NCBI GenBank assembly: GCA_023266195.1 | Contig: JAHFRP010000002.1 | Location: forward strand, 154,779-218,778 | DNA length: 64,000 nucleotides | Direction: 5' to 3' | Source of the DNA: Sulfuricella sp. | GTDB taxonomy: Bacteria; Pseudomonadota; Gammaproteobacteria; Burkholderiales; Sulfuricellaceae | Shown here: positions 1 to 64,000 of the stretch, one piece after another | Layout of the letters: every line of letters begins with the position of its first letter | How positions within the stretch are numbered: the first letter of the stretch is position 1 | Position numbers and translations under genes: made by a program | Notes under the pieces: model-generated | The model's database searches: none | The model's input: the letters and a program-made list of their open reading frames with translations, nothing else | Told to the model about the DNA's origin: nothing

Positions 1-21
1 ATTGTCTGCTGGGTTGATAAT

Positions 22-843
<822 letters not shown>

Positions 844-861
844 TTTTTTCCTAACTTAAAT

Positions 862-910
862 TGGCCGCGAAAAGGCACAAAATACAAAAAAATCTCTATG
901 TTTTTGCGGC
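862..910. repeat. Imperfect hairpin repeat TGGCCGCrAAAAGGCACAAAA...TTTTTGCGGC (copy 1)
   Basis: 862-882 matches 60736-60756 at 20/21 nt; right arm TGTTTTTGCGGC at 899-910 abuts the dapC stop. Confidence 0.7.
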
Positions 911-2109
911 TATTTTTTCAAGGTTTCAACTAATTTCTGAATTCTTCGCGCCGCTTCCACGCATTGCGCCAGCGGCGCGACCAGGGCGATGCGCACGAAG
1001 TTCGCGCCAGGGTTGATGCCCAGTGCTTCGCGCGCCAAAAAGCTGCCGGGTAAAAGCGTGACATTATAATCCCGGTACAGCGCTTGCGCGAATTCGGTAT
1101 CGGGCACCGGCGTCTGCGCCCACAGGTAGAACGATGCCTGCGGTTCCTCGACTTTCAGCGCCTGTTGCAGCAGCGGGGTGACGGCGGCGAATTTTTCGCG
1201 GTACAGGCGGCGGTTTTCCAGCACGTGCGCCTCGTCGTTCCAGGCCGCCGCACTGGCGGCCTGCACCGCCGGATTCATGGCGCAGCCGTGATAGGTGCGG
1301 TAGAGCTGGAATTTTTCTAGGATCGACTCGCAGCCGGCGACGAAGCCGGAGCGCATGCCGGGCACGTTGGAGCGCTTGGACAGACTGTTGAACACCACCA
1401 GCCGGCCGTAATCCTCGCCGCCCAGTTCGTGCGCGACCTGCAGCGCGCCGAGCGGCGGCAGGTGCTCTTCGGGATACAGCTCCGAGTAGCATTCGTCGGC
1501 CGCGATGGTGAAGCCGTAGCGGTCGGACAGGTCGAACAGCCGCGACCACTCCGCGATGTCCATCACCTTGCCGGTGGGATTGCCCGGCGAACAGGCATAG
1601 ACCAGTTGGGTGCTCCGCCAGATGTCTTCCGGCACGCTGGAAAAATCCATGGTGTAGCCGTTTTCCGCGGTGGTGTTGAGGAAATACGGCGTGGCGCCGG
1701 CCAACAGCGCGGCGCCTTCGTAAATCTGGTAAAACGGGTTGGGGCAGATCACTACCGGATTGGGTTTGGAAGTGTCGATCACCGCCTGGGCAAAGGCGAA
1801 CAGCGCTTCGCGGCTGCCGTTCACCGGCAGGATCTGGGTGTCCGGGTCGAGCGGGGGGATGCCGTAGCGGCGCTCGATCCAGGCGCCGATCGCCTGGCGC
1901 AACGCCAGGCTTCCCTGGGTTGTGGGATAATTGGCCAGGCCGTCCAGATTATCGGTCAGCGCATGCCTGATAAACTCCGGCGTGGGGTGCTTCGGTTCGC
2001 CGATGGAAAGATTGATCGGGCTGTAGTCCGAGTTGGGCGTTATGCCGTGGAACAGGTTGCGCAGCTTCTGGAACGGGTAGGGGTGGAGCAGGTCGAGGTT
2101 CGGGTTCAC
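910..2109 (-). CDS. dapC: Succinyldiaminopimelate transaminase (PLP class I)
   Basis: 399 aa; LSIGEPKH, CSPGNPTG, DECYSE, SLSKRSNVPGMRSG; GTG start; upstream of dapD. Confidence 0.95.
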   Translation of the reverse strand: MNPNLDLLHPYPFQKLRNLFHGITPNSDYSPINLSIGEPKHPTPEFIRHALTDNLDGLANYPTTQGSLALRQAIGAWIERRYGIPPLDPDTQILPVNGSREALFAFAQAVIDTSKPNPVVICPNPFYQIYEGAALLAGATPYFLNTTAENGYTMDFSSVPEDIWRSTQLVYACSPGNPTGKVMDIAEWSRLFDLSDRYGFTIAADECYSELYPEEHLPPLGALQVAHELGGEDYGRLVVFNSLSKRSNVPGMRSGFVAGCESILEKFQLYRTYHGCAMNPAVQAASAAAWNDEAHVLENRRLYREKFAAVTPLLQQALKVEEPQASFYLWAQTPVPDTEFAQALYRDYNVTLLPGSFLAREALGINPGANFVRIALVAPLAQCVEAARRIQKLVETLKK

Positions 2110-2163
2110 GGTTTCTGGACGGCAACTATCTATAAATATCGCGGCATTATAAAGGCTGGCTGA

Positions 2164-3054
2164 GTGGCATCCAAAGAAAAACTTCTTGCCGTGTCCGGGC
2201 TGCTCTCCGGCGCCGTGATCTGGGGGCTGATCTGGTACCCCTACCGCCTGCTGGAACAGATGGGCGTCAATGGCGCGCTGTCCAGCTTCGCCACCTACCT
2301 GATCCCGCTGCTGCTGGGTTTCACGCTCTATGCCAAGCGTCTGCAGGTCAGGCGCATGCCGCCGGTCTTGCTGCTGCTCGGGCTGACCTCGGGCTGGACC
2401 AACCTCGCCTACGTGCTGGCCGTGATCGACGGCGAGGTGATGCGGGTGCTGCTGCTATTTTATCTTTCGCCGCTGTGGACGGTGATGCTGTCGCGCCTGG
2501 TGCTGAACGAACGCCTGCGCTTCCACGGCTACCTGGTCATGGCGCTGTCTTTTTCCGGCGCGGTGGTGATGTTGTGGCGCCCCAGCCTGGGGATGCCGCT
2601 GCCGCAAAGCGCGGCGGAGTGGATGGGCTTGTCCGCCGGACTGACTTTTGCCGCGACCAACGTGCTGTCGCGCCACGCCGAGGATTTCGACATCGGGCTG
2701 AAATCGCTGAGCGTCTGGGCCGGCGTGAGTTTGCTTTCGCTGCTGGCGCTGGCTTCCCATCCGAGCACTTTTGCGGTACTGCCCGCGCTGTCTTTTTCCG
2801 GCTGGATGTGGCTGCTGCTGATCAGTATCCTGATTTTCACGGTGACGCTCACCGTGCAGTACGGTCTGGCGCGGGTGCCCGCCAACCAGGCCATCGTGAT
2901 TTTCCTGTTCGAGCTGGTGGTAGCCTCGCTCACCAGCTACCTGCTCGCCGGGGAGGTGATGACTTTGCAGGAATGGCTGGGCGGCGCGATGATCGTGGCG
3001 GCCAGCTTGTTCTCGGGCAAGCTGGAAGCTTGCCAGGATGACAAGGAAGAATAA
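2164..3054 (+). CDS. DMT/EamA-family transporter
   Basis: 296 aa, about 10 hydrophobic segments in two EamA-like repeats; stop overlaps next start (TAATG). Confidence 0.88.
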   Translation: MASKEKLLAVSGLLSGAVIWGLIWYPYRLLEQMGVNGALSSFATYLIPLLLGFTLYAKRLQVRRMPPVLLLLGLTSGWTNLAYVLAVIDGEVMRVLLLFYLSPLWTVMLSRLVLNERLRFHGYLVMALSFSGAVVMLWRPSLGMPLPQSAAEWMGLSAGLTFAATNVLSRHAEDFDIGLKSLSVWAGVSLLSLLALASHPSTFAVLPALSFSGWMWLLLISILIFTVTLTVQYGLARVPANQAIVIFLFELVVASLTSYLLAGEVMTLQEWLGGAMIVAASLFSGKLEACQDDKEE

Positions 3055-5252
3055 TGGCGATTTTCGAATGGAACCACAGCTACGACGTGGGCATCGCGGA
3101 AGTGGACGAACAGCATCGAGGCTTGGTGAGGATGCTGAACGAATTGGATGCCGCCTACGCGAACGGGGTGGAAGGCACCGTCATCCAGAAGCTGCTGGGC
3201 GGGTTGCTCGAATACACCCATTACCACTTTTCCACCGAGGAACAGCTCATGCAGTCGGTGGATTGCGACCCCGACCACTTTGCCAAGCACAAGGAAGAGC
3301 ACGAGGAATTTGTGCGCACCGTGGTCAAGATGGCGAGCGGTTTCGACGGCAGCGACACCACCATCGTCGAGCCGCTGCTGGATTACCTGATCAAGTGGCT
3401 GGCGCTGCACATCATGGGCTCGGACAAGGAGATGGCGCGCCTGATCGCGGCCAGGACCGGCGCATCGGCCGCTGCCGCCGCCGACGACAGCCGGGAACTC
3501 CATCTGCGCCGCGCCCTGGACATGGAGCTGGCGGAGCGCAACGTGCTCACCGCGCTGCGTGAAAGCGAAAGTCGTTTCCGCATCCTGGCCGACAGCGTGC
3601 CGGTGCTGATCTGGATGACCGAACAGGACGCCGGGCGCATGTTTTTCAACAAGACCTGGCTGGATTTCACCGGGCGCACCCTGGCCGAGGAACGGGGCGA
3701 CGGCTGGCTGGCGAGCCTGCATCCGGACGACCGGGAAGAATGCCTGGCCCTCTACCGTAAATCGTTCGCGGCCCAACAGCGTTACGTAGCGGAATACCGC
3801 CTACATCGCGCCGACGGCAAATACCACTGGCTGCTGGAAACCGGCGTGCCGCGTTACGAATCCCACGGCGGCTTCGCCGGATTCGTCGGTTCGGCGGTGG
3901 ACATCACCGAGCGCAAGATGGCGGAACTGGTGCTGCGCAACGCGCGCGACCAGCTGGAAAAGCGCGTGGCCGAGCGCACCCACCAGGTCGAGAGTCTGCG
4001 CTCGCAGCATGAACTCCTGCTGAATTCCGCCGGGATCGGCATTTACGGCACGGACCTCGACCTGAACACCACCTTCATCAATCCCGCCGCCGCCCGGATG
4101 GTGGGATGGCAGGTGGAAGACCTGCTCGGCAAGTCGGTCCACGACCTGATCCATCACACCCACGCGGATGGCCGCCACTATCCGGCCGCGGAATGTCCCA
4201 TTTCGGCGGCAGTGAGGGATGGCCGGATGAGCCGGGTGGAAAACGAGGTGTTCTGGCACAAGGACGGCACCCCTTTCGAGGTCGAATACACCATTACCCC
4301 GCTGATCGAGAATGACCAACCCGCCGGGGCGGTGGTGATGTTCTCCGACATCTCGGCGCGCAAGCAGGGCGAGCGGCAGTTGCAGCAAAGCCACGAGGAG
4401 CTCAAGGCGCTCAACCGCAAGCTGGCCGACGCCCAGGGCCAGTTGCTGCAATCGGAAAAACTGGCGTCCATCGGCCAGCTGGCGGCGGGGGTGGCGCACG
4501 AGATCAACAATCCCATCGGCTTCGTCAATTCCAATCTCGGCACCATGGGCCATTACCTGGAAAGCCTGTTCAGGCTGGTCGACAGCTATGAGTCCGTCGC
4601 CGCGTCGGCCCGCGAAAAGGGCGTGCCGACGGAAGGCGTGGAGCAGGTTAAAAAAGCCATCGACTACGAATTTCTCAAGGAAGACCTGGTCAGCCTGGTC
4701 AAGGAGTCGCGCGACGGGGTGCAGCGGGTCCGGCGCATCGTGCAGGATCTCAAGGACTTCTCCCACGTGGACGAGGCCGAATGGCAATGGGCGGACATCA
4801 ATCGGGGCATCGAGAGCACGCTTAACGTGGCATGGCCCGAAATCAAATACAAGGCCGAGGTCGAAAAGGATTATGGGGTGCTGCCCGAGATTCATTGCCT
4901 GCCGCAGCAATTGAACCAGGTGTTCATGAATATCCTGGTGAATGCGGCGCAGGCCATCGATGGCCAGGGGAAAATCGCCATTCGCACTACCGCGGCCGAC
5001 GGCGGAGTATGTGCCGCCTTCAGCGACACCGGCAAGGGCATGTCTCCCGATGTCGTCAAGCGTATTTTCGATCCTTTTTTTACCACCAAACCAGTAGGCA
5101 AGGGCACCGGGCTGGGGTTGTCACTGGCCTATGGCATCGTGCAAAAGCACAAGGGACGCATCGAAGTGGGGAGCGAGCCGGGAAAGGGGACGACCTTTCG
5201 CGTATGGTTGCCGCTGGAGCAGGATAAACCGGAAAAGAACGGCGAATCCTGA
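3054..5252 (+). CDS. Bacteriohemerythrin-PAS-PAS sensor histidine kinase (NtrB-like)
   Basis: N-terminal hemerythrin with all di-iron ligands (EQH, HFSTEE, HKEEH, HIMGSD); two PAS/PAC; H-box AHEINNPIGF; N, G1, F and G2 boxes (NAAQA, DTGKG, FDPFFTTK, GTGLGL). Confidence 0.92.
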   Translation: MAIFEWNHSYDVGIAEVDEQHRGLVRMLNELDAAYANGVEGTVIQKLLGGLLEYTHYHFSTEEQLMQSVDCDPDHFAKHKEEHEEFVRTVVKMASGFDGSDTTIVEPLLDYLIKWLALHIMGSDKEMARLIAARTGASAAAAADDSRELHLRRALDMELAERNVLTALRESESRFRILADSVPVLIWMTEQDAGRMFFNKTWLDFTGRTLAEERGDGWLASLHPDDREECLALYRKSFAAQQRYVAEYRLHRADGKYHWLLETGVPRYESHGGFAGFVGSAVDITERKMAELVLRNARDQLEKRVAERTHQVESLRSQHELLLNSAGIGIYGTDLDLNTTFINPAAARMVGWQVEDLLGKSVHDLIHHTHADGRHYPAAECPISAAVRDGRMSRVENEVFWHKDGTPFEVEYTITPLIENDQPAGAVVMFSDISARKQGERQLQQSHEELKALNRKLADAQGQLLQSEKLASIGQLAAGVAHEINNPIGFVNSNLGTMGHYLESLFRLVDSYESVAASAREKGVPTEGVEQVKKAIDYEFLKEDLVSLVKESRDGVQRVRRIVQDLKDFSHVDEAEWQWADINRGIESTLNVAWPEIKYKAEVEKDYGVLPEIHCLPQQLNQVFMNILVNAAQAIDGQGKIAIRTTAADGGVCAAFSDTGKGMSPDVVKRIFDPFFTTKPVGKGTGLGLSLAYGIVQKHKGRIEVGSEPGKGTTFRVWLPLEQDKPEKNGES

Positions 5253-5275
5253 AATAAACACCGCAGAGGGATGGT

Positions 5276-5332
5276 GTAGGTGCGAATTCATTCGCACAGC
5301 GGCGATTAATGTGCGAATGAATTCGCACCTAC
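5276..5332. repeat. GTAG-type REP doublet (REPIN-like), family A
   Basis: Perfect 22-bp inverted repeat GTAGGTGCGAATTCATTCGCAC (5276-5297) / 5311-5332; each arm is an internal hairpin GTGCGAA-N4-TTCGCAC. Confidence 0.9.
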
Positions 5333-5414
5333 GCCATTGGCAAGAGTAATGCGTGAGGAACGAACCGCATCAATCGCGAGCGATGCGGTTCGTTCCTCCA
5401 GCATCCCACCCATA

Positions 5415-5813
5415 CTACCGGTTACGGCCTTGCGTCGAGCGAATATGCTCGCAGGCGTGCAGCACTTCGCCCTTGAACTTCTCGAAATCGGTCTGCATGC
5501 CGTTGATGTAGGTGCTCCATCCCGCGCTCGATTTCGCGTAGTGGACCGCATCCTCGATCTCTGCCTGCGTCGCGCCGTTGAGTTTTGCCATCTCCGTATG
5601 GAAGAACGAGCAATAGCGGCACTTGGTCACGGCCGAAATCGCGACCCCGATCAGCTCGCGGTATTTGTTCGGGATCGGGCCTTCCTCGATCTGAGCGCGC
5701 TGGAACAGCTGCCATTCCAGTTCCAGCGAAGCGTCGGGGATCGATTTGAAGAAGCTGGGCACCAGGCCGAGCTTTTCTTCCATCTGGTTGTACACGTCTT
5801 GCCTCGTCGTCAT
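5415..5813 (-). CDS. Carboxymuconolactone decarboxylase/AhpD-family protein
   Basis: RELIGVAISAVTKCRYCSFFH (CxxC...H) motif; start moved to ATG 5813, which has AGGAGA 7 nt upstream (132 aa). Confidence 0.88.
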   Translation of the reverse strand: MTTRQDVYNQMEEKLGLVPSFFKSIPDASLELEWQLFQRAQIEEGPIPNKYRELIGVAISAVTKCRYCSFFHTEMAKLNGATQAEIEDAVHYAKSSAGWSTYINGMQTDFEKFKGEVLHACEHIRSTQGRNR

Positions 5814-5935
5814 GATTATTTCTCCTGTGCTGAGCGTTGACAATAGGCGGCCCGATCTTCCCGTGCCGGCGAAGAACAGGTTCCTTAGAACACTATAGCC
5901 GGCTTGCGGAAAAGTTTTTCAGGCGGGAGAAGCGG

Positions 5936-6157
5936 TCAGCTACGCGGTTTTTCGGACGGCTTGCAGTTGCTGAAGTGGCCCTCGCGAACCGCCTGAGCCC
6001 GCGCCCGCGAAACGATGCCGGCGGTCTTGCCCTGTGGCGCCGGCAGGGGCAGCAGCTTTTTTAGCGCCAGGCTGTTGCATGCCGGCACGGTGGGCGACCG
6101 GATCAACAGTTCGAAGGCCTGGTCGCAGCCATGGCAACGATAGCCGTGGATTGGCGA
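5936..6157 (-). pseudogene. Degraded FmdB-family zinc-ribbon protein
   Basis: Reads SPIHGYRCHGCDQAFELLIRSPTVPACNSLALKKL; resembles MPIYxYxCxxC...FE...CPxCGS...KL but the start codon is TCG behind a GAAAGGGGA RBS and the second CxxC is broken. Confidence 0.55.
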
Positions 6158-6227
6158 GGGTTCCCCTTTCCGTAGGTTAAGCGACGAAAATCGCCCGCCG
6201 AGCCAGGAACGCAAGAACGGTGCCGGT

Positions 6228-6782
6228 TTAATCCTGGTGGAGCGTTTGAATGGCGCGCCGGTGGTAGCGGAAAACGGTGCGCGAAAGCCACTCCCGTGCT
6301 TCCTCGCTGAGGTGGGTGAAGGTGGCGTAAATCCTGACTCCGCTCTCCTCCTCGCGCACGGCGGCGACGGTCGCCGGCAACACCAGCGGCTGCGGCAGCT
6401 TGGGGCTGATATAAGCAGAGATGAGAATGCCCTCGCCCGGCATGGGCGCGCTCATGCCACAAATCCATTCCATGCCGGTGGCGCCGATGAACAGAGGGCA
6501 GGCGGGGGGTAGGGCGGTGTTCTGGGTCAGCAGCTTGGCGACCAGGTTAAGCGCGAGGTCGATTTTGAATTCGAGGCGCTCCAGCACTTTTACCTGGCCG
6601 GCGCCTTGGCTGCCTTCACTGTCCGGCTGCAATGCCTCGATCGTCGCCAGCGCCCGCAGCAGCGTGACATTACCGTACATCCACATGGCGATGTCGTTGT
6701 CCGATGGCGCCAGTTCGGCTTGCCAGCTCATGGGCAGGGTGGCGGGGCAGTAAACGCCGTCCTCAGCGAAGATTTTATCCAT
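6228..6782 (-). CDS. Atypical PilZ-domain (tPilZ-like) c-di-GMP receptor
   Basis: LLRALATIE...LERLEFKIDLAL coiled segment and C-terminal LSRTVFRYHRRAI resemble the Xanthomonas-type atypical PilZ family; start set at ATG 6782 (184 aa). Confidence 0.72.
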   Translation of the reverse strand: MDKIFAEDGVYCPATLPMSWQAELAPSDNDIAMWMYGNVTLLRALATIEALQPDSEGSQGAGQVKVLERLEFKIDLALNLVAKLLTQNTALPPACPLFIGATGMEWICGMSAPMPGEGILISAYISPKLPQPLVLPATVAAVREEESGVRIYATFTHLSEEAREWLSRTVFRYHRRAIQTLHQD

Positions 6783-6831
6783 CAAGCAGTTTCCGCAGTG
6801 GTTAATGACAGCATAGCAGTTCCCCTGCCGC

Positions 6832-7251
6832 TCACTCGCGCGTATTGGACTGGTGCGCGAAGGCGGTGAGTTCGACCAGCGGCTGCGGTTCCCAGCCGGG
6901 CTTGCGGAATTCCGCCACGACATTGGTGAAGATCCCGCCGCGCACGTAGAATTTGGCCGTCAGGCGCATGAAGCGCGGTTGGGTGGCGGCCGCGAGATCG
7001 TTCAGGATGCGGTTGGTGACCGCCTCGTGGAAGGCGCCTTCGTTGCGGAACGACCAGATGTACATTTTCAGGCTTTTGAGCTCGACGCAGCGGCGGTCGG
7101 CGATGTAGTCGAGATACAGCGTGGCGAAATCGGGCTGGCCGGTTTTGGGGCAAAGGCAGGTGAATTCCGGGATTTCCATGTGGATATGGTAATCGCGCTC
7201 GGGGTTCGGGTTGTCGAAGGTTTCCAGAGCTTTGCTCGGTTGGCTGGACAT
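6832..7251 (-). CDS. queF: NADPH-dependent preQ0 reductase (short type)
   Basis: [33 protein letters not shown] motifs; start at ATG 7251. Confidence 0.96.
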
Positions 7252-7302
7252 GGCGGCGCCTCTATGCAAAATCGGTTAAAATGGCGCCATTATACGCGTC
7301 GA

Positions 7303-7387
7303 GAGTCAGGAGTGAGGAGTGAAGAGTAAAACCTCGGCGGTGAGGCTTTTGACTTGACTCCTCACTCCCGGCTCCTCGCTCTTCACT
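7303..7387. repeat. Heptamer-periodic inverted repeat (GAGTNAG / ACTCCTC)
   Basis: Left arm gagtcag-gagtgag-gagtgaa-gagt, right arm actcctc-actcccg-gctcctc-gctcttc; same family at 46577-46656. Confidence 0.8.
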
Positions 7388-7394
7388 GAACTCT

Positions 7395-10300
7395 ATGCGC
7401 CTGACCCACATCAAACTCGCCGGCTTCAAGTCCTTCGTCGATCCCACCGCGATCCCCGTTCCGGGGCAGCGCGTCGGCGTGGTCGGCCCCAACGGCTGCG
7501 GCAAGTCCAACGTGATCGACGCCGTGCGCTGGGTGCTGGGCGAATCGCGGGCGCGCGAGCTGCGCGGCGAATCGATGCAGGACGTGATCTTCAGCGGTTC
7601 AGCCACGCGCAAGCCGGTCGGGCGCGCCAGCGTCGAGCTGATTTTCGACAACAGCCTGGGCAAAGCCGCAGGCCAGTGGTCGCAATACGCCGAAATCTCG
7701 GTCAAGCGGGTTTTGACCCGTAGCGGCGAATCCACCTACCACATCAACAACCTCCACGTCCGCCGCCGCGACATTACCGATATCTTTCTCGGCACCGGGC
7801 TGGGCGCGCGCGCCTATGCCATCATCGAACAGGGCATGATCTCGCGCATCATCGAGGCGCGGCCCGAGGAACTGCGCGTGTTCCTGGAGGAAGCCGCCGG
7901 CATTTCCAGATACAAGGAGCGCCGCCGCGAAACCGAGCTGCGCCTGAAGGACGCTCGCGACAACCTGCTGCGGGTCGAGGATGTGCGGCAGGAGCTGGAC
8001 AGGCAGATCGGCAAGCTGGAAGGCCAGGCGGCGGTGGCGGAGCAGTATCTCGCGCTGCAAGTCCGGCTCAAGCTGACGCAGAGTTTGTTGGCACTGGCGA
8101 AAAAACGCGCAGCGGCCGCGCAGTGCGAACGCTGGCAGCGCGAAGTCCAGCGCCTGACCACCGAACTGGAAGCCGAGAACGCGCGCCTGCGCCAGGCCGA
8201 AAGTCAGCTGGAGCGGACGCGGGAAGTCCATTTTGCCGCCAGCGACGCGCTGCACGAAGCGCAGGGCGCACTTTACGCGGCCAACGCCGAAGTCTCGAAG
8301 CTGGAGCAAAACCTCCAGCACCAGCGCGAAAGCCGCCGGCGCCTGGATGCCCAAACTGCCGCGCTGCGCGATCAGCACGCAAGGCTGGAAGCTCAGCGCG
8401 ACCAGGCGCTGGCCGCGTTGCAGCACTGGCGCGGCGAACTGGTTGTGGCCGGGCAGCAGGTTGCAGCGAGCAAAGAACGGGTGCGGCAGGAAACGATTGA
8501 TTTGCCGCTGGCCGAGGAAGGCTTCCACGACGGCCGGCGCCGCCACGGCGACCTGCAAAGAAATCTCGCCCAGGCCGAGCAGACGCGGCAGATCGAGGAA
8601 ACCCACCGCAGCCATGCCCAGCGCAACCTGCAGCAATTGCAGGCAAGAGGGCAGCGCCTGGAGCAGGAAGCGGGCAGTCTGCCGCGTTTCGACATTGCGT
8701 CGCTGACACGGAAAGAGGTCGAACTTGGCGCCGCCGATGGCGCGCTTGCCGCGGTCCAGGGCGAACTGGCGCGGCGGCAGGACAGCCTGCCGGAAATCGA
8801 GCGGGTTGCGCGCGAAGCCAGGGACGGATTGCACGCCGAACAGCGCCAGGCCACCGAACTGGAAGCGCGGCTGAACGCGCTCCTGCACGTGCAAAACCGG
8901 CTCGACCAGAACCACAAGCTGCAAGCCTGGCTGGCGAAGCACCGTCTGGAAAAACTGCCGCGCCTGTGGCAAAGCCTGAAGATCGAAGCAGGCTGGGAGG
9001 ACGCGCTGGAAAGCGCGCTGGGCGAGCGCCTGAACGGCATCGCGCTGGAAAGCCTCGATCAGGCGAGCGCTTGGCTGATGGACGCACCGCCGGCGGTGGT
9101 CACGGTGTTCGAAGCGTCGGCTGGTACGCCAAGCGTGGGTACGGCCAGTGTGGGTACGGCTTCAGCCGTACATGAGGATCCACAGTCTGACCCGTTCCAG
9201 CCGTTGAGCAGCTATCTTTCCTTTGACGGCGAACCCCAGGCATCGCTGGCCGATTGGCTTGACGGTGTCTACGCGGTCGAAGACGCCGCGACCGGCTTGG
9301 CCAGGCGCCGCGATCTCCCCGTCGGCGCCATGCTGGTGTCGCGCGAAGGGCATGTTTTCACCCGGCATGCGGTGCGTTTTCATGCGCCGCAAAGCGAGCT
9401 TCACGGCGTGCTGGCGCGCCAGCGCGAGATCGATGCTTTGCAGGGGGAGCTGGCGCCACGGCTAGAGGCGCTGGCGCGGCGGCAGGCTGCGGCGGTCCGG
9501 GCCGAAGGGGCGCTGGCCCGGCTGCGGCAGGAGATCGCGCAGCTGCGCGGCGAGACCGCCGAGGCGCAGCAGAAACAGCACCGCCTGCAGCTGGAGGTGC
9601 AGCGGCTCGGCCAGTCCAGGCAGCAGGCCGAGCAGCGCCGGGCCGCGATCTCCGCGGAGCAGGCCGAGATCGGCGCACAGCTTGAGGCGGAGGGCGGGCA
9701 GCTGGCCGCGGCGGAAGAAAAACTGACGCTGGCCCGGAATGAAATCGCGGCGCTGCGGGAACGGTTGGACCGGACCCGGCAGGAACGAGCGGAATTGGAA
9801 CAGCGCGTCAACCGGCAGCGCGAGGCGCTGCGGCAGGCCGAGCGCGCGGCGCAGGAGGCGGTTTTCGTCGAGCAAAACTGCCTGAACAAGATCGGCGAGT
9901 CGGAGTCGTCGTCCGCGCAACTGGCGGAGCAGGCGCAAACGACCGGCGCTCAGCTCGAAACGCTGTGCGCCGAGCAGCAGCGGGGCGGCGAGGAGTCCTT
10001 GCAGCAGGCGTTGCAGCAGGCGCTCGCCGAGCGGCAGGACAGGGAGCAAACCCTGGCAGCGGCGCGCGACGTCCTGGCGGGCGCGGCGAACAGTCTGCGC
10101 GATCTGGAGCAGCAGCGCATGGCGAGCGAGCAGAAACAGCAGCCGCTGCGCGACCGGATCGGCGAGGCGAGGCTGAAGGAGCAGGAGGCGCGGCTCGGCC
10201 AGGAGCAGTACGAAGGCCAGCTCAAGGCCGCCGGCGCGGACGAAACGGCGCTGGCGCGGGAGCTGGAAAAAGCGGCGAAGCCACAGGTCCTGCAAGGCGA

Positions 10301-10955
10301 GATCGTCCGGCTGGGGGCCGAAATCGAAGCGCTCGGCGCGGTGAACCTGGCGGCGTTGGAAGAACTACAAACCAGCCGCGAGCGCAAGGGCTATCTCGAA
10401 GCTCAGGCGAGTGACTTGAACCAGGCGATCGATACGCTGGAGCAGGCGATCCGCCGCATCGACCGGGAAACGCGGGAGCGTTTGCAAGCGACATTCGACG
10501 CGGTCAATCGCGGCTTCGGCGAGCTGTTCCCGTCGCTGTTCGGCGGCGGCCATGCGCGCCTGGTGCTGACCGGCGAAGAAATCCTCGATGCCGGCGTGCA
10601 GATCGTCGCGCAGCCGCCGGGTAAGAAGAACAGCTCGATTCACCTGCTGTCCGGCGGCGAGAAGGCGCTGACCGCGCTGGCGCTGACCTTCTCCCTGTTT
10701 CAGCTCAACCCGGCGCCGTTCTGCCTGCTCGACGAGGTGGACGCGCCGCTCGACGACTCGAATACCGAACGCTTTTGCGAGATGGTGAAGAAAATGTCGA
10801 AAGAGACCCAGTTCATCTACATCAGCCATAATAGAATCACCATGGAAATGGCGGAGCAGCTGGTCGGCGTGACCATGCAGGAAATGGGCGTGTCGCGCGT
10901 GGTGGCGGTGGATATCGAACAAGCGCTGCGGATGAGCGAAGCGGCGTCCGCCTGA
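7395..10955 (+). CDS. smc: Chromosome segregation protein SMC
   Basis: 1186 aa; Walker A GPNGCGKSN, coiled coils, hinge, LSGGE signature, Walker B LLDEVDAPLD. Confidence 0.97.
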   Translation: MRLTHIKLAGFKSFVDPTAIPVPGQRVGVVGPNGCGKSNVIDAVRWVLGESRARELRGESMQDVIFSGSATRKPVGRASVELIFDNSLGKAAGQWSQYAEISVKRVLTRSGESTYHINNLHVRRRDITDIFLGTGLGARAYAIIEQGMISRIIEARPEELRVFLEEAAGISRYKERRRETELRLKDARDNLLRVEDVRQELDRQIGKLEGQAAVAEQYLALQVRLKLTQSLLALAKKRAAAAQCERWQREVQRLTTELEAENARLRQAESQLERTREVHFAASDALHEAQGALYAANAEVSKLEQNLQHQRESRRRLDAQTAALRDQHARLEAQRDQALAALQHWRGELVVAGQQVAASKERVRQETIDLPLAEEGFHDGRRRHGDLQRNLAQAEQTRQIEETHRSHAQRNLQQLQARGQRLEQEAGSLPRFDIASLTRKEVELGAADGALAAVQGELARRQDSLPEIERVAREARDGLHAEQRQATELEARLNALLHVQNRLDQNHKLQAWLAKHRLEKLPRLWQSLKIEAGWEDALESALGERLNGIALESLDQASAWLMDAPPAVVTVFEASAGTPSVGTASVGTASAVHEDPQSDPFQPLSSYLSFDGEPQASLADWLDGVYAVEDAATGLARRRDLPVGAMLVSREGHVFTRHAVRFHAPQSELHGVLARQREIDALQGELAPRLEALARRQAAAVRAEGALARLRQEIAQLRGETAEAQQKQHRLQLEVQRLGQSRQQAEQRRAAISAEQAEIGAQLEAEGGQLAAAEEKLTLARNEIAALRERLDRTRQERAELEQRVNRQREALRQAERAAQEAVFVEQNCLNKIGESESSSAQLAEQAQTTGAQLETLCAEQQRGGEESLQQALQQALAERQDREQTLAAARDVLAGAANSLRDLEQQRMASEQKQQPLRDRIGEARLKEQEARLGQEQYEGQLKAAGADETALARELEKAAKPQVLQGEIVRLGAEIEALGAVNLAALEELQTSRERKGYLEAQASDLNQAIDTLEQAIRRIDRETRERLQATFDAVNRGFGELFPSLFGGGHARLVLTGEEILDAGVQIVAQPPGKKNSSIHLLSGGEKALTALALTFSLFQLNPAPFCLLDEVDAPLDDSNTERFCEMVKKMSKETQFIYISHNRITMEMAEQLVGVTMQEMGVSRVVAVDIEQALRMSEAASA
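9135..9172 (+). repeat. REP-like palindrome (family C) in frame within smc
   Basis: 9149-9172 TGTGGGTACGGCTTCAGCCGTACA matches intergenic 38885-38908 at 23/24; partial tandem copy at 9135-9149. Confidence 0.8.
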
Positions 10956-10989
10956 GTTATAATTTGCCAAACAATAACGGAACTATGTC

Positions 10990-12186
10990 ATGAGCGAATT
11001 ACAGATCAGTTTGCTGGCGATCGGTGGCCTGATCGTCGCCGGAGTGTATGGCTTTAACCGCTTGCAGGACAGGAAATACCGCCGTCGCGCCGAGCAGGCT
11101 TTTTCGGCCGGACAGGAGGATGTGTTGCTGAAGGAATGGGCGCGGGATATCCCGCCGGAGGCGCTGGAGGTGCCGGAGGTCAGGGGCGCGCGCCAAGAGC
11201 CGCGGATTGAGCCGGTTGTTTCGGTGCGGGAGCCGGAACAGGATGCGCTTGATCAACCCGATTCGTTTCTTCCCGCAGAGAGGGGGGAACACGCGCCGGC
11301 GCACGCCGTAGGTGATGAGGCGATCCAGGAAAGCCAATCGCCGGATGCGGCGCAGCACAATGAAGCCGCGCTGGATGAAACCATCGATTATGTCGCCCAC
11401 ATCCACCCGGCCGAGCCGGTGAGCAGTGCGGCGGTGCTGATCGAGGCACGGCAGCGCCAGGACGGATTCGGCAAGCGCACCCGCTGGCTCGGCATCAACC
11501 CTTCGACTGGCGGCTGGGAGGAGATCGGGCAGGGCAGCGCTTCGGAATATCGTAATCTGGCATCGGCGCTGCAACTGGCCGACCGTTCCGGGCCGGTCTC
11601 GGAATCGCATCTGCTGGCGTTTTGCGACGCGGCCCAGGCCGTGGCCGATGCACTGACGGCAATTGCTGAATTTCCCGAGCGGCAGCCCGCGCTGGCGCGC
11701 GCTGCAGCGCTGGACCAGTTCGGTGCCAATGTCGATGTGCTGATAGGGGTCAACGTAATCACGCAGAACGGCGACGCCTTCGCCGCCACCAAGGTGCGCG
11801 CCCTGGCCGAAGCCGCAGGCATGAAGCTGCAAGCGGACGGCGCGTTCCACTTCGTCAGTGACGAGGGCGCCGATCTCTATTCCCTGGCCAACCTCGACCC
11901 GACGCCGTTCTCGCCGGAAAACATCCGCCAGCTGTCCAGCCACGGCATCACTTTCCTGTTCGACGTGCCCAAGGTCGCCGACGGCGTGCGCGCCTTCAAC
12001 CAGATGCTGCTCGTCGCCAAGCAGATGGCTTCCACCCTGGGCGGCGTGGTGGTGGACGACAACCGCCGTCCGTTGTCCGAGGCGGGCATCGGCAAGATCA
12101 AGCAGCAGCTCGCCGACATCTATGTCCGGATGGAAGCGCAGCAGATCAAGGGCGGCAGCGACTGCGCGCTCAGACTGTTTTCCTGA
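10990..12186 (+). CDS. zipA: ZipA-like cell division protein (C-terminal FtsZ-binding domain)
   Basis: N-terminal TM, acidic/Pro linker, LQLADRSG, TFLFDVP, VVDDNRRPL; smc-zipA-ligA synteny. Confidence 0.85.
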   Translation: MSELQISLLAIGGLIVAGVYGFNRLQDRKYRRRAEQAFSAGQEDVLLKEWARDIPPEALEVPEVRGARQEPRIEPVVSVREPEQDALDQPDSFLPAERGEHAPAHAVGDEAIQESQSPDAAQHNEAALDETIDYVAHIHPAEPVSSAAVLIEARQRQDGFGKRTRWLGINPSTGGWEEIGQGSASEYRNLASALQLADRSGPVSESHLLAFCDAAQAVADALTAIAEFPERQPALARAAALDQFGANVDVLIGVNVITQNGDAFAATKVRALAEAAGMKLQADGAFHFVSDEGADLYSLANLDPTPFSPENIRQLSSHGITFLFDVPKVADGVRAFNQMLLVAKQMASTLGGVVVDDNRRPLSEAGIGKIKQQLADIYVRMEAQQIKGGSDCALRLFS

Positions 12187-12190
12187 CTAA

Positions 12191-15086
<2,896 letters not shown>

Positions 15087-15090
<4 letters not shown>

Positions 15091-15635
15091 TTTCGGCGCA
15101 GGAAGCATCGGATATTCTCGACCGGGCGGAGCTGGTTTGTTCCGCCGAGGAAGTCGCCGTCGCAGTCAGGCGCCTGGCTGGAGAAATCAAGGCATCCCTG
15201 GGGGACGCCCATCCCCTGGTGTTGAGCGTGATGGGGGGGGCGGTGGTGTTCAGCGGCCAACTCCTGCCCCAGCTCGACTTTCCGCTGGATTTCGACTACA
15301 TCCACGCCACCCGCTATGGCAACGAAACTACCGGCAACGCCCTGCAATGGAAGGTGATGCCCAAGGAGAACGTGGCCGGGCGGGTAGTGCTGGTGCTGGA
15401 CGATATCCTGGACGAAGGCCATACGCTCGCCGCCATCCGTGAAAAAATCCTCGAACTCGGCGCAAAATCATTCCATTGCGCGGTGTTCTCGGACAAGGAA
15501 ACCGGCCATCCCAAGCCGATCCGGGCGGATTTCGTCGGCATCAGCCTACCCAATCGCTATGTGTTCGGCTTCGGCATGGACGTGCGCGGCGCATGGCGCA
15601 ATCTACCGGCAATTTATGCGCTTAAAAAGCCCTGA
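15087..15635 (+). CDS. hpt: Hypoxanthine-guanine phosphoribosyltransferase
   Basis: PRPP-binding [13 protein letters not shown]; YVFGFGMD. Confidence 0.9.
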
Positions 15636-15747
15636 GTTTGGTTATATCAGAAGCCGAATTTGCTGAAGTCAGTGTACTGGCGGTAGAAGTAGGTAGAATC
15701 GTCGGCGGATTGCGCGCGCCCATAAAACGTCAAATTTAAACCCGTCC

Positions 15748-15773
15748 ACTCAGGACTCAGCACTCAGGACTCA
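15748..15773. repeat. Heptamer tandem repeat (ACTCAGG/ACTCAGC) x3.7
   Basis: actcagg-actcagc-actcagg-actca directly before the start at 15778. Confidence 0.7.
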
Positions 15774-15777
15774 TCAA

Positions 15778-16524
15778 ATGTTAGGAATTATCGGCGGCAC
15801 CGGGCTGGCCCAGCTCGCCAACCTGGAAATCACCCATCGGCAAGTCATCCGCACCCCCTATGGCGAACCCTCCGGCGCGCTGACTTTCGGCAAGATCATG
15901 GATCACGAGGTGGTCTTTTTGGCGCGGCACGGCTACGGCCACTCCATACCGCCGCATGATGTGAATTACCAGGCCAATATGTGGGCGCTGCATTCCCAGG
16001 GGGTAAAAAACGTCGTATCGATCGCCACGGTAGGCGGAATACACCCGGATTACGAGCCGGGCTCCATCGTCATTCCAGACCAGATTATCGACTACACTCA
16101 CGGACGCAAGGCGACGTATTATGAGGGCAATGGCAAGCCGGTGATACATGTCGATTTCACCGAGCCATACTGTGAAAAGATGCGGGGCCTGTGCATAAAG
16201 GCGGCCGCACTGTCCGATGAATGCTGTTTCGACGGTGGAGTTTACGCGGCGGTGCAGGGGCCGCGCCTGGAAACGGCGGCGGAAATTAACCGTCTTGACC
16301 GCGATGGCGCCACCATGGTGGGCATGACCGGCATGCCGGAAGCAGTACTCGCGAAGGAGCTTGGGCTGTGCTACGCAGCCATCGCCGTAGTCGCCAACCA
16401 CGCCGCAGGGCGAAACGCCAGTCGTCATGCCATCAGCTTCGAGGAAATCGACGTCGTGCTGAAACAGGCGATGCAGCGGGTGCGCATTATCCTTGAACAC
16501 ATGGTCGACCTGAATGGCGATTAG
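15778..16524 (+). CDS. mtnP: S-methyl-5'-thioinosine/thioadenosine phosphorylase
   Basis: [29 protein letters not shown]; next to hpt. Confidence 0.88.
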
Positions 16525-17044
16525 GACAGTATTGCGCATGGGCGATCCGCGCCTGCAGGAAATCGCGTCACCGGTGGACGTTTTCGACACTTTGGAATTG
16601 CATGTCCTGATCCAGGACATGCGCGATACCATGGCAGCATGCAGCGGCGTGGGACTAGCCGCGCCCCAGATCGGTGTCGGCCTGCAAGTGGTGGTTTTCG
16701 GCATGGCGCGCAACCCGCGCTACCCCGAAGCCGAGCCGGTGCCCGACACGGTTTTGATCAACCCGGTGCTGACGCCGCTGGGCGAGGAACAGGAAGAGGG
16801 CGGAGAAGGCTGCCTGAGTATTCCCGGTATGCGTGGTTTGGTGCCGCGCTACAAGCAGTTGCGCTACCAGGGCTTCGATCAGTTTGGCGGCGTTATCGAC
16901 TTAACGGTCGGCGATTTCCACGCGAGGGTGGTGCAGCATGAATGTGACCACCTGCAAGGCATTCTTTATCCGATGCGGATCAGGGATTTGCGGAAATTCG
17001 GTTTTACCGATGTGCTGCTCACGGATACTGCGAGTCCCGGCTAG
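16514..17044 (+). CDS. def: Peptide deformylase
   Basis: [22 protein letters not shown] motifs. Confidence 0.95.
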
Positions 17045-17085
17045 GCGGCAGATCGCCTACGCTATTGATTCGACAGTTGGATGTT

Positions 17086-17153
17086 GTTATTCCTGGCTTG
17101 ACGGAATCCAGGAGTCTGGTCGGCGCCGGATTCCGCGCCTGTGCGGGAATGAC
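17086..17153. repeat. ATTCC-Nx-GGAAT palindrome doublet
   Basis: gttattcctggcttgacggaatccag and cggattccgcgcctgtgcgggaatgac in inverted arrangement; resembles GTCATTCCCGCG..GCGGGAATCC (dRS3-like) repeats. Confidence 0.6.
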
Positions 17154-17334
17154 GGAGCTTCAATATTCTGGCATGTTTAACTCCAAGAACCATTCTGCAA
17201 ATCTGTTTCAATCCTCTCCCTCGTTCAAGTAACATGGGGGCTACGGAAATATCATATTTAAAAATATTTCAACACTGTAGCCTGCCATCTCTTGTCGGTC
17301 ATAAAATTACTGGTTAGCGCTCATCTTCTGTCAT

Positions 17335-17499
17335 GTAGGCTGGGTTAGCGGTTTTATCGCGCTCAACACCAAAATTTTGAAGGGAAATTGGGTTTGTCGG
17401 GTTACCCCACAATGGGATTCCGCCCCGCTACGAGCCGTAAAAACCGGCTCGTGCGAGATCGTATGCGGCGCAAAGTGTCGCGCCTAACCCAACCTGCAT
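17335..17499. repeat. Decayed GTAGGTTGGGTTAG-type REP doublet, family D
   Basis: gtaggctgggttagcg at 17335; ttgggtttgtcgggttac at 17388 and gcggcgcaaagtgtcgcgcctaacccaacctgcat at 17465-17499 match the two halves of 43966-44015. Confidence 0.65.
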
Positions 17500-17609
17500 T
17501 TTCCGCCGGCTGAAGCTGAGCGCTAATCGGAAATAATATGGCATTTCCTACCTTGACGAGCCGATACTTCCATCGCTCGCGTGTTTTACGTTAACAAGAA
17601 AGGTTTCAT

Positions 17610-18044
17610 ATGAAAAAAATAGGCATGATAGTCGCTTTGATGACGCTGCTATTATCATTAGGGGCGCATGCCGCAGGGCCGAAGACAACGGCTGCGGTTG
17701 CGACCAAGGAAGTGGAGACTCCTTCCGGCATCGGCATAACCACTCTGAAGGCGGGAACCGGCGATAGCCCGAAAGCAACGGATACGGTCAAGGTTCACTA
17801 TCGGGGAACCCTGCTTGACGGAAAGGAGTTCGACAGCTCCTACAAAAGAGGCCAGCCGGCCAGTTTCCCCCTGAATCGGGTCATTCCCTGCTGGACTGAA
17901 GGCGTTCAAACCATGAAGACCGGCGGCAAGGTTAAGCTGGTTTGCCCCGGCAACCTGGCCTACGGCTCGCGCGGCGTTCCTGGAACCATTCCACCCGATG
18001 CCACGCTGGTTTTTGAGGTGGAACTGCTAGAAATTGAGAAGTAG
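17610..18044 (+). CDS. FKBP-type peptidyl-prolyl cis-trans isomerase, exported
   Basis: Signal peptide; VKVHYRGTLLDGKEFDSSY, VIPCWTEG, IPPDATLVFEVELL. Confidence 0.95.
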   Translation: MKKIGMIVALMTLLLSLGAHAAGPKTTAAVATKEVETPSGIGITTLKAGTGDSPKATDTVKVHYRGTLLDGKEFDSSYKRGQPASFPLNRVIPCWTEGVQTMKTGGKVKLVCPGNLAYGSRGVPGTIPPDATLVFEVELLEIEK

Positions 18045-18267
18045 AGCCTGGATCGGGTAGATGGGCGCAATAACCGAAGGGCGTTGCGCCGCATGGTTGC
18101 GAATTCGAGGTGCCGGCTATGCTTAATGACCGTTTTCTCCCCCATTTCCGGCGCGCATACCCGGCTGTGGCTGCCGCCGCTGGTTTTCGTTCTTCACCGC
18201 GATGGCGGACATCTCCGGCGCCTTTCTGTTGCTGCCGTTACGGATGAGCGCGCTGAACCATACTTCT

Positions 18268-18404
18268 CCTCTCAAGAAACACCATGCAACCCATTGTTTC
18301 TGTAGGGTGCGCCGTGCGCACCAGTAGCCGCAATGGTGCGCACGGCGCACCCTACAGTGGTTCTTCGGCGCGATTTGCGGCAAAGGGCCGATTACTCCGC
18401 TAAT
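18268..18404. repeat. Composite REP-cored miniature element, family B (copy 1)
   Basis: Perfect 23-bp inverted repeat TGTAGGGTGCGCCGTGCGCACCA (18301-18323 / 18334-18356); both flanks recur inverted at 29701-29808. Confidence 0.85.
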
Positions 18405-18625
18405 CTGGCGGCCACGTCCGGCGGCGTTTGCCGCTACCCGCGCGAAGGCCGCATGGTCTGGCCGCTGGCGTGGTGATTGCGGCCGGCATGCTGTCGCTTT
18501 TTGCCTTGTTGGGCCTGGCCGGCTGGCTTATGATGCTGCGATCAATTAAAAAATCGCAGAGCGATCCTTCGGCCCCCTCGTCCGTTTGCAGGCGAGGGCG
18601 GAGGAGAGGGATCGGGGAGAAATCA

Positions 18626-19009
18626 ATGACATTTTACGGTCTGCTTGCCGTCGGCGCGGGCGCGGCGGTGGGCGCCTGGCTGCGCTGGTGGTTCGGCATC
18701 CTGTGGAACCCGGTGTTTCCCACACTGCCGCTGGGGACGCTGGCCGCAAACCTGGTGGGAGGCTACTTGATGGGGCTGGCGGTGGCGCTTTTCGCCGACC
18801 ATCCCGGCCTGCCGCCGGAGGCGCGCCTGCTGCTCGCCACGGGTTTTCTCGGCGGCCTCACCACGTTTTCCACTTTCTCGGCCGAAACCGCTATCTTGCT
18901 GCTGCGCGCCCAGTATGCCTGGGGCGCGGCGATCATTCTGGCACATGTCGCCGGTTCGCTGGCGATGACCGTGTTCGGCATCTGGACCGTCAAATTCATG
19001 AAAGGGTAA
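18626..19009 (+). CDS. crcB: Fluoride channel Fluc/CrcB
   Basis: GTLAANLVG and GFLGGLTTFSTFSAE signatures; start at ATG 18626 (127 aa). Confidence 0.95.
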   Translation: MTFYGLLAVGAGAAVGAWLRWWFGILWNPVFPTLPLGTLAANLVGGYLMGLAVALFADHPGLPPEARLLLATGFLGGLTTFSTFSAETAILLLRAQYAWGAAIILAHVAGSLAMTVFGIWTVKFMKG

Positions 19010-19013
19010 AACC

Positions 19014-19349
19014 ATGCAGGGAGTTTGTCTGAAGTTTTTCGTCAGCGAAGTGCAGCGGCACGGCGGCGAGCTGGTCTACGAGTGGCTGCTGGAACGGGCG
19101 AAAGCCATGGGCATTCCGGGTGGTACCGCGCTACGCGCTACTGCCGGCTTTGGCCGCCACGGGCGGTTGCACGAGGAGGCGTTTTTCGAGTTGGCGGGCG
19201 ATCTGCCAGTCGAGGTCGAGTTCCTGGTGAGCGAAGTGCAGGCCGAACGTTTACTGGACTTGCTCAAGGCGGAAGACTTGCGGCTATTTTATGCGCGCAT
19301 GTCGGCGGAATACGGTATTACGCCCGCGCTTGGCATCCCCATCGATTGA
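19014..19349 (+). CDS. DUF190 PII-like protein (CrcB-associated)
   Basis: YEWLL..A..GI.G.T..R...GFG.HG....LPVEVE pattern; 4 nt after crcB. Confidence 0.85.
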   Translation: MQGVCLKFFVSEVQRHGGELVYEWLLERAKAMGIPGGTALRATAGFGRHGRLHEEAFFELAGDLPVEVEFLVSEVQAERLLDLLKAEDLRLFYARMSAEYGITPALGIPID

Positions 19350-20826
19350 TCAGCATTCTGGCGGCATTTGCGACTTCCGTCGCGGTCAGCCCGATCGGGC
19401 CTGTCCCTTGCGCCACCAGTTCGTCCGCTGCCGCGCCGTGCAGGTACACGGCGAGCAACAGCGCTTGCTGCGGCGTCAGGCGCTGGGCGACCAGCGCGGC
19501 GATCATGCCCGACAGCACGTCTCCCATCCCCGCGCTGGACAGGCCGGGGTTGCCGGTGGGATTGACGAACCATTCCCCGTTCTGCAGCGCGCAGATGCTG
19601 CCCGCGCCTTTCAAAACCACCAGGCTGTTGCAGCGCTTGGCCAGCATCACGGCACAAGTCACCCGTTCCTGCTGGATGTCATGGGTGGAAATCGCCATCA
19701 GGCGCGCCGCTTCGGCGGGATGGGGAGTGAGAATCGTGCCGCCGCGGCGGTCGCTCAGCAGCGCTTGTAGTTGTGCATGGCCGGCGATCAGGTTGAGCGC
19801 ATCGGCATCGAGCACCAGCGGCAGTTCGGTTTCCAGCGCACGCCGGAGCAGCTGTGCCGCTTCGTCCGATTGGCCCAGTCCCGGCCCCACGACCAGACAG
19901 CTCAAATTTTCCGGCTCAAACAGTTTTTCCGCACCGCACAGCATCAGTTCGGGCTGCTCCACGTCCACCGTCGGCGCATCGGCGTCGAGCAGGGCGGCAT
20001 AGATACGGCCCGCCCCCAGCTTGAGCGCCGCCCGCCCGGCAAGCAGCGCGGCGCCGTTCATCGAGGGCGCGCCACCGAGTATGCCGACGCTACCGAGCAT
20101 GCCCTTGTGGCTGTTGCGCGGGCGCGGTTTGAGTGCGGCGGTCACGCCGTCTTTTCCCAGCAGCCAGCCGCTCGGCCTGAGCAGGGCAGGGGCGTCGAGG
20201 CCCAGCGTATCGACATGGATTTCGCCGCAGTAGTCCGGCCCATAGGCGGTGAACAGGCCCGGCTTGAGGCCGATGAAGCTGAGGGTGTGGCTGGCGCGTA
20301 TCGCGGCACGGAAAGTCTGGCCGGAATCGGCATCCAGTCCGCTCGGCACGTCCAGCGCCAGCACCGGCAGGTGCATGGCGTTGATTGCCCTGGTCAGTTC
20401 GAGGGCCGGCCCTTCGAGGTCGCGCGCCAGACCGATGCCGAACAGGCCGTCGATCACCAGGCCCCATTTGCCGCGCGGCGGGATGGCGTCGAGCAGCTCG
20501 CCGCCCGCTGCGCGCCAGGCGTCGAGCGCACGGGCCGCATCCGGCGACAGCCTGGCCGGGTCGCCGGTGAAAACGACCGTTACCTTGAACCACCGCGCCT
20601 TGAGATGGCGCGCCGCCACCAGCGCGTCACCGCCGTTGTTGCCCGGCCCGGCCAAAACCAGCACGGAGGTTTTGCCCGTGAGCAGGCCGCATGCCATTTC
20701 GGCCGCAGCCAGTCCGGCGCGTTCCATCAGGCCGGCGATGCCGCTGTTCAGCGCAATTTGCTCCAGCTGCCTGATTTCGTGGGTGAGGTAGACCGGCGGA
20801 AAGAGGGGAGATGCGGGCGATTTCAT
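19318..20826 (-). CDS. nnr: Bifunctional NAD(P)H-hydrate epimerase/dehydratase (YjeF family)
   Basis: LMERAG, GPGNNGGD, DVPSGLD, NSHKG, GPGLG, LVLDADAL, LTPHPAEAARL, GMGDVLSG; start at ATG 20826 (502 aa). Confidence 0.95.
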   Translation of the reverse strand: MKSPASPLFPPVYLTHEIRQLEQIALNSGIAGLMERAGLAAAEMACGLLTGKTSVLVLAGPGNNGGDALVAARHLKARWFKVTVVFTGDPARLSPDAARALDAWRAAGGELLDAIPPRGKWGLVIDGLFGIGLARDLEGPALELTRAINAMHLPVLALDVPSGLDADSGQTFRAAIRASHTLSFIGLKPGLFTAYGPDYCGEIHVDTLGLDAPALLRPSGWLLGKDGVTAALKPRPRNSHKGMLGSVGILGGAPSMNGAALLAGRAALKLGAGRIYAALLDADAPTVDVEQPELMLCGAEKLFEPENLSCLVVGPGLGQSDEAAQLLRRALETELPLVLDADALNLIAGHAQLQALLSDRRGGTILTPHPAEAARLMAISTHDIQQERVTCAVMLAKRCNSLVVLKGAGSICALQNGEWFVNPTGNPGLSSAGMGDVLSGMIAALVAQRLTPQQALLLAVYLHGAAADELVAQGTGPIGLTATEVANAARMLINRWGCQARA

Positions 20827-21060
20827 GGCGAACGGTAGCTTGATTTGAGGAATGTCAACGACAAGTTTACCGGTTTGTCCTAAGATGGCAACATGCCGGC
20901 GAGAGGTAGCATCACTGTCGTCGGCACGGCTGCAGATCCGGCATGGATTGTTGCCGTTGCCGAACAGCGTCACGCGGGCGACCGCGGCGACGATTTCTTC
21001 GGTATGCGTGACAAAGAGACTGTGCTGAGCAACAATAACACCAGTCCGGAAAAGCGAAAT

Positions 21061-21441
21061 ATGACCCTGAACAAAATTTTGTACGTGGAAGACGAGCCGG
21101 ATCTTCAGGCGTTGACCAAGCTGGTGCTGGAAATGCTCGGCGGTTTTACGGTAAAGGTCTGCGGCTCGGGCGCCGAGGCGCTGGAGCAGGCGTCCGCGTT
21201 CGCACCCGATCTGTTCCTGCTCGACATGAGGATGCCGGGGATGGACGGTCCGACTACGCTGCAATCGCTGCACGCCATCCCGGAGTTGGCGGCGACGCCG
21301 GCAATCTTCATGACTGCGATGCTGCCGGATGAAATCGCGAACTTCAAAACGCAGGGCGCGCTTGGCATGATTGCCAAGCCGTTCGACCCGACGACTTTGG
21401 CCGACACCATCCGCACAATCTGGAAGCAACGTCATGACTAG
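21061..21441 (+). CDS. Single-domain response regulator (REC)
   Basis: ILYVEDE, FLLDMRMPGMDG, IAKPFDP; start at ATG 21061. Confidence 0.9.
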   Translation: MTLNKILYVEDEPDLQALTKLVLEMLGGFTVKVCGSGAEALEQASAFAPDLFLLDMRMPGMDGPTTLQSLHAIPELAATPAIFMTAMLPDEIANFKTQGALGMIAKPFDPTTLADTIRTIWKQRHD

Positions 21442-23089
21442 CAGCGCCGACCAGCTCAAGAAGGAGCTCGACGCGCTGTGTCTGGCCTTTGCCAGCAAAC
21501 TGGCGGGGAAAATCCGCCTGATCGAGAACAACTGGGCCGGCATCGAACGCGGCGAATGGGACGCGAACGTTTTCGATGAACTGCATCGCCAGGTGCATAG
21601 TCTGGCTGGCGCCGGCGCCACCTTCGGCTTTTCCCGCCTGAGCGACACAGCGCGGACGCTGGAGCGCCTCCTGCTGCTGATGGCTCAGGAATCCGGCAAG
21701 CCGTTGGGCGCGGACCAGCGCGAGCAGATAGCGGCCGGCCTCGGGGCGATGGTTCAGGCCGCATTGGAGCCGGACCAGGAATGTTGCGTCGGCCGCCCGC
21801 ATGCGGCTTCCGTTTTTCAATATCCGGCCGTCGAACAGCGGCTGGTGTTTCTGGCTGATGCCGACATTTCGCTGGCGCGGACGCTTTCCCGAAAAATCAG
21901 TTATTTCGGCTACCCGGTGCAGATTTTTTGCGACCTGGATACTTTCAAGGCGGCGCTTGCTCAGCAGCGGCCAGCTGCGATCATCATGGATGCCGCGTTT
22001 CCCGGCGAGGCACTGGGCGGCGCCAACACCCTGGCCGAAGCGCTGAACCTTGGCGAGACCCCGGTGCCGGTTTTGTTCGTGTCCAGCCGGAGCGACCTGC
22101 CGGCGCGGCTACAGGCGGTGCGTGCCGGTTGTGGCGCCTATTTCACCAAGCCGGTGGATGTGGGCAGGGTGATCGACAAGCTCGATGCGTTGACCACGCG
22201 CCGGCCGCCGGAAGCTTACCGGGTCCTGGTGGTGGACGATTCCGTGTCGCTGAGCGAGTTCCACGCGCGCATCCTGAAAGGGGCGGGAATGGAGACGGAG
22301 ACGATCAACGATCCGATGCAAGCGCTGGATAGAATGACCGAGTTCAGGCCGGATCTGGTGCTGATGGATGTGTACATGCCCGAGTGCAGCGGCCTGGAAC
22401 TGGCGGCGGTCATCCGCCAGCAGGAGGAATTCGTCGGCATCCCGATCGTATTCCTTTCCGTTGAGAACGATCTTGACCGGCAACTGGTCGCCATGAAGCT
22501 GGGTGGCGACGATTTCCTGCATAAGCCGATTCAGCCGGAACACTTGGTTTCATCCGTGGCCAGCAGGGTGGAGCGTTCCCGTGCGCTGCGTTCCCTGATG
22601 GTGCGCGACGGCCTGACCGGCCTGCTGAATCACACCACCATCATGGAACAGCTGGAAATTCAGGTAGGCCGCAGCCAGCGGCTGAACGGCAGCCTTTCCT
22701 TCGCGATGCTCGACATCGACCACTTCAAGACCGTGAACGATGCTTACGGCCATCCGGTCGGCGATCGCGTGCTCAAGAGCCTGTCGCGCCTGTTGCGGCA
22801 GCGTCTGCGCGAGACCGACATCATCGGCCGTTATGGCGGCGAGGAATTCGCGGTGATCCTGAACGATACCGACGGGCTGGCGGCGGTCAAAGTGCTCGAC
22901 CAGATCCGGGACGACTTCAGCCGTCTGCGCTATCTTGCCGAGAGCGGGGAATTCAACGTCACCTTCAGTTGCGGCGTTGCCGCTTTCCCTCATTACGCCG
23001 AAGCCGGCAAGCTCAACGATGCGGCCGACAAGGCGCTGTACGAAGCAAAACGTAGCGGACGCAACCGGCTGGTGCTGGCGCCGGGCTAA
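21434..23089 (+). CDS. Hpt-REC-REC-GGDEF diguanylate cyclase
   Basis: Hpt VHSLAGAGATFG; two receivers; RETD I-site followed by RYGGEEF; start at ATG 21434. Confidence 0.92.
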   Translation: MTSSADQLKKELDALCLAFASKLAGKIRLIENNWAGIERGEWDANVFDELHRQVHSLAGAGATFGFSRLSDTARTLERLLLLMAQESGKPLGADQREQIAAGLGAMVQAALEPDQECCVGRPHAASVFQYPAVEQRLVFLADADISLARTLSRKISYFGYPVQIFCDLDTFKAALAQQRPAAIIMDAAFPGEALGGANTLAEALNLGETPVPVLFVSSRSDLPARLQAVRAGCGAYFTKPVDVGRVIDKLDALTTRRPPEAYRVLVVDDSVSLSEFHARILKGAGMETETINDPMQALDRMTEFRPDLVLMDVYMPECSGLELAAVIRQQEEFVGIPIVFLSVENDLDRQLVAMKLGGDDFLHKPIQPEHLVSSVASRVERSRALRSLMVRDGLTGLLNHTTIMEQLEIQVGRSQRLNGSLSFAMLDIDHFKTVNDAYGHPVGDRVLKSLSRLLRQRLRETDIIGRYGGEEFAVILNDTDGLAAVKVLDQIRDDFSRLRYLAESGEFNVTFSCGVAAFPHYAEAGKLNDAADKALYEAKRSGRNRLVLAPG

Positions 23090-23154
23090 GCTTTTCGGGG
23101 TGTTTTCGGGTATGATTTAGCCTTTGTGATGTTCGCGATCAAGGGTTTTCTTTC

Positions 23155-26100
23155 ATGCTCAAACTGCGCGGCGGCAACGCCCTTTCCTCCTTCCGTCTCG
23201 AAAAATTGATGCAGGGCCTGCGCGAAGCCGCGCCCGCCGTTTCCCACGTCCACGCCGAATACTGGCATTTCGCCGCCGCCCGCCGCGAACTGGAAGCGCA
23301 GGAGCTGGCCGTGCTGGAAAAAATCCTGACCTACGGCCCGGCGTCGATGGTGGAGGAGCCGCAGGGCGAATTGTTCCTGGTGGTGCCGCGCATCGGCACG
23401 ATTTCGCCGTGGTCGTCGAAAGCTTCGGACATCGCCAGCCATTGCGGGCTGGAAGCCGTCGAGCGGCTCGAGCGCGGGGTGGCTTTCTACGTGCAGAAGC
23501 GCGACGGCACGGCGCTTGCGGCGGAGGAAAAAGCGGCGCTGCTGCCGCTGATTCATGACCGCATGACCGAAGCGGTGCTGGCCGATTTCGATTCCGCCGA
23601 CAAGCTGTTCCGCCATTTCGAGCCGGCGCCCTTCGCCAGCGTGGACATCCTCGGCCAGGGCCAAGCGGCGCTGGAGGCGGCCAACCGCGAAATGGGGCTG
23701 GCGCTGTCGCCGGACGAGATCGAATACCTGGTGGCCAACTTCAGCCGCATCGGCCGCAACCCGACCGACGTCGAGCTGATGATGTTCGCGCAAGCCAATT
23801 CCGAACACTGCCGCCACAAGATTTTCAACGCGGACTGGGTTATCGACGGCGTGCCGCAGACGAAATCGCTCTTCGCCATGATCCGCAACACCCACCAGCA
23901 AAGCCCGCGCGGCACGGTGGTGGCCTATTCCGACAACTCCTCGATCATCGAGGGCTTCACGGTCAGGCGCTTCTATCCGCGGGAAGGCCATGCCTACGGC
24001 TACGCCGAGGACAACGCGCAGATTCTGATGAAGGTGGAAACCCACAACCACCCCACCGCGATTTCGCCCTTTCCCGGCGCCGCGACCGGCTCGGGCGGCG
24101 AGATTCGCGACGAAGGCGCGACCGGCCGCGGCTCCCGGCCCAAGGCCGGCCTGACCGGATTTTCGGTGTCGAATTTGAATATTCCGGGGTTTAAGCAGCC
24201 TTGGGAATATTACATCTCGGACGCCCACGCCGACCCTCTCCCCAACCCTCTCCCTGCACCCGCAAGGAGTGTCCCCGCCGAGAGCGGCGGCAAAGCCGCT
24301 CGCTCTGGCGAGACGGGAGAGGGGGCAATGGAGGAAGGCGCTTGTTTTGATCGATTCGGCAAGCCGAATCGCATCGCCTCGGCCCTGCAGATCATGCTCG
24401 ACGGCCCGATCGGCGGCGCGGCGTTCAACAACGAGTTCGGCCGCCCCAACCTGGCCGGCTATTTCCGCACTTACGAGGAGCAGGTGGCGGGCGAGATGCG
24501 CGGCTACCACAAGCCGATCATGCTGGCCGGCGGCGTCGGCAACATCTCCGCCAGCCACGCCCAAAAGCACCAGATCACGCCGGGCGCGCTGATCATCCAG
24601 CTCGGCGGTCCCGCCATGCTGATCGGCCTGGGCGGCGGCGCGGCGTCCAGCATGGATACCGGCGCCAATGCCGAGAACCTGGATTTCGACTCGGTCCAGC
24701 GTGGCAACCCGGAAATGGAGCGCCGCGCCCAGGAGGTGATCGACCGCTGCTGGCAGCTGGGCGACAAGAACCCGATCGTCTCGATCCACGACGTCGGCGC
24801 GGGCGGCCTGTCCAACGCCTTGCCCGAGCTGGTGAACGATTCCGGGCGCGGCGGCCGCTTCCATCTGCGCGCCATCCGCAACGAAGAGCCGGGCATGTCG
24901 CCGATGCAGATCTGGAGCAACGAAGCGCAGGAGCGCTACGTGCTCGCCATCAAGCCGGAGGATTTCGCTCAGTTCGAGGCGATTTGCCGGCGCGAGCGCT
25001 GCCTTTACGCGGTGGTCGGCGAGGCAACGGCCGAGCAGCGGCTGGTGCTGGAAGACAGCTATTTCAACAACCGGCCGATCGACATGGATTTGGCGGTGCT
25101 GCTCGGCAAGCCGCCGAAAATGACGCGCAACGTCGCGCGTGTGGCGCGGGAACTGCCGGCTTTCGATACCGCCGGGCTTGACCTCGACGAGGCGGCTTTC
25201 CGCGTTTTACGCCTGCCGGCGGTGGCGGACAAGACCTTTCTGATTTCCATCGGCGACCGCACCGTCGGCGGCATGACCGCGCGCGACCAGTTCGTCGGCC
25301 CCTGGCAGATTCCGGTGGCGGACGTGGCGGTGAGCCTGGCCGGCTTCGAGGAATATCGCGGCGAAGCCTTCGCCATGGGCGAACGCACGCCGCTGGCGCT
25401 GATCGACCCGGCCGCTTCGGGGCGCATGGCGATCGGCGAGGCGATCACCAATATTGCCGCCGCCTCCATCGCCGAAATCGGCGACATCAAGCTTTCCGCC
25501 AACTGGATGGCGCCCGCCGGCCACCCCGGCGAGGACGCCGCGCTGTACGACACGGTGCGTGCGGTGGGCATGGAATTGTGTCCGGAGCTCGGCATCGGCA
25601 TCCCGGTGGGCAAGGATTCGATGTCGATGAAAACCGTGTGGCAGGAGGACGGCGGCAAGAAGGAAGTCACCGCGCCGCTGTCGCTGATCGTTTCCGCCTT
25701 CGCGCCGTGCATCGACGCGCGCCTGACGCTGACCCCGCAACTGCGCACCGACGCCGGCGAAACCGACCTGACCCTGATCGATCTCGGCCAGGGCAGGAAC
25801 CGCCTCGGCGGCTCGGCGCTGGCGCAGGTCTACAAACAGATCGGCAACCAGGCGCCGGACGTGGCGAACGCGGCGCAGCTCAAGGCGTTTTTCGACACCG
25901 TGCAGCAGATCAACCGCGACGGCAAATTGCTCGCCTACCACGACCGCTCCGACGGCGGCCTGTTCGCCGTGTTGTGCGAAATGATGTTCGCCGGCCACTG
26001 CGGCGTGACGGTCGATCTGGGCGAATCGGGCAATATTTTCGCCGCGCTGTTCAGCGAGGAACTGGGCGCGGTGCTGCAGGTGAAGCGCGGCGACACCGCG

Positions 26101-27165
26101 GCCGTGAAAAGCGCATTCCAGAGCGCCGGCCTGGGCGCCGAACTGCGCGTGATCGGCACGCTGAACGCGGACGACCGCCTCGCCATCCGGCGCGCCGGCA
26201 CGGAAGTGTTCGGCCATTCCCGCATCGAACTGCAACGCGCCTGGTCAGAAACCACCAGCCGGATGCAGGCGCTGCGCGACAACCCGCAATGCGCCGCGCA
26301 GGAATACGACCGCATCCTGGACGGCGGCGATCCCGGACTGCATGCCGCACTCGGCTTCGACCTGAACGACGACGTCGCTGCCCCGTATATCGCCAGCGGC
26401 AAACGCCCGCGCATGGCGATCCTGCGCGAGCAGGGCGTCAACGGCCAGGTGGAAATGGCCGCCGCCTTCGACCGCGCCGGCTTCGACGCGGTGGACGTGC
26501 ACATGAGCGACATCATCGAAGGCCGCGTCGCGCTCAGGGATTTCCGCGGCTTTGCTGCCTGCGGCGGCTTCTCGTTCGGCGACGTGCTGGGCGCGGGCGA
26601 GGGCTGGGCCAAATCCATCCTGTTCAACAGCCGCGCCCGCGACGAGTTCGAGGCGTTCTTCCGGCGCAGCGACACCTTCGCCCTGGGCGTGTGCAACGGC
26701 TGCCAGATGATGAGCAACCTGTACTCCATCATCCCCGGCGCGGAAAACTGGGCGCATTTCGTGCGCAACAAATCGGAGCAGTTCGAAGCGCGCTTCGTCA
26801 TGGTGGAAGTGCCGCAAAGCCCGTCGCTGTTCCTCGACGGCATGGCCGGCAGCCGCATGCCCATCGTCGTGGCGCACGGCGAAGGCTACGCCGAATTCCG
26901 CAGCCCCGAGCAGATGCAGGCCGCCCAGGTGGCGCTGCGTTTCGTCGACAACCGCGGCAACCCGACCGAAACCTATCCGTCCAACTCCAACGGCTCGGCC
27001 CAGGGCATCACCGGCCTGACCACGCCGGACGGCCGCTTCACCATCATGATGCCGCACCCGGAACGCGTGTTCCGCGCGGTGCAGCACTCATGGCATCCGG
27101 AGGGTTGGGGCGAAGACGGGCCGTGGATGCGGATGTTCAGGAATGCGAGGAAGTGGGTGGGGTAG
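23155..27165 (+). CDS. purL: Phosphoribosylformylglycinamidine synthase (large type)
   Basis: 1336 aa; [39 protein letters not shown]. Confidence 0.98.
24234..24325 (+). repeat. CCCTCTCCC/GGGAGAGGG palindromic element in frame within purL
   Basis: ccctctccccaaccctctccc (24234-24254) pairs with gggagaggggg (24315-24325) around an inner hairpin agcggc-ggcaaa-gccgct. Confidence 0.75.
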
Positions 27166-27440
27166 GACAGGGGGCGGCTTTGACAAGAACGCCGATTATG
27201 GATGTCGTTAAAGCAGCCCTGTCGGTTGCGCCGGAAGTTCTCGGGAACATCTGTTACTTTAGCGTAAAACTCGCGAAGCGAGACCTCGTCCCCCTCGCCC
27301 ATCTCGCCGAGGTCGTTGCGTAGCAGCGGGAACCCGGCGGGGATACTCCTCGCGGGTGCTTGCGGGAGAGGGCCGGTCATGGCGAATCCCCGTTTCATGA
27401 TTCGGGGCGGCGATTCGCCATGACCGTTAGCCTTATATGA

Positions 27441-27900
27441 TCATCGCTCCTGGCACGCCTTGCTGACGGCGCCCCGGGATTGTTGAACATCCATGAATGG
27501 ATCGGTGATAGCGGCTTCTCCTGTATCGGGGCGCAGCATAAAATTGGCGCCATGAATATCCAGATCCACCAATGGCGATTTTTCCTCCAGAAAGCTAGCC
27601 AGTAATACAAATGCCTGTCCAAGATCATCTTCAGGCTGGGCATTGATGGTGTTTTTTTGCCTTGTTAGTGAAGATAACGGTCCACCGGAAGGCCGCGTCT
27701 GCCTGGCAATAGAAAGACAGCGTTTCCGGGCATCGGAGCCCGATTTCAGTTTTTCCAGCCGCTCCATTTCAATCGGGAACAATGACAAGTCGTAGTCGCT
27801 CGCGCCTACGGTGCCATGAAGGCCGTGGATCGCCGGGCATTGCCACCGAGATTGTCGTTCCGCCAGCGCCCCCCGGCCGGGGGTCTTCCTTGGTAGGCTA
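27441..27900 (-). pseudogene. Protein-kinase-like remnant
   Basis: GRGAL, IEMERLEKL, LDIHGANFMLR (DxHxxN-type catalytic loop) and ITDP; too little sequence between GRGAL and the hinge to hold the beta3-Lys/alphaC region; 5' boundary approximate. Confidence 0.45.
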
Positions 27901-27912
27901 GTCGAAAAACCA

Positions 27913-27942
27913 TTGACAATTTTATGATTGTCCATCCATACT
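27913..27942 (+). promoter_or_regulatory. Putative sigma70 promoter
   Basis: TTGACA (27913-27918), 18-nt spacer, CATACT (27937-27942); spacer region holds the palindrome GACAAT-N6-ATTGTC. Confidence 0.4.
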
Positions 27943-27943
27943 A

Positions 27944-27963
27944 TATTCAAATGGTCGTTTGAT
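27944..27963. promoter_or_regulatory. Putative operator TATTCAAATGnTCnnTTGAT (site 1)
   Basis: 17/20 identical to 28439-28458; TCAA-N8-TTGA dyad; directly after the putative -10. Confidence 0.5.
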
Positions 27964-28067
27964 CGTTTGTTTTGTGATGCCATCCAGCCATTCTATGCGG
28001 TATTGCATTACCAAGTGGAGACACACGCCCACGCCTCAATCCGGCGCAGGTCTTTTGCAAGGAGGCA

Positions 28068-28421
28068 ATGATGAAAACCCTGTTTATTCTCAACGATCCG
28101 CCCTACGGCACCGAGCGCAGCTACAACGGCTTTCGCCTGGCGCGCGCCCTGTCCAAGCACGAGGGCAACGAAATCAGGATTTTTCTGCTGAGTGACGCCG
28201 CCCTATGTGCCAAGGCCGGGCAGAAAGTGCCCGAGGGCTATTACAACATCGAATTCTTCGCCCAGAGCGTGCTCAAGCGCGGCGGGGAGATCGGCGTATG
28301 CGGCATGTGCATGGATGCGCGCGGGCTGCGGGAAGAGGAATTGATTCCCGGCGCCCGGCATTCCACGCTGGAGCATCTGGCGGAGTGGACCGAATGGGCG
28401 GACAAGGTACTGGTGTTTTGA
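28068..28421 (+). CDS. DsrE/DsrF-like (YchN-type) protein
   Basis: ILNDPPYGTERSYNGFRLA, DAALCA, CGMCMDARG, WADKVLVF; AGGAGG RBS. Confidence 0.9.
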   Translation: MMKTLFILNDPPYGTERSYNGFRLARALSKHEGNEIRIFLLSDAALCAKAGQKVPEGYYNIEFFAQSVLKRGGEIGVCGMCMDARGLREEELIPGARHSTLEHLAEWTEWADKVLVF

Positions 28422-28438
28422 CGGCTTTTTTTGTTCAT

Positions 28439-28458
28439 TATTCAAATGTTCAATTGAT
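28439..28458. promoter_or_regulatory. Putative operator TATTCAAATGnTCnnTTGAT (site 2)
   Basis: In the AT-rich 63-bp gap before the TauE gene; 17/20 identical to site 1. Confidence 0.5.
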
Positions 28459-28484
28459 AGTTGTAATTTTTTAGGTAAACCCAA

Positions 28485-29279
28485 ATGATTCTTCTCGCCA
28501 TGCTCTCCGGTGCCGCGACCGGCATCGTGCTCGGGCTGCTCGGCAGCGGCGGCTCCATTATCGCCGTGCCGGCGCTCCTGTACCTGCTGCACGTGGAGCC
28601 GAAACAGGCCATTGCCATGAGCCTGGGTATCGTCGCCATCACCGCCACTATCGCGGCTTGGGACAACTGGCGGCGGGGCAATGTGGATATCGGAGTGGCT
28701 GCGGTGTTCGGCCTGTTCGGGGCGGCCGGCACCTTCGGTGGAACGCGGCTGGGCGTGCATACGCCGGTCACGTTTCAGCTCGGGTTGTTCGCCCTGGTGA
28801 TGCTAGCCGCTGCCTGGAGGATGCTGAAAACCAAAAAACAGCCCGTTGTGCAGGCGGCGCAACTGGCCGTGGCGGGCGGCCCTGCCGTTTCGTTCGCCGA
28901 AACCGGAAAACTCAAGGGGCGTATGGGCCAGATCGCCCTGCTCGGCATCGGCGTCGGTGCGCTAACCGGACTGGTCGGCGTGGGCGGCGGCTTTCTGATC
29001 GTGCCGGCGCTGGTGCTGCTGTCCGGCATCCCGATGAAAATCGCCGTCGGCACCTCGCTCGCCATCGTCGCGGCCAACGCGTCCACCGGCTTCGCCGGCT
29101 ACCTGGGCGCGGTGCCGGTGGACTGGACGATGATGGCGTCCTTTACCGCAGTGACGGTGGCCGGCAGCTTTGCCGGCACGCGCCTGGCCCACCGCTTCTC
29201 GCAGGAAACATTGAAGCGCAGCTTCGGGGTGTTTCTGATTTTCGTCGCGACCTACATCATGATCAAGAGCGTGGCCTGA
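28485..29279 (+). CDS. TauE/SafE-family sulfite/sulfur-compound exporter
   Basis: 264 aa, about 8 TM; duplicated [10 protein letters not shown] / [10 protein letters not shown] motifs; AVGTSLAI. Confidence 0.9.
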
Positions 29280-29306
29280 CAAAAAAGCGGTTTTAAGGAG
29301 ACCGGG

Positions 29307-29705
29307 ATGAAAAAATTGTTTGTTCTGCTGCTTTTTTCCATAAACGCGATAGCCGAACCATCGCCGGGCGACGTCGGAGAATACATCCATGCGATGCATG
29401 GCTTGGTCCAGGCGGAGCGGGTGGTGATCAAAACTGGAAACGGTTCGGACCAGAGCGACGTCGGGCTGCTGATTCCGTCAAAAGAAATATTCTTCACCTC
29501 GACCGAATTAACACAAGGCGGCAGGCTGGCATTGGAAAAAGCCAGCCGTTTTGCCAAGGGGGCAAACAAAAAACTGACCGTTCTTGTGCCCGACGAACGA
29601 GAGAACAAGGACTTTCGACCGCTCGCTTACTCGATGCACGGCGTGCGGGTCAAGCGCAACGCCTTCATCGGCCAAAATGTTTTCATCGTGATCGCCAGTA
29701 ATTAG
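29307..29705 (+). CDS. Hypothetical exported protein
   Basis: 132 aa; signal-peptide-like MKKLFVLLLFSINAIA; GGAG RBS; no family recognised. Confidence 0.6.
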   Translation: MKKLFVLLLFSINAIAEPSPGDVGEYIHAMHGLVQAERVVIKTGNGSDQSDVGLLIPSKEIFFTSTELTQGGRLALEKASRFAKGANKKLTVLVPDERENKDFRPLAYSMHGVRVKRNAFIGQNVFIVIASN

Positions 29706-29808
29706 CGAGGCAATCGGCCCTATGCCGCAAATCGCGCCGAAGAACCACTGTAGAGTGCGCCGTGCGCACCACGCATAATCAATGGGTTGCATGATGTTTC
29801 TTGAGAGG
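29701..29808. repeat. Composite REP-cored miniature element, family B (copy 2, one arm)
   Basis: 29712-29771 = reverse complement of 18334-18393 (58/60); 29780-29808 = reverse complement of 18268-18296 (28/29). Confidence 0.85.
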
Positions 29809-29832
29809 TTGGCACGGGTTCGTCCAGACGCC

Positions 29833-29882
29833 CTTGTTTTTCCTCTGTGAACTCTGTGTTCTCCGTGGCTAAATGCTTTTTC
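29833..29882. repeat. CTCTGTG nonamer-periodic repeat, half copy
   Basis: 48/50 identical to 49082-49131. Confidence 0.85.
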
Positions 29883-29900
29883 CAGAATATAAGGAGCACC

Positions 29901-30221
29901 ATGCCCGAACCGATCAAAGTATTGTCCCAGCATCCGCCCGGCGGGCGATGCATGCTTTACGTGCGTTATGCCGAGGAATTATCATCCAGCCTGGGCCTGG
30001 CAAAGCGCGTTATCCACACCGATTGCCGCGACGCGCACGGCGAGGGGTTCCCCGCCATGTGGGTGAATGGGGTGGCGCTGCAACCATCCGACGGCGTGAT
30101 CCTGTCGCCCGAAGACATCCATGCCGGCCTCGCGACTATCGGGGTGGACCCGAGCGCCGCGCCGGACCTGCTCGCGCGGCTGGAAGCCATTCTGGAACAT
30201 TTTCTCGAGGGGGTTGAATGA
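29901..30221 (+). CDS. Hypothetical 106-aa protein, possible thioredoxin-like fold
   Basis: AAGGAG RBS before ATG 29901; PPGGRC, FPAMWVNG, DGVILSPEDI; stop overlaps next start. Confidence 0.75.
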   Translation: MPEPIKVLSQHPPGGRCMLYVRYAEELSSSLGLAKRVIHTDCRDAHGEGFPAMWVNGVALQPSDGVILSPEDIHAGLATIGVDPSAAPDLLARLEAILEHFLEGVE

Positions 30222-31387
30222 ACGACAAGAACAAGGGCCTTGCCACCCGCTGCATCCATGCAGGCGAAATCAAGGATGCCCATGGCTCGCCGCATACGCC
30301 GGTTTATACCAGCACCACCTTCAAGTTCGACTCCACCGCCGACCTGCTCGACGTGGTGGACGGCAAAAAGCCGGGCAGCCTCTATACGCGCTACGGCCTC
30401 AACCCCACCCTGTTCAGCCTGGAAGAAAAGCTCGCCGCGCTGGAAGGCGCGGAGGCGGCCTGGGCGTTTTCCTCGGGCATGGCTGCGGAAGCCGCGCTGT
30501 TTTTCGCTCATGGGCGCAAGGGCGTGGTCTGCATCGGCGACGCCTACGGCGGCACCATGGAGTTCCTCGCCAGCCAATTGCCCGAGCTCGGCATCCCCAC
30601 TCATTTTCTCCTCGGCAGCGAGCTCGATGGGTTGAAGACCTTTCTGGAAACGGGCGCCAGCCTGGTGTTTTTCGAGACGCCGACCAACCCGACGCTGGAA
30701 GTGCTGGATATCCGCAAAATCAGCGATGCGGCCCACGAATACGGCGCTCTGGTGGCGGTGGACAACACCTTCGCCTCGCCGGTGAACCAGAATCCGCTGG
30801 CGCTCGGCGCGGATTTCGTCGTCCACAGCGCCACCAAGTATCTCGGCGGCCACAGCGACATTACCGCTGGTGCCTTGATGGGGCCGAAGGAGCTGCTGGC
30901 GCCGGTGTGGAACTGGCGCAAGAACCTGGGCGCCATGATCGCGCCGGAGACCGCATCGCTGCTGGCGCGCAGCCTGCGCACCCTGGTCGTGCGGGTGGAG
31001 CGGCAGAACGCCACGGCTCAGATCGTGGCCGAGGCGATGGCTGGGCATCCGGGCGTGGCGCGGGTGTTTTATCCCGGCCTGGCCGATTTCCCCGGCCATG
31101 CCGTGGCCAAGTCGCAGATGCACGGCTTCGGCGGCATGCTGACGCTGGAAGTCAAGGGTGCATACGAGGATGCGGTGCGGATGGTGGACAAACTCAGGCT
31201 GTTCGCCATCGCGCCCAGCCTGGGCGGGGTGGAAAGCCTGGTTACCATGCCGGTGACCACTACCCATCACGGATTGGCGCCGGATGAGCGCGCGCGGCGC
31301 GGCATCTCCGACACCATGGTCCGGCTCTCCATCGGTCTGGAGGACGCCGCCGACCTGATCGCCGATCTGGGGCAGGCGCTCGGTTGA
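30218..31387 (+). CDS. Cys/Met metabolism PLP-dependent lyase (cystathionine/methionine gamma-lyase family)
   Basis: YTRYGLNPT, FSSGMAA, ETPTNP, VDNTFASP, HSATKYLGGHSD (PLP Lys), SLGGVESL, VRLSIGLED. Confidence 0.93.
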   Translation: MNDKNKGLATRCIHAGEIKDAHGSPHTPVYTSTTFKFDSTADLLDVVDGKKPGSLYTRYGLNPTLFSLEEKLAALEGAEAAWAFSSGMAAEAALFFAHGRKGVVCIGDAYGGTMEFLASQLPELGIPTHFLLGSELDGLKTFLETGASLVFFETPTNPTLEVLDIRKISDAAHEYGALVAVDNTFASPVNQNPLALGADFVVHSATKYLGGHSDITAGALMGPKELLAPVWNWRKNLGAMIAPETASLLARSLRTLVVRVERQNATAQIVAEAMAGHPGVARVFYPGLADFPGHAVAKSQMHGFGGMLTLEVKGAYEDAVRMVDKLRLFAIAPSLGGVESLVTMPVTTTHHGLAPDERARRGISDTMVRLSIGLEDAADLIADLGQALG

Positions 31388-31508
31388 GGCAAACGAAACA
31401 CGATGGAGCGCTGAAATAGAACAGGAGCTCAATACGTCGCAGGCATGCCAACCGTAGTCAGTTTCTTGTTCTACAATGAAGAATGATAGCTGACCTCGGG
31501 ATGAAGCC

Positions 31509-33542
31509 ATGCCGCGCGACCTTCCTATCGGCAACGGTACGTTGCTGGCCGCTTTCGATTTCGATTACCAGATTCGCGATTTCTACTATCCCCGCGTCGG
31601 CAAGGAGAACCATGCGCTGGGCTATCCGTGGCGGTTCGGCGTGTGGCTGGAAGGGGAGTTTTCCTGGCTCGGCCGCGGGAGCTGGGCGCTTCACCGGGAC
31701 TATATCGCCGACACGCTGGTGACCTCGGTCAGCGCGACCCATCCTCGTTTCCCGCTGCGCCTCTATTTCAACGACGCCGTCGATTACGAGAAAAATATCC
31801 TGGTGCGGCGCGTGCGAGTGCAGAACCTGTCAACCCGCACGCTGGCGCCGCGCATTTTCTTCCACACCGATCTCAACGCGATGGAAAACGAGATCGGCGA
31901 CACGGTGTTTTTCGACCCCAAGAATGCCTGCCTGATCCATTACAAGGGCCCGCGCTATTTCCTGACGAGCTGCGCCACGGAAGCCACGCTCGGCGTCACC
32001 CATTTCGCCACCGGCACCAAGCGCAACCGCGGCCTGGAGGGCACCTGGCGCGACGCCGAGGACGGCGAACTGGGCGGCAATCCGATTTCCCAGGGCGCGG
32101 TGGATTCGGTCATCGGCATTCATCTTTCGATCGATGCCGGGCAGGAAACGGTTTGCCACTACTGGATGGCGGTGGGGGAAAACTATCGCGAGGTGGAGGA
32201 ACTGCATCGCCTGGCGATCCAGCTCGGGCCGGATCGCCTGATCGAGCGCAATACCGATTACTGGCGCCGCTGGATACTCGCCGGGGAAAAGGATTTTTAC
32301 GGGCTGCCGCCGCTGCTGGCCGAGCGCTACAGGCGCAGCCTGCTGGTGCTGCGCACCCAGATCGACCGGGGCGGGGCGGTGATCGCGGCCAACGACACCG
32401 ATATCCGCCAGTTCAACCAGGACACTTACAGCTACATGTGGCCGCGCGACGGCGCGGTAGTGTCGCAGGCGCTGGATCGCGCCGGTTATGGCGGGCTGAG
32501 CCAGCGGTTTCTGGAATTTTGTGCGCAAAAAGCGGTCAACTACAATTATTCGGCCAGTATCCTGGCCGAGACCGGTTTTCTCATGCACAAGTACAATCCA
32601 GACGGTTCGGTCGGCAGTTCCTGGCAGCCCTGGCTGCAGGGCGAGGAAATGGTTTTTCCCATCCAGGAGGACGAGACGGCCCTGGTGATTTGGGCCATCT
32701 GGAACCATTACCTCGTTCATCGCGATATTGAGGCGATCCGGCCGCTTTACAGTCCTTTTGTCGAGCGCGCCGCCGATTTCCTGATGGACTTCCGCAGCGA
32801 CAAGACTGGATTGCCGCTGCCGTCCTACGACCTTTGGGAAGAGCGGCGGGGCGTATTCACCTACACCACGGCCACCGTGATTGCCGGCCTGAAAGCCGCT
32901 GCCGGCCTGGCGACACTGTTTCAGGATGCACGCGCAGAAGCCTATCTGGCCGGCGCACTGGAAGTGCGCGAGGCGCTCGACCGCCATCTCTACTGCCAGC
33001 GCGACGGCCGTTTTGCCCGCGGCATCCTGTTCGACGATGGGCTGCAAATCCGCGATTCCACGGTCGATGCCAGCCTGCTCGGCCTGGTCGTTTTCGGCGG
33101 CTACGATCCGCTCGACGAACGCATGGCCAGAACCGCGCAGGCGGTCGAGGAGCGGCTGTGGGTCAAGGTCGGCAGCGGCGGAGTGGCGCGCTACGAAGGC
33201 GACAGCTACCAGCGGGCGATGGAGAGCGCGGGCGCGCCGGGGAACCCCTGGGTGATTTGCACGCTTTGGCTCGCCCAATACCGTATCGCGGCGGCGGGCA
33301 GCCGCAAGTCCCTGGAGGACGTCATCCCCCTGCTGGCTTGGGCCGCCGAACGCGCGCTGCCGTCCGGGATATTGCCGGAACAGGTGCATCCCGTCACCGG
33401 CGAGTTCCTTTCCGTGTCGCCCCTGACCTGGAGCCACGCAACGCTGGTGGCCGCCATGCTGGATTATGCGGAGAAGGCCAAGGCGATGAGGCGCCGCAGC
33501 GACATTCCGGACCTCGCATTTTCCGGTAGGGATAGGAGGTAA
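31509..33542 (+). CDS. Glycoside hydrolase family 15 (glucoamylase-like)
   Basis: 677 aa; YMWPRDG, DLWEE (catalytic acid), LPEQV (catalytic base), SPLTWSHA. Confidence 0.92.
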   Translation: MPRDLPIGNGTLLAAFDFDYQIRDFYYPRVGKENHALGYPWRFGVWLEGEFSWLGRGSWALHRDYIADTLVTSVSATHPRFPLRLYFNDAVDYEKNILVRRVRVQNLSTRTLAPRIFFHTDLNAMENEIGDTVFFDPKNACLIHYKGPRYFLTSCATEATLGVTHFATGTKRNRGLEGTWRDAEDGELGGNPISQGAVDSVIGIHLSIDAGQETVCHYWMAVGENYREVEELHRLAIQLGPDRLIERNTDYWRRWILAGEKDFYGLPPLLAERYRRSLLVLRTQIDRGGAVIAANDTDIRQFNQDTYSYMWPRDGAVVSQALDRAGYGGLSQRFLEFCAQKAVNYNYSASILAETGFLMHKYNPDGSVGSSWQPWLQGEEMVFPIQEDETALVIWAIWNHYLVHRDIEAIRPLYSPFVERAADFLMDFRSDKTGLPLPSYDLWEERRGVFTYTTATVIAGLKAAAGLATLFQDARAEAYLAGALEVREALDRHLYCQRDGRFARGILFDDGLQIRDSTVDASLLGLVVFGGYDPLDERMARTAQAVEERLWVKVGSGGVARYEGDSYQRAMESAGAPGNPWVICTLWLAQYRIAAAGSRKSLEDVIPLLAWAAERALPSGILPEQVHPVTGEFLSVSPLTWSHATLVAAMLDYAEKAKAMRRRSDIPDLAFSGRDRR

Positions 33543-33547
33543 CGGTC

Positions 33548-34804
33548 ATGGAAGAGCAGGGCTACGGCGAAGTAATCCCACCGCTTTTCGACGACGCATC
33601 GCGTAGCCAGCGGCTGGCTTTTCTGGGTTTCGAGGCGCGGGACGCCGAACTTCTGCACGACCTTGAAGAACTGTTTCGCGAGCGGCGGGCCGAGATCGCC
33701 GAGCTGTTCTATCAACACCTGCTCGCCTTCGAGGATACCCGCCAGGTGTTCAAGGACGAGGCCATGGTCTCCCGCCTCAAGGAGGCGCAGAAAGCCTATC
33801 TGATGCAGGCGCTGGCCGGGCCCTACGACGCCGCCTATTTCACGCGGCGCTGGCGCATCGGCTTCATCCACAACGTCGTCCGGGTGGAGCCGCACTGGTT
33901 CATCGGCGCGTTCCAGCTTTACCACCGCATCCTCTACCCGATGATCCTGGCGCGCTATTCGGCCGACGCGGCGGCGGTAGTGGACCACATTCTCGCCCTG
34001 GACAAGATCATGAATCTGGACATGCAGCTGGGCATCCAGAGCTACATGGTTCATTACTCCGCCGCCATGGACAAGCTGCAGGCGCTCAACAGCCAGATCG
34101 AGGCCGCCAGCGCGGCGAAAAGCCAGTTCCTGGCCAACATGTCCCACGAATTCAGGACGCCGCTCAACGCCATCATCGGCTTCACCGAAGTGCTTCAAGA
34201 CCAGCTTCCCGGGCCGCTCAACGCCGACCAGCTCGAATACCTGGGCGACATCCACAACGCCGGCCAGCTTCTGCTGCGCCTGATCAACGACGTGCTGGAT
34301 CTCGCCAAGGTGGAGGCGGGCCGTCTGGAGCTTTTCTACGAGACGGTGCCCATCGCGCAGACCATCCGCGAGACCATCACCACCTTGCGCGGCGCGGCGG
34401 AAAAGAAGGGGCTTACGATTCAATGGGACATCCCGCCCGATCTGGGCCTGATCAACGTCGACCAGATCCGTTTCAAGCAGATATTGTTCAACTTGCTGTC
34501 CAACGCGGTGAAGTTCACCGACCACGGTGGCGTGACCGTCACCGGCGCGATCGAAGGAGATCGGTTGCATGTGACGGTGGCCGACACCGGCATCGGCCTG
34601 CACCCGGAAGACATGGACCGGATTTTCGTCGAATTCAGCCAGGTCGATGCTTCCTATACCCGGCGCCATGAAGGAACCGGGCTGGGGCTGGCGCTTTCCA
34701 AACGACTGGTGGAAGCGCACAAGGGAAAAATCTGGGTGGAAAGTCAATTCGGTGCGGGCAGCACTTTCCATGTGCTGCTGCCGCGGCAGCCGATAACTTC
34801 TTGA
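33548..34804 (+). CDS. Globin-coupled sensor histidine kinase
   Basis: Sensor globin (ELFY, RIGFIH proximal His); SHEFRTPLNAI, NLLSNAVKFT, DTGIG, GTGLGL. Confidence 0.92.
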   Translation: MEEQGYGEVIPPLFDDASRSQRLAFLGFEARDAELLHDLEELFRERRAEIAELFYQHLLAFEDTRQVFKDEAMVSRLKEAQKAYLMQALAGPYDAAYFTRRWRIGFIHNVVRVEPHWFIGAFQLYHRILYPMILARYSADAAAVVDHILALDKIMNLDMQLGIQSYMVHYSAAMDKLQALNSQIEAASAAKSQFLANMSHEFRTPLNAIIGFTEVLQDQLPGPLNADQLEYLGDIHNAGQLLLRLINDVLDLAKVEAGRLELFYETVPIAQTIRETITTLRGAAEKKGLTIQWDIPPDLGLINVDQIRFKQILFNLLSNAVKFTDHGGVTVTGAIEGDRLHVTVADTGIGLHPEDMDRIFVEFSQVDASYTRRHEGTGLGLALSKRLVEAHKGKIWVESQFGAGSTFHVLLPRQPITS

Positions 34805-34807
34805 TTG

Positions 34808-34878
34808 TGAATTTTGAATTCAAAAGACGCCGCGTAGCGGCATCGCCATTCAAAATTCAAAACCAGGAATTCAAAATT
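34808..34878. repeat. Heptamer-periodic inverted repeat (ATTCAAA)
   Basis: tgaattttgaatt ... attcaaaattcaaaaccaggaattcaaaatt around an inner gccgc-gta-gcggc hairpin. Confidence 0.7.
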
Positions 34879-34916
34879 TGCTTTTTCCAGCTAGAAGCCA
34901 TCAACGAGGACTGAAA

Positions 34917-35747
34917 ATGACGGATGCGTCAAACGACCCTCAGAACGGCAGCGGACTCTGCCCGGACCAAGGCAGAGCCATCCTGGTGGTGGAGGACAAC
35001 CCGCAGGCGGCAAAACTCCTGTCGCTCTATTTGTCCCAGGCCGGCTACCGCGTGACGATAGCCGGGAGCGGCGCCCAGGCACTGGCGCTGGCCGGCCGAT
35101 GCCGCCCGACCGCAATTACGCTGGATTTGCTGCTGCCCGATATGGACGGCTGGGACGTGCTGGCGCAATTGAAGGCGACACCCGGTACGCAGGACGTCCC
35201 CGTCGTGATCATCTCCGTGTTGGACCGCCAGTCGCTGGGGTTCGAGCTGGGCGCGTCGGATTATCTGGTCAAACCGGTTGGGCGGAGCGAACTGCTCCGG
35301 GCGCTGGAGCGTTGCATGCCGCGGGACGAGGGTGTTTGCCGTAAGGTAATGGTGGTCCATACCGACCTCGACAAGTTGAACCTCCTGGCGATGGTGGTCG
35401 CGCAGGAGAGTTATGAAGTCGTTCTGGCATTGGGCGCCGACAAAGCGGCCTGGCTGGCCAAACACGTCCACCCCGATTTGGTGGTCACCGACTTGTTGGC
35501 CGGCGGGATGGACTGCTATGCATTGTTGGAGGGATTGCGAGCTGAACCGGAAACCGCACATGTTCCAGTTTTGGCATTGACCACCGGAATAGGCCATCCC
35601 GAAGGAAGCGGGGAGGGAGGCGACATTGAGTTTGTCCTGGTGCGGGACAATGAGCTGATTGAAGAAAGGCTGCTGGCGACTATTACTAGGCTATTCAAAC
35701 GGGGCAAGCTGGTCGCGGACGGAAAAAATAATGGAAGAACAACCTAA
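34917..35747 (+). CDS. Response regulator with tandem receiver domains
   Basis: REC1 LVVEDN...TLDLLLPDMDG...LVKPV; degenerate REC2; start at ATG 34917. Confidence 0.87.
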   Translation: MTDASNDPQNGSGLCPDQGRAILVVEDNPQAAKLLSLYLSQAGYRVTIAGSGAQALALAGRCRPTAITLDLLLPDMDGWDVLAQLKATPGTQDVPVVIISVLDRQSLGFELGASDYLVKPVGRSELLRALERCMPRDEGVCRKVMVVHTDLDKLNLLAMVVAQESYEVVLALGADKAAWLAKHVHPDLVVTDLLAGGMDCYALLEGLRAEPETAHVPVLALTTGIGHPEGSGEGGDIEFVLVRDNELIEERLLATITRLFKRGKLVADGKNNGRTT

Positions 35748-36126
35748 AACCATCCTGCTGGTCGAGGATGACCACGCCAACCGCAAGCTGATCCGCGTCA
35801 TCCTGGGCAAGCACTATCGCATCCAGGAGGCCGAAAGCGTCGAACAGGCTCTGGATTTGCTAAGGAACAGGAAGCCGGATTTGCTCCTGCTCGACATCCG
35901 CCTGGGGAGCGGCAGCGGACTGGACATCATCCGCGCGGTGCGGGAAAACGCCGAGCTCGATGCGGTTCCGGCTGTGGCGATCACGGCGCAAGCCATGAAA
36001 AACGACGAAAGCCGGTTCCTGGCGGCGGGTTTCGACGGCTACGTGAGCAAACCGATCGACACCCGGCTGTTGCCCGAGGTGGTGGAGCGTTTTCTCCGCG
36101 GCGGCAGGAGGGCGGGACATGCCTGA
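35731..36126 (+). CDS. Single-domain response regulator (DivK-like)
   Basis: LLVEDD, LLLDIRL, AITAQAM, GFDGYVSKPID; start at ATG 35731. Confidence 0.9.
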   Translation: MEEQPKTILLVEDDHANRKLIRVILGKHYRIQEAESVEQALDLLRNRKPDLLLLDIRLGSGSGLDIIRAVRENAELDAVPAVAITAQAMKNDESRFLAAGFDGYVSKPIDTRLLPEVVERFLRGGRRAGHA

Positions 36127-36820
36127 GGAACTGGCGACGATCCTGGTGGTGGACGACACGCCGCCCAACGTCAAGCTGCTGCGCCTGATCCTGAACGATG
36201 CCGGCTACCGGGTGCTGGAGGCGGCCAACGGCCCGGAGGCATTGGCGACGCTGCGCAGGGAGAAACCCGACGCCATGGTGCTGGACGTGCGCATGCCGGG
36301 AATGACAGGCTACGAAGTATGCAACGAAATCAGGCGTGATCCTGAATTCGCCATTCTGCCGGTGATCATGGTCACCGCCTTGTCCCTGCCGGAAGAACGC
36401 ATCAGGGGCATCGAAGCTGGTGCAACCGATTTCATCAGCAAGCCGTTCAACAAAAGAGAATTGCTGGCCCGGATCCAGGCCAGTCTGGCCTTGGCAAAAA
36501 ACGGCAGGAGCGGCATCGTTCCCCGGTTGCCGGGCGCGGTCGTGATCACCGATCCACTATGGAAAACGCTGGGCATGTCGCCGCTGGCCACGACTCTTCT
36601 GGGCATTCCGGCGCCAGGCGTGCAGGAATTCGACTTCAGCCAATTGTTCGGCGCGGACGAGAATCCCCTGGCTGCGGGCACCGGCGGCGATGCGCCTGTC
36701 GATTTCGTCCTGCATGCCCCGGCCACCCAAGCCACTCTGGATGCCCGCCAGGTCGCCATCACGGATCCGGCCGGGAAACTCGTCATGCGACTGATCACGC
36801 TGAGCGAGGCGGCGAGATGA
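36119..36820 (+). CDS. Response regulator with C-terminal PAS-like domain
   Basis: LVVDD, VLDVRMPGMTG, DFISKPF; C-terminal GAVVITD...ITDPAG has a PAS-like pattern. Confidence 0.82.
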   Translation: MPEELATILVVDDTPPNVKLLRLILNDAGYRVLEAANGPEALATLRREKPDAMVLDVRMPGMTGYEVCNEIRRDPEFAILPVIMVTALSLPEERIRGIEAGATDFISKPFNKRELLARIQASLALAKNGRSGIVPRLPGAVVITDPLWKTLGMSPLATTLLGIPAPGVQEFDFSQLFGADENPLAAGTGGDAPVDFVLHAPATQATLDARQVAITDPAGKLVMRLITLSEAAR

Positions 36821-36913
36821 AGTTATATGGCGAGTGCTCATTGTCTATACTGAAAACCACTGCCCCATGGCTCCCCGTGAGGTTCCCGCCAGGCAAGACT
36901 TCGGAGACTGATC

Positions 36914-37628
36914 ATGGACACCAGCAAAGCGGTAACGAAGCAAATCCACGCGGCGTTCGAGCGGGAAGCCCGCATCGGCCTGCACCATCACCCCATCGCC
37001 ATGGCTTTCGATAACGGCGTTCTGACGCTGGAAGGGGACGTGGCGGACATCGCCGCGAAGAAACTCGCCCTCGAACTCGGCGGCGCGGCGCATGGCGTCA
37101 GAGGCGTGGTGAACCGGTTGCGGGTGATTCCCGCCGAACGCAGGGGCGACGGCGATATCCGTGTCGCTGTCGGGAACTTTTTGTTGCAGGAACCCGCACT
37201 GAGCAATGTCGGCTTGCGGGCCTGGTACAAGGGGAGAGAGGAAAAACTGAGGGAAGCGGACTCCGGCGTGATCGAACCTGGCGGTGGAAGACGGGATCAT
37301 CACCCTGGATGGAGAAGTGATCAGTCTCTCTCACAAGCGTCTGACCGGCGCGTTGGCTTGGTGGACACCCGGCTGCCGCGATGTGATCAACGGCCTCGAA
37401 GTGGTGCCGCCCGAAGAAGACAGCGATGGCGAAGTCGTCGACGCCGTACGCCTGGTGCTGGAAAAAGACCCCCTCGTTCACGCCGAGCAGATCCGCGTCA
37501 GCGCTCAGGACTACGTGGTCACCCTGGAAGGGCTGGTAGGCACCACGGACGAACGCAAAATGGCCGAACTCGACGCCTGGTACGTTTTTGCGGTGAACAA
37601 GGTGATCAACAGGCTGGAAGTGGCTTGA
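36914..37628 (+). pseudogene. Three-BON-domain protein split by a 1-nt insertion
   Basis: BON motifs (LTLEGDV..VVNRLRV; ITLDGEV..VINGLEV; VTLEGLV..VINRLEV) continue across a frame change at GAACCTG (37274-37280). Confidence 0.85.
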
Positions 37629-37666
37629 GTTCGGCGTGTCGGTACGCATTACAGGCGGCAGCCCCG

Positions 37667-37728
37667 ATAGGTGCGTATTTATTCGCACCGCCCAGAAGCC
37701 TTGATGGTGCGAATAAATTCGCACCTAT
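37667..37728. repeat. REP doublet, family A (ATAG variant)
   Basis: ataggtgcgtatttattcgcacc / ggtgcgaataaattcgcacctat, 22/23 inverted match; between convergent genes. Confidence 0.85.
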
Positions 37729-37742
37729 AGTGTTCCCCAATT

Positions 37743-38237
37743 TCACCGCTCCCACACCACCCGCAGCAAGTCCTCCTGCTCGTTGTAGTGAAATTCCAGG
37801 TCGCCCTTGTAGGCGTGATGCAGCGCTTCGCCGATGTCGCGGGCGAGGTGGATTTCGGTAGTGGTGATCAGGATGCCGCCATCTTCGTCCTCGATCTTGA
37901 TGATCCGCTCCAGCGGGTGTTCCGCCTTGGCACGGGTTTCCTCGTTTTTTACCAGGTTCAGCAGTTCTTCCCGATGTTCCTGGAGAAAAGGCCCGCCCAC
38001 GGTCACGAAGCCGGCAGGCAATTCGTCCTGGATGCGATGGCAGGCGGGGCAGATTTCCTCGTGGGCATCGGCGGGCTTCGGCGCCCACTGCCAGCGCCCC
38101 TGGTGAAACACGGCCCCGCACACCGGACAACTGGTGGGCTCGGCCGGCTTCAGGCGCGCCTGATAGGCGTCGTGCCTGAACTCCTGAATCAGGCGATCCC
38201 GCCGGATGGGTTCGAAACCTGCAAATCGGGTTTTCAT
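37743..38237 (-). CDS. BCAM0308-family protein
   Basis: HDAY, CPVCGAVFHQGRWQW, CPACHRI, EHPLERII, HLARDIGEALHHAYKG. Confidence 0.85.
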   Translation of the reverse strand: MKTRFAGFEPIRRDRLIQEFRHDAYQARLKPAEPTSCPVCGAVFHQGRWQWAPKPADAHEEICPACHRIQDELPAGFVTVGGPFLQEHREELLNLVKNEETRAKAEHPLERIIKIEDEDGGILITTTEIHLARDIGEALHHAYKGDLEFHYNEQEDLLRVVWER

Positions 38238-38253
38238 GATTATTCTCCTTGAG

Positions 38254-38766
38254 CTATTTCGCGCTTTTTCTCGCCATCCTGAGCATTTCCTGCATGAAAA
38301 CCGGCAGGTCGGCGGGCTGTCGGGAAGTGACCAGGTTGCCGTCCACCACGACTTCGCTGTCTTCGTAGAGGGCGCCCGATTCCTTCAGTTCGTCGGCGAC
38401 GGAAGGGTAGCAGGTGGCGTGCCGCCCGGTGAGCACGCCGGCCGTGGTCAGGATTTGCGGCCCATGGCAGATCGCCGCGACCGGTTTATTCTTGCGGAAA
38501 AAATCCTTCGCGATTTCCAGGGCTGCCGGCTCCTTGCGCAAGGCCGCCGGCGCTTTGCCGCCGGGCAGTACGAGGAGATCGTAATCGTCCGGGTTGACGT
38601 CCCGCAGCGCCTTGTCCACCTCGACTTCATAGCCATGCTTGCCGATGATTCTCCTCCGCGAAACCGAAGCGACCTCCACCTTGAAGCCTTCTTCCTTCAG
38701 CCGATAATAGGGCACCAGAAGCTCGGTATCCTCGAAATGGTCCGCGCTGACGATCAATGCTTTCAT
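38254..38766 (-). CDS. PfpI/DJ-1 family protein
   Basis: FEDTEL, LVLPGG, AICHGPQIL nucleophile elbow, LVTSRQPADL. Confidence 0.93.
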   Translation of the reverse strand: MKALIVSADHFEDTELLVPYYRLKEEGFKVEVASVSRRRIIGKHGYEVEVDKALRDVNPDDYDLLVLPGGKAPAALRKEPAALEIAKDFFRKNKPVAAICHGPQILTTAGVLTGRHATCYPSVADELKESGALYEDSEVVVDGNLVTSRQPADLPVFMQEMLRMARKSAK

Positions 38767-38884
38767 GACGACCTCCTTCAGAATTGCTTGGGCCGCGTGG
38801 CGGCTTGCCTGGAATCATTATAGTCAACGGTTTTGGGGCGGAAGGGCGGCCAGTGCCGGAGTTGCGGAGTTGCCGGAGTTGTGT

Positions 38885-38932
38885 TGTGGGTACGGCTTTA
38901 GCCGTACAGTCAGGCTGAAAGCCTGACCCACA
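38885..38932. repeat. REP doublet, family C (GTGGGT type)
   Basis: tgtgggtacggctttagccgtaca followed by inverted related arm gtcaggctgaaagcctgacccaca. Confidence 0.85.
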
Positions 38933-38993
38933 GCAGCATCGATGAGAAAGCTTTCAGCCACGGATTGCCGCGAATCGAATCAAGCTTCCGTCT

Positions 38994-41315
38994 TCACACA
39001 AACAATTCCTCCGCCGGCATCGGCCGCGCGAAGCGATAGCCTTGCGCCTCGTCGCACTGCTGGCGCCGCAGTAGGGAAAGCTGGCGTTCGTCCTCGACGC
39101 CTTCGGCGATCGTCTTGAGGTTCAGGCTGCGGGCCATCTGGATGATGGCAAGGACGATGGCCGCATCGTTGGGGTTGTCGGCCATGTCGTGGACGAAGGA
39201 CTGGTCGATTTTCAGCTTGTCCACATTGAAGCGCGTGAGGTAGGAGAGGCTCGAATAGCCGGTGCCGAAATCGTCGATGGAAAGATTCACGCCGAGCGCC
39301 TTGAGCCGCTGCAACGTGGCCAGCACTTTTTCGGTGTCCTGAATCAGGATGGATTCGGTCAATTCGAGTTCGAGCAGGGCGGGGTCCAGCCCCGATTCGG
39401 TCAGCGCCTGCGTGACGCTCGTTTCCAGATTGCCGCGCTTGAATTGCACCGACGAGAGATTCACGGCGACGACCAGGTCGGGCAACCCGGCGCGCTGCCA
39501 TACGGCCGCCTGGCGGCACGCTTCGCGCAGCACCCAGTCGCCGATCGGCACGATGAACCCGCTGTCTTCGGCAATCGAGATGAAGCGCTTGGGCGGCACC
39601 ATGCCGAGTTCGGGGTGGTTCCAGCGGATCAGCGCCTCGGCGCCGATCACGGCGCCGCTATCGAGGTTGACCTGCGGCTGGTAGAGCAGTGCGAATTCGC
39701 CCATCTGCACCGCCTGCCGCAGCCCATTGCGCATGTACAGATGTTCGATGGCGTCGGCATTCATCTGCTCGGTGTGGAAGCGGTAAGTGTTCCGCCCCGC
39801 GCCCTTGGCCTGGTACATGGCCGTATCGGCCTTCTTGAGCAGAGTGTCGAAGTCGTCGCCGTCGTCCGGATAAACCGCGATGCCGATCGACAGGGAGGTG
39901 GACAATTCATAATTGTCGATGCCGAACGTTTCGCCCATGCGCTCCAGAATCTTTTCGGATACTTCGATGATGGCCTCGTTGCCGCCCACGTCGGGCAGCA
40001 CGACCAGAAACTCGTCCCCACCCTGCCGGCTCAGCGTATCGGAGTCGCGCAGGCATTCGCGCAACCGCGCCGCAACCCCCTTGAGCAGGGCGTCGCCGAC
40101 GATGTGGCCGAGCGAATCGTTGATGGTCTTGAAATTGTCGAGATCGAGAAACAACAGCGCGGTCTTGGTGCCGACGCGCTCGGCCGCCGAGATGGCCAGT
40201 TCCACACGGTCCTTGGTCAGCAGGCGGTTCGGCAGTTCGGTCAGCGCGTCGTGGTAGGCCAGGAACTCGATCCGGGCTTCGGCCGCCTTGCGTGCGGTGA
40301 CATCCCTGGTTACGCCGACTAGGGCATAAGCCTTGCCTTCCGTGTCCCGCAGCGGCGTCGCGTGGGTTTCCAGCCAGCGCCGCGTGCCGCGCTTGCCAAT
40401 AATCGGGAATTCGAGCATGCCGGTCTCGCCGGCGAAAACTCGCTGTTCCAACTCCAGGAAGGACGAACGATATTCCGGGTCGATAAACCGCGACAACCCG
40501 AATTGCTTGGCCTCTTCGAGCGAGTCGACTTCCAGCATGGCCAGGCCGGCGCGGTTCATCTGCAACAGCCGGCCGTCGAGGGCAAGGACTTTCACGCACT
40601 CCGGCTCGTTTTCCAGAATGGCGTCCAGGAATTCCTTCTGTTCCTTCAACGCCTGTTCGGATCGTCTGCGTTCGGAAATGTCGCAGTGCGTGCCGATCAT
40701 GCGTAGCGGGCGGCCATCCTCGGTGCGGCTGACCACCATGCCGCGGGCGAGTATCCATTTCCAGCTGCCGTCCTTGCACAACACGCGGTACTCGCTGGCG
40801 TAGCCGGGCGCGCTGCCGTCGAAATGCGCCTGCAGGTCCGCCATGACGCGCGGCAGATCCTGCGGGTGGACGCGTTTATTCCACTCGTCGAGATGGCCGC
40901 CGATCTCGTTTTCGGCGAACCCGAGCATCTCCTTCCAGCGCCTGGAAAAATTCACTTCGCCGCTCTGCACGTTCCAGTCCCACACGCCGTCGCCCGAGCC
41001 TTCCAGTGCGAATTTCCAGCGCTCCTCGCTTTTCTGCAGTTTGGCCCTCTTCGCTGCGAGGATATTCAGGTAGTGGCGGAGCAGCGAAGCCAGCAGCAGC
41101 GAGGTCACGATCACGAACAGCCAGCCCTTGACGGTGCTGATGCGGGCGATGGTGGCCGGATCGCTGAACAGGAGCGATACCAACTGGTCGGATACGATTA
41201 TCCACAGCGCCGAAAAGCCGGCGTAGGAAAGGACGATCTTGGAAACGGTTCCGGCCACGAAGCGATCTGGAGAAACGATGGAATGTCTCGAGTGCCGGTC
41301 GATTGATGAGCTCAT
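38994..41315 (-). CDS. Membrane PAS-PAS-GGDEF-EAL protein
   Basis: Two N-terminal TM, two PAS/PAC, RQGGDEF, AEALIRW, DDFGTGYSSL; start set at ATG 41315 because the longer ORF begins inside a REP. Confidence 0.92.
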   Translation of the reverse strand: MSSSIDRHSRHSIVSPDRFVAGTVSKIVLSYAGFSALWIIVSDQLVSLLFSDPATIARISTVKGWLFVIVTSLLLASLLRHYLNILAAKRAKLQKSEERWKFALEGSGDGVWDWNVQSGEVNFSRRWKEMLGFAENEIGGHLDEWNKRVHPQDLPRVMADLQAHFDGSAPGYASEYRVLCKDGSWKWILARGMVVSRTEDGRPLRMIGTHCDISERRRSEQALKEQKEFLDAILENEPECVKVLALDGRLLQMNRAGLAMLEVDSLEEAKQFGLSRFIDPEYRSSFLELEQRVFAGETGMLEFPIIGKRGTRRWLETHATPLRDTEGKAYALVGVTRDVTARKAAEARIEFLAYHDALTELPNRLLTKDRVELAISAAERVGTKTALLFLDLDNFKTINDSLGHIVGDALLKGVAARLRECLRDSDTLSRQGGDEFLVVLPDVGGNEAIIEVSEKILERMGETFGIDNYELSTSLSIGIAVYPDDGDDFDTLLKKADTAMYQAKGAGRNTYRFHTEQMNADAIEHLYMRNGLRQAVQMGEFALLYQPQVNLDSGAVIGAEALIRWNHPELGMVPPKRFISIAEDSGFIVPIGDWVLREACRQAAVWQRAGLPDLVVAVNLSSVQFKRGNLETSVTQALTESGLDPALLELELTESILIQDTEKVLATLQRLKALGVNLSIDDFGTGYSSLSYLTRFNVDKLKIDQSFVHDMADNPNDAAIVLAIIQMARSLNLKTIAEGVEDERQLSLLRRQQCDEAQGYRFARPMPAEELFV

Positions 41316-41342
41316 CACAGCCTGCTGTCCGATTTTCCCCTT

Positions 41343-41397
41343 GTGCGAATTCACCCGCACGAAATCCATTTGCTTGTGCGAATGAATTCGCACCTAC
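41343..41397. repeat. REP doublet, family A (left arm decayed)
   Basis: 41376-41397 identical to 5311-5332; left arm gtgcgaattcacccgcac lacks the GTAG end. Confidence 0.85.
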
Positions 41398-41599
41398 AAC
41401 CGCCATCGACCGCGGTTCAGGGTCGTGGGTTGCAGAGCAAGCGCTGTTTGGTTTGACAGACAGGAGGTGTAAATAGTTTTGCGTATGCGCCATTTTCGAC
41501 GATGGCACTACGAAAGCGCATCGCGGGAACCTTTGTTTCGCAAGGCATTAAACCGAAGTTTCGGTATAATGCGGTCGAATAAGGTATATTTCAACAATT

Positions 41600-41628
41600 A
41601 GCTTATGTAAGATATCTTATATAAGATA
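41600..41628. promoter_or_regulatory. Palindromic operator TATCTTATATAAGATA with adjacent partial copy
   Basis: Perfect 16-bp palindrome 41613-41628 and CTTATGTAAG at 41602-41611, 51 nt before the GntR gene. Confidence 0.7.
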
Positions 41629-41679
41629 GTGGACTAATCCAGTTGATCGTGCTACGTTAACAATAAAGGCAAGCAGACC

Positions 41680-42414
41680 ATGACCAAATCGCATTCGACA
41701 CCAACTTTCCGGCCGCTCTACGAGCAGATCAAGATATTGATCACACAAAGCCTCGTAGCCGGCGAGTGGCGTCCGGGCGAGGTGATCCCCAGCGAGCTGG
41801 AACTGGCCAATCGCTTCAAGGTGAGCCAGGGGACGGTGCGCAAGGCGATCGACGCGCTGGCGGCGGAGAACATCCTGGTGCGGCGCCAGGGCAAGGGCAC
41901 GTTCGTGGCCACCCATACCGAGGAGCATACCCAGTACCGCTTTCTGCGCATCGTCGAGTTGAGCGGCAAGAAGGAAGTGCCCGTCAACGAAGTGCTCTAC
42001 TGCGAGCGCGGCAAGGCGGACAGCACCGCCGCCGAGCGGTTGGGGCTGAAACGCGGAGCGCCGATCGTGATGGTGCGCCGCCTGCTCAAATTTTCGGGCG
42101 AGCCGCTGATCCTGGACGACATCTACCTGTCGGCCACCTTGTTCAAGGGGATGAGCGAGGCCCTGATCAACGAATTCGACGGCACGCTCTACAGCCTTTA
42201 CGAATCGCGCTACGGCACGCGGATCATCCGCGCCGAGGAGCGGATACAGGCGATAGCGGCGGACGAAACGGCGGCGAAGCTGCTCGGCGTCGCACCGGAT
42301 TCGCCGCTGCTGGACATCGACCGGGTCGCCTACACTTATAGCGACCAGCCGGTGGAGTGGCGCGTGAGCCGCTGCAACACTACGCGGCATTGCTATCTTA
42401 ACGAATTGGGCTAG
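41680..42414 (+). CDS. GntR-family (HutC/UTRA) regulator of the TCA cluster, SdhR-like
   Basis: PLYEQIK, PSELEL, VSQGTVRKAI, RRQGKGTFV, C-terminal UTRA; upstream of sdh operon. Confidence 0.9.
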   Translation: MTKSHSTPTFRPLYEQIKILITQSLVAGEWRPGEVIPSELELANRFKVSQGTVRKAIDALAAENILVRRQGKGTFVATHTEEHTQYRFLRIVELSGKKEVPVNEVLYCERGKADSTAAERLGLKRGAPIVMVRRLLKFSGEPLILDDIYLSATLFKGMSEALINEFDGTLYSLYESRYGTRIIRAEERIQAIAADETAAKLLGVAPDSPLLDIDRVAYTYSDQPVEWRVSRCNTTRHCYLNELG

Positions 42415-42444
42415 CCGTCAGTCACGTTGCACAGGGATGCTTGA

Positions 42445-42483
42445 CTGACGGCTTTCCCCTTTGAAAAAGGGGGAATGCCCTTG
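42445..42483. repeat. Collapsed CCCCTTTGAAAAAGGGG element
   Basis: ctgacggctttcccctttgaaaaagggggaatgcccttg equals the two ends of 43808-43921 joined. Confidence 0.75.
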
Positions 42484-42557
42484 CTTTAATATTGGCTGAC
42501 CGTTAGCCCGGATTTTGCTACGTTCCATCCGGGCGACACGGACTCAAGGACTCGTCA

Positions 42558-43757
42558 ATGAACAGTCTCAAGCAACAAGCGCTCGACTATCACGAGTTTC
42601 CCAAGCCGGGGAAAATCTCGGTCGAGTCTTCCAAACCCTGTGCCACGGCGCTGGACCTCTCTCTCGCCTACACCCCCGGCGTGGCCGCGCCGGTGCGCGA
42701 AATCGCCGACAATCCGGAAAACGCCTACCGCTACACCAACAAGGGCAACCTGGTCGCGGTCATTACCGACGGCACCGCCATTCTCGGCCTGGGCAACCTG
42801 GGGCCGTTGGCGAGCAAGCCGGTGATGGAAGGGAAGGGCATCCTGTTCAAGCGCTTCGCCGGGATCGACGTGTTCGATATCGAAGTCAATGCGCCCAGCG
42901 TCGAGTCCTTCATCGAAACCGTGGTCAATATTTCGCCCACCTTCGGCGGCATCAACCTTGAAGATATCGCCGCACCACATTGTTTCGAAATAGAAAAGGC
43001 ACTCAAAGAACGCCTCGACATCCCAGTCTTCCACGACGACCAGCACGGCACCGCGGTGATCATCTGCGCCGGCCTGCTCAACGCACTGGAAATCCAGGGC
43101 AAGAAACTGGAAGAGGCGAAACTGGTCTGCCTTGGCGCCGGCGCGGCAGGCCTCGCGGGAATGCGGCTGCTGATTTCGATGGGCGCGAAAAAGGAAAACA
43201 TGACCCTGGTGGACAGCAGGGGCGTGATCCATTCCGGCCGCAACGACCTCAACGCCTATAAGCAGGAATTCGCCAAGGACACGCCGATGCGCACCCTGTC
43301 CGACGCCATGGGCGGCGCGGACGTATTCATCGGCGTTTCCGGCCCCGATCTGGTCAGCCGCGACATGATCGCCGGCATGGCGGCCAGGCCCATTGTGTTC
43401 GCCATGGCCAATCCCGACCCGGAAATCCTTCCCGAGGAAGCGCACGCCGCGCGCGACGACCTGATCATGGCCACCGGCCGTTCCGACTTCCCCAACCAGG
43501 TCAACAACGTGCTGGGGTTCCCTTTCATTTTTCGCGGCGCGCTCGATGCGCGCGCAAAGAGCATTACCGAGAAGATGCTGATCGCGGCGGTCAAGGCTTT
43601 GGCCGAACTGGCGCGCGAACCGGTGCCGGAAGAGGTGCTCGCGGCCTACGGCGTGACGGAAATGGCCTTCGGCAAGGAATACATCCTGCCCAAGCCGTTC
43701 GATCCCAGGTTGATCGAGCGGATTCCGCAGGCGGTGGCCAGGGCGGCGTTGATGTGA
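42558..43757 (+). CDS. Malic enzyme, short form without PTA-like domain
   Basis: 399 aa; LSLAYTPGVA, TDGTAILGLG, INLEDI, HDDQHGTA, GAGAAG, ANPDPEI, QVNNVLGFP. Confidence 0.93.
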   Translation: MNSLKQQALDYHEFPKPGKISVESSKPCATALDLSLAYTPGVAAPVREIADNPENAYRYTNKGNLVAVITDGTAILGLGNLGPLASKPVMEGKGILFKRFAGIDVFDIEVNAPSVESFIETVVNISPTFGGINLEDIAAPHCFEIEKALKERLDIPVFHDDQHGTAVIICAGLLNALEIQGKKLEEAKLVCLGAGAAGLAGMRLLISMGAKKENMTLVDSRGVIHSGRNDLNAYKQEFAKDTPMRTLSDAMGGADVFIGVSGPDLVSRDMIAGMAARPIVFAMANPDPEILPEEAHAARDDLIMATGRSDFPNQVNNVLGFPFIFRGALDARAKSITEKMLIAAVKALAELAREPVPEEVLAAYGVTEMAFGKEYILPKPFDPRLIERIPQAVARAALM

Positions 43758-43807
43758 ATTTCCTCGCCTTCAAAGAGGAGGGCTAGTTGTCACAGGATGC
43801 GGCAAGG

Positions 43808-43921
43808 CTGACGGCCTCCCCCTTTGAAAAAGGGGGATTGAGGGGGATTTGACGGTGGTGGCTTTTGTGACGTTCCTAAATCCCCCCTAACCCCCCTTTT
43901 TCAAAGGGGGGAATGCCCTTG
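43808..43921. repeat. CCCCCTTTGAAAAAGGGGGATTGAGGGGGATTT inverted-repeat element
   Basis: 33-bp arms 43818-43850 and 43878-43910, 30/33 inverted match. Confidence 0.85.
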
Positions 43922-43965
43922 ACTGACTACTGGGGTGGGGATGGGGTAAGCATGTGGGTGAAGAT

Positions 43966-44015
43966 TTGGGTTTGTTGGGTTGCGGCGCAAAAAACGCGCC
44001 TAACCCAACCTACAT
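43966..44015. repeat. REP family D, single arm
   Basis: Reverse complement begins ATGTAGGTTGGGTTAGGCGCG...CGCCGCAACCCAAC; matches parts of 17388-17499. Confidence 0.7.
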
Positions 44016-44030
44016 GTTGGCACCATGAAA

Positions 44031-44060
44031 TATCGGCGTTTATCGCGGTTATCGGCGGTT
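44031..44060. repeat. About 10-mer periodic repeat (TATCGGCGTT-type) x3
   Basis: tatcggcgtt-tatcgcggt-tatcggcggtt before sdhC. Confidence 0.5.
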
Positions 44061-44091
44061 AAACGAATTTCGTAGGTTTATCGGAGGCAAC

Positions 44092-44466
44092 ATGGTGGTG
44101 AAGCGCCCGAAATACCTGAACCTGCTCAGGATCAAACTGCCTCTGCCGGGCGTGGTTTCGTTTTTTCACCGGGTGAGCGGCGCGCTGTTGTTCGCGGCGG
44201 TTCCCCTGTTCCTCGCGGTGCTCAATCAGACGCTCGTTTCCAAAGCCTCTTTCGAAACCGTGCGGCAGGGTTTCGCCCATCCGCTGGTCAAGCTGCTGCT
44301 GGTCTGGCTGCTGTGGAGTTTCCTTCATCATTTCTTCGCCGGATTGCGCTTCCTGGCGATGGACCTGGAACTCGGCCTGGATCTCGATAAAACCCGGAGA
44401 AACAGCCGGCTGGTGCTGATTTTCAGCCTTGGGCTCACCGGCGCGATCGGAGGCTGGCTATGGTAG
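44092..44466 (+). CDS. sdhC: Succinate dehydrogenase cytochrome b subunit
   Basis: [25 protein letters not shown]. Confidence 0.95.
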
Positions 44467-44810
44467 AACGCATCGTGACGGGGGCGCATTACGGCCTGCG
44501 CGACTGGCTGATGCAGCGCGTGACCGCAGTGGTGATGGCGCTTTACACGCTGTTTCTCGTGGCTTTCCTGTTGAGCCACCAGCCGCTGCAATTCGCGGAC
44601 TGGAGCGGCCTTTTCCACCACCCGTGGATGCGCCTGGCCAGCCTGCTGTTTCTGCTCAGCCTGTATCTTCATGCCTGGGTCGGCGTCAGGAATATCCTGA
44701 TGGATTACGTTCATTCCACCGCGCTCAGGCTGACGGCCGAAGTGCTGGTCATCCTGATGCTGGTCGCCTACGCGGCGTGGTCGGGGCAAATTCTCTGGGG
44801 GCTGCAATGA
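44460..44810 (+). CDS. sdhD: Succinate dehydrogenase membrane anchor
   Basis: [26 protein letters not shown]. Confidence 0.95.
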
Positions 44811-46570
44811 GTTTGGCTAAACGCACGTTCGATGCGGTGATCATCGGCGGCGGCGGAGCGGGACTGCGCGCCGCGCTGCAATTGGCCCAGGCCGACCTCA
44901 AGGTGGCGGTGGTGTCCAAGGTGTTCCCGACCCGCTCCCACACGGTTTCAGCCCAGGGCGGCATCGCCGCCAGCCTCGGCAACGTCAACGAGGACAACTG
45001 GCACTGGCACATGTATGACACGGTGAAAGGCTCGGATTACCTGGGCGACCAGGACGCCATCGAGTTCATGTGCCGCCAGGCCAACGAGGCGGTGATCGAA
45101 CTGGAGCACTACGGCATGCCGTTCGACCGCCTGCCCAACGGCAAGATCTACCAGCGCCCGTTCGGCGGCATGACGCAGAATTACGGCGGCGCGCCGGTGA
45201 TGCGCACCTGCGCCGCGGCCGACCGCACCGGCCATGCCATGCTGCACACCTTGTACCAGCGCAACATCGCCGCCAAGACCCACTTTTTCGAGGAATATTT
45301 CGCGCTCGACCTGGTGATGGACGGGCAGGGCTACGCCTTGGGAGTGGTGGCGATGGGCATCGAGTCGGGCGAACCGATTTTCATCGAGGCCCGCGCCACG
45401 CTGATCGCCACCGGCGGGGCGGGGCGCATCTTTTCCGCCACCACCAATGCGTTGATCAATACCGGCGACGGCCTGGGCATGGCCCTGCGCGCCGGCATCC
45501 CGCTCGAAGACATGGAATTCTGGCAGTTCCACCCGACCGGCATCTACGGCGCCGGCGTGCTGGTGACCGAAGGCGTGCGCGGCGAGGGCGGCTACCTGGT
45601 CAACAAGAACGGCGAGCGCTTCATGGAGCGCTACGCACCCAATGCCAAGGACCTCGCCAGCCGCGACGTGGTGTCGCGCGCCATGGCGGTGGAAATCCAC
45701 GAGGGGCGCGGCTGCGGCAAGGACGGCGACCACGTCTACCTCAAGCTCGACCACCTCGGGCCGGACGTGATCAAGCAGCGCCTGCCGGGCATCCGCGAGC
45801 TGTCGTTGAAATTCGCCCACGTCGATCCGATCGAGGCGCCGATTCCCGTGGTGCCGACGGTGCATTACATGATGGGCGGCATTCCCGCCAATATGCAGGG
45901 CCAGGTGATCATGCCGACCCAGACCGGCCCGGAAGAGGCGGTGCCCGGCCTGTATGCCATCGGCGAGTGCGCCTGCGTGTCGGTGCATGGCGCCAACCGC
46001 CTGGGCAGCAATTCCCTGCTCGACCTGATCGTGTTCGGGCGTGCCGCCGGCAACCATGTGATCGAATATCTCAAGGAAAACCCGTTCTCCCGGCCGGTGC
46101 CGAAAGAAGCGCTGGAGCGGCCCATGGCGCGGCTCAGCCGCTGGGACGAAAAGCGCGACGGCATCACGGTGGACGCGCTGCGCGAGGAAATGCGCAAGAC
46201 CATGCAACGGCATTGCGGCGTGTTTCGCACCGAGGAAGTGTTGCAGGAAGGCGTGCGGCAGATGCGGGAAATCGCCGCGAAATTACCCGACGTGGCGTTG
46301 CGCGACCAGAGCAAAGTCTACAACACCGGCCGGATCGAGGCGCTGGAGCTGGAAAACCTGATGGCCGTGGCGCTGGCGACCATGACCGCCGCCGCCGCCC
46401 GCAAGGAAAGCCGGGGCGCCCACGCGCGCGACGACTACCCGCAGCGCGACGACAGCAACTGGCTCAAGCATTCCCTGTATTTCAGCGAGGGCAGCCACCT
46501 CGACTACAAGCCGGTGCGGCTGAAACCGTTGACGGTCGAGACGTTCAAGCCGAAGCCGAGGGTTTATTGA
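44807..46570 (+). CDS. sdhA: Succinate dehydrogenase flavoprotein
   Basis: [16 protein letters not shown] (FAD His), QFHPTG, HGANRLG; start at ATG 44807 (587 aa). Confidence 0.97.
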
Positions 46571-46576
46571 GTTGGA

Positions 46577-46656
46577 AGTGAAGAGTCAGGAGTCGGGAGT
46601 GAAGAGTTAGGTGCGGTCTACTCCTCACTCCTAACTCTTCGCTCCTGACTTTACTC
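46577..46656. repeat. Heptamer-periodic inverted repeat (GAGTNAG family)
   Basis: Same family as 7303-7387; fills the sdhA-sdhB gap. Confidence 0.8.
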
Positions 46657-46667
46657 TGGAGAGTGAA

Positions 46668-47363
46668 ATGCGTTTTTCGATTTACCGCTACAACCCGGAA
46701 ACCGATGCCAAGCCGGCCATGCGGGACTACGAGCTGGATATCGAGGCAGGCGACATGATGCTGCTGGACGCCATCCTGCTGCTCAAGGCGCAGGACGAAA
46801 CCCTGAGCGTGCGCCGCTCCTGCCGCGAGGGGGTGTGCGGATCGGACGCGATGAACATCAACGGCCGCAACGGCCTGGCCTGCATCACGCCACTGTCCGG
46901 ACTCAAGCAGCCGATCGAACTGCGTCCCTTGCCCGGCCTGCCGGTGGTGCGCGATCTGGTGGTGGACCTGAGCCAGTTCTACAAGCAGTACCGGTCGATC
47001 AAGCCCTACCTGATCAACAACGAACCCGAGCCGGAGATCGAGCGTCTGCAAGCGCCGGAGGAGCGCGAGAAGCTGGATGGCCTGTACGAGTGCATCCTGT
47101 GCGCCTGCTGCTCCACCTCCTGCCCATCGTTCTGGTGGAATCCGGACAAATTCGTCGGGCCGGCCGGACTGTTGCAGGCGTACCGCTTCATCGTCGATAC
47201 CCGCGACCAGGCCACCGACGAACGGCTGGATTACCTGGAGGATCCGTACCGCCTGTTCCGCTGCCACAGCATCATGAATTGCGTGGATGTGTGCCCGAAA
47301 GGGCTGAACCCGACACGGGCGATCGGCCGGATCAAGGATATGCTGGTCAAGCGCACGGTATGA
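46668..47363 (+). CDS. sdhB: Succinate dehydrogenase iron-sulfur subunit
   Basis: SCREGVCGSD, CILCACCSTSCP, CHSIMNCVDVCP. Confidence 0.97.
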   Translation: MRFSIYRYNPETDAKPAMRDYELDIEAGDMMLLDAILLLKAQDETLSVRRSCREGVCGSDAMNINGRNGLACITPLSGLKQPIELRPLPGLPVVRDLVVDLSQFYKQYRSIKPYLINNEPEPEIERLQAPEEREKLDGLYECILCACCSTSCPSFWWNPDKFVGPAGLLQAYRFIVDTRDQATDERLDYLEDPYRLFRCHSIMNCVDVCPKGLNPTRAIGRIKDMLVKRTV

Positions 47364-47584
47364 ACGACCGTATCCGCTGGGATTGCCGGCGCGGCATGCT
47401 GGAACTCGACATCGTTCTGGCGCGCTTTCTGGAGGGGGAGTTCGCGCGGCTTACGCCGCGGGAAACAGAGGCGTTCAAGCGGTTGCTGGCTTATCCGGAC
47501 CACGATTTGTGGGGAATGATCCAGGACGGCGAAACGAACGAGGATGCCGATATCCAACGGGTACTGCAATTGTTGAGAAGCTGA
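47360..47584 (+). CDS. sdhE: FAD assembly factor
   Basis: 74 aa; WDCRRGMLELD; ATG overlaps sdhB stop. Confidence 0.92.
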   Translation: MNDRIRWDCRRGMLELDIVLARFLEGEFARLTPRETEAFKRLLAYPDHDLWGMIQDGETNEDADIQRVLQLLRS

Positions 47585-47589
47585 TTGAA

Positions 47590-47665
47590 AGTTTTCAGTT
47601 TCCAGTCCAACCCCCACTGGTTTGCCTGGCCGTTACTGATAACTGACGACTGACAACTGATAACT
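47590..47665. repeat. Heptamer-periodic inverted repeat (ACTGANA)
   Basis: agttttc-agtttcc-agt ... actgata-actgacg-actgaca-actgata-act. Confidence 0.7.
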
Positions 47666-47679
47666 AAAGGAAAACTGCC

Positions 47680-48969
47680 ATGAGCGAACGCAAGGCTTAT
47701 CTGAAAATCGACGGCGGCGACGAGATCGAGTTGCCCATCCTTTCCGGCACGCTGGGCCCGGATGTGATCGACATCCGCAACCTGGGCAAGCACGGGGTGT
47801 TCACCTACGACCCCGGCTTCATGTCCACCGGCAGTTGCAGCTCGAAGATCACTTTCATCGACGGCGACGAAGGCATCCTGCTCTACCGCGGCTACCCGAT
47901 CGAGCAGCTGGCCGAGCAGGCGGACTTCATCGAGGTCTGCCATCTGCTCTATTACGGCGAGCTCCCCACGCAGGAGCAGAAGCAGGCGTTCGATAAGATC
48001 ATCCGCAACCACACCATGGTGCACGACCAGATCACCAACTTTTTCAAGGGCTTCCGCCGCGATGCTCATCCGATGGCGGTGATGGTGGGGGTGGTCGGCG
48101 CGCTGTCCGCCTTCTACCAGGATTCCAGCGTGGTGACCGACGTCCGCCACCGCGAGATTTCGGCCCACCGCCTGCTGGCCAAGGTGCCGACCATCGCGGC
48201 GATGAGCTACAAGTACAACATCGGACAGCCGTTCGCCTACCCGCGCAACTCGCTCTCGTATGCGGCGAATTTCCTGCACATGATGTTTTCCACCCCGTGC
48301 GAGGAATACGTGCCCAATCCGGTGCTGGTGCATGCGCTGGACCGTATTTTCACCCTCCATGCCGACCACGAACAGAATGCGTCCACCTCGACCGTGCGCC
48401 TGGCCGGATCGAGCGGCGCCAACCCCTTCGCCTGCATCGCGGCCGGCATCGCCTCGCTGTGGGGCCCGGCTCATGGCGGCGCGAACGAAGAGGTGTTGAA
48501 GCTGCTGGAGGAAATCGGCGACGTGTCCAATATCCCGAAATTCATCGCCCGCGCCAAGGACAAGAACGATCCCTTCCGCCTGATGGGCTTCGGCCACCGG
48601 GTGTACAAGAATTTCGATCCGCGCGCCAACCTGATGCGCGAAACCTGCCATGACGTGTTGAACGAGCTCGGCGCCCACGACGACCGGCTGTTCCAGATCG
48701 CGCTCGAACTGGAACGCATCGCGCTGGAAGACGATTATTTCATTTCCAAGAAGCTCTACCCCAACGTGGACTTCTATTCCGGCATCGTGCTGCGCGCCAT
48801 CGGCATCCCGACCAACATGTTTACCGCCATTTTCGCCATATCGCGCACCATCGGCTGGATCACCCAATGGAACGAGATGATTTCCGACCCGGAGCAGAAA
48901 ATCGGCCGCCCGCGCCAATTGTTCCTGGGGCCGGAAAAAAGGGAATTCGTGCCGATGGCGCAGCGTTAA
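47680..48969 (+). CDS. gltA: Citrate synthase (type II)
   Basis: [33 protein letters not shown]. Confidence 0.97.
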
Positions 48970-48988
48970 ACCTTAAAACCGCAGATCA

Positions 48989-49131
48989 AGCCACAGAGAT
49001 CACAGAGAACACAGAGATGAAGCGGGTTTCTGAACATTTCCGCGCTCACCTGATGGGTGAGAACCGTAAGGCCGGCAACCTCTTGTTTTTCCTCTGTGAA
49101 CTCCGTGTTCTCTGTGGCTAAATGCTTTTTC
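48989..49131. repeat. CACAGAG/CTCTGTG nonamer-periodic inverted repeat, full copy
   Basis: agccacagagatcacagagaacacagag (48989-49016) vs ctctgtgaactccgtgttctctgtggct (49092-49119). Confidence 0.85.
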
Positions 49132-49185
49132 TAGGTTAAATTACTCTAAACGCTACGCTCGAAAACACACTATTCGGAGGAGAAC

Positions 49186-52014
49186 ATGGGCGTGATGAAG
49201 GAAATGCAGGACAACTCGTATCTCTATGGCGGCAACGCGCCGTTCATCGAGGAACTGTACGAGCTTTACCTGGGCAACCCAGCACAGGTCGATGAGGAAT
49301 GGCGGGAATATTTCAACCGGCTGCAGCAGACTCCCGGCACGGCCGCCAAGGACGTGCCCCATTATCCGGTGCTGCAATCCTTCGCCGAGCGCGCCAAGCT
49401 GCCGGCCGTCCCGGCGCAGGCGCCCGACATCGAAGCGCTGGTCAGGAAGCAGATCGCGGTGTTGCAGCTGATCAACGCCTACCGTTTCCGCGGCCTGCAG
49501 CGCGCCACGGTCGATCCGCTCAAGCGCCAGCAGCTGCCCGACGTGCCGGAACTGCAACCCGAATTTTACGGGCTGACCGACGCCGACCGCTCCAAGGTGT
49601 TCAAATCCGGTTCGCTGGTCGCGCCCGAGCCGTCCACGCTGCACGATATCCTGCGCATCGTCAGGGAAACCTACTGCGGCAATATCGGCAGCGAATACAT
49701 GCACATCACCGATACCGCGCAGAAACGCTGGATCCAGGACCGGCTGGAAACCAACCGCGCCCATCCCCAATTCTCGCCCGACGCCAAGCGGCGCATCCTG
49801 GAGCAGCTCTCCGCCGCGGAAACCCTGGAAAAATACCTGCATACCCGCTATGTCGGCCAAAAGCGTTTTTCGCTGGAAGGCGGCGACAGCCTGATTCCGC
49901 TGCTCGACCACCTGATCCAGCGCGCCGGCGGCGAGGGCGTGAAGGAAATGGTGATCGGCATGGCGCACCGCGGCCGCCTCAACGTGCTGGTCAACACCAT
50001 CGGCAAGCTGCCGAGCGACCTGTTCCTGGAGTTTGAAGGCAAGCATGCCGCCAGCAGCAAGCTCGCTTCCGGCGACGTGAAGTACCACCAGGGTTTCTCC
50101 ACCGACGTGGCCACGCCCGGCGGGCCGGTTCACTTGACGCTGGCGTTCAACCCTTCGCACCTGGAGATCGTCAACCCGGTGGTGGAAGGTTCGGTGCGCG
50201 CGCGCCAGCAGCGCCGCCGCGACATCGAGGGCAACGAGGTGGTGCCGGTGCTGATTCACGGCGACGCGGCCTTCGCCGGGCAGGGCGTGGTGATGGAAAC
50301 GCTCAACCTGTCCCAGACGCGCGGCTACGGCACCGGCGGCACGGTGCATATCGTCATCAACAACCAGATCGGCTTCACCACGTCCGATCCGCGCGACACG
50401 CGCTCCACCCTGTATTGCACCGACGTGGCGAAGATGGTCAACGCGCCGATCTTCCACGTCAACGGCGACGATCCCGAGGCCGTGCTGCTGGTGACGGAAA
50501 TCGCCCTCGACTACCGCATGGCGTTCCACAAGGATGTCGTGATCGACCTGGTCTGCTTCCGCAAGCTGGGGCACAACGAGCAGGACGAGCCGCTGGTGAC
50601 CCAGCCGCTGATGTACAAGACCATCGCCCAGCACCCCGGCACGCGCAAGCTCTATGCCGACAAACTGGTGGCCGAGCGGGTGCTGGCGCCGCACGACGTG
50701 GAAGAGATCGTTGCCGCCTACCGGCGCGACCTGGATGCCGGAGTTTCCGTTACCAAGACGGTGCTGACCAATTTCCGGAAATCCTTCGCCACCGACTGGT
50801 CGCCGTTCAAGGGCAAATGGAACGACCCCGCCGACACCGCGGTGCCGAGGGCCGACCTGCAACGCCTGTCCGGCGTGCTGACCACGATTCCCGCCAACTT
50901 CAAGCTGCATCCGCGGGTGGAAAAAATCATCGCCGACCGCCGCCAGATGGGGGAGGGGATGCTGCCGCTCGATTGGGGCATGGCCGAAAACCTGGCCTAC
51001 GCCACCCTGCTGGAAAATGGATTCGCCGTGCGCATTTCCGGCCAGGACAGCGGGCGCGGCACCTTCTTCCATCGCCATGCCGTGCTGCACGACCAGAACC
51101 GGGAGAAATGGGACGCCGGCGTGTACATTCCGCTACAGAATATTTCCGGGAAGCAGCCGCGCTTCCTGGTGATCGACTCGGTACTGTCGGAAGAGGCAGT
51201 GCTGGGTTTCGAATATGGCTACGCTTCCGCCGAACCGAACGAGCTGGTGATCTGGGAAGCGCAGTTCGGCGATTTCGCCAACGGCGCCCAGGTCGTGATC
51301 GACCAGTTCATCAGCGCCGGCGAAGCCAAGTGGGGCCGCTTGTGCGGCTTGACGATGCTGTTGCCGCACGGCTACGAAGGGCAGGGGCCGGAGCACTCCT
51401 CCGCCCGTCCCGAGCGCTATCTGCAACTGTGCGCCGAGGACAACATGCAGGTTTGCGTCCCTTCCACACCGGCGCAGATATTCCATTTGCTGCGCCGCCA
51501 GATGATACGTCCCTACCGCAAGCCGCTGGTCGTGATGAGCCCCAAAAGCCTGCTGCGCCACAAAGAGGCGGTTTCCTCGCTGGAAGAGCTGGCGCGGGGC
51601 AAATTCAGGCCGGTGATCGGCGAGGTGGACGCCACCGACCCGGACCAGGTCACCAGCGTGGTAGCGTGCAGCGGCAAGGTCTATTACGACCTGCTGCATG
51701 CCCGGCGCGAACAAAAGCTGAATCACATCGCCATCGTCCGCATCGAGCAGCTGTATCCGTTTCCGGCCGAGGAATTCGGTGCCGAACTGAAGCGCTACAA
51801 GAAAGCCCGCGACCTGGTGTGGGCGCAGGAAGAACCGATGAACCAGGGCGCCTGGTACCAGACCCAGCACCATCTGCGCGAATGCCTGACCGGCAAGCAG
51901 CAGTTGCGCTACGCCGGGCGGCCCGCTTCCGCTTCGCCGGCGGCGGGTTATGCGGCCAAGCACCAGGAGCAGCAGAAAGCGCTGGTCGAAGTTGCGTTGA
52001 GCGCAAAGAAATAA
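49186..52014 (+). CDS. sucA: 2-oxoglutarate dehydrogenase E1
   Basis: [29 protein letters not shown] motif, EAQFGDF, EHSSAR. Confidence 0.97.
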
Positions 52015-52048
52015 CAATCAACTCATAACATTATCGGAGATTCCTAAG

Positions 52049-53281
52049 ATGCTAGTCGAAGTCAAAGTTCCGGTGTTATCCGAATCCATTTCGGAAGCCA
52101 CGCTACTGAGCTGGCACAAGAAGGTGGGCGAGGCGGTGGCGCGCGACGAAAACCTGGTCGATATCGAAACCGACAAGGTGGTGCTGGAATTGCCGGCCTC
52201 CCAGGCTGGCGTACTGGCGAAGATCATTCGGGAGGATGGCGCCGCGGTGACGAGCGACGAGGTGATCGCCGTGATCGATACCGAAGCCGCCGTCAGCCTG
52301 GAGCCGGCGGCGGAGCGCGGCGAGGGACGAGGCACGCCCACCGCGAGCGGTGCGGTTCACGTCTCGCCCCCTCCGGCATCGCAGCCCTTGTTAAGCCCGG
52401 CGGTGCGCAAGCTGGTGACCGAACATCACCTCGACCCCCGTGCCATCGCCGGCAGCGGGCCGGCCGGCCGCATCACCAAGGAAGATGTGCTGCTCCACCT
52501 GGAAAAACCGGCTGCGCCAGCCGCGCCGCCCATCGCGCCGCCCGCGCCCCGCCCGGCGCCGGTGGAAATTCCATCCGGCGCCCGTCCCGAACAGCGCGTG
52601 CCGATGACCCGGCTGCGCGCCCGCGTGGCCGAGCGGCTGGTGGAGGCGCAGCAGACGGCGGCGATCCTCACCACCTTCAACGAGGTCAACATGCAGCCGG
52701 TGATGGAGCTGCGCAACCGCTACAAGGACAAGTTCGAGAAGGAGCATGGCGTCAAGCTCGGCTTCATGTCCTTTTTCGTCAAGGCGGCCATCGCGGCGCT
52801 GAAGAAATACCCGATCGTCAACGCTTCCGTGGACGGCGGCGACATCGTCTATCACGGCTATTTCGACATCGGCATCGCCGTGGGCAGCCCGCGCGGCCTG
52901 GTGGTGCCGATCCTGCGCGATGCCGACCGGCTTTCCATCGCCGAGATCGAGAAGAAAATCGCCGATTTCGGCGCCCGCGCCAAGGACGGCAAGCTGACCA
53001 TCAACGAGCTCACCGGCGGCACCTTTTCCATTTCCAACGGCGGCGTGTTCGGTTCGATGATGTCCACGCCGATCCTGAACCCGCCGCAGTCCGCCATACT
53101 CGGCATGCACAAGACCACCGAGCGCCCGGTGGCGGAAAATGGCCAGGTCGTCATTCGGCCGATGATGTACCTGGCGCTGTCCTACGACCACCGCATCATC
53201 GACGGCCGCGAAGCGGTACTGTCCCTGGTGGCGATGAAGGAAGCACTGGAAGATCCGGCCCGCATGTTGTTGCAAGTTTAA
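52049..53281 (+). CDS. sucB: Dihydrolipoamide succinyltransferase E2
   Basis: Lipoyl IETDKV, E3-binding domain, DHRIIDG. Confidence 0.97.
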
Positions 53282-53294
53282 TTTCGGGAGTTCA

Positions 53295-54725
53295 ATGATG
53301 TCCGTAACTTACGATGTGGCGGTAATCGGCGCCGGCCCCGCCGGCTATGTCGCGGCGATTCGCTGCGCCCAGCTCGGCCTCAACACGGTGTGCATCGACG
53401 ACTGGAAAAACGGGGAAGGCAAGCCCCGCCTGGGCGGAACTTGCCTTAACGTCGGCTGTATTCCGTCCAAGGTGCTGCTCGAATCGTCGGAAAACTACGA
53501 GCGCATCCAGCACAATTTTCCCGCCCATGGCATCACGGTGGAAGGGGTAAAACTGGACATCGCCACCATGCTGGCGCGCAAGGAAAAAATCGTCGACACC
53601 CTGACCGACGGAATTTCCGTGCTGTTCAGGAAGAACAAGGTCGCCTCGGTGCACGGCCGCGCCCGGTTTGCCGGTGGCGGCGCGCTGTGGAAACTGGAAG
53701 TGACCCAGCCGGACGGGGACATGCAGCGGATCGAAGCCAAGCATGTCATCGTCGCCACCGGCTCGACTCCGCGCCAATTGCCGCAAGTCCCGGTGGACAA
53801 CGGCCGGGTGGTGGACAACGTCGGCGCGCTCGCCTTCAAGGAAGTACCCAAGCGGCTTGGCGTGATCGGCGCCGGCGTGATCGGCATGGAGCTGGGCAGC
53901 GTGTGGCGGCGGCTGGGCGCGGACGTGACACTGTTCCAGGCGCACGAAATCTTCCTGCCCAGCGTGGACGAGCAGGTTGCCGCCGAAGCCCTGCGTATCT
54001 TCTCCCGCCAGGGCTTGACGTTCCGGCGCGGCGCCAAGTTCTCCTCGATCAAGGTCGGCAAGAAAGAAGTGGCGATCGAGCTCGAAGACAAGGACGGCAC
54101 CGCCAAGCTGCAATTCGACAAGCTGATCATCGCAATCGGCCGCGTCCCCAATACGGCGGGCCTGGATGGCGACAAAGTCGGGCTGAAACTGGATGAAAAC
54201 GGCTATATCGACGTGGATGAACACTGCCGCACCAGCCTGCCCAACGTCTACGCCATCGGCGACGTGGTGCGCGGCCCGATGCTGGCGCACAAGGGCTCCG
54301 AGGAGGGCGTGGCGGTGGCGGAGCTGATCGCCGGCCAGGCGGGACACGTCAATTACGACACCATCCCGTGGGTGATCTATACCTCGCCGGAGATCGCCTG
54401 GGTCGGTCAGACCGAGCAGGCGCTGAAAGTCGCCGGCGTGGAATACCGCAAGGGCACCTTCCCGTTCAGCGCCAACGGCCGCGCCCATGCCCTGCAGGAA
54501 ACGGCCGGAATGGTAAAAGTGCTGGCCCACGCCAAGACCGACCGCATCCTCGGCGTCCACATCATCGGGCCGTTCGCTTCCGAACTGATCCAGGAAGCGG
54601 TGGTGGCGATGGAATTCGGCGCCAGCAGCGAGGACATCGCGCGCATTGTGCATGCTCATCCGACGCTGTCGGAGTCGTTCCACGAAGCGGCGCTGGGCGT
54701 GGCGAAGAGGTCGATACATATTTGA
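53295..54725 (+). CDS. lpdA: Dihydrolipoamide dehydrogenase E3
   Basis: [27 protein letters not shown]; start 53295 or 53298. Confidence 0.96.
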
Positions 54726-54730
54726 ATTCG

Positions 54731-55870
54731 GTGAGAAATGAAGCGTGCGGCGGGGAGGAAGTCGCTCCGTATGGCATTGCCGATCCCTCTCCGCCCGTCA
54801 GCCTGAAAAATCGGCTTTGCGCGCGCGCGCGGCGGCAAGGTTTCCTGCCGGATGCTGCGCAGCTGGCCGCTGCCGCCCATTTGCAGCGCCTTTGCGACGA
54901 ACTGGGAGCGGGCGAGCAAAAGGGCTGGCTGGCAAGGCTGCTCGCCGGCGGTAGGACAGCGCGCGGCGTTTACCTGTGGGGCGGGGTGGGGCGGGGGAAA
55001 AGCTTCCTGATGGACGCATTTTTCTCCGTCGTGCCGATCGAGCATAAAAAGCGGGTGCATTTCCACCGCTTCATGCAGGAAATTCATGCCGAGCTTGACA
55101 CCATCAAGCACCATGCCGATCCGCTGGCGATCGTGGCCGGGCGAATCGCGCAGCAGGCGCACCTGATCTGTTTCGACGAGTTTCATGTCGACGACATTGC
55201 CGACGCCATGCTTCTGGGGCGGTTGCTGCGCGAGCTGCTGGAACGGGGGATAGTGCTGGTCGCCACCTCCAACCATAAGCCGGACGAGCTGTACCTGCAC
55301 GGCCTGCAACGCGCACATTTCCTGCCTGCCATCGCCCTGCTCAAGGAAAAGCTGGATATCGTCCAGGTGGACGGCGGGATCGATTTTCGCCTGCGCGCCC
55401 TGGAGCGCGCCGGAACCTACCACTGCCCGCTGAGCGAAGCCGCCGAAATCGATCTGTCCGCCGCCTTCTCCCGTGTTGCCGGCGGGGAAGGGCGCGCCGA
55501 CGTGTCGCTGGAAATCGAAGGGCGCCGGATTACGGCGAAGCGCACCATCGACGGTGTGGCCTGGTTCGATTTCCAGACGTTGTGCGGCGGGCCACGCGGG
55601 CAGCCGGACTATATCGCCATCGGCCGGCGCTTCCACACCGTGCTCATTTCCGGCATCCCGAAAATCGGCCCGGAACGGGCGTCCGAGGCGCGCCGTTTCA
55701 CCTGGCTGGTGGATGAATTCTACGACCGCCGGGTGAAGCTCATCGTATCGGCCGCGGCGCCGCCGGCTGAACTCCATGGCGGCCCGGATGCCGGCGAATT
55801 CGCCAGGACATCGAGCCGTCTGGTAGAAATGCAGAGCAAGCAGTATCTGGCACAGCCGCATTTGCCGTAA
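54731..55870 (+). CDS. zapE: Cell division ATPase ZapE (AFG1 family)
   Basis: GGVGRGKSFLMD, CFDEFHV, RRFTWLVDEFYD, SRLVEMQ; start uncertain (GTG 54731). Confidence 0.92.
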   Translation: MRNEACGGEEVAPYGIADPSPPVSLKNRLCARARRQGFLPDAAQLAAAAHLQRLCDELGAGEQKGWLARLLAGGRTARGVYLWGGVGRGKSFLMDAFFSVVPIEHKKRVHFHRFMQEIHAELDTIKHHADPLAIVAGRIAQQAHLICFDEFHVDDIADAMLLGRLLRELLERGIVLVATSNHKPDELYLHGLQRAHFLPAIALLKEKLDIVQVDGGIDFRLRALERAGTYHCPLSEAAEIDLSAAFSRVAGGEGRADVSLEIEGRRITAKRTIDGVAWFDFQTLCGGPRGQPDYIAIGRRFHTVLISGIPKIGPERASEARRFTWLVDEFYDRRVKLIVSAAAPPAELHGGPDAGEFARTSSRLVEMQSKQYLAQPHLP

Positions 55871-55987
55871 GTGCTGGAGCAGGCGCGCCATTGCCGACTG
55901 AAGAAAGGGGAGAATGGAGAATTATTCAAAGTTTCGTTCGCTGGGGTATGATTTGCATTCTTTCCTGCGTACCCCTATGAACAAGAC

Positions 55988-57898
55988 ATGGAAACCGTAA
56001 ATCAAGACAGATTCAAGGAGCTGAAGGCGACCGGGCAGCTCCCTTCGCCGAAAGGCGTGGCGCTCACCATCCTCAATTTGATCCAGCGCGACGATGTGAC
56101 CGTGCAGGAAATCACGCGCGTCATCCAGACCGACCCGGCCTTGTCCGGAAGGCTGATCAAGTTTTCCAATTCCGCTTATTATAGTGCGCGCCGTCCCGTC
56201 GCCTCGATCGCCGAGGCAGTAATGCTGATCGGGCTGCCCATGGTGCGCCAGCTGGTGCTGGGGTTTTCCGTTCTGTCCGATTTCCGCGACGGCAAATGCA
56301 GCGCTTTCGATTACCAGAAATTCTGGTCGCGTTCATTGGCTACCGCCATCGCGTTCCAGGCGCTAAGCGCACGGATCAGGGCATCGTCCGAAGAAACTTT
56401 CACCTGCGGCTTGTTGAGCCCAATCGGCAGTCTGGCGCTGGCCACCCTTTATCCCGAAAAATATGCGGAAATCCTGAAGCTGGCTGCGGGGAAGCCTCTG
56501 GACGAACTCATCGGCCTGGAGCATGAACGGTTCGCCATCGATCACAACGAATTGTCGGCAGCGTTGCTCAGGGATTGGGGATTCCCGGCGATTTTCACGG
56601 AGATGGTGTCTTGCCACGAAAATCCCGACCGGGGAAATTTTCAAGAGGGAACCCGCGCCTATAACCTGGTCCATGCCTTGCACCTGGCCTCCTGTTTGGC
56701 CGGCATCTGCATGGCGGACGAAAGTTCGCGCCGACTGTTGCTGCCCCGATTGTACGTGCTGGGCGCGCGCCTGGGCATCGATTCCGAAGCGCTGATGGCG
56801 CTGAACGACCGTATCGTCGGAGAATGGCAGGAGTGGGGCCGGATCCTCGATGTGCCAACCCAGGAGCTGCCGCCCTTCGCCGAAATGACTTCTTCGCTGC
56901 CCCTGGCGCCGGAAATGGCACCGGAACAAGCGGCCGGCGTCGAGTTTTCCATGCGTGTCCTGGTTGCGGACAATGACAGTGCAGTGACGCGGAGCTTGCG
57001 CAATACGCTGACCGGATTGGGGCACACCGTGGCCGCCGCGGCGAACAGCAAGGACGCATTGCGCCAGGTTGTCGATTTCAATCCACAAGTCATCATCAGC
57101 GACTTGGTCGGGCAAGATGCCGACAGCATCGCGTTCTGCAAAGCTCTGCGCGCAAGCAGGGAAGGGCGGGGAATTTATTTCCTGATGCTGACGGCCGTGG
57201 AAGAGGAAACCCGCCTGGTCGAGGCATTCGAGGCCGGCGTGGACGATTATATCGCCAAGCCGTTCAACCCCAAGGTACTCAAGGCACGCCTGAGGGCGGG
57301 GCAGAGAGTCGTCCAGCTGCAAGAAGAGCTTACCCGTGAACAGGAGGAAGTGCGTCAGGTCGCCTCGGAACTGGCCGTCACCAACCGGCGCCTCCAGCGC
57401 ATGGCCATGACGGACGTGCTCACCCTGTTGCCCAACCGGCGCTACGGCATGGAGCGCCTGGCCCAGGAATGGGCCGCGTCGAAACGGAACAACCGGCCGC
57501 TATCCTGCATGGTGATCGACTTCGACGGCTTCAAGCAAATCAACGACAAACATGGTCACGACGTGGGCGATTCGGCCCTGCAGCAAGCCGCCCTGATCCT
57601 GCGGGAATTTTCACGCACGCAGGATCTGATCGCCCGCATCGGCGGCGAGGAATTTCTCGCCATTTGCCCGGATACGGGCATGAAAGCGGCGCTGGTCTAC
57701 GCCGAGCGCATCCGTAAAACATTCGACGAAATTTCGTTCAAGGTCGGCGACGGAAAAGGCCGGATGACGGTCAGCATCGGCGTGGCCGAACGCACTCCCG
57801 CCATGGAGCATTTTTCCACCCTGCTCAAGGCGGCCGATCTGGCGCTGTATCAGGCCAAACTCGGCGGACGCAACCAGGTGGTGGCGGACGGAAGTTAA
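55988..57898 (+). CDS. HDOD-REC-GGDEF diguanylate cyclase
   Basis: HDOD (LPSP, DPALSGRLIK, FWSRSL, HNELS), receiver, RTQD I-site and RIGGEEF. Confidence 0.92.
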   Translation: METVNQDRFKELKATGQLPSPKGVALTILNLIQRDDVTVQEITRVIQTDPALSGRLIKFSNSAYYSARRPVASIAEAVMLIGLPMVRQLVLGFSVLSDFRDGKCSAFDYQKFWSRSLATAIAFQALSARIRASSEETFTCGLLSPIGSLALATLYPEKYAEILKLAAGKPLDELIGLEHERFAIDHNELSAALLRDWGFPAIFTEMVSCHENPDRGNFQEGTRAYNLVHALHLASCLAGICMADESSRRLLLPRLYVLGARLGIDSEALMALNDRIVGEWQEWGRILDVPTQELPPFAEMTSSLPLAPEMAPEQAAGVEFSMRVLVADNDSAVTRSLRNTLTGLGHTVAAAANSKDALRQVVDFNPQVIISDLVGQDADSIAFCKALRASREGRGIYFLMLTAVEEETRLVEAFEAGVDDYIAKPFNPKVLKARLRAGQRVVQLQEELTREQEEVRQVASELAVTNRRLQRMAMTDVLTLLPNRRYGMERLAQEWAASKRNNRPLSCMVIDFDGFKQINDKHGHDVGDSALQQAALILREFSRTQDLIARIGGEEFLAICPDTGMKAALVYAERIRKTFDEISFKVGDGKGRMTVSIGVAERTPAMEHFSTLLKAADLALYQAKLGGRNQVVADGS

Positions 57899-58836
57899 CC
57901 ACCGATCAGCCAGCAGCGATGGATTTTCCTGTTGCGGAAATCCTCCGGCACGGTCTGGCCCGAGATTTCCTTCACTGAGCGCGTTGCAAGCACCGCCTCG
58001 TCGAGCTGAAAACTGCGCAGGTTGGTGGAAAAGAACAACTCCCCCGACGCGGTCAGCAGTTTAAGACACTGATTGATCAACGGCGCATGGTCGCGCTGCA
58101 CGTCGAGCACGCCGGTCATTTTCTTGGAGTTGGAGAAGGAGGGCGGGTCCATCACGATCAGGTCGTAACGCTCGCCGCGTTTCACGGCATCGGCGAGAAA
58201 GGCGAACACGTCGGCGCGCACCAGTTCGTGCCGTTCCAAATCCATGCCGTTGAGCTCGAAATTGCGCTTGGACCAATCCTGGTAGGTATTGGACAAATCC
58301 ACGGTGGTGGAGCGCACGGCGCCGCCCGCTGCTGCGTAGACGGTGAAGCTGCCGGTATAGGCGAACAGGTTGAGAAAGCGCTTGCCGGTGGCGCGCTCCT
58401 GCACCATGCGCCGGGTGTTGCGGTGGTCGAGGAACAGGCCCGTATCGAGATATTCTTCCAGGTTGACGATGAAGCGATGGCCGCCTTCGCGCACGATAAA
58501 ATCCTCGCCTTGGGCACCGGTTTTTTCGTATTGCGCCAAGCCGCGCTGGCGACGGCGCTGCTTGAACGCAATGGCGGAAAGAGGCAATTCCAGCACCTCG
58601 CTTGCCGCCCGGCGCAGGCTTTCCACCCAGTTCGCGTATTCCGCCTCCTCGGTCTGCCAGCCGGTGTCGAACTCCTGCAGGTGCGCTCTTTGTTCGTATA
58701 GATCCAGCGCCACCGGGAATTCCGGCACGTCGCGGTCGTACAAACGGTAGCAGCCGATGCTCCTGCGCTTGGCCCATTTCGACCAGTGGCGGAAATTCTT
58801 GGTTAACCGGTTGGAAAAAATCGAGATATCAGTCAT
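57895..58836 (-). CDS. Class I SAM methyltransferase, stand-alone RlmK-like
   Basis: [36 protein letters not shown]; start at ATG 58836 (313 aa). Confidence 0.88.
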
Positions 58837-59030
58837 TTGGAGAATCGATCTGGCTGGCGTATAATCGCGCGGTATGGATTTGTTGTCGTGCAATCCGGTC
58901 TGCCGCACAAGCCCGCGTAGTATACCCTTCCAAAGGTTACACCTACACCCCGATTTTTTACCATGTAGCAAATCTGCCTGGACCGGTCCAGATAAAAGTT
59001 TGGCGGGCCGATATTCAGGAGAATCGATAC

Positions 59031-60455
59031 ATGTCATTTGAAACGCTCGGCCTTTCGGCGGAAATCCTTCGCGCCGTCGCCGAACAAGGCTACACCGAAC
59101 CCACGCCGATCCAGGCCCAGGCTATCCCGGTCGTCCTGCAAGGGCGCGACCTGATGGGCGGCGCCCAGACCGGCACCGGCAAGACCGCCGGGTTCACCTT
59201 GCCGCTGTTGCAGATTCTGAGCCCCCAGGCCAATACCAGCACTTCGCCGGCCAAGCACCCGGTGCGCGCGCTGATCCTCACCCCGACGCGTGAACTGGCG
59301 ATCCAGGTGGAGGAAAGCGTCAGGACTTACGGCAAATTCCTGCCGCTGAAATCCACCGTGGTCTACGGCGGCGTCAATATCAAGGAGCAGATCGCCGCGC
59401 TGAAAAGCGGGGTGGAAATCCTGGTGGCAACGCCGGGGCGACTGCTCGATCACGTCGAGCAGAAAACCGTCAACCTGTCCCGGGTGGAAATCCTGGTGCT
59501 GGACGAAGCCGATCGCATGCTGGACATGGGCTTTCTTCCGGACATCAAGCGCATTCTCGCGCTATTGCCGGCGAAGCGCCAAAACCTGCTGTTTTCCGCC
59601 ACCTTCGCGGGAGAAATCAAGAAGTTGTCCGACCAGCTGTTGACCGATCCGGTGCTGATCGAAGTCGCGCGCCGCAACGCCGCCAACGAGAACGTCACCC
59701 AGACGATTTATCCGGTGGACCCCGGCCGCAAGCGCGAACTGCTGGCGCACCTGATCAAGTCGGAAAACATGAAACAGGTGCTGGTATTCAGCCGCACCAA
59801 GCATGGCGCCGGCCGCCTTGCCCAGCAACTGGAGCATGACGGCATCTCCGCCACCTCGATTCACGGCGACAAAAGCCAGCAGCAGCGCACCCAGGCGCTG
59901 ACCGAATTCAAGGAGGGCACGGTGCGGGTGCTGGTCGCCACCGATGTCGCGGCGCGCGGCCTGGATATCGACCAGCTGCCGCATGTGGTGAACTTCGAAT
60001 TGCCCAACGTGCCGGAAGACTACGTCCACCGCATCGGCCGCACCGGCCGCGCCGGCAGTAGCGGCGAAGCGATTTCCCTGGTGTGCGCCGAGGAACTGAG
60101 GATGCTGGCGGATATCGAGCACATGCTGAAGCGCGAGCTGCCCAGAAAAACGGTGCCCGGTTTCGAGCCCGGCGCTGCCGCGCAGATCGAAGCGCGCGCC
60201 GGATTCGGCGATAGGCCCCGGCGCGATGCGCGCCCCGCGGAGCGCCCGCGCGAACGCGGCACCCGTGACCGCGGCGGCAAAGCGCCTCGCTCGCAACCGG
60301 TCAATCCGTTGGACTTGCCCTATGTCACCCCGCCTTTGCAGCCGTCCGCTCCCGGCCAGGCTAACGCAGACCGCCCCAATCTGCGCCAAGCTCCGAAAAA
60401 ACCCATCCCGGCATTGCTGATGCGCCCGGTGGCGCCCCAATCGGAAGAAAATTAA
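59031..60455 (+). CDS. rhlE: DEAD-box RNA helicase RhlE-like
   Basis: Q motif [36 protein letters not shown]; start at ATG 59031. Confidence 0.9.
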
Positions 60456-60510
60456 TTTCCGGCGGATATTGATTCGGGAAGGCTTCTAGTTTATCCTTCC
60501 CGGCTCTTCT

Positions 60511-60601
60511 GGAGAGGTGGATGAGTGGTTTAAGTCGCACGCCTGGAAAGCGTGTTCAGGATAATATCCTGACGGGGGTTCGAATCCCCCCTTCTCCGCC
60601 A
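60511..60601 (+). tRNA. tRNA-Ser (GGA)
   Basis: GGAGAGG acceptor stem, anticodon loop CTGGAAA, long variable arm, GTTCGAATC, encoded CCA. Confidence 0.96.
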
Positions 60602-60608
60602 GATTTAT

Positions 60609-60704
60609 GGCGGGCCTCCCCGCATTGCAAGGTAGTGAACCTGGTCAGGTCCGGAAGGAAGCAGCCACAGCTATTTATTGCAAGTGCCGGGGGAAAGGCT
60701 CGCC
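60609..60704 (+). ncRNA. ffs: Signal recognition particle 4.5S RNA
   Basis: TCAGGTCCGGAAGGAAGCAGC helix-8 motif in a long hairpin; upstream of dnaX. Confidence 0.95.
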
Positions 60705-60735
60705 ACCCTTATTTTCTAAAGCTCTTAGAAATTCA

Positions 60736-60811
60736 TGGCCGCAAAAAGGCACAAAAAGCGCAAAAACGGAGCTCCCGCTAATTTTGTGTTTCCGGTGTTT
60801 TTTTGCGGCCA
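60736..60811. repeat. TGGCCGCAAAAAGGCACAAAA hairpin repeat (copy 2)
   Basis: Arms 60736-60756 and 60782-60811; family shared with 862-910. Confidence 0.75.
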
Positions 60812-60845
60812 ATGATTTTTACGCCTTTCTGATACAATTCCCGGC

Positions 60846-62447
60846 ATGAGTTACCAAGTCCTGGCGCGCAAGTGGCGCCCCAAATCCTTTGCCGAACTGG
60901 TCGGCCAGGAACACGTCGTCAGGGCGCTCTCCAATGCGCTGACGCAGCAGCGGCTGCATCACGCCTACCTGCTCACCGGTACGCGCGGCGTCGGCAAGAC
61001 CACGCTGGCACGGATCATGGCGAAGGCGCTCAATTGCGAGGCCGGCATCACCGCCACGCCGTGCGGTCAGTGCTCCGCCTGCCGCGAGATCGACAGCGGC
61101 CGCTTCGTCGATCTGCTCGAACTCGACGCCGCCTCCAACACCGGCATCGACAACATGCGCGAGGTGCTGGACAACGCCCAGTACGCGCCGACCGCCGGAC
61201 GGTTCAAGGTCTACCTGATCGACGAAGTGCACATGCTGTCCAAGGCCGCGTTCAATTCCATGCTCAAAACGCTGGAAGAGCCGCCGGAGCACGTGAAGTT
61301 CATTCTCGCCACCACCGATCCGCAGAAAATTCCGGTGACGGTACTGTCGCGCTGCCTGCAATTCAATCTCAAGCAAATGCCGCCGCTGGCGATCATCGGC
61401 CATTTGCAGCACGTGCTGGAACTGGAAAATATTCCGTTCGAACTGCCGGCGCTGCAATTGCTGGCCCGCGCCGCCCAAGGCAGCATGCGCGACGCGCTGT
61501 CCCTGCTCGACCAGGCGATTGCCTACGGCGGCGGGCAGGTTGGGGAAGGGCAGGTGCGCGACATGCTCGGCGCGATCGACCAGACCTACCTGTTCGAAAT
61601 CCTCGATGCGCTGGCCGCCAAAGACGGCGCGGCACTGGTCGCGGCGGCCGAGAGGATGGAAGCGCGCAGCCTGTCGTTCGAGGCCGCGCTGCAGGATATG
61701 GGTGTGCTGCTGCACCAGATTGCCCTGGCGCAGGCCGTGCCGGATGCGCTCGGCGAAGACCTGCCGGAGCGGGCGAAACTCCTTGAGCTGGCGCGAGTCT
61801 TCGATGCCGAAGAAATCCAGTTGTGCTACCAGATCGCCTTGCACGGCCGGCGCGACCTGTATCTGGCGCCGGACGAATTCGCCGGTTTCAGCATGACTTT
61901 GCTGCGGATGCTGGCGTTCACCCTGGAGCAAGCGCCGCAACCGGCGAAACGCAGCGAACCGCCGCGCCCGATGCCGGCGCAGCGGGCTGTGGCGCGCGCC
62001 GAGGAGCCTGCCGCCGAAATGCCGAAGCCCGCGTGTCGGGTCGAGCCCGAGCCGATAAAAAAAAGGCCGTTTGACGGCGACTGGCCAGGGCTGGTGAACC
62101 AGCTCAAGCTCGGCGGCATGGCAAAGATGTTGGCGCAGCACTGCGAGTTGAAATCGTTCGACGAGCAACGGCTTGAGCTGTGCGTGCCGGTGGAGCACCG
62201 TCATCTGACCGACAAGGCCTATCAGGAAAAACTGAAAACCGCCGTGGCCGAGTATTTCGGCGCGCCGATCAGGATCGACATCGGTGTCGGCGAGATCACC
62301 GGCGCGACGCCCGCCCAGATCGAAGGCCGCGAAAAGCAGGAGCGGCAAAACAAGGCCGTCGCCGCGATCGAGCAGGATGCCTTCGTGCGCGAGCTGATCG
62401 ATAATTTCGACGCAAAAATCATTGAACCCTCGATTAAACCCATATAG
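60846..62447 (+). CDS. dnaX: DNA polymerase III subunit gamma/tau
   Basis: [19 protein letters not shown], Zn Cys cluster, [18 protein letters not shown]. Confidence 0.97.
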
Positions 62448-62455
62448 GAGCTACC

Positions 62456-62782
62456 ATGTTAAAAGGCGGTTTGGGCAACCTGATGAAACAGGCCCAGCAA
62501 ATGCAGGAAAACATGCAGAAAATGCAGGAAAAACTGGCCACGGTCGAAGTCGAAGGCCAGGCCGGCGCGGGCATGGTCAAGGTAACGATGACCTGCCGCC
62601 ACGACGTCAAGCGGGTGAGCATCGACGACAGCCTGATGGGCGAAGACAAGGAAATGCTCGAAGACCTGATTGCCGCCGCGGTAAACGATGCGGTACGGCG
62701 GGTCGAAACCACCACCCAGGAAAAAATGAGCGGCTTTACCTCCGGCCTGAACCTGCCGCCGGGAATGAAGTTGCCGTTCTGA
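62456..62782 (+). CDS. ybaB: YbaB/EbfC nucleoid-associated protein
   Basis: [27 protein letters not shown]. Confidence 0.95.
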
Positions 62783-62804
62783 CCGCGGGCGAGGGGCGCA
62801 AGCC

Positions 62805-62826
62805 GTCAGACTGAAGCCTGACCGCA
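62805..62826. repeat. Degenerate REP family C arm
   Basis: gtcagactgaagcctgaccgca resembles 38909-38932. Confidence 0.5.
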
Positions 62827-62883
62827 AATCATCCTGAATCAAGCCGGCCAGCCGATCGCTCCTTCCCTCTTCGCCTCCGATCC

Positions 62884-63480
62884 ATGATCGTTCCCTCCAG
62901 TCTCGAAAACCTGATCGAAGCGCTGCGCTGCCTGCCCGGCGTCGGCCCCAAGTCGGCCCAGCGCATGGCATACCACCTGCTGCAGCGCGACCAGAAGGGC
63001 GCCCTGAAACTGGCCGGGGCGCTGACCCGCGCGCTGGAAACCATCCGCCACTGCCGCCTGTGCAACAGCTTCACCGAGGAGGAAACCTGCGCGCTGTGCC
63101 GTTCGGCACGGCGCGACGCTTCGTTGCTGTGCGTGGTGGAAACGCCGGCCGACCTGATGATGATGGAGCAGACCCAGAGCTACCACGGCCTGTATTTCGT
63201 GCTGATGGGCCGGCTCAGCCCGCTCGACGGTATCGGCCCGAAGGATATCCATCTCGACCGTCTGATCCAGCGCGCCGCCGACGGCACGGTGAAAGAAGTG
63301 ATCCTGGCAACCAATTTCACCGTCGAAGGCGAAGCCAGTGCCCATTACATCGGCGAACTCCTGCGTTCCCGCGGCATCAAGGCCAGCCGCATCGCACGCG
63401 GCCTGCCGGTCGGCGGCGAACTGGAGCACGTGGACGCCGGCACGCTGGCGCAGGCCATCCTCGAACGCCGCGAAGTTTGA
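62884..63480 (+). CDS. recR: Recombination mediator RecR
   Basis: [12 protein letters not shown]4 zinc finger, [19 protein letters not shown]. Confidence 0.97.
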
Positions 63481-63511
63481 CAGTTTCGCGCGCCGTCCTT
63501 AAATTGTCGCC

Positions 63512-64000
63512 ATGAGCGACTCTTCCCCCGCGCACGACGCCGGAGCGAGCCTGGAAACAGCAGGCGAGGGCGCCATCGTGCGCTGTTCCGGCCGCTGGAC
63601 GCTGGCGACCCTCGGCAATCTCGAACCCTCCCTGACGCAGCTTTCCTGTACACAATCCGGCGCCGTAACGTTTGACGCTTCGGCGGTGGCCGAACTGGAC
63701 AGCGCGGGCGCCTGGCTGATCGTCCGCACAATGCGCCAACTCGAACGCCGGGGCGGCACCGTTGCAATGCGGGGGTTGCGCCCGGAGCATGACGCACTGC
63801 TGCGCCTGGTGAGGGAACATGCGGCCGATGAACGGATTCCGGTTAAACCGCGCCACGGCTTTCTGGAACAGCTGGGCATGCGGACCGGGTCCCATTTCGA
63901 GCAGTTCCTGGGGATGCTCGCCTTCCTGGGCGAAAGCAGCATGGCGATGCTGCGCTCGTTGGCCCGGCCCGCGCGCATTCGCTGGCGCGCCATTTTGTAT
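63512..64000 (+). CDS. STAS-domain + MlaE-family ABC permease (runs off window)
   Basis: Own translation: MSDSSP...CSGRWTL...LDSAGAWLI (STAS) ...LAFLGE...RIRWRAIL; absent from the ORF track because it has no stop in the window. Confidence 0.85.
   Translation, partial: MSDSSPAHDAGASLETAGEGAIVRCSGRWTLATLGNLEPSLTQLSCTQSGAVTFDASAVAELDSAGAWLIVRTMRQLERRGGTVAMRGLRPEHDALLRLVREHAADERIPVKPRHGFLEQLGMRTGSHFEQFLGMLAFLGESSMAMLRSLARPARIRWRAILY

Follow-up and report, generated by a model that had tools for sequence, protein, structure and literature searches.

REP/RAYT systems have reportedly been treated by Nunvar in 2010 and by Ton-Hoang in 2012, and REPINs are said to go back to Bertels and Rainey in 2011. 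REPs tagged GTAG and CGTC sit in frame in the genes of many bacteria, with uvrA, dnaE, helicases and tRNA synthetases among the hosts; the intragenic dimers encode 20–30 amino acids and have been argued to sit in flexible linkers or loops, and GTGG is a variant tag recorded for Opitutus terrae (Di Nocera, De Gregorio and Rocco 2013, PMC3733652). Rickettsia provided the first description of palindromic repeats that lie in frame in genes, the RPEs (Ogata 2000, 2002, as summarised in PMC3733652), and RPE-4 and RPE-6 are classed there as CGTC-tagged, not GTAG-tagged. Intragenic REPs are already known (Ogata 2000; Di Nocera 2013), and the case in smc of a Sulfuricella that we describe here is a new example and no new principle; smc as a REP host is not mentioned in PMC3733652 or its supplements, and we found no REP literature on Sulfuricella. 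Very probably, a RAYT-associated REP doublet lies embedded in frame in the SMC hinge loop, likely inserted in an ancestor shared with the Sulfuricella genome STA_41, the closest other species, and remodelled since.

In the window (the whole 64-kb stretch of Sulfuricella DNA that was analysed), the smc gene (7395–10955, + strand) hosts the REP insertion and is nevertheless intact: its 1186-aa product has recognisable Walker A, signature and Walker B motifs, Pfam assigns residues 3–1167 to SMC_N (E 1e-62) and 521–635 to SMC_hinge, and its homologues, from Sulfuricella and other Sulfuricellaceae, are annotated as chromosome segregation protein SMC. Positions 9149–9172 (TGTGGGTACGGCTTCAGCCGTACA) and 38885–38908 (TGTGGGTACGGCTTTAGCCGTACA) are one base apart, and direct reading of the sequence confirms the 23/24 match reported in the initial annotation; with up to 3 mismatches allowed, the window contains the 22-mer GTGGGTACGGCTTCAGCCGTAC twice, and none of 100 dinucleotide-preserving shuffles contains it. 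The stretch from 9120 to 9179 reads GCTGGTACGCCAAGC GTGGGTACGGCCAGT GTGGGTACGGCTTCAGCCGTACAT GAGGAT. It opens with two incomplete copies of the REP head, 15 bp each (GCTGGTACGCCAAGC and GTGGGTACGGCCAGT; 9120–9149, + strand), which encode AGTPS and VGTAS; Tandem Repeats Finder reports a 15-bp tandem at 9123–9160 (2.5 copies, 86% matches, score 55) with the units GCTGGTACGCCAAGC, GTGGGTACGGCCAGT and GTGGGTACGGCTTCA. The smc frame runs ...VTVFEAS-AGTPS-VGTAS-VGTAS-AVHEDPQSDPFQPLSSY..., from A576 to H593 at the end of AVH, and translation and Tandem Repeats Finder both agree with the two preceding units and the peptide AGTPS-VGTAS-VGTAS-AVH at residues 576–593 that had been proposed.

The head copies lead into the REP left arm (9150–9171, + strand), a GTGG tag followed by the perfect palindrome GTACGGCT/TC/AGCCGTAC, which is identical to the family consensus, that is, the exact consensus of 32 doublets from STA_41, and keeps its hairpin in the RNA fold. 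The location first given to the element was right, but its end was not: the stretch runs on to about 9192–9193, where GAGGATCCACAG TCTGACCC are the decayed right arm or tail of the doublet (ATGAGGATCCACAGTCTGACCC, 9172–9193, + strand, found with nhmmer and encoding HEDPQSDP). Since the nhmmer profile of the 32 STA_41 doublets matches smc at 9149–9192 (E 1e-8) over model positions 4–47 of 53, it is the whole doublet that smc contains. Its right arm has degenerated to AGGATCCACAGTCTGACC, and the smc copy folds as RNA into the left hairpin only, with a stability no better than that of shuffled sequence (z −0.7). The REP-derived part of the product comprises residues 575–600, within the Pfam hinge domain.

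For the source genome itself, the 64-kb window shows two or three copies of the family. A complete doublet (TGTGGGTACGGCTTTAGCCGTAC A GTCAGGCTGAAAGCCTGACCCACA; 38883–38934, + strand, nhmmer E 8e-18) sits between the convergent ORFs 38206–38823 (+) and 38994–41393 (−), an ORF context in keeping with the intergenic position claimed for 38885–38908, and folds into two hairpins on a closing stem (−34.7 kcal/mol, z −6.5). A single hairpin of the right-arm type (GTCAGACTGAAGCCTGAC; 62805–62823, + strand, nhmmer E 0.0018) lies 23 nt past a stop codon. No RAYT gene was found within the window.

That the 24-mer is a genome-wide repeat, as had been supposed, was evident in related genomes. A scan for GGGTACGGCTTNAGCCGTAC, with one genome per species, returned at least 113 loci, at least 51 of them from five Sulfuricella assemblies (STA_41, C21_concoct.bin.102, SRP062349_co5_237, MAG_156 and one more), and these hold at least 58 exact left arms spread over many contigs, most of them in STA_41. 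With a looser pattern, 102 single REP units were counted in 457 kb of sampled Sulfuricella DNA, where the copies lie mostly outside long ORFs. The scan also matched Acidobacteriaceae, which have the 20-mer hairpin in common but differ in its flanks (TCGTATCA upstream; a second, different hairpin downstream), and these matches were treated as a separate family. The flanks are conserved in Sulfuricella, and with them the unit measures 47–48 bp, TGT GGGTACGGCTTCAGCCGTAC A(T) GTCAGGCTGAAGCCTGAC CCACA. Because the right half repeats the left in reverse complement, apart from compensated changes (ACGG/CCGT versus CAGG/CCTG), the unit is, judged from its sequence, a REPIN-like doublet of two inverted GTGG-tagged hairpins with the tags outside. 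The element had been taken for a single hairpin, and in this point the initial annotation has to be amended, whereas its identification as a REP stands.

Several features define the family. The palindromes are short stem-loops (GTACGGCT-TC-AGCCGTAC and GTCAGGCT-GA(A)-AGCCTGAC); the tag before them, of the GT[A/G]G type, is GTGG, from which a few aligned copies depart by no more than one base; the copies are numerous, dispersed and mainly intergenic in the sampled Sulfuricella assemblies; and 32 doublets align end to end, as expected of inverted REPs that form one repeated unit. In STA_41 the same REPs flank a RAYT gene (locus L029, 6452–6901, − strand), whose 149-aa product matches Pfam Y1_Tnp and the NCBIfam model NF047646 for the REP-associated tyrosine transposase (E 1e-46, 158 bits against a cut-off of 80). 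Doublets occupy 6202–6441 and 6929–7010, three of them on one side of the gene and one doublet plus a single arm on the other. The family can be considered a true REP because this arrangement is, on the predicted gene and its flanking repeats, a REPtron. The terminal inverted repeats TGTGGGT/ACCCACA, a feature by which a MITE might be recognised, are simply the heads of the two REPs; the aligned REP flanks show no evident target-site duplication, and the associated enzyme is a Y1 transposase and not a DDE one. Rfam gave only chance-level matches to the element, all below the gathering scores.

Set beside the described systems, the Sulfuricella element shows both likenesses and differences: (i) With the GTAG REP/RAYT/REPIN systems it shares a 22-nt unit in which the tag precedes the palindrome, a stem of 7–8 bp, inverted dimers with the tags outside, a mostly intergenic location downstream of genes, copies that flank a RAYT gene, and occasional in-frame copies in housekeeping genes, a tRNA synthetase included, that encode about 16–30 amino acids. 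It differs from the GTAG REPs of PMC3733652 in host clade (Sulfuricella) and host gene (smc), from typical REPINs in the spacer between the arms, which is shorter (only 1–2 bp), and from known GTAG REPs in that, in its coding copies, part of the head or tail is duplicated in tandem and in frame. (ii) The analogy with the Rickettsia elements that had been drawn for the smc repeat fits its behaviour: both are selfish palindromic repeats in frame in essential genes, tolerated in surface loops or linkers as a harmless peptide. It does not extend to homology, since the element is a true, RAYT-associated REP of a betaproteobacterial host with the tag GTGG instead of CGTC; RPE-1 elements are longer, specific to Rickettsia and without sequence relationship to it, and the Sulfuricella element comes from a lineage of free-living chemolithotrophs, with an identifiable RAYT partner in the sister genome. 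(iii) As in in-frame minisatellites (VNTRs), units of 12 and 15 bp are repeated two to five times in frame, perfectly in STA_41, as slippage predicts; unlike in minisatellites, what is repeated is one end of a mobile palindrome and not native coding sequence.

Comparison with other SMC proteins indicates what the insertion did to the gene. In an alignment of the hinge segment from 120 homologues, the segment between ...PPAxVT(V/A)F-E and PL-x-x-(Y/F)V-SW is hypervariable, in length as well as in sequence. Relatives with proteins of 1173 aa (P0003, P0007, P0010, P0013, P0021 and P0022) have a short loop, for example EAATGGDGMAPDGAFVPL, and no REP similarity was found in the smc DNA encoding such loops (L114, 1929–2063; L115, 4478–4612). 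The expectation that relatives would lack the peptide was thus realised, their loop being about 13 aa shorter. The window SMC exceeds the 1173-aa relatives by some 13 aa while about 25 aa are REP-derived, so the ancestral loop must have been largely replaced or lost; it is no longer recognisable, which is why no clean insertion, with its junctions defined or its target site duplicated, can be reconstructed. The 12–16 additional residues of P0008, P0012, P0017, P0018 and P0020, considered as a possible second insertion, proved to be differences in the N-terminal start codon.

STA_41 carries the same REP at the same smc site and in the same frame, in an intact ORF (locus L039, 2361–6017) for an SMC of 1218 aa that is 85% identical to that of the window. 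Its copy comprises one partial head unit (GAGGGTACTGCAGGT), a perfect left arm and a right arm that a nested element of 58 bp interrupts, and continues with AGCCTGACCCACAG and then five perfect 12-bp CCTGACCCACAG units (PDPQ), the encoded peptide including (PDPQ)4...; the HEDPQSDP stretch of the window is homologous to this (CCTGACCCACAG)n PDPQ tail. A single insertion in the common ancestor of the window organism and STA_41, followed by divergent remodelling, is the most likely origin, and is favoured because orientation, frame, left head unit, right tail units and downstream context are common to both alleles. The insertion would then most likely not be recent in the window genome but predate its split from STA_41. 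The alternative, that the two lineages gained the REP independently, the loop being a hot spot or the sole tolerant place in smc, appears unlikely: at least two other palindrome families have entered the same loop of other Sulfuricella SMC genes, and the two REP-bearing alleles are very different inside the element, but independent events would have had to arrive at the same orientation, the same frame and the same partial left head unit, and at right tail units followed in both alleles by the context TTC-NNN-CCG-YTG-AGC, in two lineages that, a 99% conspecific aside, are each other's closest known relatives.

The position of the insertion within the protein was examined by modelling. Because searching PDB chains with the hinge-segment sequence gave no hit, the hinge was confirmed by fold: an AlphaFold2 model of residues 485–710, built with 117 homologues (mean pLDDT 90.3), matched the solved SMC hinges 5H69, 6WG6 and 1GXL with a Foldseek probability of 1.0 and a TM of about 0.6. 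The insertion (model residues 90–117) follows a strand (VTV) and precedes the next strand-helix element, has a pLDDT of 50–57 and shows no secondary structure; it is predicted to form a disordered coil loop between hinge strands. So far as a model can show, the surface loop foreseen in the hinge is there, as a low-confidence coil in an otherwise confident model.

Copies in other coding sequences, for which a scan had been proposed, exist as well. The doublet with an AT spacer has one stop-free frame per orientation (forward VGTASAVHVRLKPDPQ, reverse CGSGFSLTCTAEAVPT), and coding copies in STA_41 always use the one open frame of their orientation. Taking a copy as coding only if Pfam domains flank it or if it lies deep within a protein, we found the REP in frame in the isoleucyl-tRNA synthetase of STA_41 (IleRS, L004) at about residue 427, where the tRNA-synt_1 match (28–659) spans it; in the linker between the halves of a double ABC ATPase (L092); and twice, once per orientation, in a PD-(D/E)XK nuclease-family protein (L105). 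Many other REPs in long stop-free stretches merely lie just ahead of a start codon or close to the end of a gene, and the one in L101 (MAG_156), upstream of an ABC domain that starts at residue 221, is probably non-coding. Partial head units similar to those of the window precede the coding copies of L039, L092 and L105. Such a unit lies upstream of six of the 60 exact left arms listed, four of the six being coding copies; among the matches listed, four of five forward coding copies carry the partial head duplication versus two of about 55 others.

What is established (sequence identity, family membership, position, frame, absence in relatives and presence in the sister genome) supports the notion, advanced from the window alone, of a selfish palindrome inserted and tandemly amplified in smc with the frame kept: family, frame, relatives and sister genome all speak for it. 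The time and mechanism of the insertion, the slippage that would lie behind the tandem units and a presumably neutral effect on SMC complete the following proposal. A doublet of about 47–48 bp would have inserted, in the common ancestor, into the loop between two beta-strands of the hinge, and may have survived there because the one stop-free frame of its orientation is the frame in use, because the doublet encodes a small polar peptide, VGTASAVH...PDPQ, in which proline and glycine are abundant, and because the loop is hypervariable and tolerant of change. In the window lineage the right hairpin would subsequently have decayed or been partly deleted and the 15-bp head duplicated twice; in the STA_41 lineage a second element would have become nested in the loop of the right hairpin and the 12-bp tail grown to five perfect units. 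The length changes in both smc alleles are all multiples of three.

Neutral tolerance is the most likely reason for the persistence of the REP in smc, and a function for the REP-derived loop is no more than a possibility. Exaptation, in which persistence and the VGTAS/PDPQ expansion reflect selection for a longer flexible loop that alters hinge opening or DNA contact, seems to us decidedly unlikely. It would fit with a loop kept in two species whose SMC proteins are 85% identical, with the repeated remodelling of this loop in the genus and with the excess of partial head duplications in forward coding copies; the frame, too, is kept in all length changes, although purifying selection on an important gene alone predicts as much. 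Yet neither the sequence nor the length of the loop is conserved in the 120 homologues, the model predicts disorder there, other lineages have unrelated repeats at this position, and proteins of quite different function contain the same peptide. The reverse direction, with the dispersed repeats deriving from a fragment of the smc loop, is very improbable: the shared sequence is all that speaks for it, while the family consists of dozens of mostly intergenic GTGG-tagged palindromes that also flank a RAYT gene, the sequence is absent from SMC genes outside the two sister lineages, and it is the smc copy that is degenerate, with a decayed right arm and a z of −0.7 versus −6.5 for the intergenic doublet.

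The sequence itself appears reliable. P0001, from another assembly, is 99% identical to the window SMC and shares its loop; in two independent groundwater metagenome runs, contigs (depths 81 and 47) span 8900–9400 with 0 differences, and a metatranscriptome contig spans 9095–9252, again with 0 differences. Because the metagenome and metatranscriptome contigs are identical to it, the REP stretch in smc is no assembly artefact, and because the metatranscriptome contig covers 9095–9252, the stretch is present in RNA; the loop, with the peptide stretch VGTASVGTASAVHEDPQ, is presumably translated. Metagenome assemblies can be misjoined by repeats, but that the insertion is a chimera of this kind, or a chance similarity in low-complexity sequence, is barely conceivable given SMC sequence on both flanks within a single intact ORF, three independent and identical contig sets, including one from RNA, the lack of any match in 100 shuffles and a profile match of E 1e-8.

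Current understanding of REPs or of SMC is unchanged by this case. It provides a natural example of selfish palindromes adding residues to essential proteins, with a transposase partner, an uninserted outgroup and two diverged descendants, and it illustrates the fate of such an element after insertion, namely decay of one hairpin and in-frame growth of the ends. The case also identifies a position in the SMC hinge that tolerates 13–45 extra residues, useful for tagging or engineering, and advises caution in annotation: a REP-like sequence within a gene need not mean a pseudogene or a misassembly.

The same loop holds other repeats in other Sulfuricella. In P0002 (MAG_156, L116, 11693–11896) it contains two copies of a CCCTCTCCCCAACCCTCCCCC/GGGGGAGGG palindrome, giving APSPPAGEGWGEG twice; P0014 has two diverged copies of this palindrome, P0004–P0006, P0012, P0016 and P0018–P0020 have a peptide of the same kind as the P0002 loop, and the motif occurs in about 35 copies in the sampled loci. 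In P0011 and P0015 the loop is occupied by a long GTAG-tagged palindrome (GTAGGGTGCAATAAGCGAAGCGCATTGCAC ... GCAATGCGCTTCGCTTATTGACGCCCTAC), with related copies in STA_41 and in intergenic DNA of its own contig. Because these other families occupy the same SMC loop, tolerance of the loop is supported as the main reason for the repeated hits. We tentatively suggest that the Sulfuricella SMC hinge loop is a recurrent landing pad for at least three unrelated palindrome families, in frame, and that an element of about 58 bp targets the hairpin loops of other repeats; if so, the latter would be a hairpin-loop-targeting mobile element that enters proteins inside other repeats. This element (CACCCGCAAGGAGTGTCCCCGCC...GGCGAGA) is found in the loop of the REP right hairpin in smc of STA_41, and also inside a CCCTCTCCC/GGGAGAGGG hairpin of the purL gene in the window.

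The smc gene is not the only essential gene of the window to be decorated by a repeat: purL (phosphoribosylformylglycinamidine synthase; ORF 23155-27165, + strand) is a second, and the repeat family involved is different from that of the smc REP. Relative to Salmonella PurL (PDB 1T3T residues 358-360), the protein carries an extra ~48 aa in frame, encoded at 24208-24351 on the + strand, with the repeat-derived part lying at about 24231-24325. The insertion combines two parts, a CCCTCTCCCCAACCCTCTCCC...GGGAGAGGG palindrome and, within the loop of that palindrome, a nested 58-bp element; together they encode a peptide of 33 letters.

This ~58-bp element (CACCCGCAAGGAGTGTCCCCGCC...GGCGAGA) is also present at 4127-4186 of L039, the smc locus of Sulfuricella sp. 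STA_41, and at least 15 more copies occur in the sampled Sulfuricella loci, in addition to the one at 24256-24315 in the window. Every copy among the matches listed is nested in the hairpin loop of another repeat. Two hosts are used: the GTGG REP, in whose right arm the element follows GGCT, and the CCCTCTCCCT hairpin. Four of the sampled loci (L026, L027, L085 and L100) have a second level of nesting, a ~53-bp element inside the ~58-bp element, in a Russian-doll arrangement.

The SMC hinge loop of other Sulfuricella MAGs carries in-frame palindromic repeat families other than the GTGG REP, located at 11693-11896 in L116 (the smc locus of MAG_156), 11693-11881 in L118 and 6902-7099 in L117. 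One of these families encodes the peptide APSPPAGEGWGEG, which is duplicated in P0002, the SMC of MAG_156, and the peptide VGCNKRSALHHVEQHTAQCASLIDAL derives from a GTAG-tagged long palindrome; both have further copies elsewhere in Sulfuricella DNA. Directly upstream of smc, two of these relatives harbour a toxin-antitoxin gene pair of the types PIN and PhdYeFM (L116 9315-9988; L117 4541-5205), which is missing at the corresponding place beside the SMC homologues P0001, P0007 and P0014.

A distinct site is occupied in P0062, the 1210-aa SMC of a Sulfurimicrobium sp., where an insertion (...PHPGPPPHAGEGDVVSLREFRV...) follows the position matching residue 949 of the 1173-aa homologue P0003, within the head-proximal coiled coil and not in the hinge loop. 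This insertion looks like the GGGAGAGGGGGACGAGGTCTCGCTTCGCGAGTTT repeat known from intergenic Sulfuricella DNA.

A REPtron is found in STA_41 (L029 6180-7030), consisting of a gene for a 149-aa REP-associated tyrosine transposase with tandem arrays of the GTGG REP doublet on its flanks; on one flank each doublet is followed by a repeated ~50-bp spacer (AGAGAGTGTATTTGCTTTTTCCATGAAGCTACAGCCACGGCCATGGTTGT).

Tandem Repeats Finder also detected short heptamer arrays in the window, at 7303-7327, 15747-15773, 46569-46650 and 47635-47665, with the units GAGTGAG, ACTCAGG, GAGTCAG/ACTCCTC and ACTGACA. A tandem array with a 9-bp unit (TGCCGGAGT, 3.2 copies; 38854-38881) adjoins the intergenic REP doublet of the window, directly upstream of it.

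Follow-up and report, generated by a model that had tools for sequence, protein, structure and literature searches.

Rickettsia palindromic elements (RPE; Ogata et al. 2000, 2002) are dispersed palindromic repeats found in frame in many housekeeping genes. As summarised in PMC10969869, they occur inside and outside coding sequence, those inside genes are translated as additional stretches of peptide, and no autonomous partner is known for them. Palindromic repeats within the ORFs of known proteins have also been described for intragenic REPs tagged with GTAG or CGTC (Di Nocera et al. 2013, PMC3733652), and intragenic copies are known for the enterobacterial RU/ERIC repeats (Delihas 2007, PMC2759123). 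Another structure-forming repeat is the G/C-rich intrastrand triplex motif TM, or TM_ECO (also named BoxC or PIT), whose many copies are described as intergenic and go together with indel instability in their neighbourhood (Holder et al. 2015, PMC4666352). REPs are themselves targets of insertion sequences (PMC1525189), and the ssr9 module of ISPpu9, a member of the IS110 family, inserts into REP sequences (PMC12288879). Here we describe a locus from a Sulfuricella sp. assembly, within a window of 64,000 nt (contig JAHFRP010000002.1, positions 154,779 to 218,778), that combines features of several of these systems. It is very probable that two unrelated dispersed structure-forming repeats, one nested in the other, have become established in frame in a PurL loop that is permissive for insertions. 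The kinds of repeat are known, namely Rickettsia palindromic elements and intragenic REPs; this variant of them is new.

The host gene lies at 23155–27165 on the + strand and encodes a protein of 1336 aa. By its translation, its homologues and its PDB matches, which include 1T3T, this ORF is assigned to PurL (phosphoribosylformylglycinamidine synthase, the large single-chain type), and all FGAR-AT, AIRS_C and GATase_5 Pfam domains are present. The preliminary description reported a palindromic insert in frame in PurL at 24208–24354 (+, 49 codons, 47 more than the usual x-x-Y loop), and we confirm it: the sequence is as quoted and the frame runs through the whole ORF. The statement that this loop usually has about two residues also holds. 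Salmonella PurL has PWE(358)-x-D(360)FGKP at the same place, and the spacing from WE to G(K/R)P is 3–4 residues in 90 of the 120 nearest homologues and at least 8 in 28 of them. The loop of the window PurL, measured between the conserved PWE and GKP motifs on either side, has 50 residues instead of the usual 3–4, which puts the net insert at 47 codons (141 nt). The insert is absent from the nearest match, the PurL of another Sulfuricella MAG (92% identical). Several relatives keep long loops at the same position, and the sequences of these loops are mutually unrelated except through homology of the repeat elements. On the PurL tree, branches with a filled loop are interspersed among those with an empty one, a pattern compatible with single as well as repeated gain. 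The earlier caveat that loop length varies among relatives was correct, and by sequence comparison the PWE/GKP site of purL is an indel hot spot. In a structure model of PurL residues 1–1200 from a 40-sequence alignment, the mean pLDDT was 58.8 and residues 290–472 were all below 50, and the placement of the loop is not readable from it.

The insert is a composite of two independent repeat elements, a 57-nt module (the core) within the loop of an outer element (O). The nested hairpin of the preliminary description is right as to its arms, but it is not a single palindrome. O is about 85 nt long and consists of a G/C-rich pyrimidine-pyrimidine-purine hairpin, CCCTCTCCC-CAA-CCCTCTCCC...GGGAGAGGG, and a conserved tail. 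Its left spacer, TATTACATCTCGGACGCCCACGCCGA (24208–24233), shows homology to the left portion of the inserts that three relatives (L002, L003 and L001) have in purL. The two pyrimidine blocks, CCCTCTCCC-CAA-CCCTCTCCC (24234–24254), are read as PLPNPLP, and the purine block GGGAGAGGG (24315–24323) is read as GEG; both were located by an inverted-repeat search, the former also by comparison with TM_ECO (PMC4666352). Each CCCTCTCCC copy (24234–24242 and 24246–24254) is 100% complementary to the purine block. The window holds four copies of CCCTCTCCC against 0.52 expected, and none of 100 shuffles reaches four. The conserved 3' tail, GGCAATGGAGGAAGGCGCTTGTTTTGATCGA (24324–24354; family consensus approximately GGCAAACGTGAAGGGCGCTTGTTTTGATCG), encodes 10 residues, and the nhmmer tail profile matches the insert at 24315–24352 (E=4.8e-10). 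The core sits in the loop of the hairpin at 24257–24313 and comprises CACCCGCAAGGAGTGTCCCCGCC, a variable stem-loop and GGCGAGA. It occupies 19 codons in the purL frame and matches the CM with 84.2 bits (E=3.5e-18; 58-nt model, 24257–24314). Its 5' mini-hairpin, CACCC-GCAA-GG(A)GTG with a GNRA-type loop (24257–24271), was recognised by helix pairing across copies. Its long hairpin (24276–24310) is formed by CGCC, an 11-bp variable stem with a 1-nt bulge that covaries between copies, and GGCG. The inner arms, 24269–24288 and 24295–24314, enclose GGCAAA. All of these features are on the + strand. The predicted RNA fold has an energy of -71.5 kcal/mol and a z-score of -2.3, which is modest given the GC-rich sequence.

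By its sequence, O belongs to the known TM/BoxC kind, with triplex formation predicted from the motif. It shares the three-block motif CCCTCTCCC / GGGAGAGGG, the short first loop, the multi-copy state and the association with indels, and each of its three blocks agrees with the published TM_ECO consensus at 9/9 positions (Table 1, PMC4666352). The TM rule asks for three consecutive blocks of 6–15 nt and allows loops of 1–6 nt. Loop 1 (CAA, 3 nt) fits, and loop 2 of the window copy (60 nt) fails because it is occupied by the core; in the orthologous L002 copy the second loop measures 6 nt, which is within the rule. O differs from TM_ECO in being in frame within genes, in having a conserved 30-nt tail and in the extension of the second loop from about 6 to 60 nt through the core. 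At the same site and between homologous flanks, purL of L002 has CCCTCTCCCCAACCCTCTCCC-GCAGGC-GGGAGAGGGGGCAA, which is O without the core. Likewise, purL of L003 has O at this site, with homologous flanks and without the core, and the tail GGGGCAATGGTGAAGGGCGCTTGTT is common to both. The CM found no core in purL of L001–L007. Since purL genes of relatives carry the outer hairpin, it predates the window species, and by this comparison only the 57-nt inner module is specific to the window's lineage. Across the family the tail profile has 29 matches in all, six of which are without the core. Several purL inserts are flanked by a codon echo, (A/T)TAC...(T)TAC/TTC, which is too short and variable to be called a target-site duplication of O.

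The preliminary description expected a dispersed repeat family in core genes that reshapes the proteome, and this was borne out by more than 100 core copies, at least 15 of them in frame in housekeeping genes. A census by an exact 23-mer found the core at more than 104 loci, and every one of them is in a MAG of Sulfuricellaceae type; this 23-mer was the search pattern, and conservation of the 5' 23 nt of the core is thus by construction. The CM gave 102 matches. Only a handful of these are copies that the pattern had not already selected, and diverged cores therefore seem to be rare. Viral contigs gave zero core matches. The length of the core is constant (exactly 58 nt, adjoining base included, in 88 of 96 copies). 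In its variable stem 86% of cells are paired, compared with 72% in shuffles and 25–45% in slid controls, and double changes occur at nine pairs. Helix 1, the 5' mini-hairpin, is 97% paired but lies within the pattern-selected part. Openness of the core in all six frames was rejected as a sign of selection, as the same openness is seen in 34% of dinucleotide shuffles and in 12% of 58-mers from the genome.

The core is found mainly inside other, unrelated hairpins, at their apex. Complementary arms of at least 6 bp lie within 4 nt of the core in 66% of copies, against 11% of controls. The commonest context in the family, CCCTCTCCC-TG-[core]-C-GGGAGAGGG, occurs at least 13 times and is the same as that in the window purL. 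The core is present in both orientations relative to O, and it is also inside hairpins with unrelated arms (GTCAGGCT/AGCCTGAC, CCACTTCCG and others). In L089 and L092, TM hairpins are within the core's own apical loop. In a family-level comparison, the core unit accounts for the entire difference between filled and empty hairpins, without duplication (GTCAGGCTG^AAGCCTGAC and CCCG^CAAGCGGG). The base at -1 is G in 74 of 96 copies (~77%), then C or A, and positions -3 to -1 are C(T/C)G in 53 of 96; the preference is a loose one. The ends of the core, CACCC... and ...GAGA, are not inverted repeats.

These properties bring the core close to several described elements. It resembles REPs as a short imperfect palindrome (the long hairpin) of high copy number (>100), and it shares with intragenic REPs and RU/ERIC copies the occurrence of short palindromes in ORFs, where 20–30 extra residues in loops or linkers are thought to be neutral. 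It differs from REPs in the absence of the GTAG/CGTC tag, having GT(G/A)T before the long stem; CGTC is found beside the core only as a chance junction in one context type. In addition, the core has an extra 5' GNRA mini-hairpin, is mostly single instead of forming head-to-head dimers, and lies inside other hairpins. MITEs have terminal inverted repeats and a target-site duplication, whereas the core has neither. Lack of both, hairpins near both ends and sites expected to be single-stranded are features that the core shares with IS200/IS605, hairpin-ended miniatures and REPIN-RAYT; unlike IS200/IS605, it has no evident conserved 4–5-nt target. The relation to IS200/IS605 and REPIN-RAYT would be a mechanistic analogy, not membership. 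Like ssr9, the core is a small non-coding module that would enter palindromic repeats on its own, with a transposase in trans. However, ISPpu9 uses one specific REP sequence with an AG dinucleotide at both ends, whereas the core is found in unrelated hairpins with no repeated end dinucleotide. A phmmer search with IS200 TnpA for a Y1 transposase partner gave no match among 6068 ORFs in ~850 kb of DNA. None of the ORFs between the inverted core pairs in L075 and L008 is transposase-like, and there is no TnpA or RAYT gene beside any core copy examined.

Comparison shows two steps in purL. First, an ancestor of the Sulfuricella subclade acquired O (~85 nt) in the PWE/YGKP loop. Second, in the window's lineage the 57-nt core came to be in the apical loop of the O hairpin. 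The core may spread without target duplication into single-stranded hairpin apices, and such spread points to a trans-acting, structure-directed ssDNA mechanism of the HUH/Y1 kind, as in IS200/IS605 and RAYT. We therefore put forward, as a tentative and rather doubtful idea, that the core is an undescribed miniature mobile element which targets a structure, the single-stranded apex of any DNA hairpin, and not a sequence, and so builds 'Russian-doll' hairpins, with the core inside TM or REP loops. If this is true, the core, with 19 codons that are usually stop-free, can ride in-gene hairpins into proteins across a bacterial family. Gene conversion between homologous hairpin arms might account for the spread instead of the ssDNA mechanism. 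There is some chance, though not a good one, that no transposition into purL took place and that recombination or gene conversion among O copies brought in a core-bearing loop, with the arms CCCTCTCCCCAACCCTCTCCC and GGGAGAGGGGGCAA as the homology. The O arms are near-identical from copy to copy, the window loop is of the commonest type in the family, and the interleaved filled and empty states on the PurL tree suggest allele exchange. The window loop (TG..C) is also not simply the GCAGGC loop of L002 plus the core; it may go back to a different ancestral loop, or else recombination with another core-bearing O copy brought the core in. Conversion between like elements cannot, however, yield cores in both orientations and in hairpins with unrelated arms, and at least one independent insertion is needed for each context type.

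The window contains exactly two core copies by the CM. The second, 3' of purL, is intergenic (27301–27358, - strand; 59.6 bits, E=2.3e-12). As revealed by repeat comparison, it is part of a composite at 27258–27425 (-) made of a hairpin GGTCATGGCGAATC...GATTCGCCATGACC (27375–27425), a TM arm CCCTCTCCC (27364–27372), the core, GGGCGAGGGGG (27290–27300) and the tail GACGAGGTCTCGCTTCGCGAGTTTTACGCTAA. This composite recurs in L041, L057, L075, L082, L083, L089, L094 and L105. The motif itself is found again at 27290–27372 on the - strand. That description set its reading against the case of a motif absent elsewhere combined with non-palindromic loops of the same length in relatives, which is not what we found.

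Core composites are in frame in at least 15 copies (~15 independent loci) in housekeeping genes of relatives, with Pfam domains on both sides. The hosts with a single locus include gatB, valS, rsmD, aroA, nadB, murC, aceF, mrpA and ccmI, and a fused ABC ATPase and an addA-like helicase each have two loci. The core has the same reading frame as in purL in 8–9 of the ~15 independent loci (binomial p ~1e-3 to 2e-4). Counts of ORF pairs around cores, 22 in frame and 28 out of frame, were noisy and not decisive; by eye, the five strongest out-of-frame pairs were (antisense) shadow ORFs or separate genes. Core composites are also present in non-coding spacers. The presence of a palindromic repeat in frame in purL and at least 15 genes of relatives is the main likeness to RPE. 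RPE belong to obligate intracellular alphaproteobacteria and are single units of ~100–150 bp, whereas the window elements belong to free-living sulfur-oxidising betaproteobacteria and are two nested independent elements, the inner of which prefers hairpin apices. Given the lineage and GC content, homology of the core or O with RPE is unlikely, and the composite would work like an RPE without being a member of that family.

An adaptive loop specific to this lineage of PurL, with a regulatory or protein-interaction role and with palindromic DNA that is incidental, is a very improbable reading of the insert. The kept frame and the long loops of several relatives would agree with such a role. The same DNA is, however, found in spacers and in ~15 unrelated genes, it is missing from the closest relative, and the loops of relatives have only repeat elements in common. 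No protein family matches the peptide, and an exhaustive search against 1.84 billion protein representatives revealed no conserved domain. Of the four matches of that search, three were tiny ORFs called on copies of the repeat and the fourth was a repeat protein of another kind. The search has no value as a census, since the clusters of the host proteins have members without the insert as their representatives. A word-indexed peptide search collected one candidate, too few to inform.

Two metatranscriptomes contain RNA contigs that extend from purL into the core (23889–24263 and 23809–24275), and purL RNA was found on either side of the insert. The RNA contigs break within the repeat, so that no one contig covers the whole insert, and their contamination with DNA is possible. 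Excision in cDNA, which the preliminary description had raised, was not supported: contigs enter the insert from purL, and no joint skipping it was found in the two metatranscriptomes. From the intact frame, the RNA contigs across the left junction and the absence of a skipping joint, we infer that the insert is translated. Removal of the insert before the mature protein forms, be it from the RNA (intron-like or by a ribozyme) or from the protein in the manner of an intein, so that PurL is unchanged, would suit the strongly structured RNA and the conserved, covarying two-hairpin fold of the core, and yet we find it hard to credit. Besides the RNA contigs, the peptide has only 49 residues and no intein motifs, and every in-gene case keeps the frame of its host across the element (the search could find in-frame cases alone). 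A scan of the window at Rfam gathering thresholds returned only tRNA and SRP RNA and nothing for the insert, and a scan of 24150–24420 with E up to 10 gave chance-level matches only (E>=0.35). Ribozyme, intron and known sRNA readings were rejected, as neither scan gave an Rfam family.

Mis-threading of a high-copy repeat into purL during assembly of this metagenome-assembled genome has hardly any probability. The core has 30–40 times the depth of the flanks and unitigs break inside it, which would suit an artefact. Nevertheless, independent DNA unitigs from two samples link unique purL sequence to the element at both junctions (23911–24263 and 24297–24519), the left junction is also crossed by RNA contigs, the frame is intact, and O is at the same codon in relatives. 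A cis-acting structure used by the cell, either one inside the mRNA that stabilises it or causes pausing (as REP hairpins do) or a site of programmed instability, is improbable. In its favour, TM motifs are tied to instability of the genome around them (PMC4666352), relatives have a hypervariable purL loop, and RNA depth was higher upstream than just downstream of the insert in one run. In the other run depth was about equal on either side, contig depth being a poor measure, and the occurrence in ~15 unrelated genes and many spacers argues against a role specific to purL.

The insert is most likely a tolerated surface loop of selfish repeat DNA. The composite would be transcribed with the purL mRNA, which is partly shown, and ribosomes would read through it, giving an extra loop of 47 residues, hydrophilic and of low complexity, that the enzyme tolerates. 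As selfish or structural repeat DNA, it would be filtered by selection for frame and harmlessness. Triplex or hairpin DNA would destabilise the site and lead to the many loop states among relatives.

Our study indicates that the protein-coding palindrome, long seen as a peculiarity of Rickettsia, is also a phenomenon of free-living, GC-rich betaproteobacteria, and that essential enzymes are among those affected (for example PurL, ValRS, GatB, AroA, MurC and NadB). The non-B-DNA motif TM/BoxC, hitherto regarded as intergenic, is tied here to in-frame protein variation and an intragenic indel hot spot. Inserts of this kind make proteins longer, give rise to spurious small ORFs (P0121, P0122 and P0124) and break assemblies, and annotators of Sulfuricellaceae-type lineages should mask core and O repeats. 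The core is a testable candidate for structure-directed insertion into hairpin loops, a mode not clearly described for miniature elements, which would explain the origin of nested repeat composites.

The purL gene (ORF 23155-27165, + strand) encodes a single-chain PurL of 1336 residues in which the FGAR-AT, AIRS_C and GATase_5 domains are all present; the closest public PurL, from a Sulfuricella MAG, is 92% identical. The insert described previously (24208-24354, +) lies in the purL frame with the DNA and peptide reported for it, in an intact ORF and with complementary arms, as the preliminary description claimed. Its CCCTCTCCC blocks at 24234 and 24246 are each a perfect complement of GGGAGAGGG at 24315, and a second inverted repeat is nested between these outer blocks. 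The 9-mer occurs four times in the window, compared with 0.5 expected (window GC, 62%). The RNA fold of the insert is strong, yet just 2.3 sd better than shuffles. The E. coli-type loop had been put at about two residues, and this agrees with Salmonella PurL (PWE(358)-x-DFGKP) and with a WE to G(K/R)P spacing of 3-4 residues in 90 of the 120 nearest homologues, compared with 50 in the window.

We aligned the DNA of the purL loop from seven relatives. Sulfuricella STA_57 (locus L002) has flanks homologous to those of the window and, at the codon of the insert, TATTAC...CCCTCTCCCCAACCCTCTCCC-GCAGGC-GGGAGAGGGGGCAA..., which is the outer hairpin of the window with an ordinary 6-nt loop. The right-hand tail (GGGGCAATGGTGAAGGGCGCTTGTT) is common to the window and relative L003. 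In the window, the L002-type loop is replaced by 60 nt consisting of TG, a 57-nt module (24257-24313, +) and C. The insert is thus two elements, one nested inside the other, which we call O (outer) and core (inner). O is a dispersed element of approximately 85 nt with the layout CCCTC(A/T)CCCCAACCCTCTCCC, loop, GGGAGAGGGGGCAAACGTGAAGGGCGCTTGTTTTGATCG. A profile of its tail found 29 copies in the DNA searched, six of them without the core. The three 9-nt blocks of O match in sequence the published G/C-rich intrastrand triplex motif (TM, also TM_ECO, BoxC or PIT), for example CCCTCTCCC-TGT-GGGAGAGGG-CCG-GGGTGAGGG (PMC4666352). By its blocks, O belongs to this TM/BoxC kind, which is described as intergenic, occurs in >260 genomes and is linked to local genomic instability (PMC4666352). 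The window copy breaks the TM loop-length rule because the core occupies its loop.

A second core copy lies at 27301-27358 (-), in the spacer after purL and 3 kb from the first. A covariance model, R1, found exactly these two copies in the window and none in the purL of the seven relatives (L001-L007). A scan with a shared 23-mer, using one genome per species, found at least 104 stretches carrying the core, and the earlier claim that the motif is dispersed beyond purL therefore holds. Among the matches listed, all hosts were MAGs labelled Sulfuricella, Sulfurimicrobium, Sulfurisoma, Sulfuricellaceae or unclassified proteobacterial. STA_41, the sister genome of the window, has at least 26 core loci by itself, and in source-like groundwater metagenomes words from the core reach 30-40 times the depth of those from flanking purL. 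No copies were found in viral contigs, and Rfam holds no family matching the insert. The length from CACCC to GAGA(C/A) is exactly 58 nt in 88 of 96 copies. The 5' part forms a mini-hairpin, CACCC-GCAA-GG(A)GTG, and the 3' part a long hairpin in which CGCC and GGCG enclose an 11-bp stem with a 1-nt bulge. This stem exists in versions that keep the pairing (GAGAGCGGCAGC/GCTGCTCGCTCT, GGGATTGGCAGC/GCTGCTCAATCC, GGGAACGGCAGC/GCTGCTCGTTCC and others), with double changes in nine pairs; 86% of stem cells are paired, compared with 72% in shuffles and 25-45% in slid controls. The search pattern itself accounts for part of the conservation of the 5' 23 nt. R1 gave 102 matches over 711 kb of flanking DNA, only a handful beyond the pattern-selected copies, so the family is homogeneous. 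The core is a repeat family of its own.

In 66% of copies, compared with 11% in the control, arms that pair over 6 bp or more lie within 4 nt on either side of the core. The arms are of unrelated kinds: TM hairpins (CCCTCTCCC-TG-[core]-C-GGGAGAGGG and CCCTCTCCCG-[core]-CAAGCGGGAGAGGG), a REPIN-like element with the hairpin GTCAGGCT/AGCCTGAC, and further arms such as CCACTTCCG/CGGGAGTGG. Empty counterparts exist (GTCAGGCTGAAGCCTGAC in locus L102; the classical CCCTCTCCCGCAAGCGGGAGAGGG), and the 57-nt unit is the exact difference between filled and empty hairpins, and no duplication accompanies it. Both orientations of the core relative to O were found. The nesting can also be reversed, with TM hairpins (CCCTCTCCC-AAA-GGGAGAGGG and others) lying within the loop that caps the core's variable stem (L089, ~1378-1500, +; L092, ~3061, -). 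Unrelated arms, exact filled and empty pairs, both orientations and reverse nesting together indicate that acquisition of the core does not depend on the host hairpin; the core prefers hairpin apices.

Two groundwater DNA runs contained 90-97% of the region's words, and two metatranscriptomes came from the same samples. DNA unitigs 23911-24263 and 24297-24519 join unique purL to the element on both sides and break only in the high-copy interior of the insert. RNA contigs 23889-24263 and 23809-24275 extend from purL across the left arm and reach into the core. purL RNA was detected upstream and downstream of the insert (depth ~7-16 and ~10, respectively, in RNA run X4), and none of the metagenome and metatranscriptome contigs examined skips it. 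The unitigs and RNA contigs support co-transcription and argue against an assembly artefact and against excision, for which the preliminary description had proposed a check in cDNA. Translation of the insert is consistent with the RNA data, which fall short of proof. The predicted PurL structure was too poor to locate the loop. The ribosome would read through the insert, adding a loop that the enzyme tolerates and that plays no part in catalysis, because nearby conserved motifs are intact and the natural length at this position ranges from 3 to 50 residues.

We also searched for ORFs of at least 80 codons on each side of a core, followed by a Pfam check. Genuine proteins with Pfam domains flanking or spanning the element were found, which extends the earlier claim of in-frame repeats in core genes to approximately 15 further loci. 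They are gatB (L014), valS (L029), rsmD (L035), aroA (L043), the linker of a fused two-domain ABC ATPase (L067, L100), an addA/UvrD-like helicase-nuclease (L087, L010), nadB (L107), murC (L018), the E2 linker of aceF (L068), mrpA (L038), ccmI (L070), a DUF116 protein (L008) and possibly the murB N-terminus (L013). The purL-type frame (...PAPARSVPA(E/G)...) is used in 8-9 of ~15 independent loci, compared with 1/6 by chance (p ~1e-3 to 2e-4). This bias is in keeping with selection favouring the least disruptive peptide, here a small and polar one that lacks Cys and Trp. That the core is open in all six frames was rejected as a special sign, being not unusual in itself. In the orthologous ABC ATPase and addA-like genes, the same linker carries different composites by genome, O plus core or type-B REP plus core; like the purL loop, these linkers are hot spots for insertion. 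The L010 core is expanded by an extra internal duplication, and L013 MurB has O plus core near its N-terminus and, deeper, a heptamer-type second insert, SEPASTPHSSLLTPHPEE. Among 1.84 billion representative sequences, no protein family is homologous to the insert peptide; its sole matches are small ORFs called over repeat copies. The publicly called 'proteins' P0121, P0122 and P0124 (48-67 aa) are translated intergenic O-plus-core repeats and thus annotation artefacts due to this family.

The smc gene (ORF 7395-10955, +) contains in frame, at 9113-9175, three REP-like heads (GTGGGTACGGC) and the hairpin GTACGGCTTCAGCCGTAC, giving AGTPSVGTASVGTASAVHEDPQ. The same peptide, GTASVGTAPVGTASAVH, is fused to a core in the ABC ATPase linker of L100. 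The smc and purL repeats had been taken as different families. The smc repeat belongs to a REPIN-like family (type B), the second hairpin of which frequently hosts the core. An 'empty' type-B element (GTGGGTACGGC ... GTCAGGCT..AGCCTGAC) whose loop holds no core lies at 38886-38927. Downstream of purL, the 275-bp spacer that separates it from the next gene (27166-27440) is nearly all repeat modules: tail, core, TM arm and a 51-nt hairpin, GGTCATGGCGAATC...GATTCGCCATGACC. An X4 RNA contig has a loose end, GCTTGCGGGAGAGGG, at 27300, which corresponds to a core-free version of the spacer-type composite. Heptamers form an intergenic long hairpin at 46569-46660 (GAGTCAG, GAGTCGG, GAGTGAA ... CTAACTC, CTGACTT) and two short period-7 tandem arrays at 15747-15773 and 47635-47665 (ACTCAGG, ACTGACA); heptamer arrays are also present in relatives' purL loops. 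A tRNA (60511-60598) is directly followed by a small SRP RNA (60609-60707).

The caution that the purL loop varies in relatives was justified: natural lengths at this position range from 3 to 50 residues. Filled and empty loops are interleaved in the PurL tree. The window, which has O plus core, pairs with STA_41 as its sister, and the STA_41 loop, YYRDSATPHSF, resembles what is left of a left arm; STA_57, with O only, is sister to two empty-loop genomes, and the public protein P0008 (O plus further additions) to one. In-frame heptamers occupy the loop in L005 (1526-1603, (CCCCTCA)x4, giving TPHPSPLTPH) and L007 (3112-3258, (CACGAAT)x7, giving TNHESRITTHESRITNH), and in the distant clade of L006 and L007 a different TM hairpin lies at this same codon. 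These varied states at one codon indicate a hot spot at which repeats have recurrently driven insertions and deletions, as the published TM instability would predict. Repeated gain, repeated loss or allele exchange could each have produced this pattern. Copies in STA_41 and one other genome match the purL core at all 58 nt, which suggests that the purL core arrived recently.

Our study demonstrates a nested composite with a core independent of O, in-frame persistence and co-transcription. A possible, if somewhat doubtful, mechanism is that a structure-directed, ssDNA-type HUH/Y1 enzyme acts in trans to move the core, as in IS200/IS605 and RAYT, because the core lacks terminal inverted repeats, makes no target duplication, has hairpins at both ends, occurs in both orientations and occupies sites that would be single-stranded upon hairpin extrusion. 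No HUH/Y1-type gene was found in the DNA searched around core copies. For the purL copy specifically, the main alternative is that another O element bearing a core served as donor in gene conversion. The core differs from MITEs in having no TIR or TSD and from tagged REPs in having no GTAG or CGTC, and resembles IS200/IS605-type miniature elements in architecture only. ssr9/ISPpu9 is a precedent for small modules entering palindromic repeats, but its specificity is for a sequence rather than a structure (PMC12288879). Rickettsia RPE (PMC10969869) and intragenic REP (PMC3733652, PMC2759123) are functionally alike, and here the lineage and sequences are new. If any part of this proves genuinely novel, it would be the apex-targeting core.

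Follow-up and report, generated by a model that had tools for sequence, protein, structure and literature searches.

The window, a 64,000-nucleotide stretch of DNA from Sulfuricella sp., belongs to a sulfur-oxidising betaproteobacterium whose genome contains dsrAB. Between 28068 and 31387, it carries five co-oriented genes, and candidate regulatory sites lie before the first and the second of them:

27913..27942 (+): sigma-70-type promoter candidate, TTGACA, 18 nt, CATACT; abuts operator 1
27943..27966, strand (.): operator 1, predicted; imperfect palindrome of the ATTCAA-N8-TTGAAT type, directly 3' of the -10 box
28068..28421 (+): ychN-like DsrE-family gene (PF02635), start probably at 28071; Cys78-x-x-Cys81
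28438..28461, strand (.): operator 2, predicted; palindrome 47 nt before tauE
28485..29279 (+): TauE/SafE-family membrane protein gene (PF01925)
29307..29705 (+): accessory exported protein gene; 132 aa, cysteine-free
29901..30221 (+): gene of a predicted one-cysteine thioredoxin/glutaredoxin-fold protein; 106 aa, PPGxRC motif, Cys17, Pro51
30218..31387 (+): PLP-dependent Cys/Met-family lyase gene (PF01053)

An ORF check of the window confirmed all five frames at these coordinates, as given in the initial annotation, and Pfam matches bear out the DsrE-family, TauE/SafE and Cys/Met PLP-enzyme identities proposed there. That annotation does not contain the operators, the distant repressor or the deleted partner genes described below. 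The stop codon of the 106-aa protein gene overlaps the start of the lyase gene. No RNA family or tRNA was found at the five-gene locus, the only ones being a tRNA-Ser and SRP near 60.5 kb. The promoter candidate is the better of two promoter-like sites in 27000-32000, where 1.7 are expected by chance, and the promoter scan taken alone is weak evidence, at chance level. Exact metatranscriptome contigs come from two runs of one study, both beginning at 27949 and thus seven bases past the -10 box; one contig spans ychN into tauE, and another the 106-aa protein gene into the lyase. These contigs carry no weight, as starts and single transcripts are not readable from them, the material may be DNA and the study may be the source.

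The product of the first gene matches PF02635 (DsrE/DsrF) with an E-value of 2e-25, and E. coli YchN (1jx7, E 4e-21) is the one relative with a solved structure. Judging by the ribosome site, translation more likely starts at the second ATG (28071); the homologues are 116 aa long. Cys78 is kept in 48/48 aligned cluster homologues and Cys81 in 47/48, and the protein is, from its sequence, probably a sulfane-sulfur carrier. A canonical DsrE/TusD of the DsrEFH type was rejected: the protein reaches 24.6 bits against a cut-off of 89 for the TusD/DsrE model, has no dsrF/dsrH partners, and a separate canonical DsrE is encoded with dsrAB on another contig. The second product matches PF01925 (TauE/SafE, E 4e-50) and is probably a sulfite/thiosulfate exporter; its gene is present in all 20 neighbourhoods of the 106-aa small protein.

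The accessory exported protein has a signal-peptide-like start (by eye) and no Pfam match. Atlas TM scores of 0.57-0.66 to OmpA/MotB-type models fall under the naming bar, so that an OmpA-C/MotB-like fold is only a lead from modelling. Its homologue search returned five matches, itself included. A sulfur role had been implied by its inclusion in the module; this is not upheld for a protein without cysteine whose gene occurs in just 4/20 neighbourhoods of relatives.

Of the two cysteines in the 106-aa protein, Cys17 alone is invariant in the homologue alignment. Its structure model (pLDDT 86) gives a modest fold match, the best Z being only 5.9 (rmsd 3.4, 76 aligned; Foldseek E 0.02), and nearly all of the top 50 rows are thioredoxin-fold proteins. 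Like glutaredoxin, thioredoxin and SelW-like proteins, it has a predicted beta-alpha-beta fold, a cysteine opening helix 1 and a conserved proline; unlike them, it has a single conserved cysteine (GGRC) and no Pfam match, which holds for 42/42 family members. Three paralog types exist, two cytoplasmic and one with a signal-peptide-like start, and among the loci examined they are confined to this cluster type. In a class-wide search, the protein was found in 2/400 scored genomes, the source genome included, and is thus rare outside the family in that sample. On the predicted fold, it is the founding member of an unannotated family of one-cysteine thioredoxin-fold proteins (PPGxRC) with ties to the lyase. 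Complex prediction of the two proteins gave a score of 0.00, which has no weight either way.

The lyase clearly belongs to PF01053 (E 7e-122, 407 bits against a cut-off of 27), yet it stays under the cut-off of all 25 listed NCBIfam models, of 60 matching. For cystathionine gamma-synthase/lyase, the best curated scores are 383 vs 600 bits (PRK08249) and 310 vs 505 (TIGR02080); the methionine gamma-lyase model TIGR01328 gives 377 vs 550. According to the alignment, the residues serving PLP are kept (Lys207, the PLP lysine, with Tyr56, Arg58, Tyr110, Asp182 and Arg369), and Glu115, Arg234, Lys235 and Pro333 are typical of its clade. Arg106 and Glu325 of E. coli MetB are, we assume, the distal residues holding cystathionine; their positions are taken by Glu115 in 59/61 and by Pro333 in 56/61 clade members. 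The positions of Cys116 and Asp241 of the P. putida methionine gamma-lyase, which we take to be diagnostic, are occupied by Gly112 and Lys235, each in 61/61. A cystathionine gamma-synthase or gamma-lyase was rejected on the model cut-offs and the replaced distal Arg and Glu, and a methionine gamma-lyase on the TIGR01328 score and the replaced Cys116/Asp241 pair. These replacements make the canonical substrates doubtful. The single-sequence structure model is unusable (pLDDT 38), and the pocket arguments therefore rest on alignments.

The lyase shares the fold family of MetB, CSE and methionine gamma-lyase and is 38% identical to E. coli MetB, but its distal pocket is unlike either type, and it is distributed patchily beside intact MetZ and MetY. 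As judged from alignment, it represents a clade of its own in which the distal pocket has been rebuilt. The search recovered this clade in 25/37 family genomes and in 1/24 others; from the sequences collected, the distribution appears patchy and cross-phylum. The tree is a quick one with two outgroups on very long branches, for which reason no direction of transfer is drawn. A housekeeping role was rejected, since MetZ and MetY elsewhere in the genome pass their NCBIfam cut-offs and 12/37 family genomes are without the clade in this search. The genome thus has Met/Cys enzymes other than this lyase, contrary to one of the conditions that the initial annotation set for its own refutation. For a widespread Cys/Met lyase clade that databases call cystathionine gamma-synthase, the predicted pocket thus argues otherwise.

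The wider survey covered the best 80 of 547 lyase loci, with 20 further lyase loci as control. At least one partner (ychN, tauE, NifS-like, SQR-like, dioxygenase-like or repressor gene) lies at 54 of these best 80 loci and at 0/20 controls, counts that are not independent, as loci are kin. The grouping exceeds chance: contrary to the other refuting condition, the genes co-occur elsewhere and the linkage recurs across relatives and wider loci, so the idea of a conserved sulfur-handling unit holds. Among the best 80 of 547, a full-length repressor was found at 33 loci, YchN at 31, NifS-like at 30, TauE at 20, the small protein at 17, amidotransferase at 16, SQR-like at 14 and dioxygenase-like at 10. 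No partner was found at the other 26, several with full flanks, e.g. in Methyloversatilis, which indicates that the lyase can stand alone. Conversely, ychN lies beside the repressor in 8 and tauE in 7 of 10 family genomes without the lyase. The stable core is repressor-ychN-tauE. In genome G025, the repressor precedes a molybdoenzyme, a rhodanese, TusA and DsrE2, and a Streptomyces mirabilis plasmid carries a separate cluster of the present type. Cultured carriers include Sulfuricella sp. T08, Paracoccus versutus DSM 17099 and S. mirabilis P16B-1.

Exactly these five genes together are rarely found, in 4/20 neighbourhoods of relatives and in 2 of the best 80 of 547 wider loci; the loci overlap between these two sets, which also limits the independence of the counts. 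In genome G001, the order is pyrG-kdsA-eno-ftsB-repressor-ychN-tauE-C-D-lyase-amidotransferase-nifS-like-unknown-tlpA-GH15, where C and D stand between tauE and the lyase. The window genome contains the same pieces at 81-93% identity, with ~3.9 kb, comprising four genes downstream of the lyase, deleted. Dioxygenase, amidotransferase, MFS and NifS-like genes of the cluster type are absent from the window genome, which leaves the end-product route incomplete here. Dioxygenase and SQR-like genes are missing from the operon, and the genome holds only distant homologues elsewhere; in cluster copies, the dioxygenase-like gene encodes a metallo-beta-lactamase fold, and both the dioxygenase and SQR models remain under cut-off. 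Judged by gene content and order, the five genes are a reduced version of a modular cluster with an ArsR-rhodanese fusion repressor at its head. The proposal of a self-contained five-gene pathway gives way to that of a truncated remnant lacking its amidotransferase, NifS-like, dioxygenase and MFS partners.

The repressor gene, encoding an ArsR DNA-binding domain fused to a rhodanese, was located at C34:72079-72738. It lies 110 kb from ychN here and directly upstream of it in the closest relative examined. The window genome's repressor has only two cysteines, both in the rhodanese loop CRGPYC; these positions (Cys178 and Cys183) are invariant in 41/41 sequences, with no further conserved cysteine. 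A sensor of the BigR/SqrR class was rejected, given the missing cysteine pair in the ArsR domain and a BigR model score of 52 bits against a cut-off of 155. Predicted palindromes are found at three promoters: that of ychN, that before tauE and that of the distant repressor itself. With a matrix built from 23 sites of relatives, the tauE site (operator 2, score 30.0) ranks first in the 3.1-Mb genome, the ychN site (operator 1, 24.4) third and the repressor site fourth, ranks that are partly circular for the two window sites, which seeded the motif. Rank 2 is an unrelated AT-rich site. Operators 1 and 2 were found together as a direct repeat, and the operator 2 position is common to relatives.

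Outside the 11 closest loci, the best upstream site beats all 200 shuffles for 19/26 full-length repressor genes and is matched by at most 3 of 200 for 23/26; the other 3 are without a site. The shared predicted operators indicate co-regulation of ychN, tauE and the repressor, in agreement with the joint regulation that the initial annotation presupposed. The YchN family would gain a regulatory context, and a repressor with a defined, predicted operator may sense through its fused rhodanese rather than through a cysteine pair of its own.

These data bear on two highly improbable readings. According to the first, the operon is a decaying, effectively unregulated remnant of a rearrangement, whose genes serve no common function here. 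It is severed from its repressor, an IS21 helper fragment adjoins the repressor with dispersed repeats at the other junction, and the four downstream genes are deleted; against this, all five frames are intact, the differences from G001 are mostly silent (25 vs 4 codons in ychN, 81 vs 27 in the lyase), and the three operator sites and the repressor cysteines are kept. The second, for which we see very little room, is arsenic or thioarsenic: the ArsR relative would answer to arsenite-thiol chemistry and the cluster would support methylation or arsenosugar synthesis. Arsenite sensors of the ArsR type have their sensing cysteines in the ArsR domain, where this repressor has no conserved cysteine. 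The ArsS radical SAM protein and both arsenosugar glycosyltransferases do flank the repressor in G049, such genes occur at 2 and ArsM-like genes at 5 of the best 80 of 547 lyase loci, and DsrE/F-like genes change under arsenite in Thioalkalivibrio, according to the available portion of PMC6620896. Yet arsenic-linked genes are rare in the loci and absent from the window locus, and no arsC, arsB or acr3 is among the annotated recurring neighbours.

We favour, with a probability of roughly 55%, the reading that the locus is the remaining half of a sulfane-sulfur-inducible stress and clean-up regulon combined with a lyase-thioredoxin module, for which activities and inducer are inferred. The repressor would bind the palindromes in trans and block the promoter, until reaction of its rhodanese cysteines with persulfide or polysulfide makes it dissociate. 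YchN would then take sulfane sulfur on Cys78/81, and TauE would export the oxidised end product, sulfite or thiosulfate. The PPGxRC protein might be a one-cysteine reductant or sulfur acceptor serving the lyase, which would cleave a sulfur-modified cysteine compound, such as cystine, cysteine per/polysulfide or S-sulfocysteine, rather than cystathionine or methionine. In more complete copies, the amidotransferase, NifS-like desulfurase, dioxygenase-like and SQR-like proteins and methyltransferases would finish the clean-up; several of these have been lost here. Persulfide generation, the purpose first suggested, fits less well; analogy with cst, yrk and bigR makes removal the likelier role of these genes and their regulator. 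Release of sulfur by the lyase and the desulfurase is odd within a removal system.

An alternative, near the idea of the initial annotation, is that cysteine, cystine or glutathione undergoes feed-forward catabolism. Glutamate would be removed by the amidotransferase, and production of sulfide or persulfide would be the very purpose of the lyase and the desulfurase; carriage, oxidation and export of the sulfur, or its delivery to sulfur oxidation, would fall to YchN, dioxygenase and TauE. Near the lyase, a class II amidotransferase is present in 16/20 and a NifS-like gene in 14/20 family loci, and in most of them the three adjoin. The yrk cluster confers protection from cysteine stress (PMC9918477), and CSE-type enzymes are known sources of sulfide and sulfane sulfur (PMC13467558), each as described in the accessible part of the paper. 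We nevertheless regard this catabolism as improbable: the MetB and methionine-lyase substrate residues are replaced, a persulfide source under persulfide derepression would form a positive loop, and the repressor-ychN-tauE core persists without the lyase.

Methyltransferases, type II molybdoenzymes and enzymes of the selA-selB type can handle selenium, and the extended clusters suggest a detoxification of selenium (or tellurium), a serious rival that we nonetheless consider unlikely. The rhodanese would sense protein-bound selenium, the lyase and NifS-like protein would strip it from selenocyst(e)ine or selenomethionine-type compounds, methyltransferases would volatilise it, and an optional periplasmic type II molybdoenzyme would reduce selenate. 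Among the best 80 of 547 lyase loci, 26 match one or more of six methyltransferase queries, which include a TehB-like, an ArsM-like and three unassigned class I types, compared with one partial match in 20 controls. A type II DMSO-reductase-family operon lies within the extended cluster of several family genomes, as does selA-selB in G007, G009 and G015; the methyltransferases and the molybdoenzyme fit selenium at least as well as sulfur. However, the window genome has no SelA, and its operon has no methyltransferase, molybdoenzyme or selA-selB module. selA is near none of the best 80 of 547 wider loci, the TehB-like protein falls far short of the TehB cut-off, and the NifS-like protein matches cysteine desulfurases better than selenocysteine lyases (SclA 122, cut-off 525). 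No in-frame TGA occurs at cysteine positions of cluster genes in 3418 alignments; with SelA missing from the genome, a selenoprotein cluster read through selenocysteine was rejected.

A broader, speculative and probably incorrect reading is that the full regulon is an undescribed pathway stripping sulfur or selenium from damaged cysteine or glutathione derivatives, amounting to a complete route of selenium-oxyanion reduction, salvage and volatilisation in several phyla. A rhodanese-sensing repressor would control a dedicated lyase whose pocket has its charges swapped, a new one-cysteine thioredoxin family active on the cytoplasmic as well as the periplasmic side, several methyltransferases that were recruited independently and, optionally, the periplasmic type II molybdoenzyme.

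Returning to the sulfane-sulfur regulon, its logic of repressor, carrier, dioxygenase and TauE is already known. No description of the cluster, the regulator type, the lyase clade or the small protein was found in the main texts consulted, mostly of freely accessible papers. The rhodanese-fused repressor, the lyase clade and the small thioredoxin-fold family offer three testable targets for microbial sulfur and selenium chemistry.

As far as the accessible texts go, experimentally studied analogues respond to sulfane sulfur; their components include DsrE, TauE, rhodanese, dioxygenase and SQR (PMC9918477, PMC7533328, PMC5823870). The yrkD-yrkEFHIJ-ydfQ-nreBC-sqr-pdo cluster of B. licheniformis and the cst cluster of S. 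aureus are inducible and directed against sulfane sulfur and cysteine; their content, in the portion available, comprises a DsrE-type carrier, TauE, a rhodanese, a thioredoxin-like protein, a dioxygenase and SQR (PMC9918477). The present cluster type resembles them in its DsrE-type carrier, TauE and rhodanese and in a repressor with two promoters heading the cluster; its predicted thioredoxin-fold protein and the dioxygenase-like and SQR-like genes of some copies are putative counterparts of the others. The window's operon retains the YchN-like DsrE and TauE, with a rhodanese both in the regulator and in more complete copies, but is without dioxygenase and SQR-like genes. The repressor there is of the CsoR family (CstR/YrkD), whereas here it is an ArsR fused to a rhodanese, and the yrk/cst listing in that portion includes no Cys/Met lyase, NifS-like enzyme, amidotransferase or methyltransferase.

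The BigR operon of Xylella and Agrobacterium also has an ArsR-family repressor over the -10 region, together with a TauE-type exporter and sulfur transferase and dioxygenase functions, and in the passages available BigR, SqrR, YgaV, HlyU and SoxR-class sensors have two cysteines in the ArsR domain (PMC5823870, PMC9774590, PMC10054925). In the window genome's repressor, this domain is without cysteine and the pair sits in the fused rhodanese. Palindromes predicted at its own promoter and at those of its targets are a trait that it has in common with this class. The ScCsoR-PDO-TauE-rhodanese circuit of S. coelicolor, as presented in the accessible part of PMC7533328, has another repressor family and neither lyase nor thioredoxin-fold partner, but is likewise an autoregulated system of sulfane-sulfur removal with dioxygenase, rhodanese and TauE.

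The five open reading frames proposed in the initial annotation are present in the window, accompanied by two predicted operators:

27943-27966, predicted operator 1, preceding ychN
28068-28421, plus strand, ychN-like gene
28438-28461, predicted operator 2, preceding tauE
28485-29279, plus strand, tauE
29307-29705, plus strand, C, exported 132-residue protein without cysteine
29901-30221, plus strand, D, small 106-residue PPGxRC protein
30218-31387, plus strand, PLP-dependent lyase

Pfam assigns the first, second and fifth genes to DsrE, TauE and the Cys/Met PLP enzymes, and the same search returned no family for C and D. The first gene product is a relative of YchN and scores far below the TusD/DsrE cut-off; the canonical dsrE of the genome adjoins dsrAB on another contig. 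The unit is flanked by purL on one side and a GH15 gene on the other. Immediately past the latter (33548-36820) lie a protoglobin-domain histidine kinase gene and three genes read from the sequence as response-regulator-like. At 36914-37628, two successive BON-domain ORFs in different frames are possibly a single broken gene. Source records of D's close homologues name Sulfuricella sp., which makes a Sulfuricella-like sulfur oxidiser the probable host.

The PPGxRC motif and a proline further on are common to D and its relatives. Sequences matching the D profile reduce to 87 representatives at 50% identity, and Pfam recognises none of the 42 members aligned. The structure model (pLDDT 86) places Cys17 close to where helix 1 begins, and its similarity to thioredoxin/glutaredoxin folds is modest (Z 5.9; Foldseek E 0.02). 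The D stop codon overlaps the lyase start. In two relatives (G005 and G012), one additional base fuses D and lyase in frame, and a third (G017) has the fused junction but an earlier stop. Such fusions probably explain why some sources call D a cystathionine gamma-synthase. Two paralogs of D occur in the same clusters, one cytoplasmic and the other beginning like a signal peptide.

The lyase retains the PLP residues and fits none of the curated subfamily models among the matches listed. In alignments, Arg106, Asn227 and Glu325 of E. coli MetB correspond to Glu115, Lys235 and Pro333, and Cys116 and Asp241 of P. putida methionine lyase to Gly112 and Lys235. We take the compared MetB and methionine lyase positions to be residues with known functional roles; a literature search on them returned nothing relevant. 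Typical of the clade are Glu115 (59/61), Arg234 (61/61) and Lys235 (61/61). Judged from these alignments, the substrate would differ from that of MetB or methionine lyase, and one might guess at a cystine-like or sulfonated cysteine compound. Methionine synthesis in the genome is covered by MetZ and MetY.

Gene linkage extends well beyond the window. D is matched in 22 of 61 genomes, and the 20 neighbourhoods picked by D contain tauE (20), lyase (20), amidotransferase (16), ychN (15), NifS-like (14), dioxygenase-like (7), MFS (7) and C (4) genes. At E ≤ 1e-140, the lyase clade occurs in 25 of 37 genomes of the host's family and 1 of 24 others, including all 22 with D. A wider scan gave 547 lyase loci, the best 80 of which (61-89% identity, several phyla) were analysed. 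They hold a full-length repressor, an ArsR domain fused to rhodanese (33), YchN (31), NifS-like (30), TauE (20), D (17), amidotransferase (16), SQR-like (14) and dioxygenase-like (10) proteins. At least one such partner is found in 54 of these 80 loci and none in 26, part of which have full flanks; as the loci are related and the two locus sets overlap, the counts are evidence of linkage and cannot be read as independent events. These partners are absent from all 20 loci of other Cys/Met lyases that served as controls; a rhodanese domain occurs in one of them, and a partial methyltransferase match in one. The same gene set is carried on plasmids of Streptomyces mirabilis and Paracoccus versutus. 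A metal-resistance region of the Acidithiobacillus caldus SM-1 megaplasmid (L041 11162-13170) carries a lyase of 85% identity as a solitary gene following a short ArsR gene. An MMPL/RND transporter and a LolA-like protein recur beside the lyase cluster at several unrelated loci (L060, L102, L109, L050, L134).

Selenium detoxification would suit the methyltransferases in 26 of the best 80 of 547 lyase loci, the type II molybdoenzyme and the selAB genes of three genomes. We consider it unlikely; no selenocysteine codon was found in the cluster genes, and the window's genome lacks SelA. Where selA and selB lie between the molybdoenzyme operon and tlpA-ychN (L028 2252-5538, L127 3066-6352, L128 9546-12805), the tested neighbouring genes of the three genomes contain no in-frame TGA. 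Extended clusters downstream of the repressor (L130 8885-14999 in G021, L131 in G033, L128 in G009, L129 in G013) comprise an exported rhodanese, an exported PPGxRC paralog, a small exported protein, TlpA, a tandem rhodanese and an ABC operon of the type II DMSO-reductase family. Deliberate catabolism of cysteine or glutathione appears less probable than the selenium reading. Arsenic handling, to which arsenosugar genes in 2 of the best 80 of 547 loci could point, is far less probable than selenium. At L147 9019-13838, L057 166-6691 and L101, either the ArsR-rhodanese regulator or the lyase cluster has arsenosugar genes next to it (ArsS radical SAM, TIGR04282 and TIGR04283 glycosyltransferases, ArsM-like).

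Exact matches to a 19-base motif occur at only two places in the genome, upstream of ychN and upstream of tauE. In relatives, the motif is a palindrome (consensus ATTCAA-N8-TTGAAT), and a matrix of 23 distinct sites from relatives ranks the tauE site first genome-wide, the ychN site third and the repressor site fourth, an AT-rich site upstream of an unrelated gene being second. Because the pattern started from the two window sites, the repressor site and loci outside the closest group are fairer tests. Among 26 repressor upstream regions outside that group, 19 score above all 200 shuffles, a further 4 are equalled by at most 3 of 200, and 3 have no palindrome site. Predicted operator 1 lies immediately 3' of a candidate -10 box, much as the BigR site covers the -10 region (PMC5823870).

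The repressor has only two conserved cysteines, both in the rhodanese loop (41/41), and is present in 35 of 37 family genomes. In 10 of these that lack the lyase, it still heads ychN in 8 and tauE in 7; the core is thus repressor-ychN-tauE. The optional modules are D-lyase-amidotransferase-NifS, dioxygenase-MFS, SQR-like, methyltransferases and a periplasmic molybdoenzyme block. At L141 3233-10153 (G025), the repressor is followed by a three-subunit molybdoenzyme, presumably SoeABC-like, a rhodanese, TusA and DsrE2, and the operator matrix finds no scoring site.

The five-gene unit is a remnant of a fuller cluster. In G001, the closest relative examined, the order is pyrG, kdsA, eno, ftsB, ArsR-rhodanese, ychN, tauE, C, D, lyase, class II amidotransferase, NifS-like, an exported protein without assignment, TlpA and GH15, and the same pieces in the window's genome are 81-93% identical at the DNA level. 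Here, the repressor remains behind ftsB (C34:72079-72738), 110 kb from ychN, a separation that may stem from assembly error, and ~3.9 kb is absent downstream of the lyase compared with G001. An IS21 helper fragment follows the repressor, and dispersed repeats mark the other junction. Searches of the 100%-complete genome with cluster queries found no amidotransferase, cluster-type NifS, dioxygenase or MFS. That the unit is a dead remnant seems remote, far less probable than the selenium reading. The intergenic segments 27215-27435, which includes a 19-nt inverted repeat (27374-27426), and 29700-29860 hold short dispersed repeats present in dozens of copies genome-wide. A 180-aa ORF without a Pfam match (27441-27983, minus strand) diverges from ychN; its one homologue among 60 relatives (50%) adjoins selA in G012.

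Taken as a whole, the cluster is somewhat favoured to be a sulfane-sulfur-inducible clean-up regulon (probability about 0.55). The data establish gene identities, linkage and a conserved motif, and from there on we infer the mechanism. Our literature search, of incomplete coverage, found no study on the PPGxRC family, on this clade of lyases or on the ArsR-rhodanese regulator; the main text of an ArsR network paper refers to rhodaneses solely as genes next to persulfide sensors (PMC10054925). By analogy, the regulon would act like the yrk, cst, ScCsoR and bigR systems, whose descriptions, in the portions available, name no lyase module (PMC9918477, PMC7533328, PMC5823870, PMC9774590, PMC13467558). 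The repressor falls outside both the CsoR and the BigR/SqrR definitions. On these two grounds, and within those portions, the regulon is not a member of these types; the cluster is a real, conserved variation on a known type of system.
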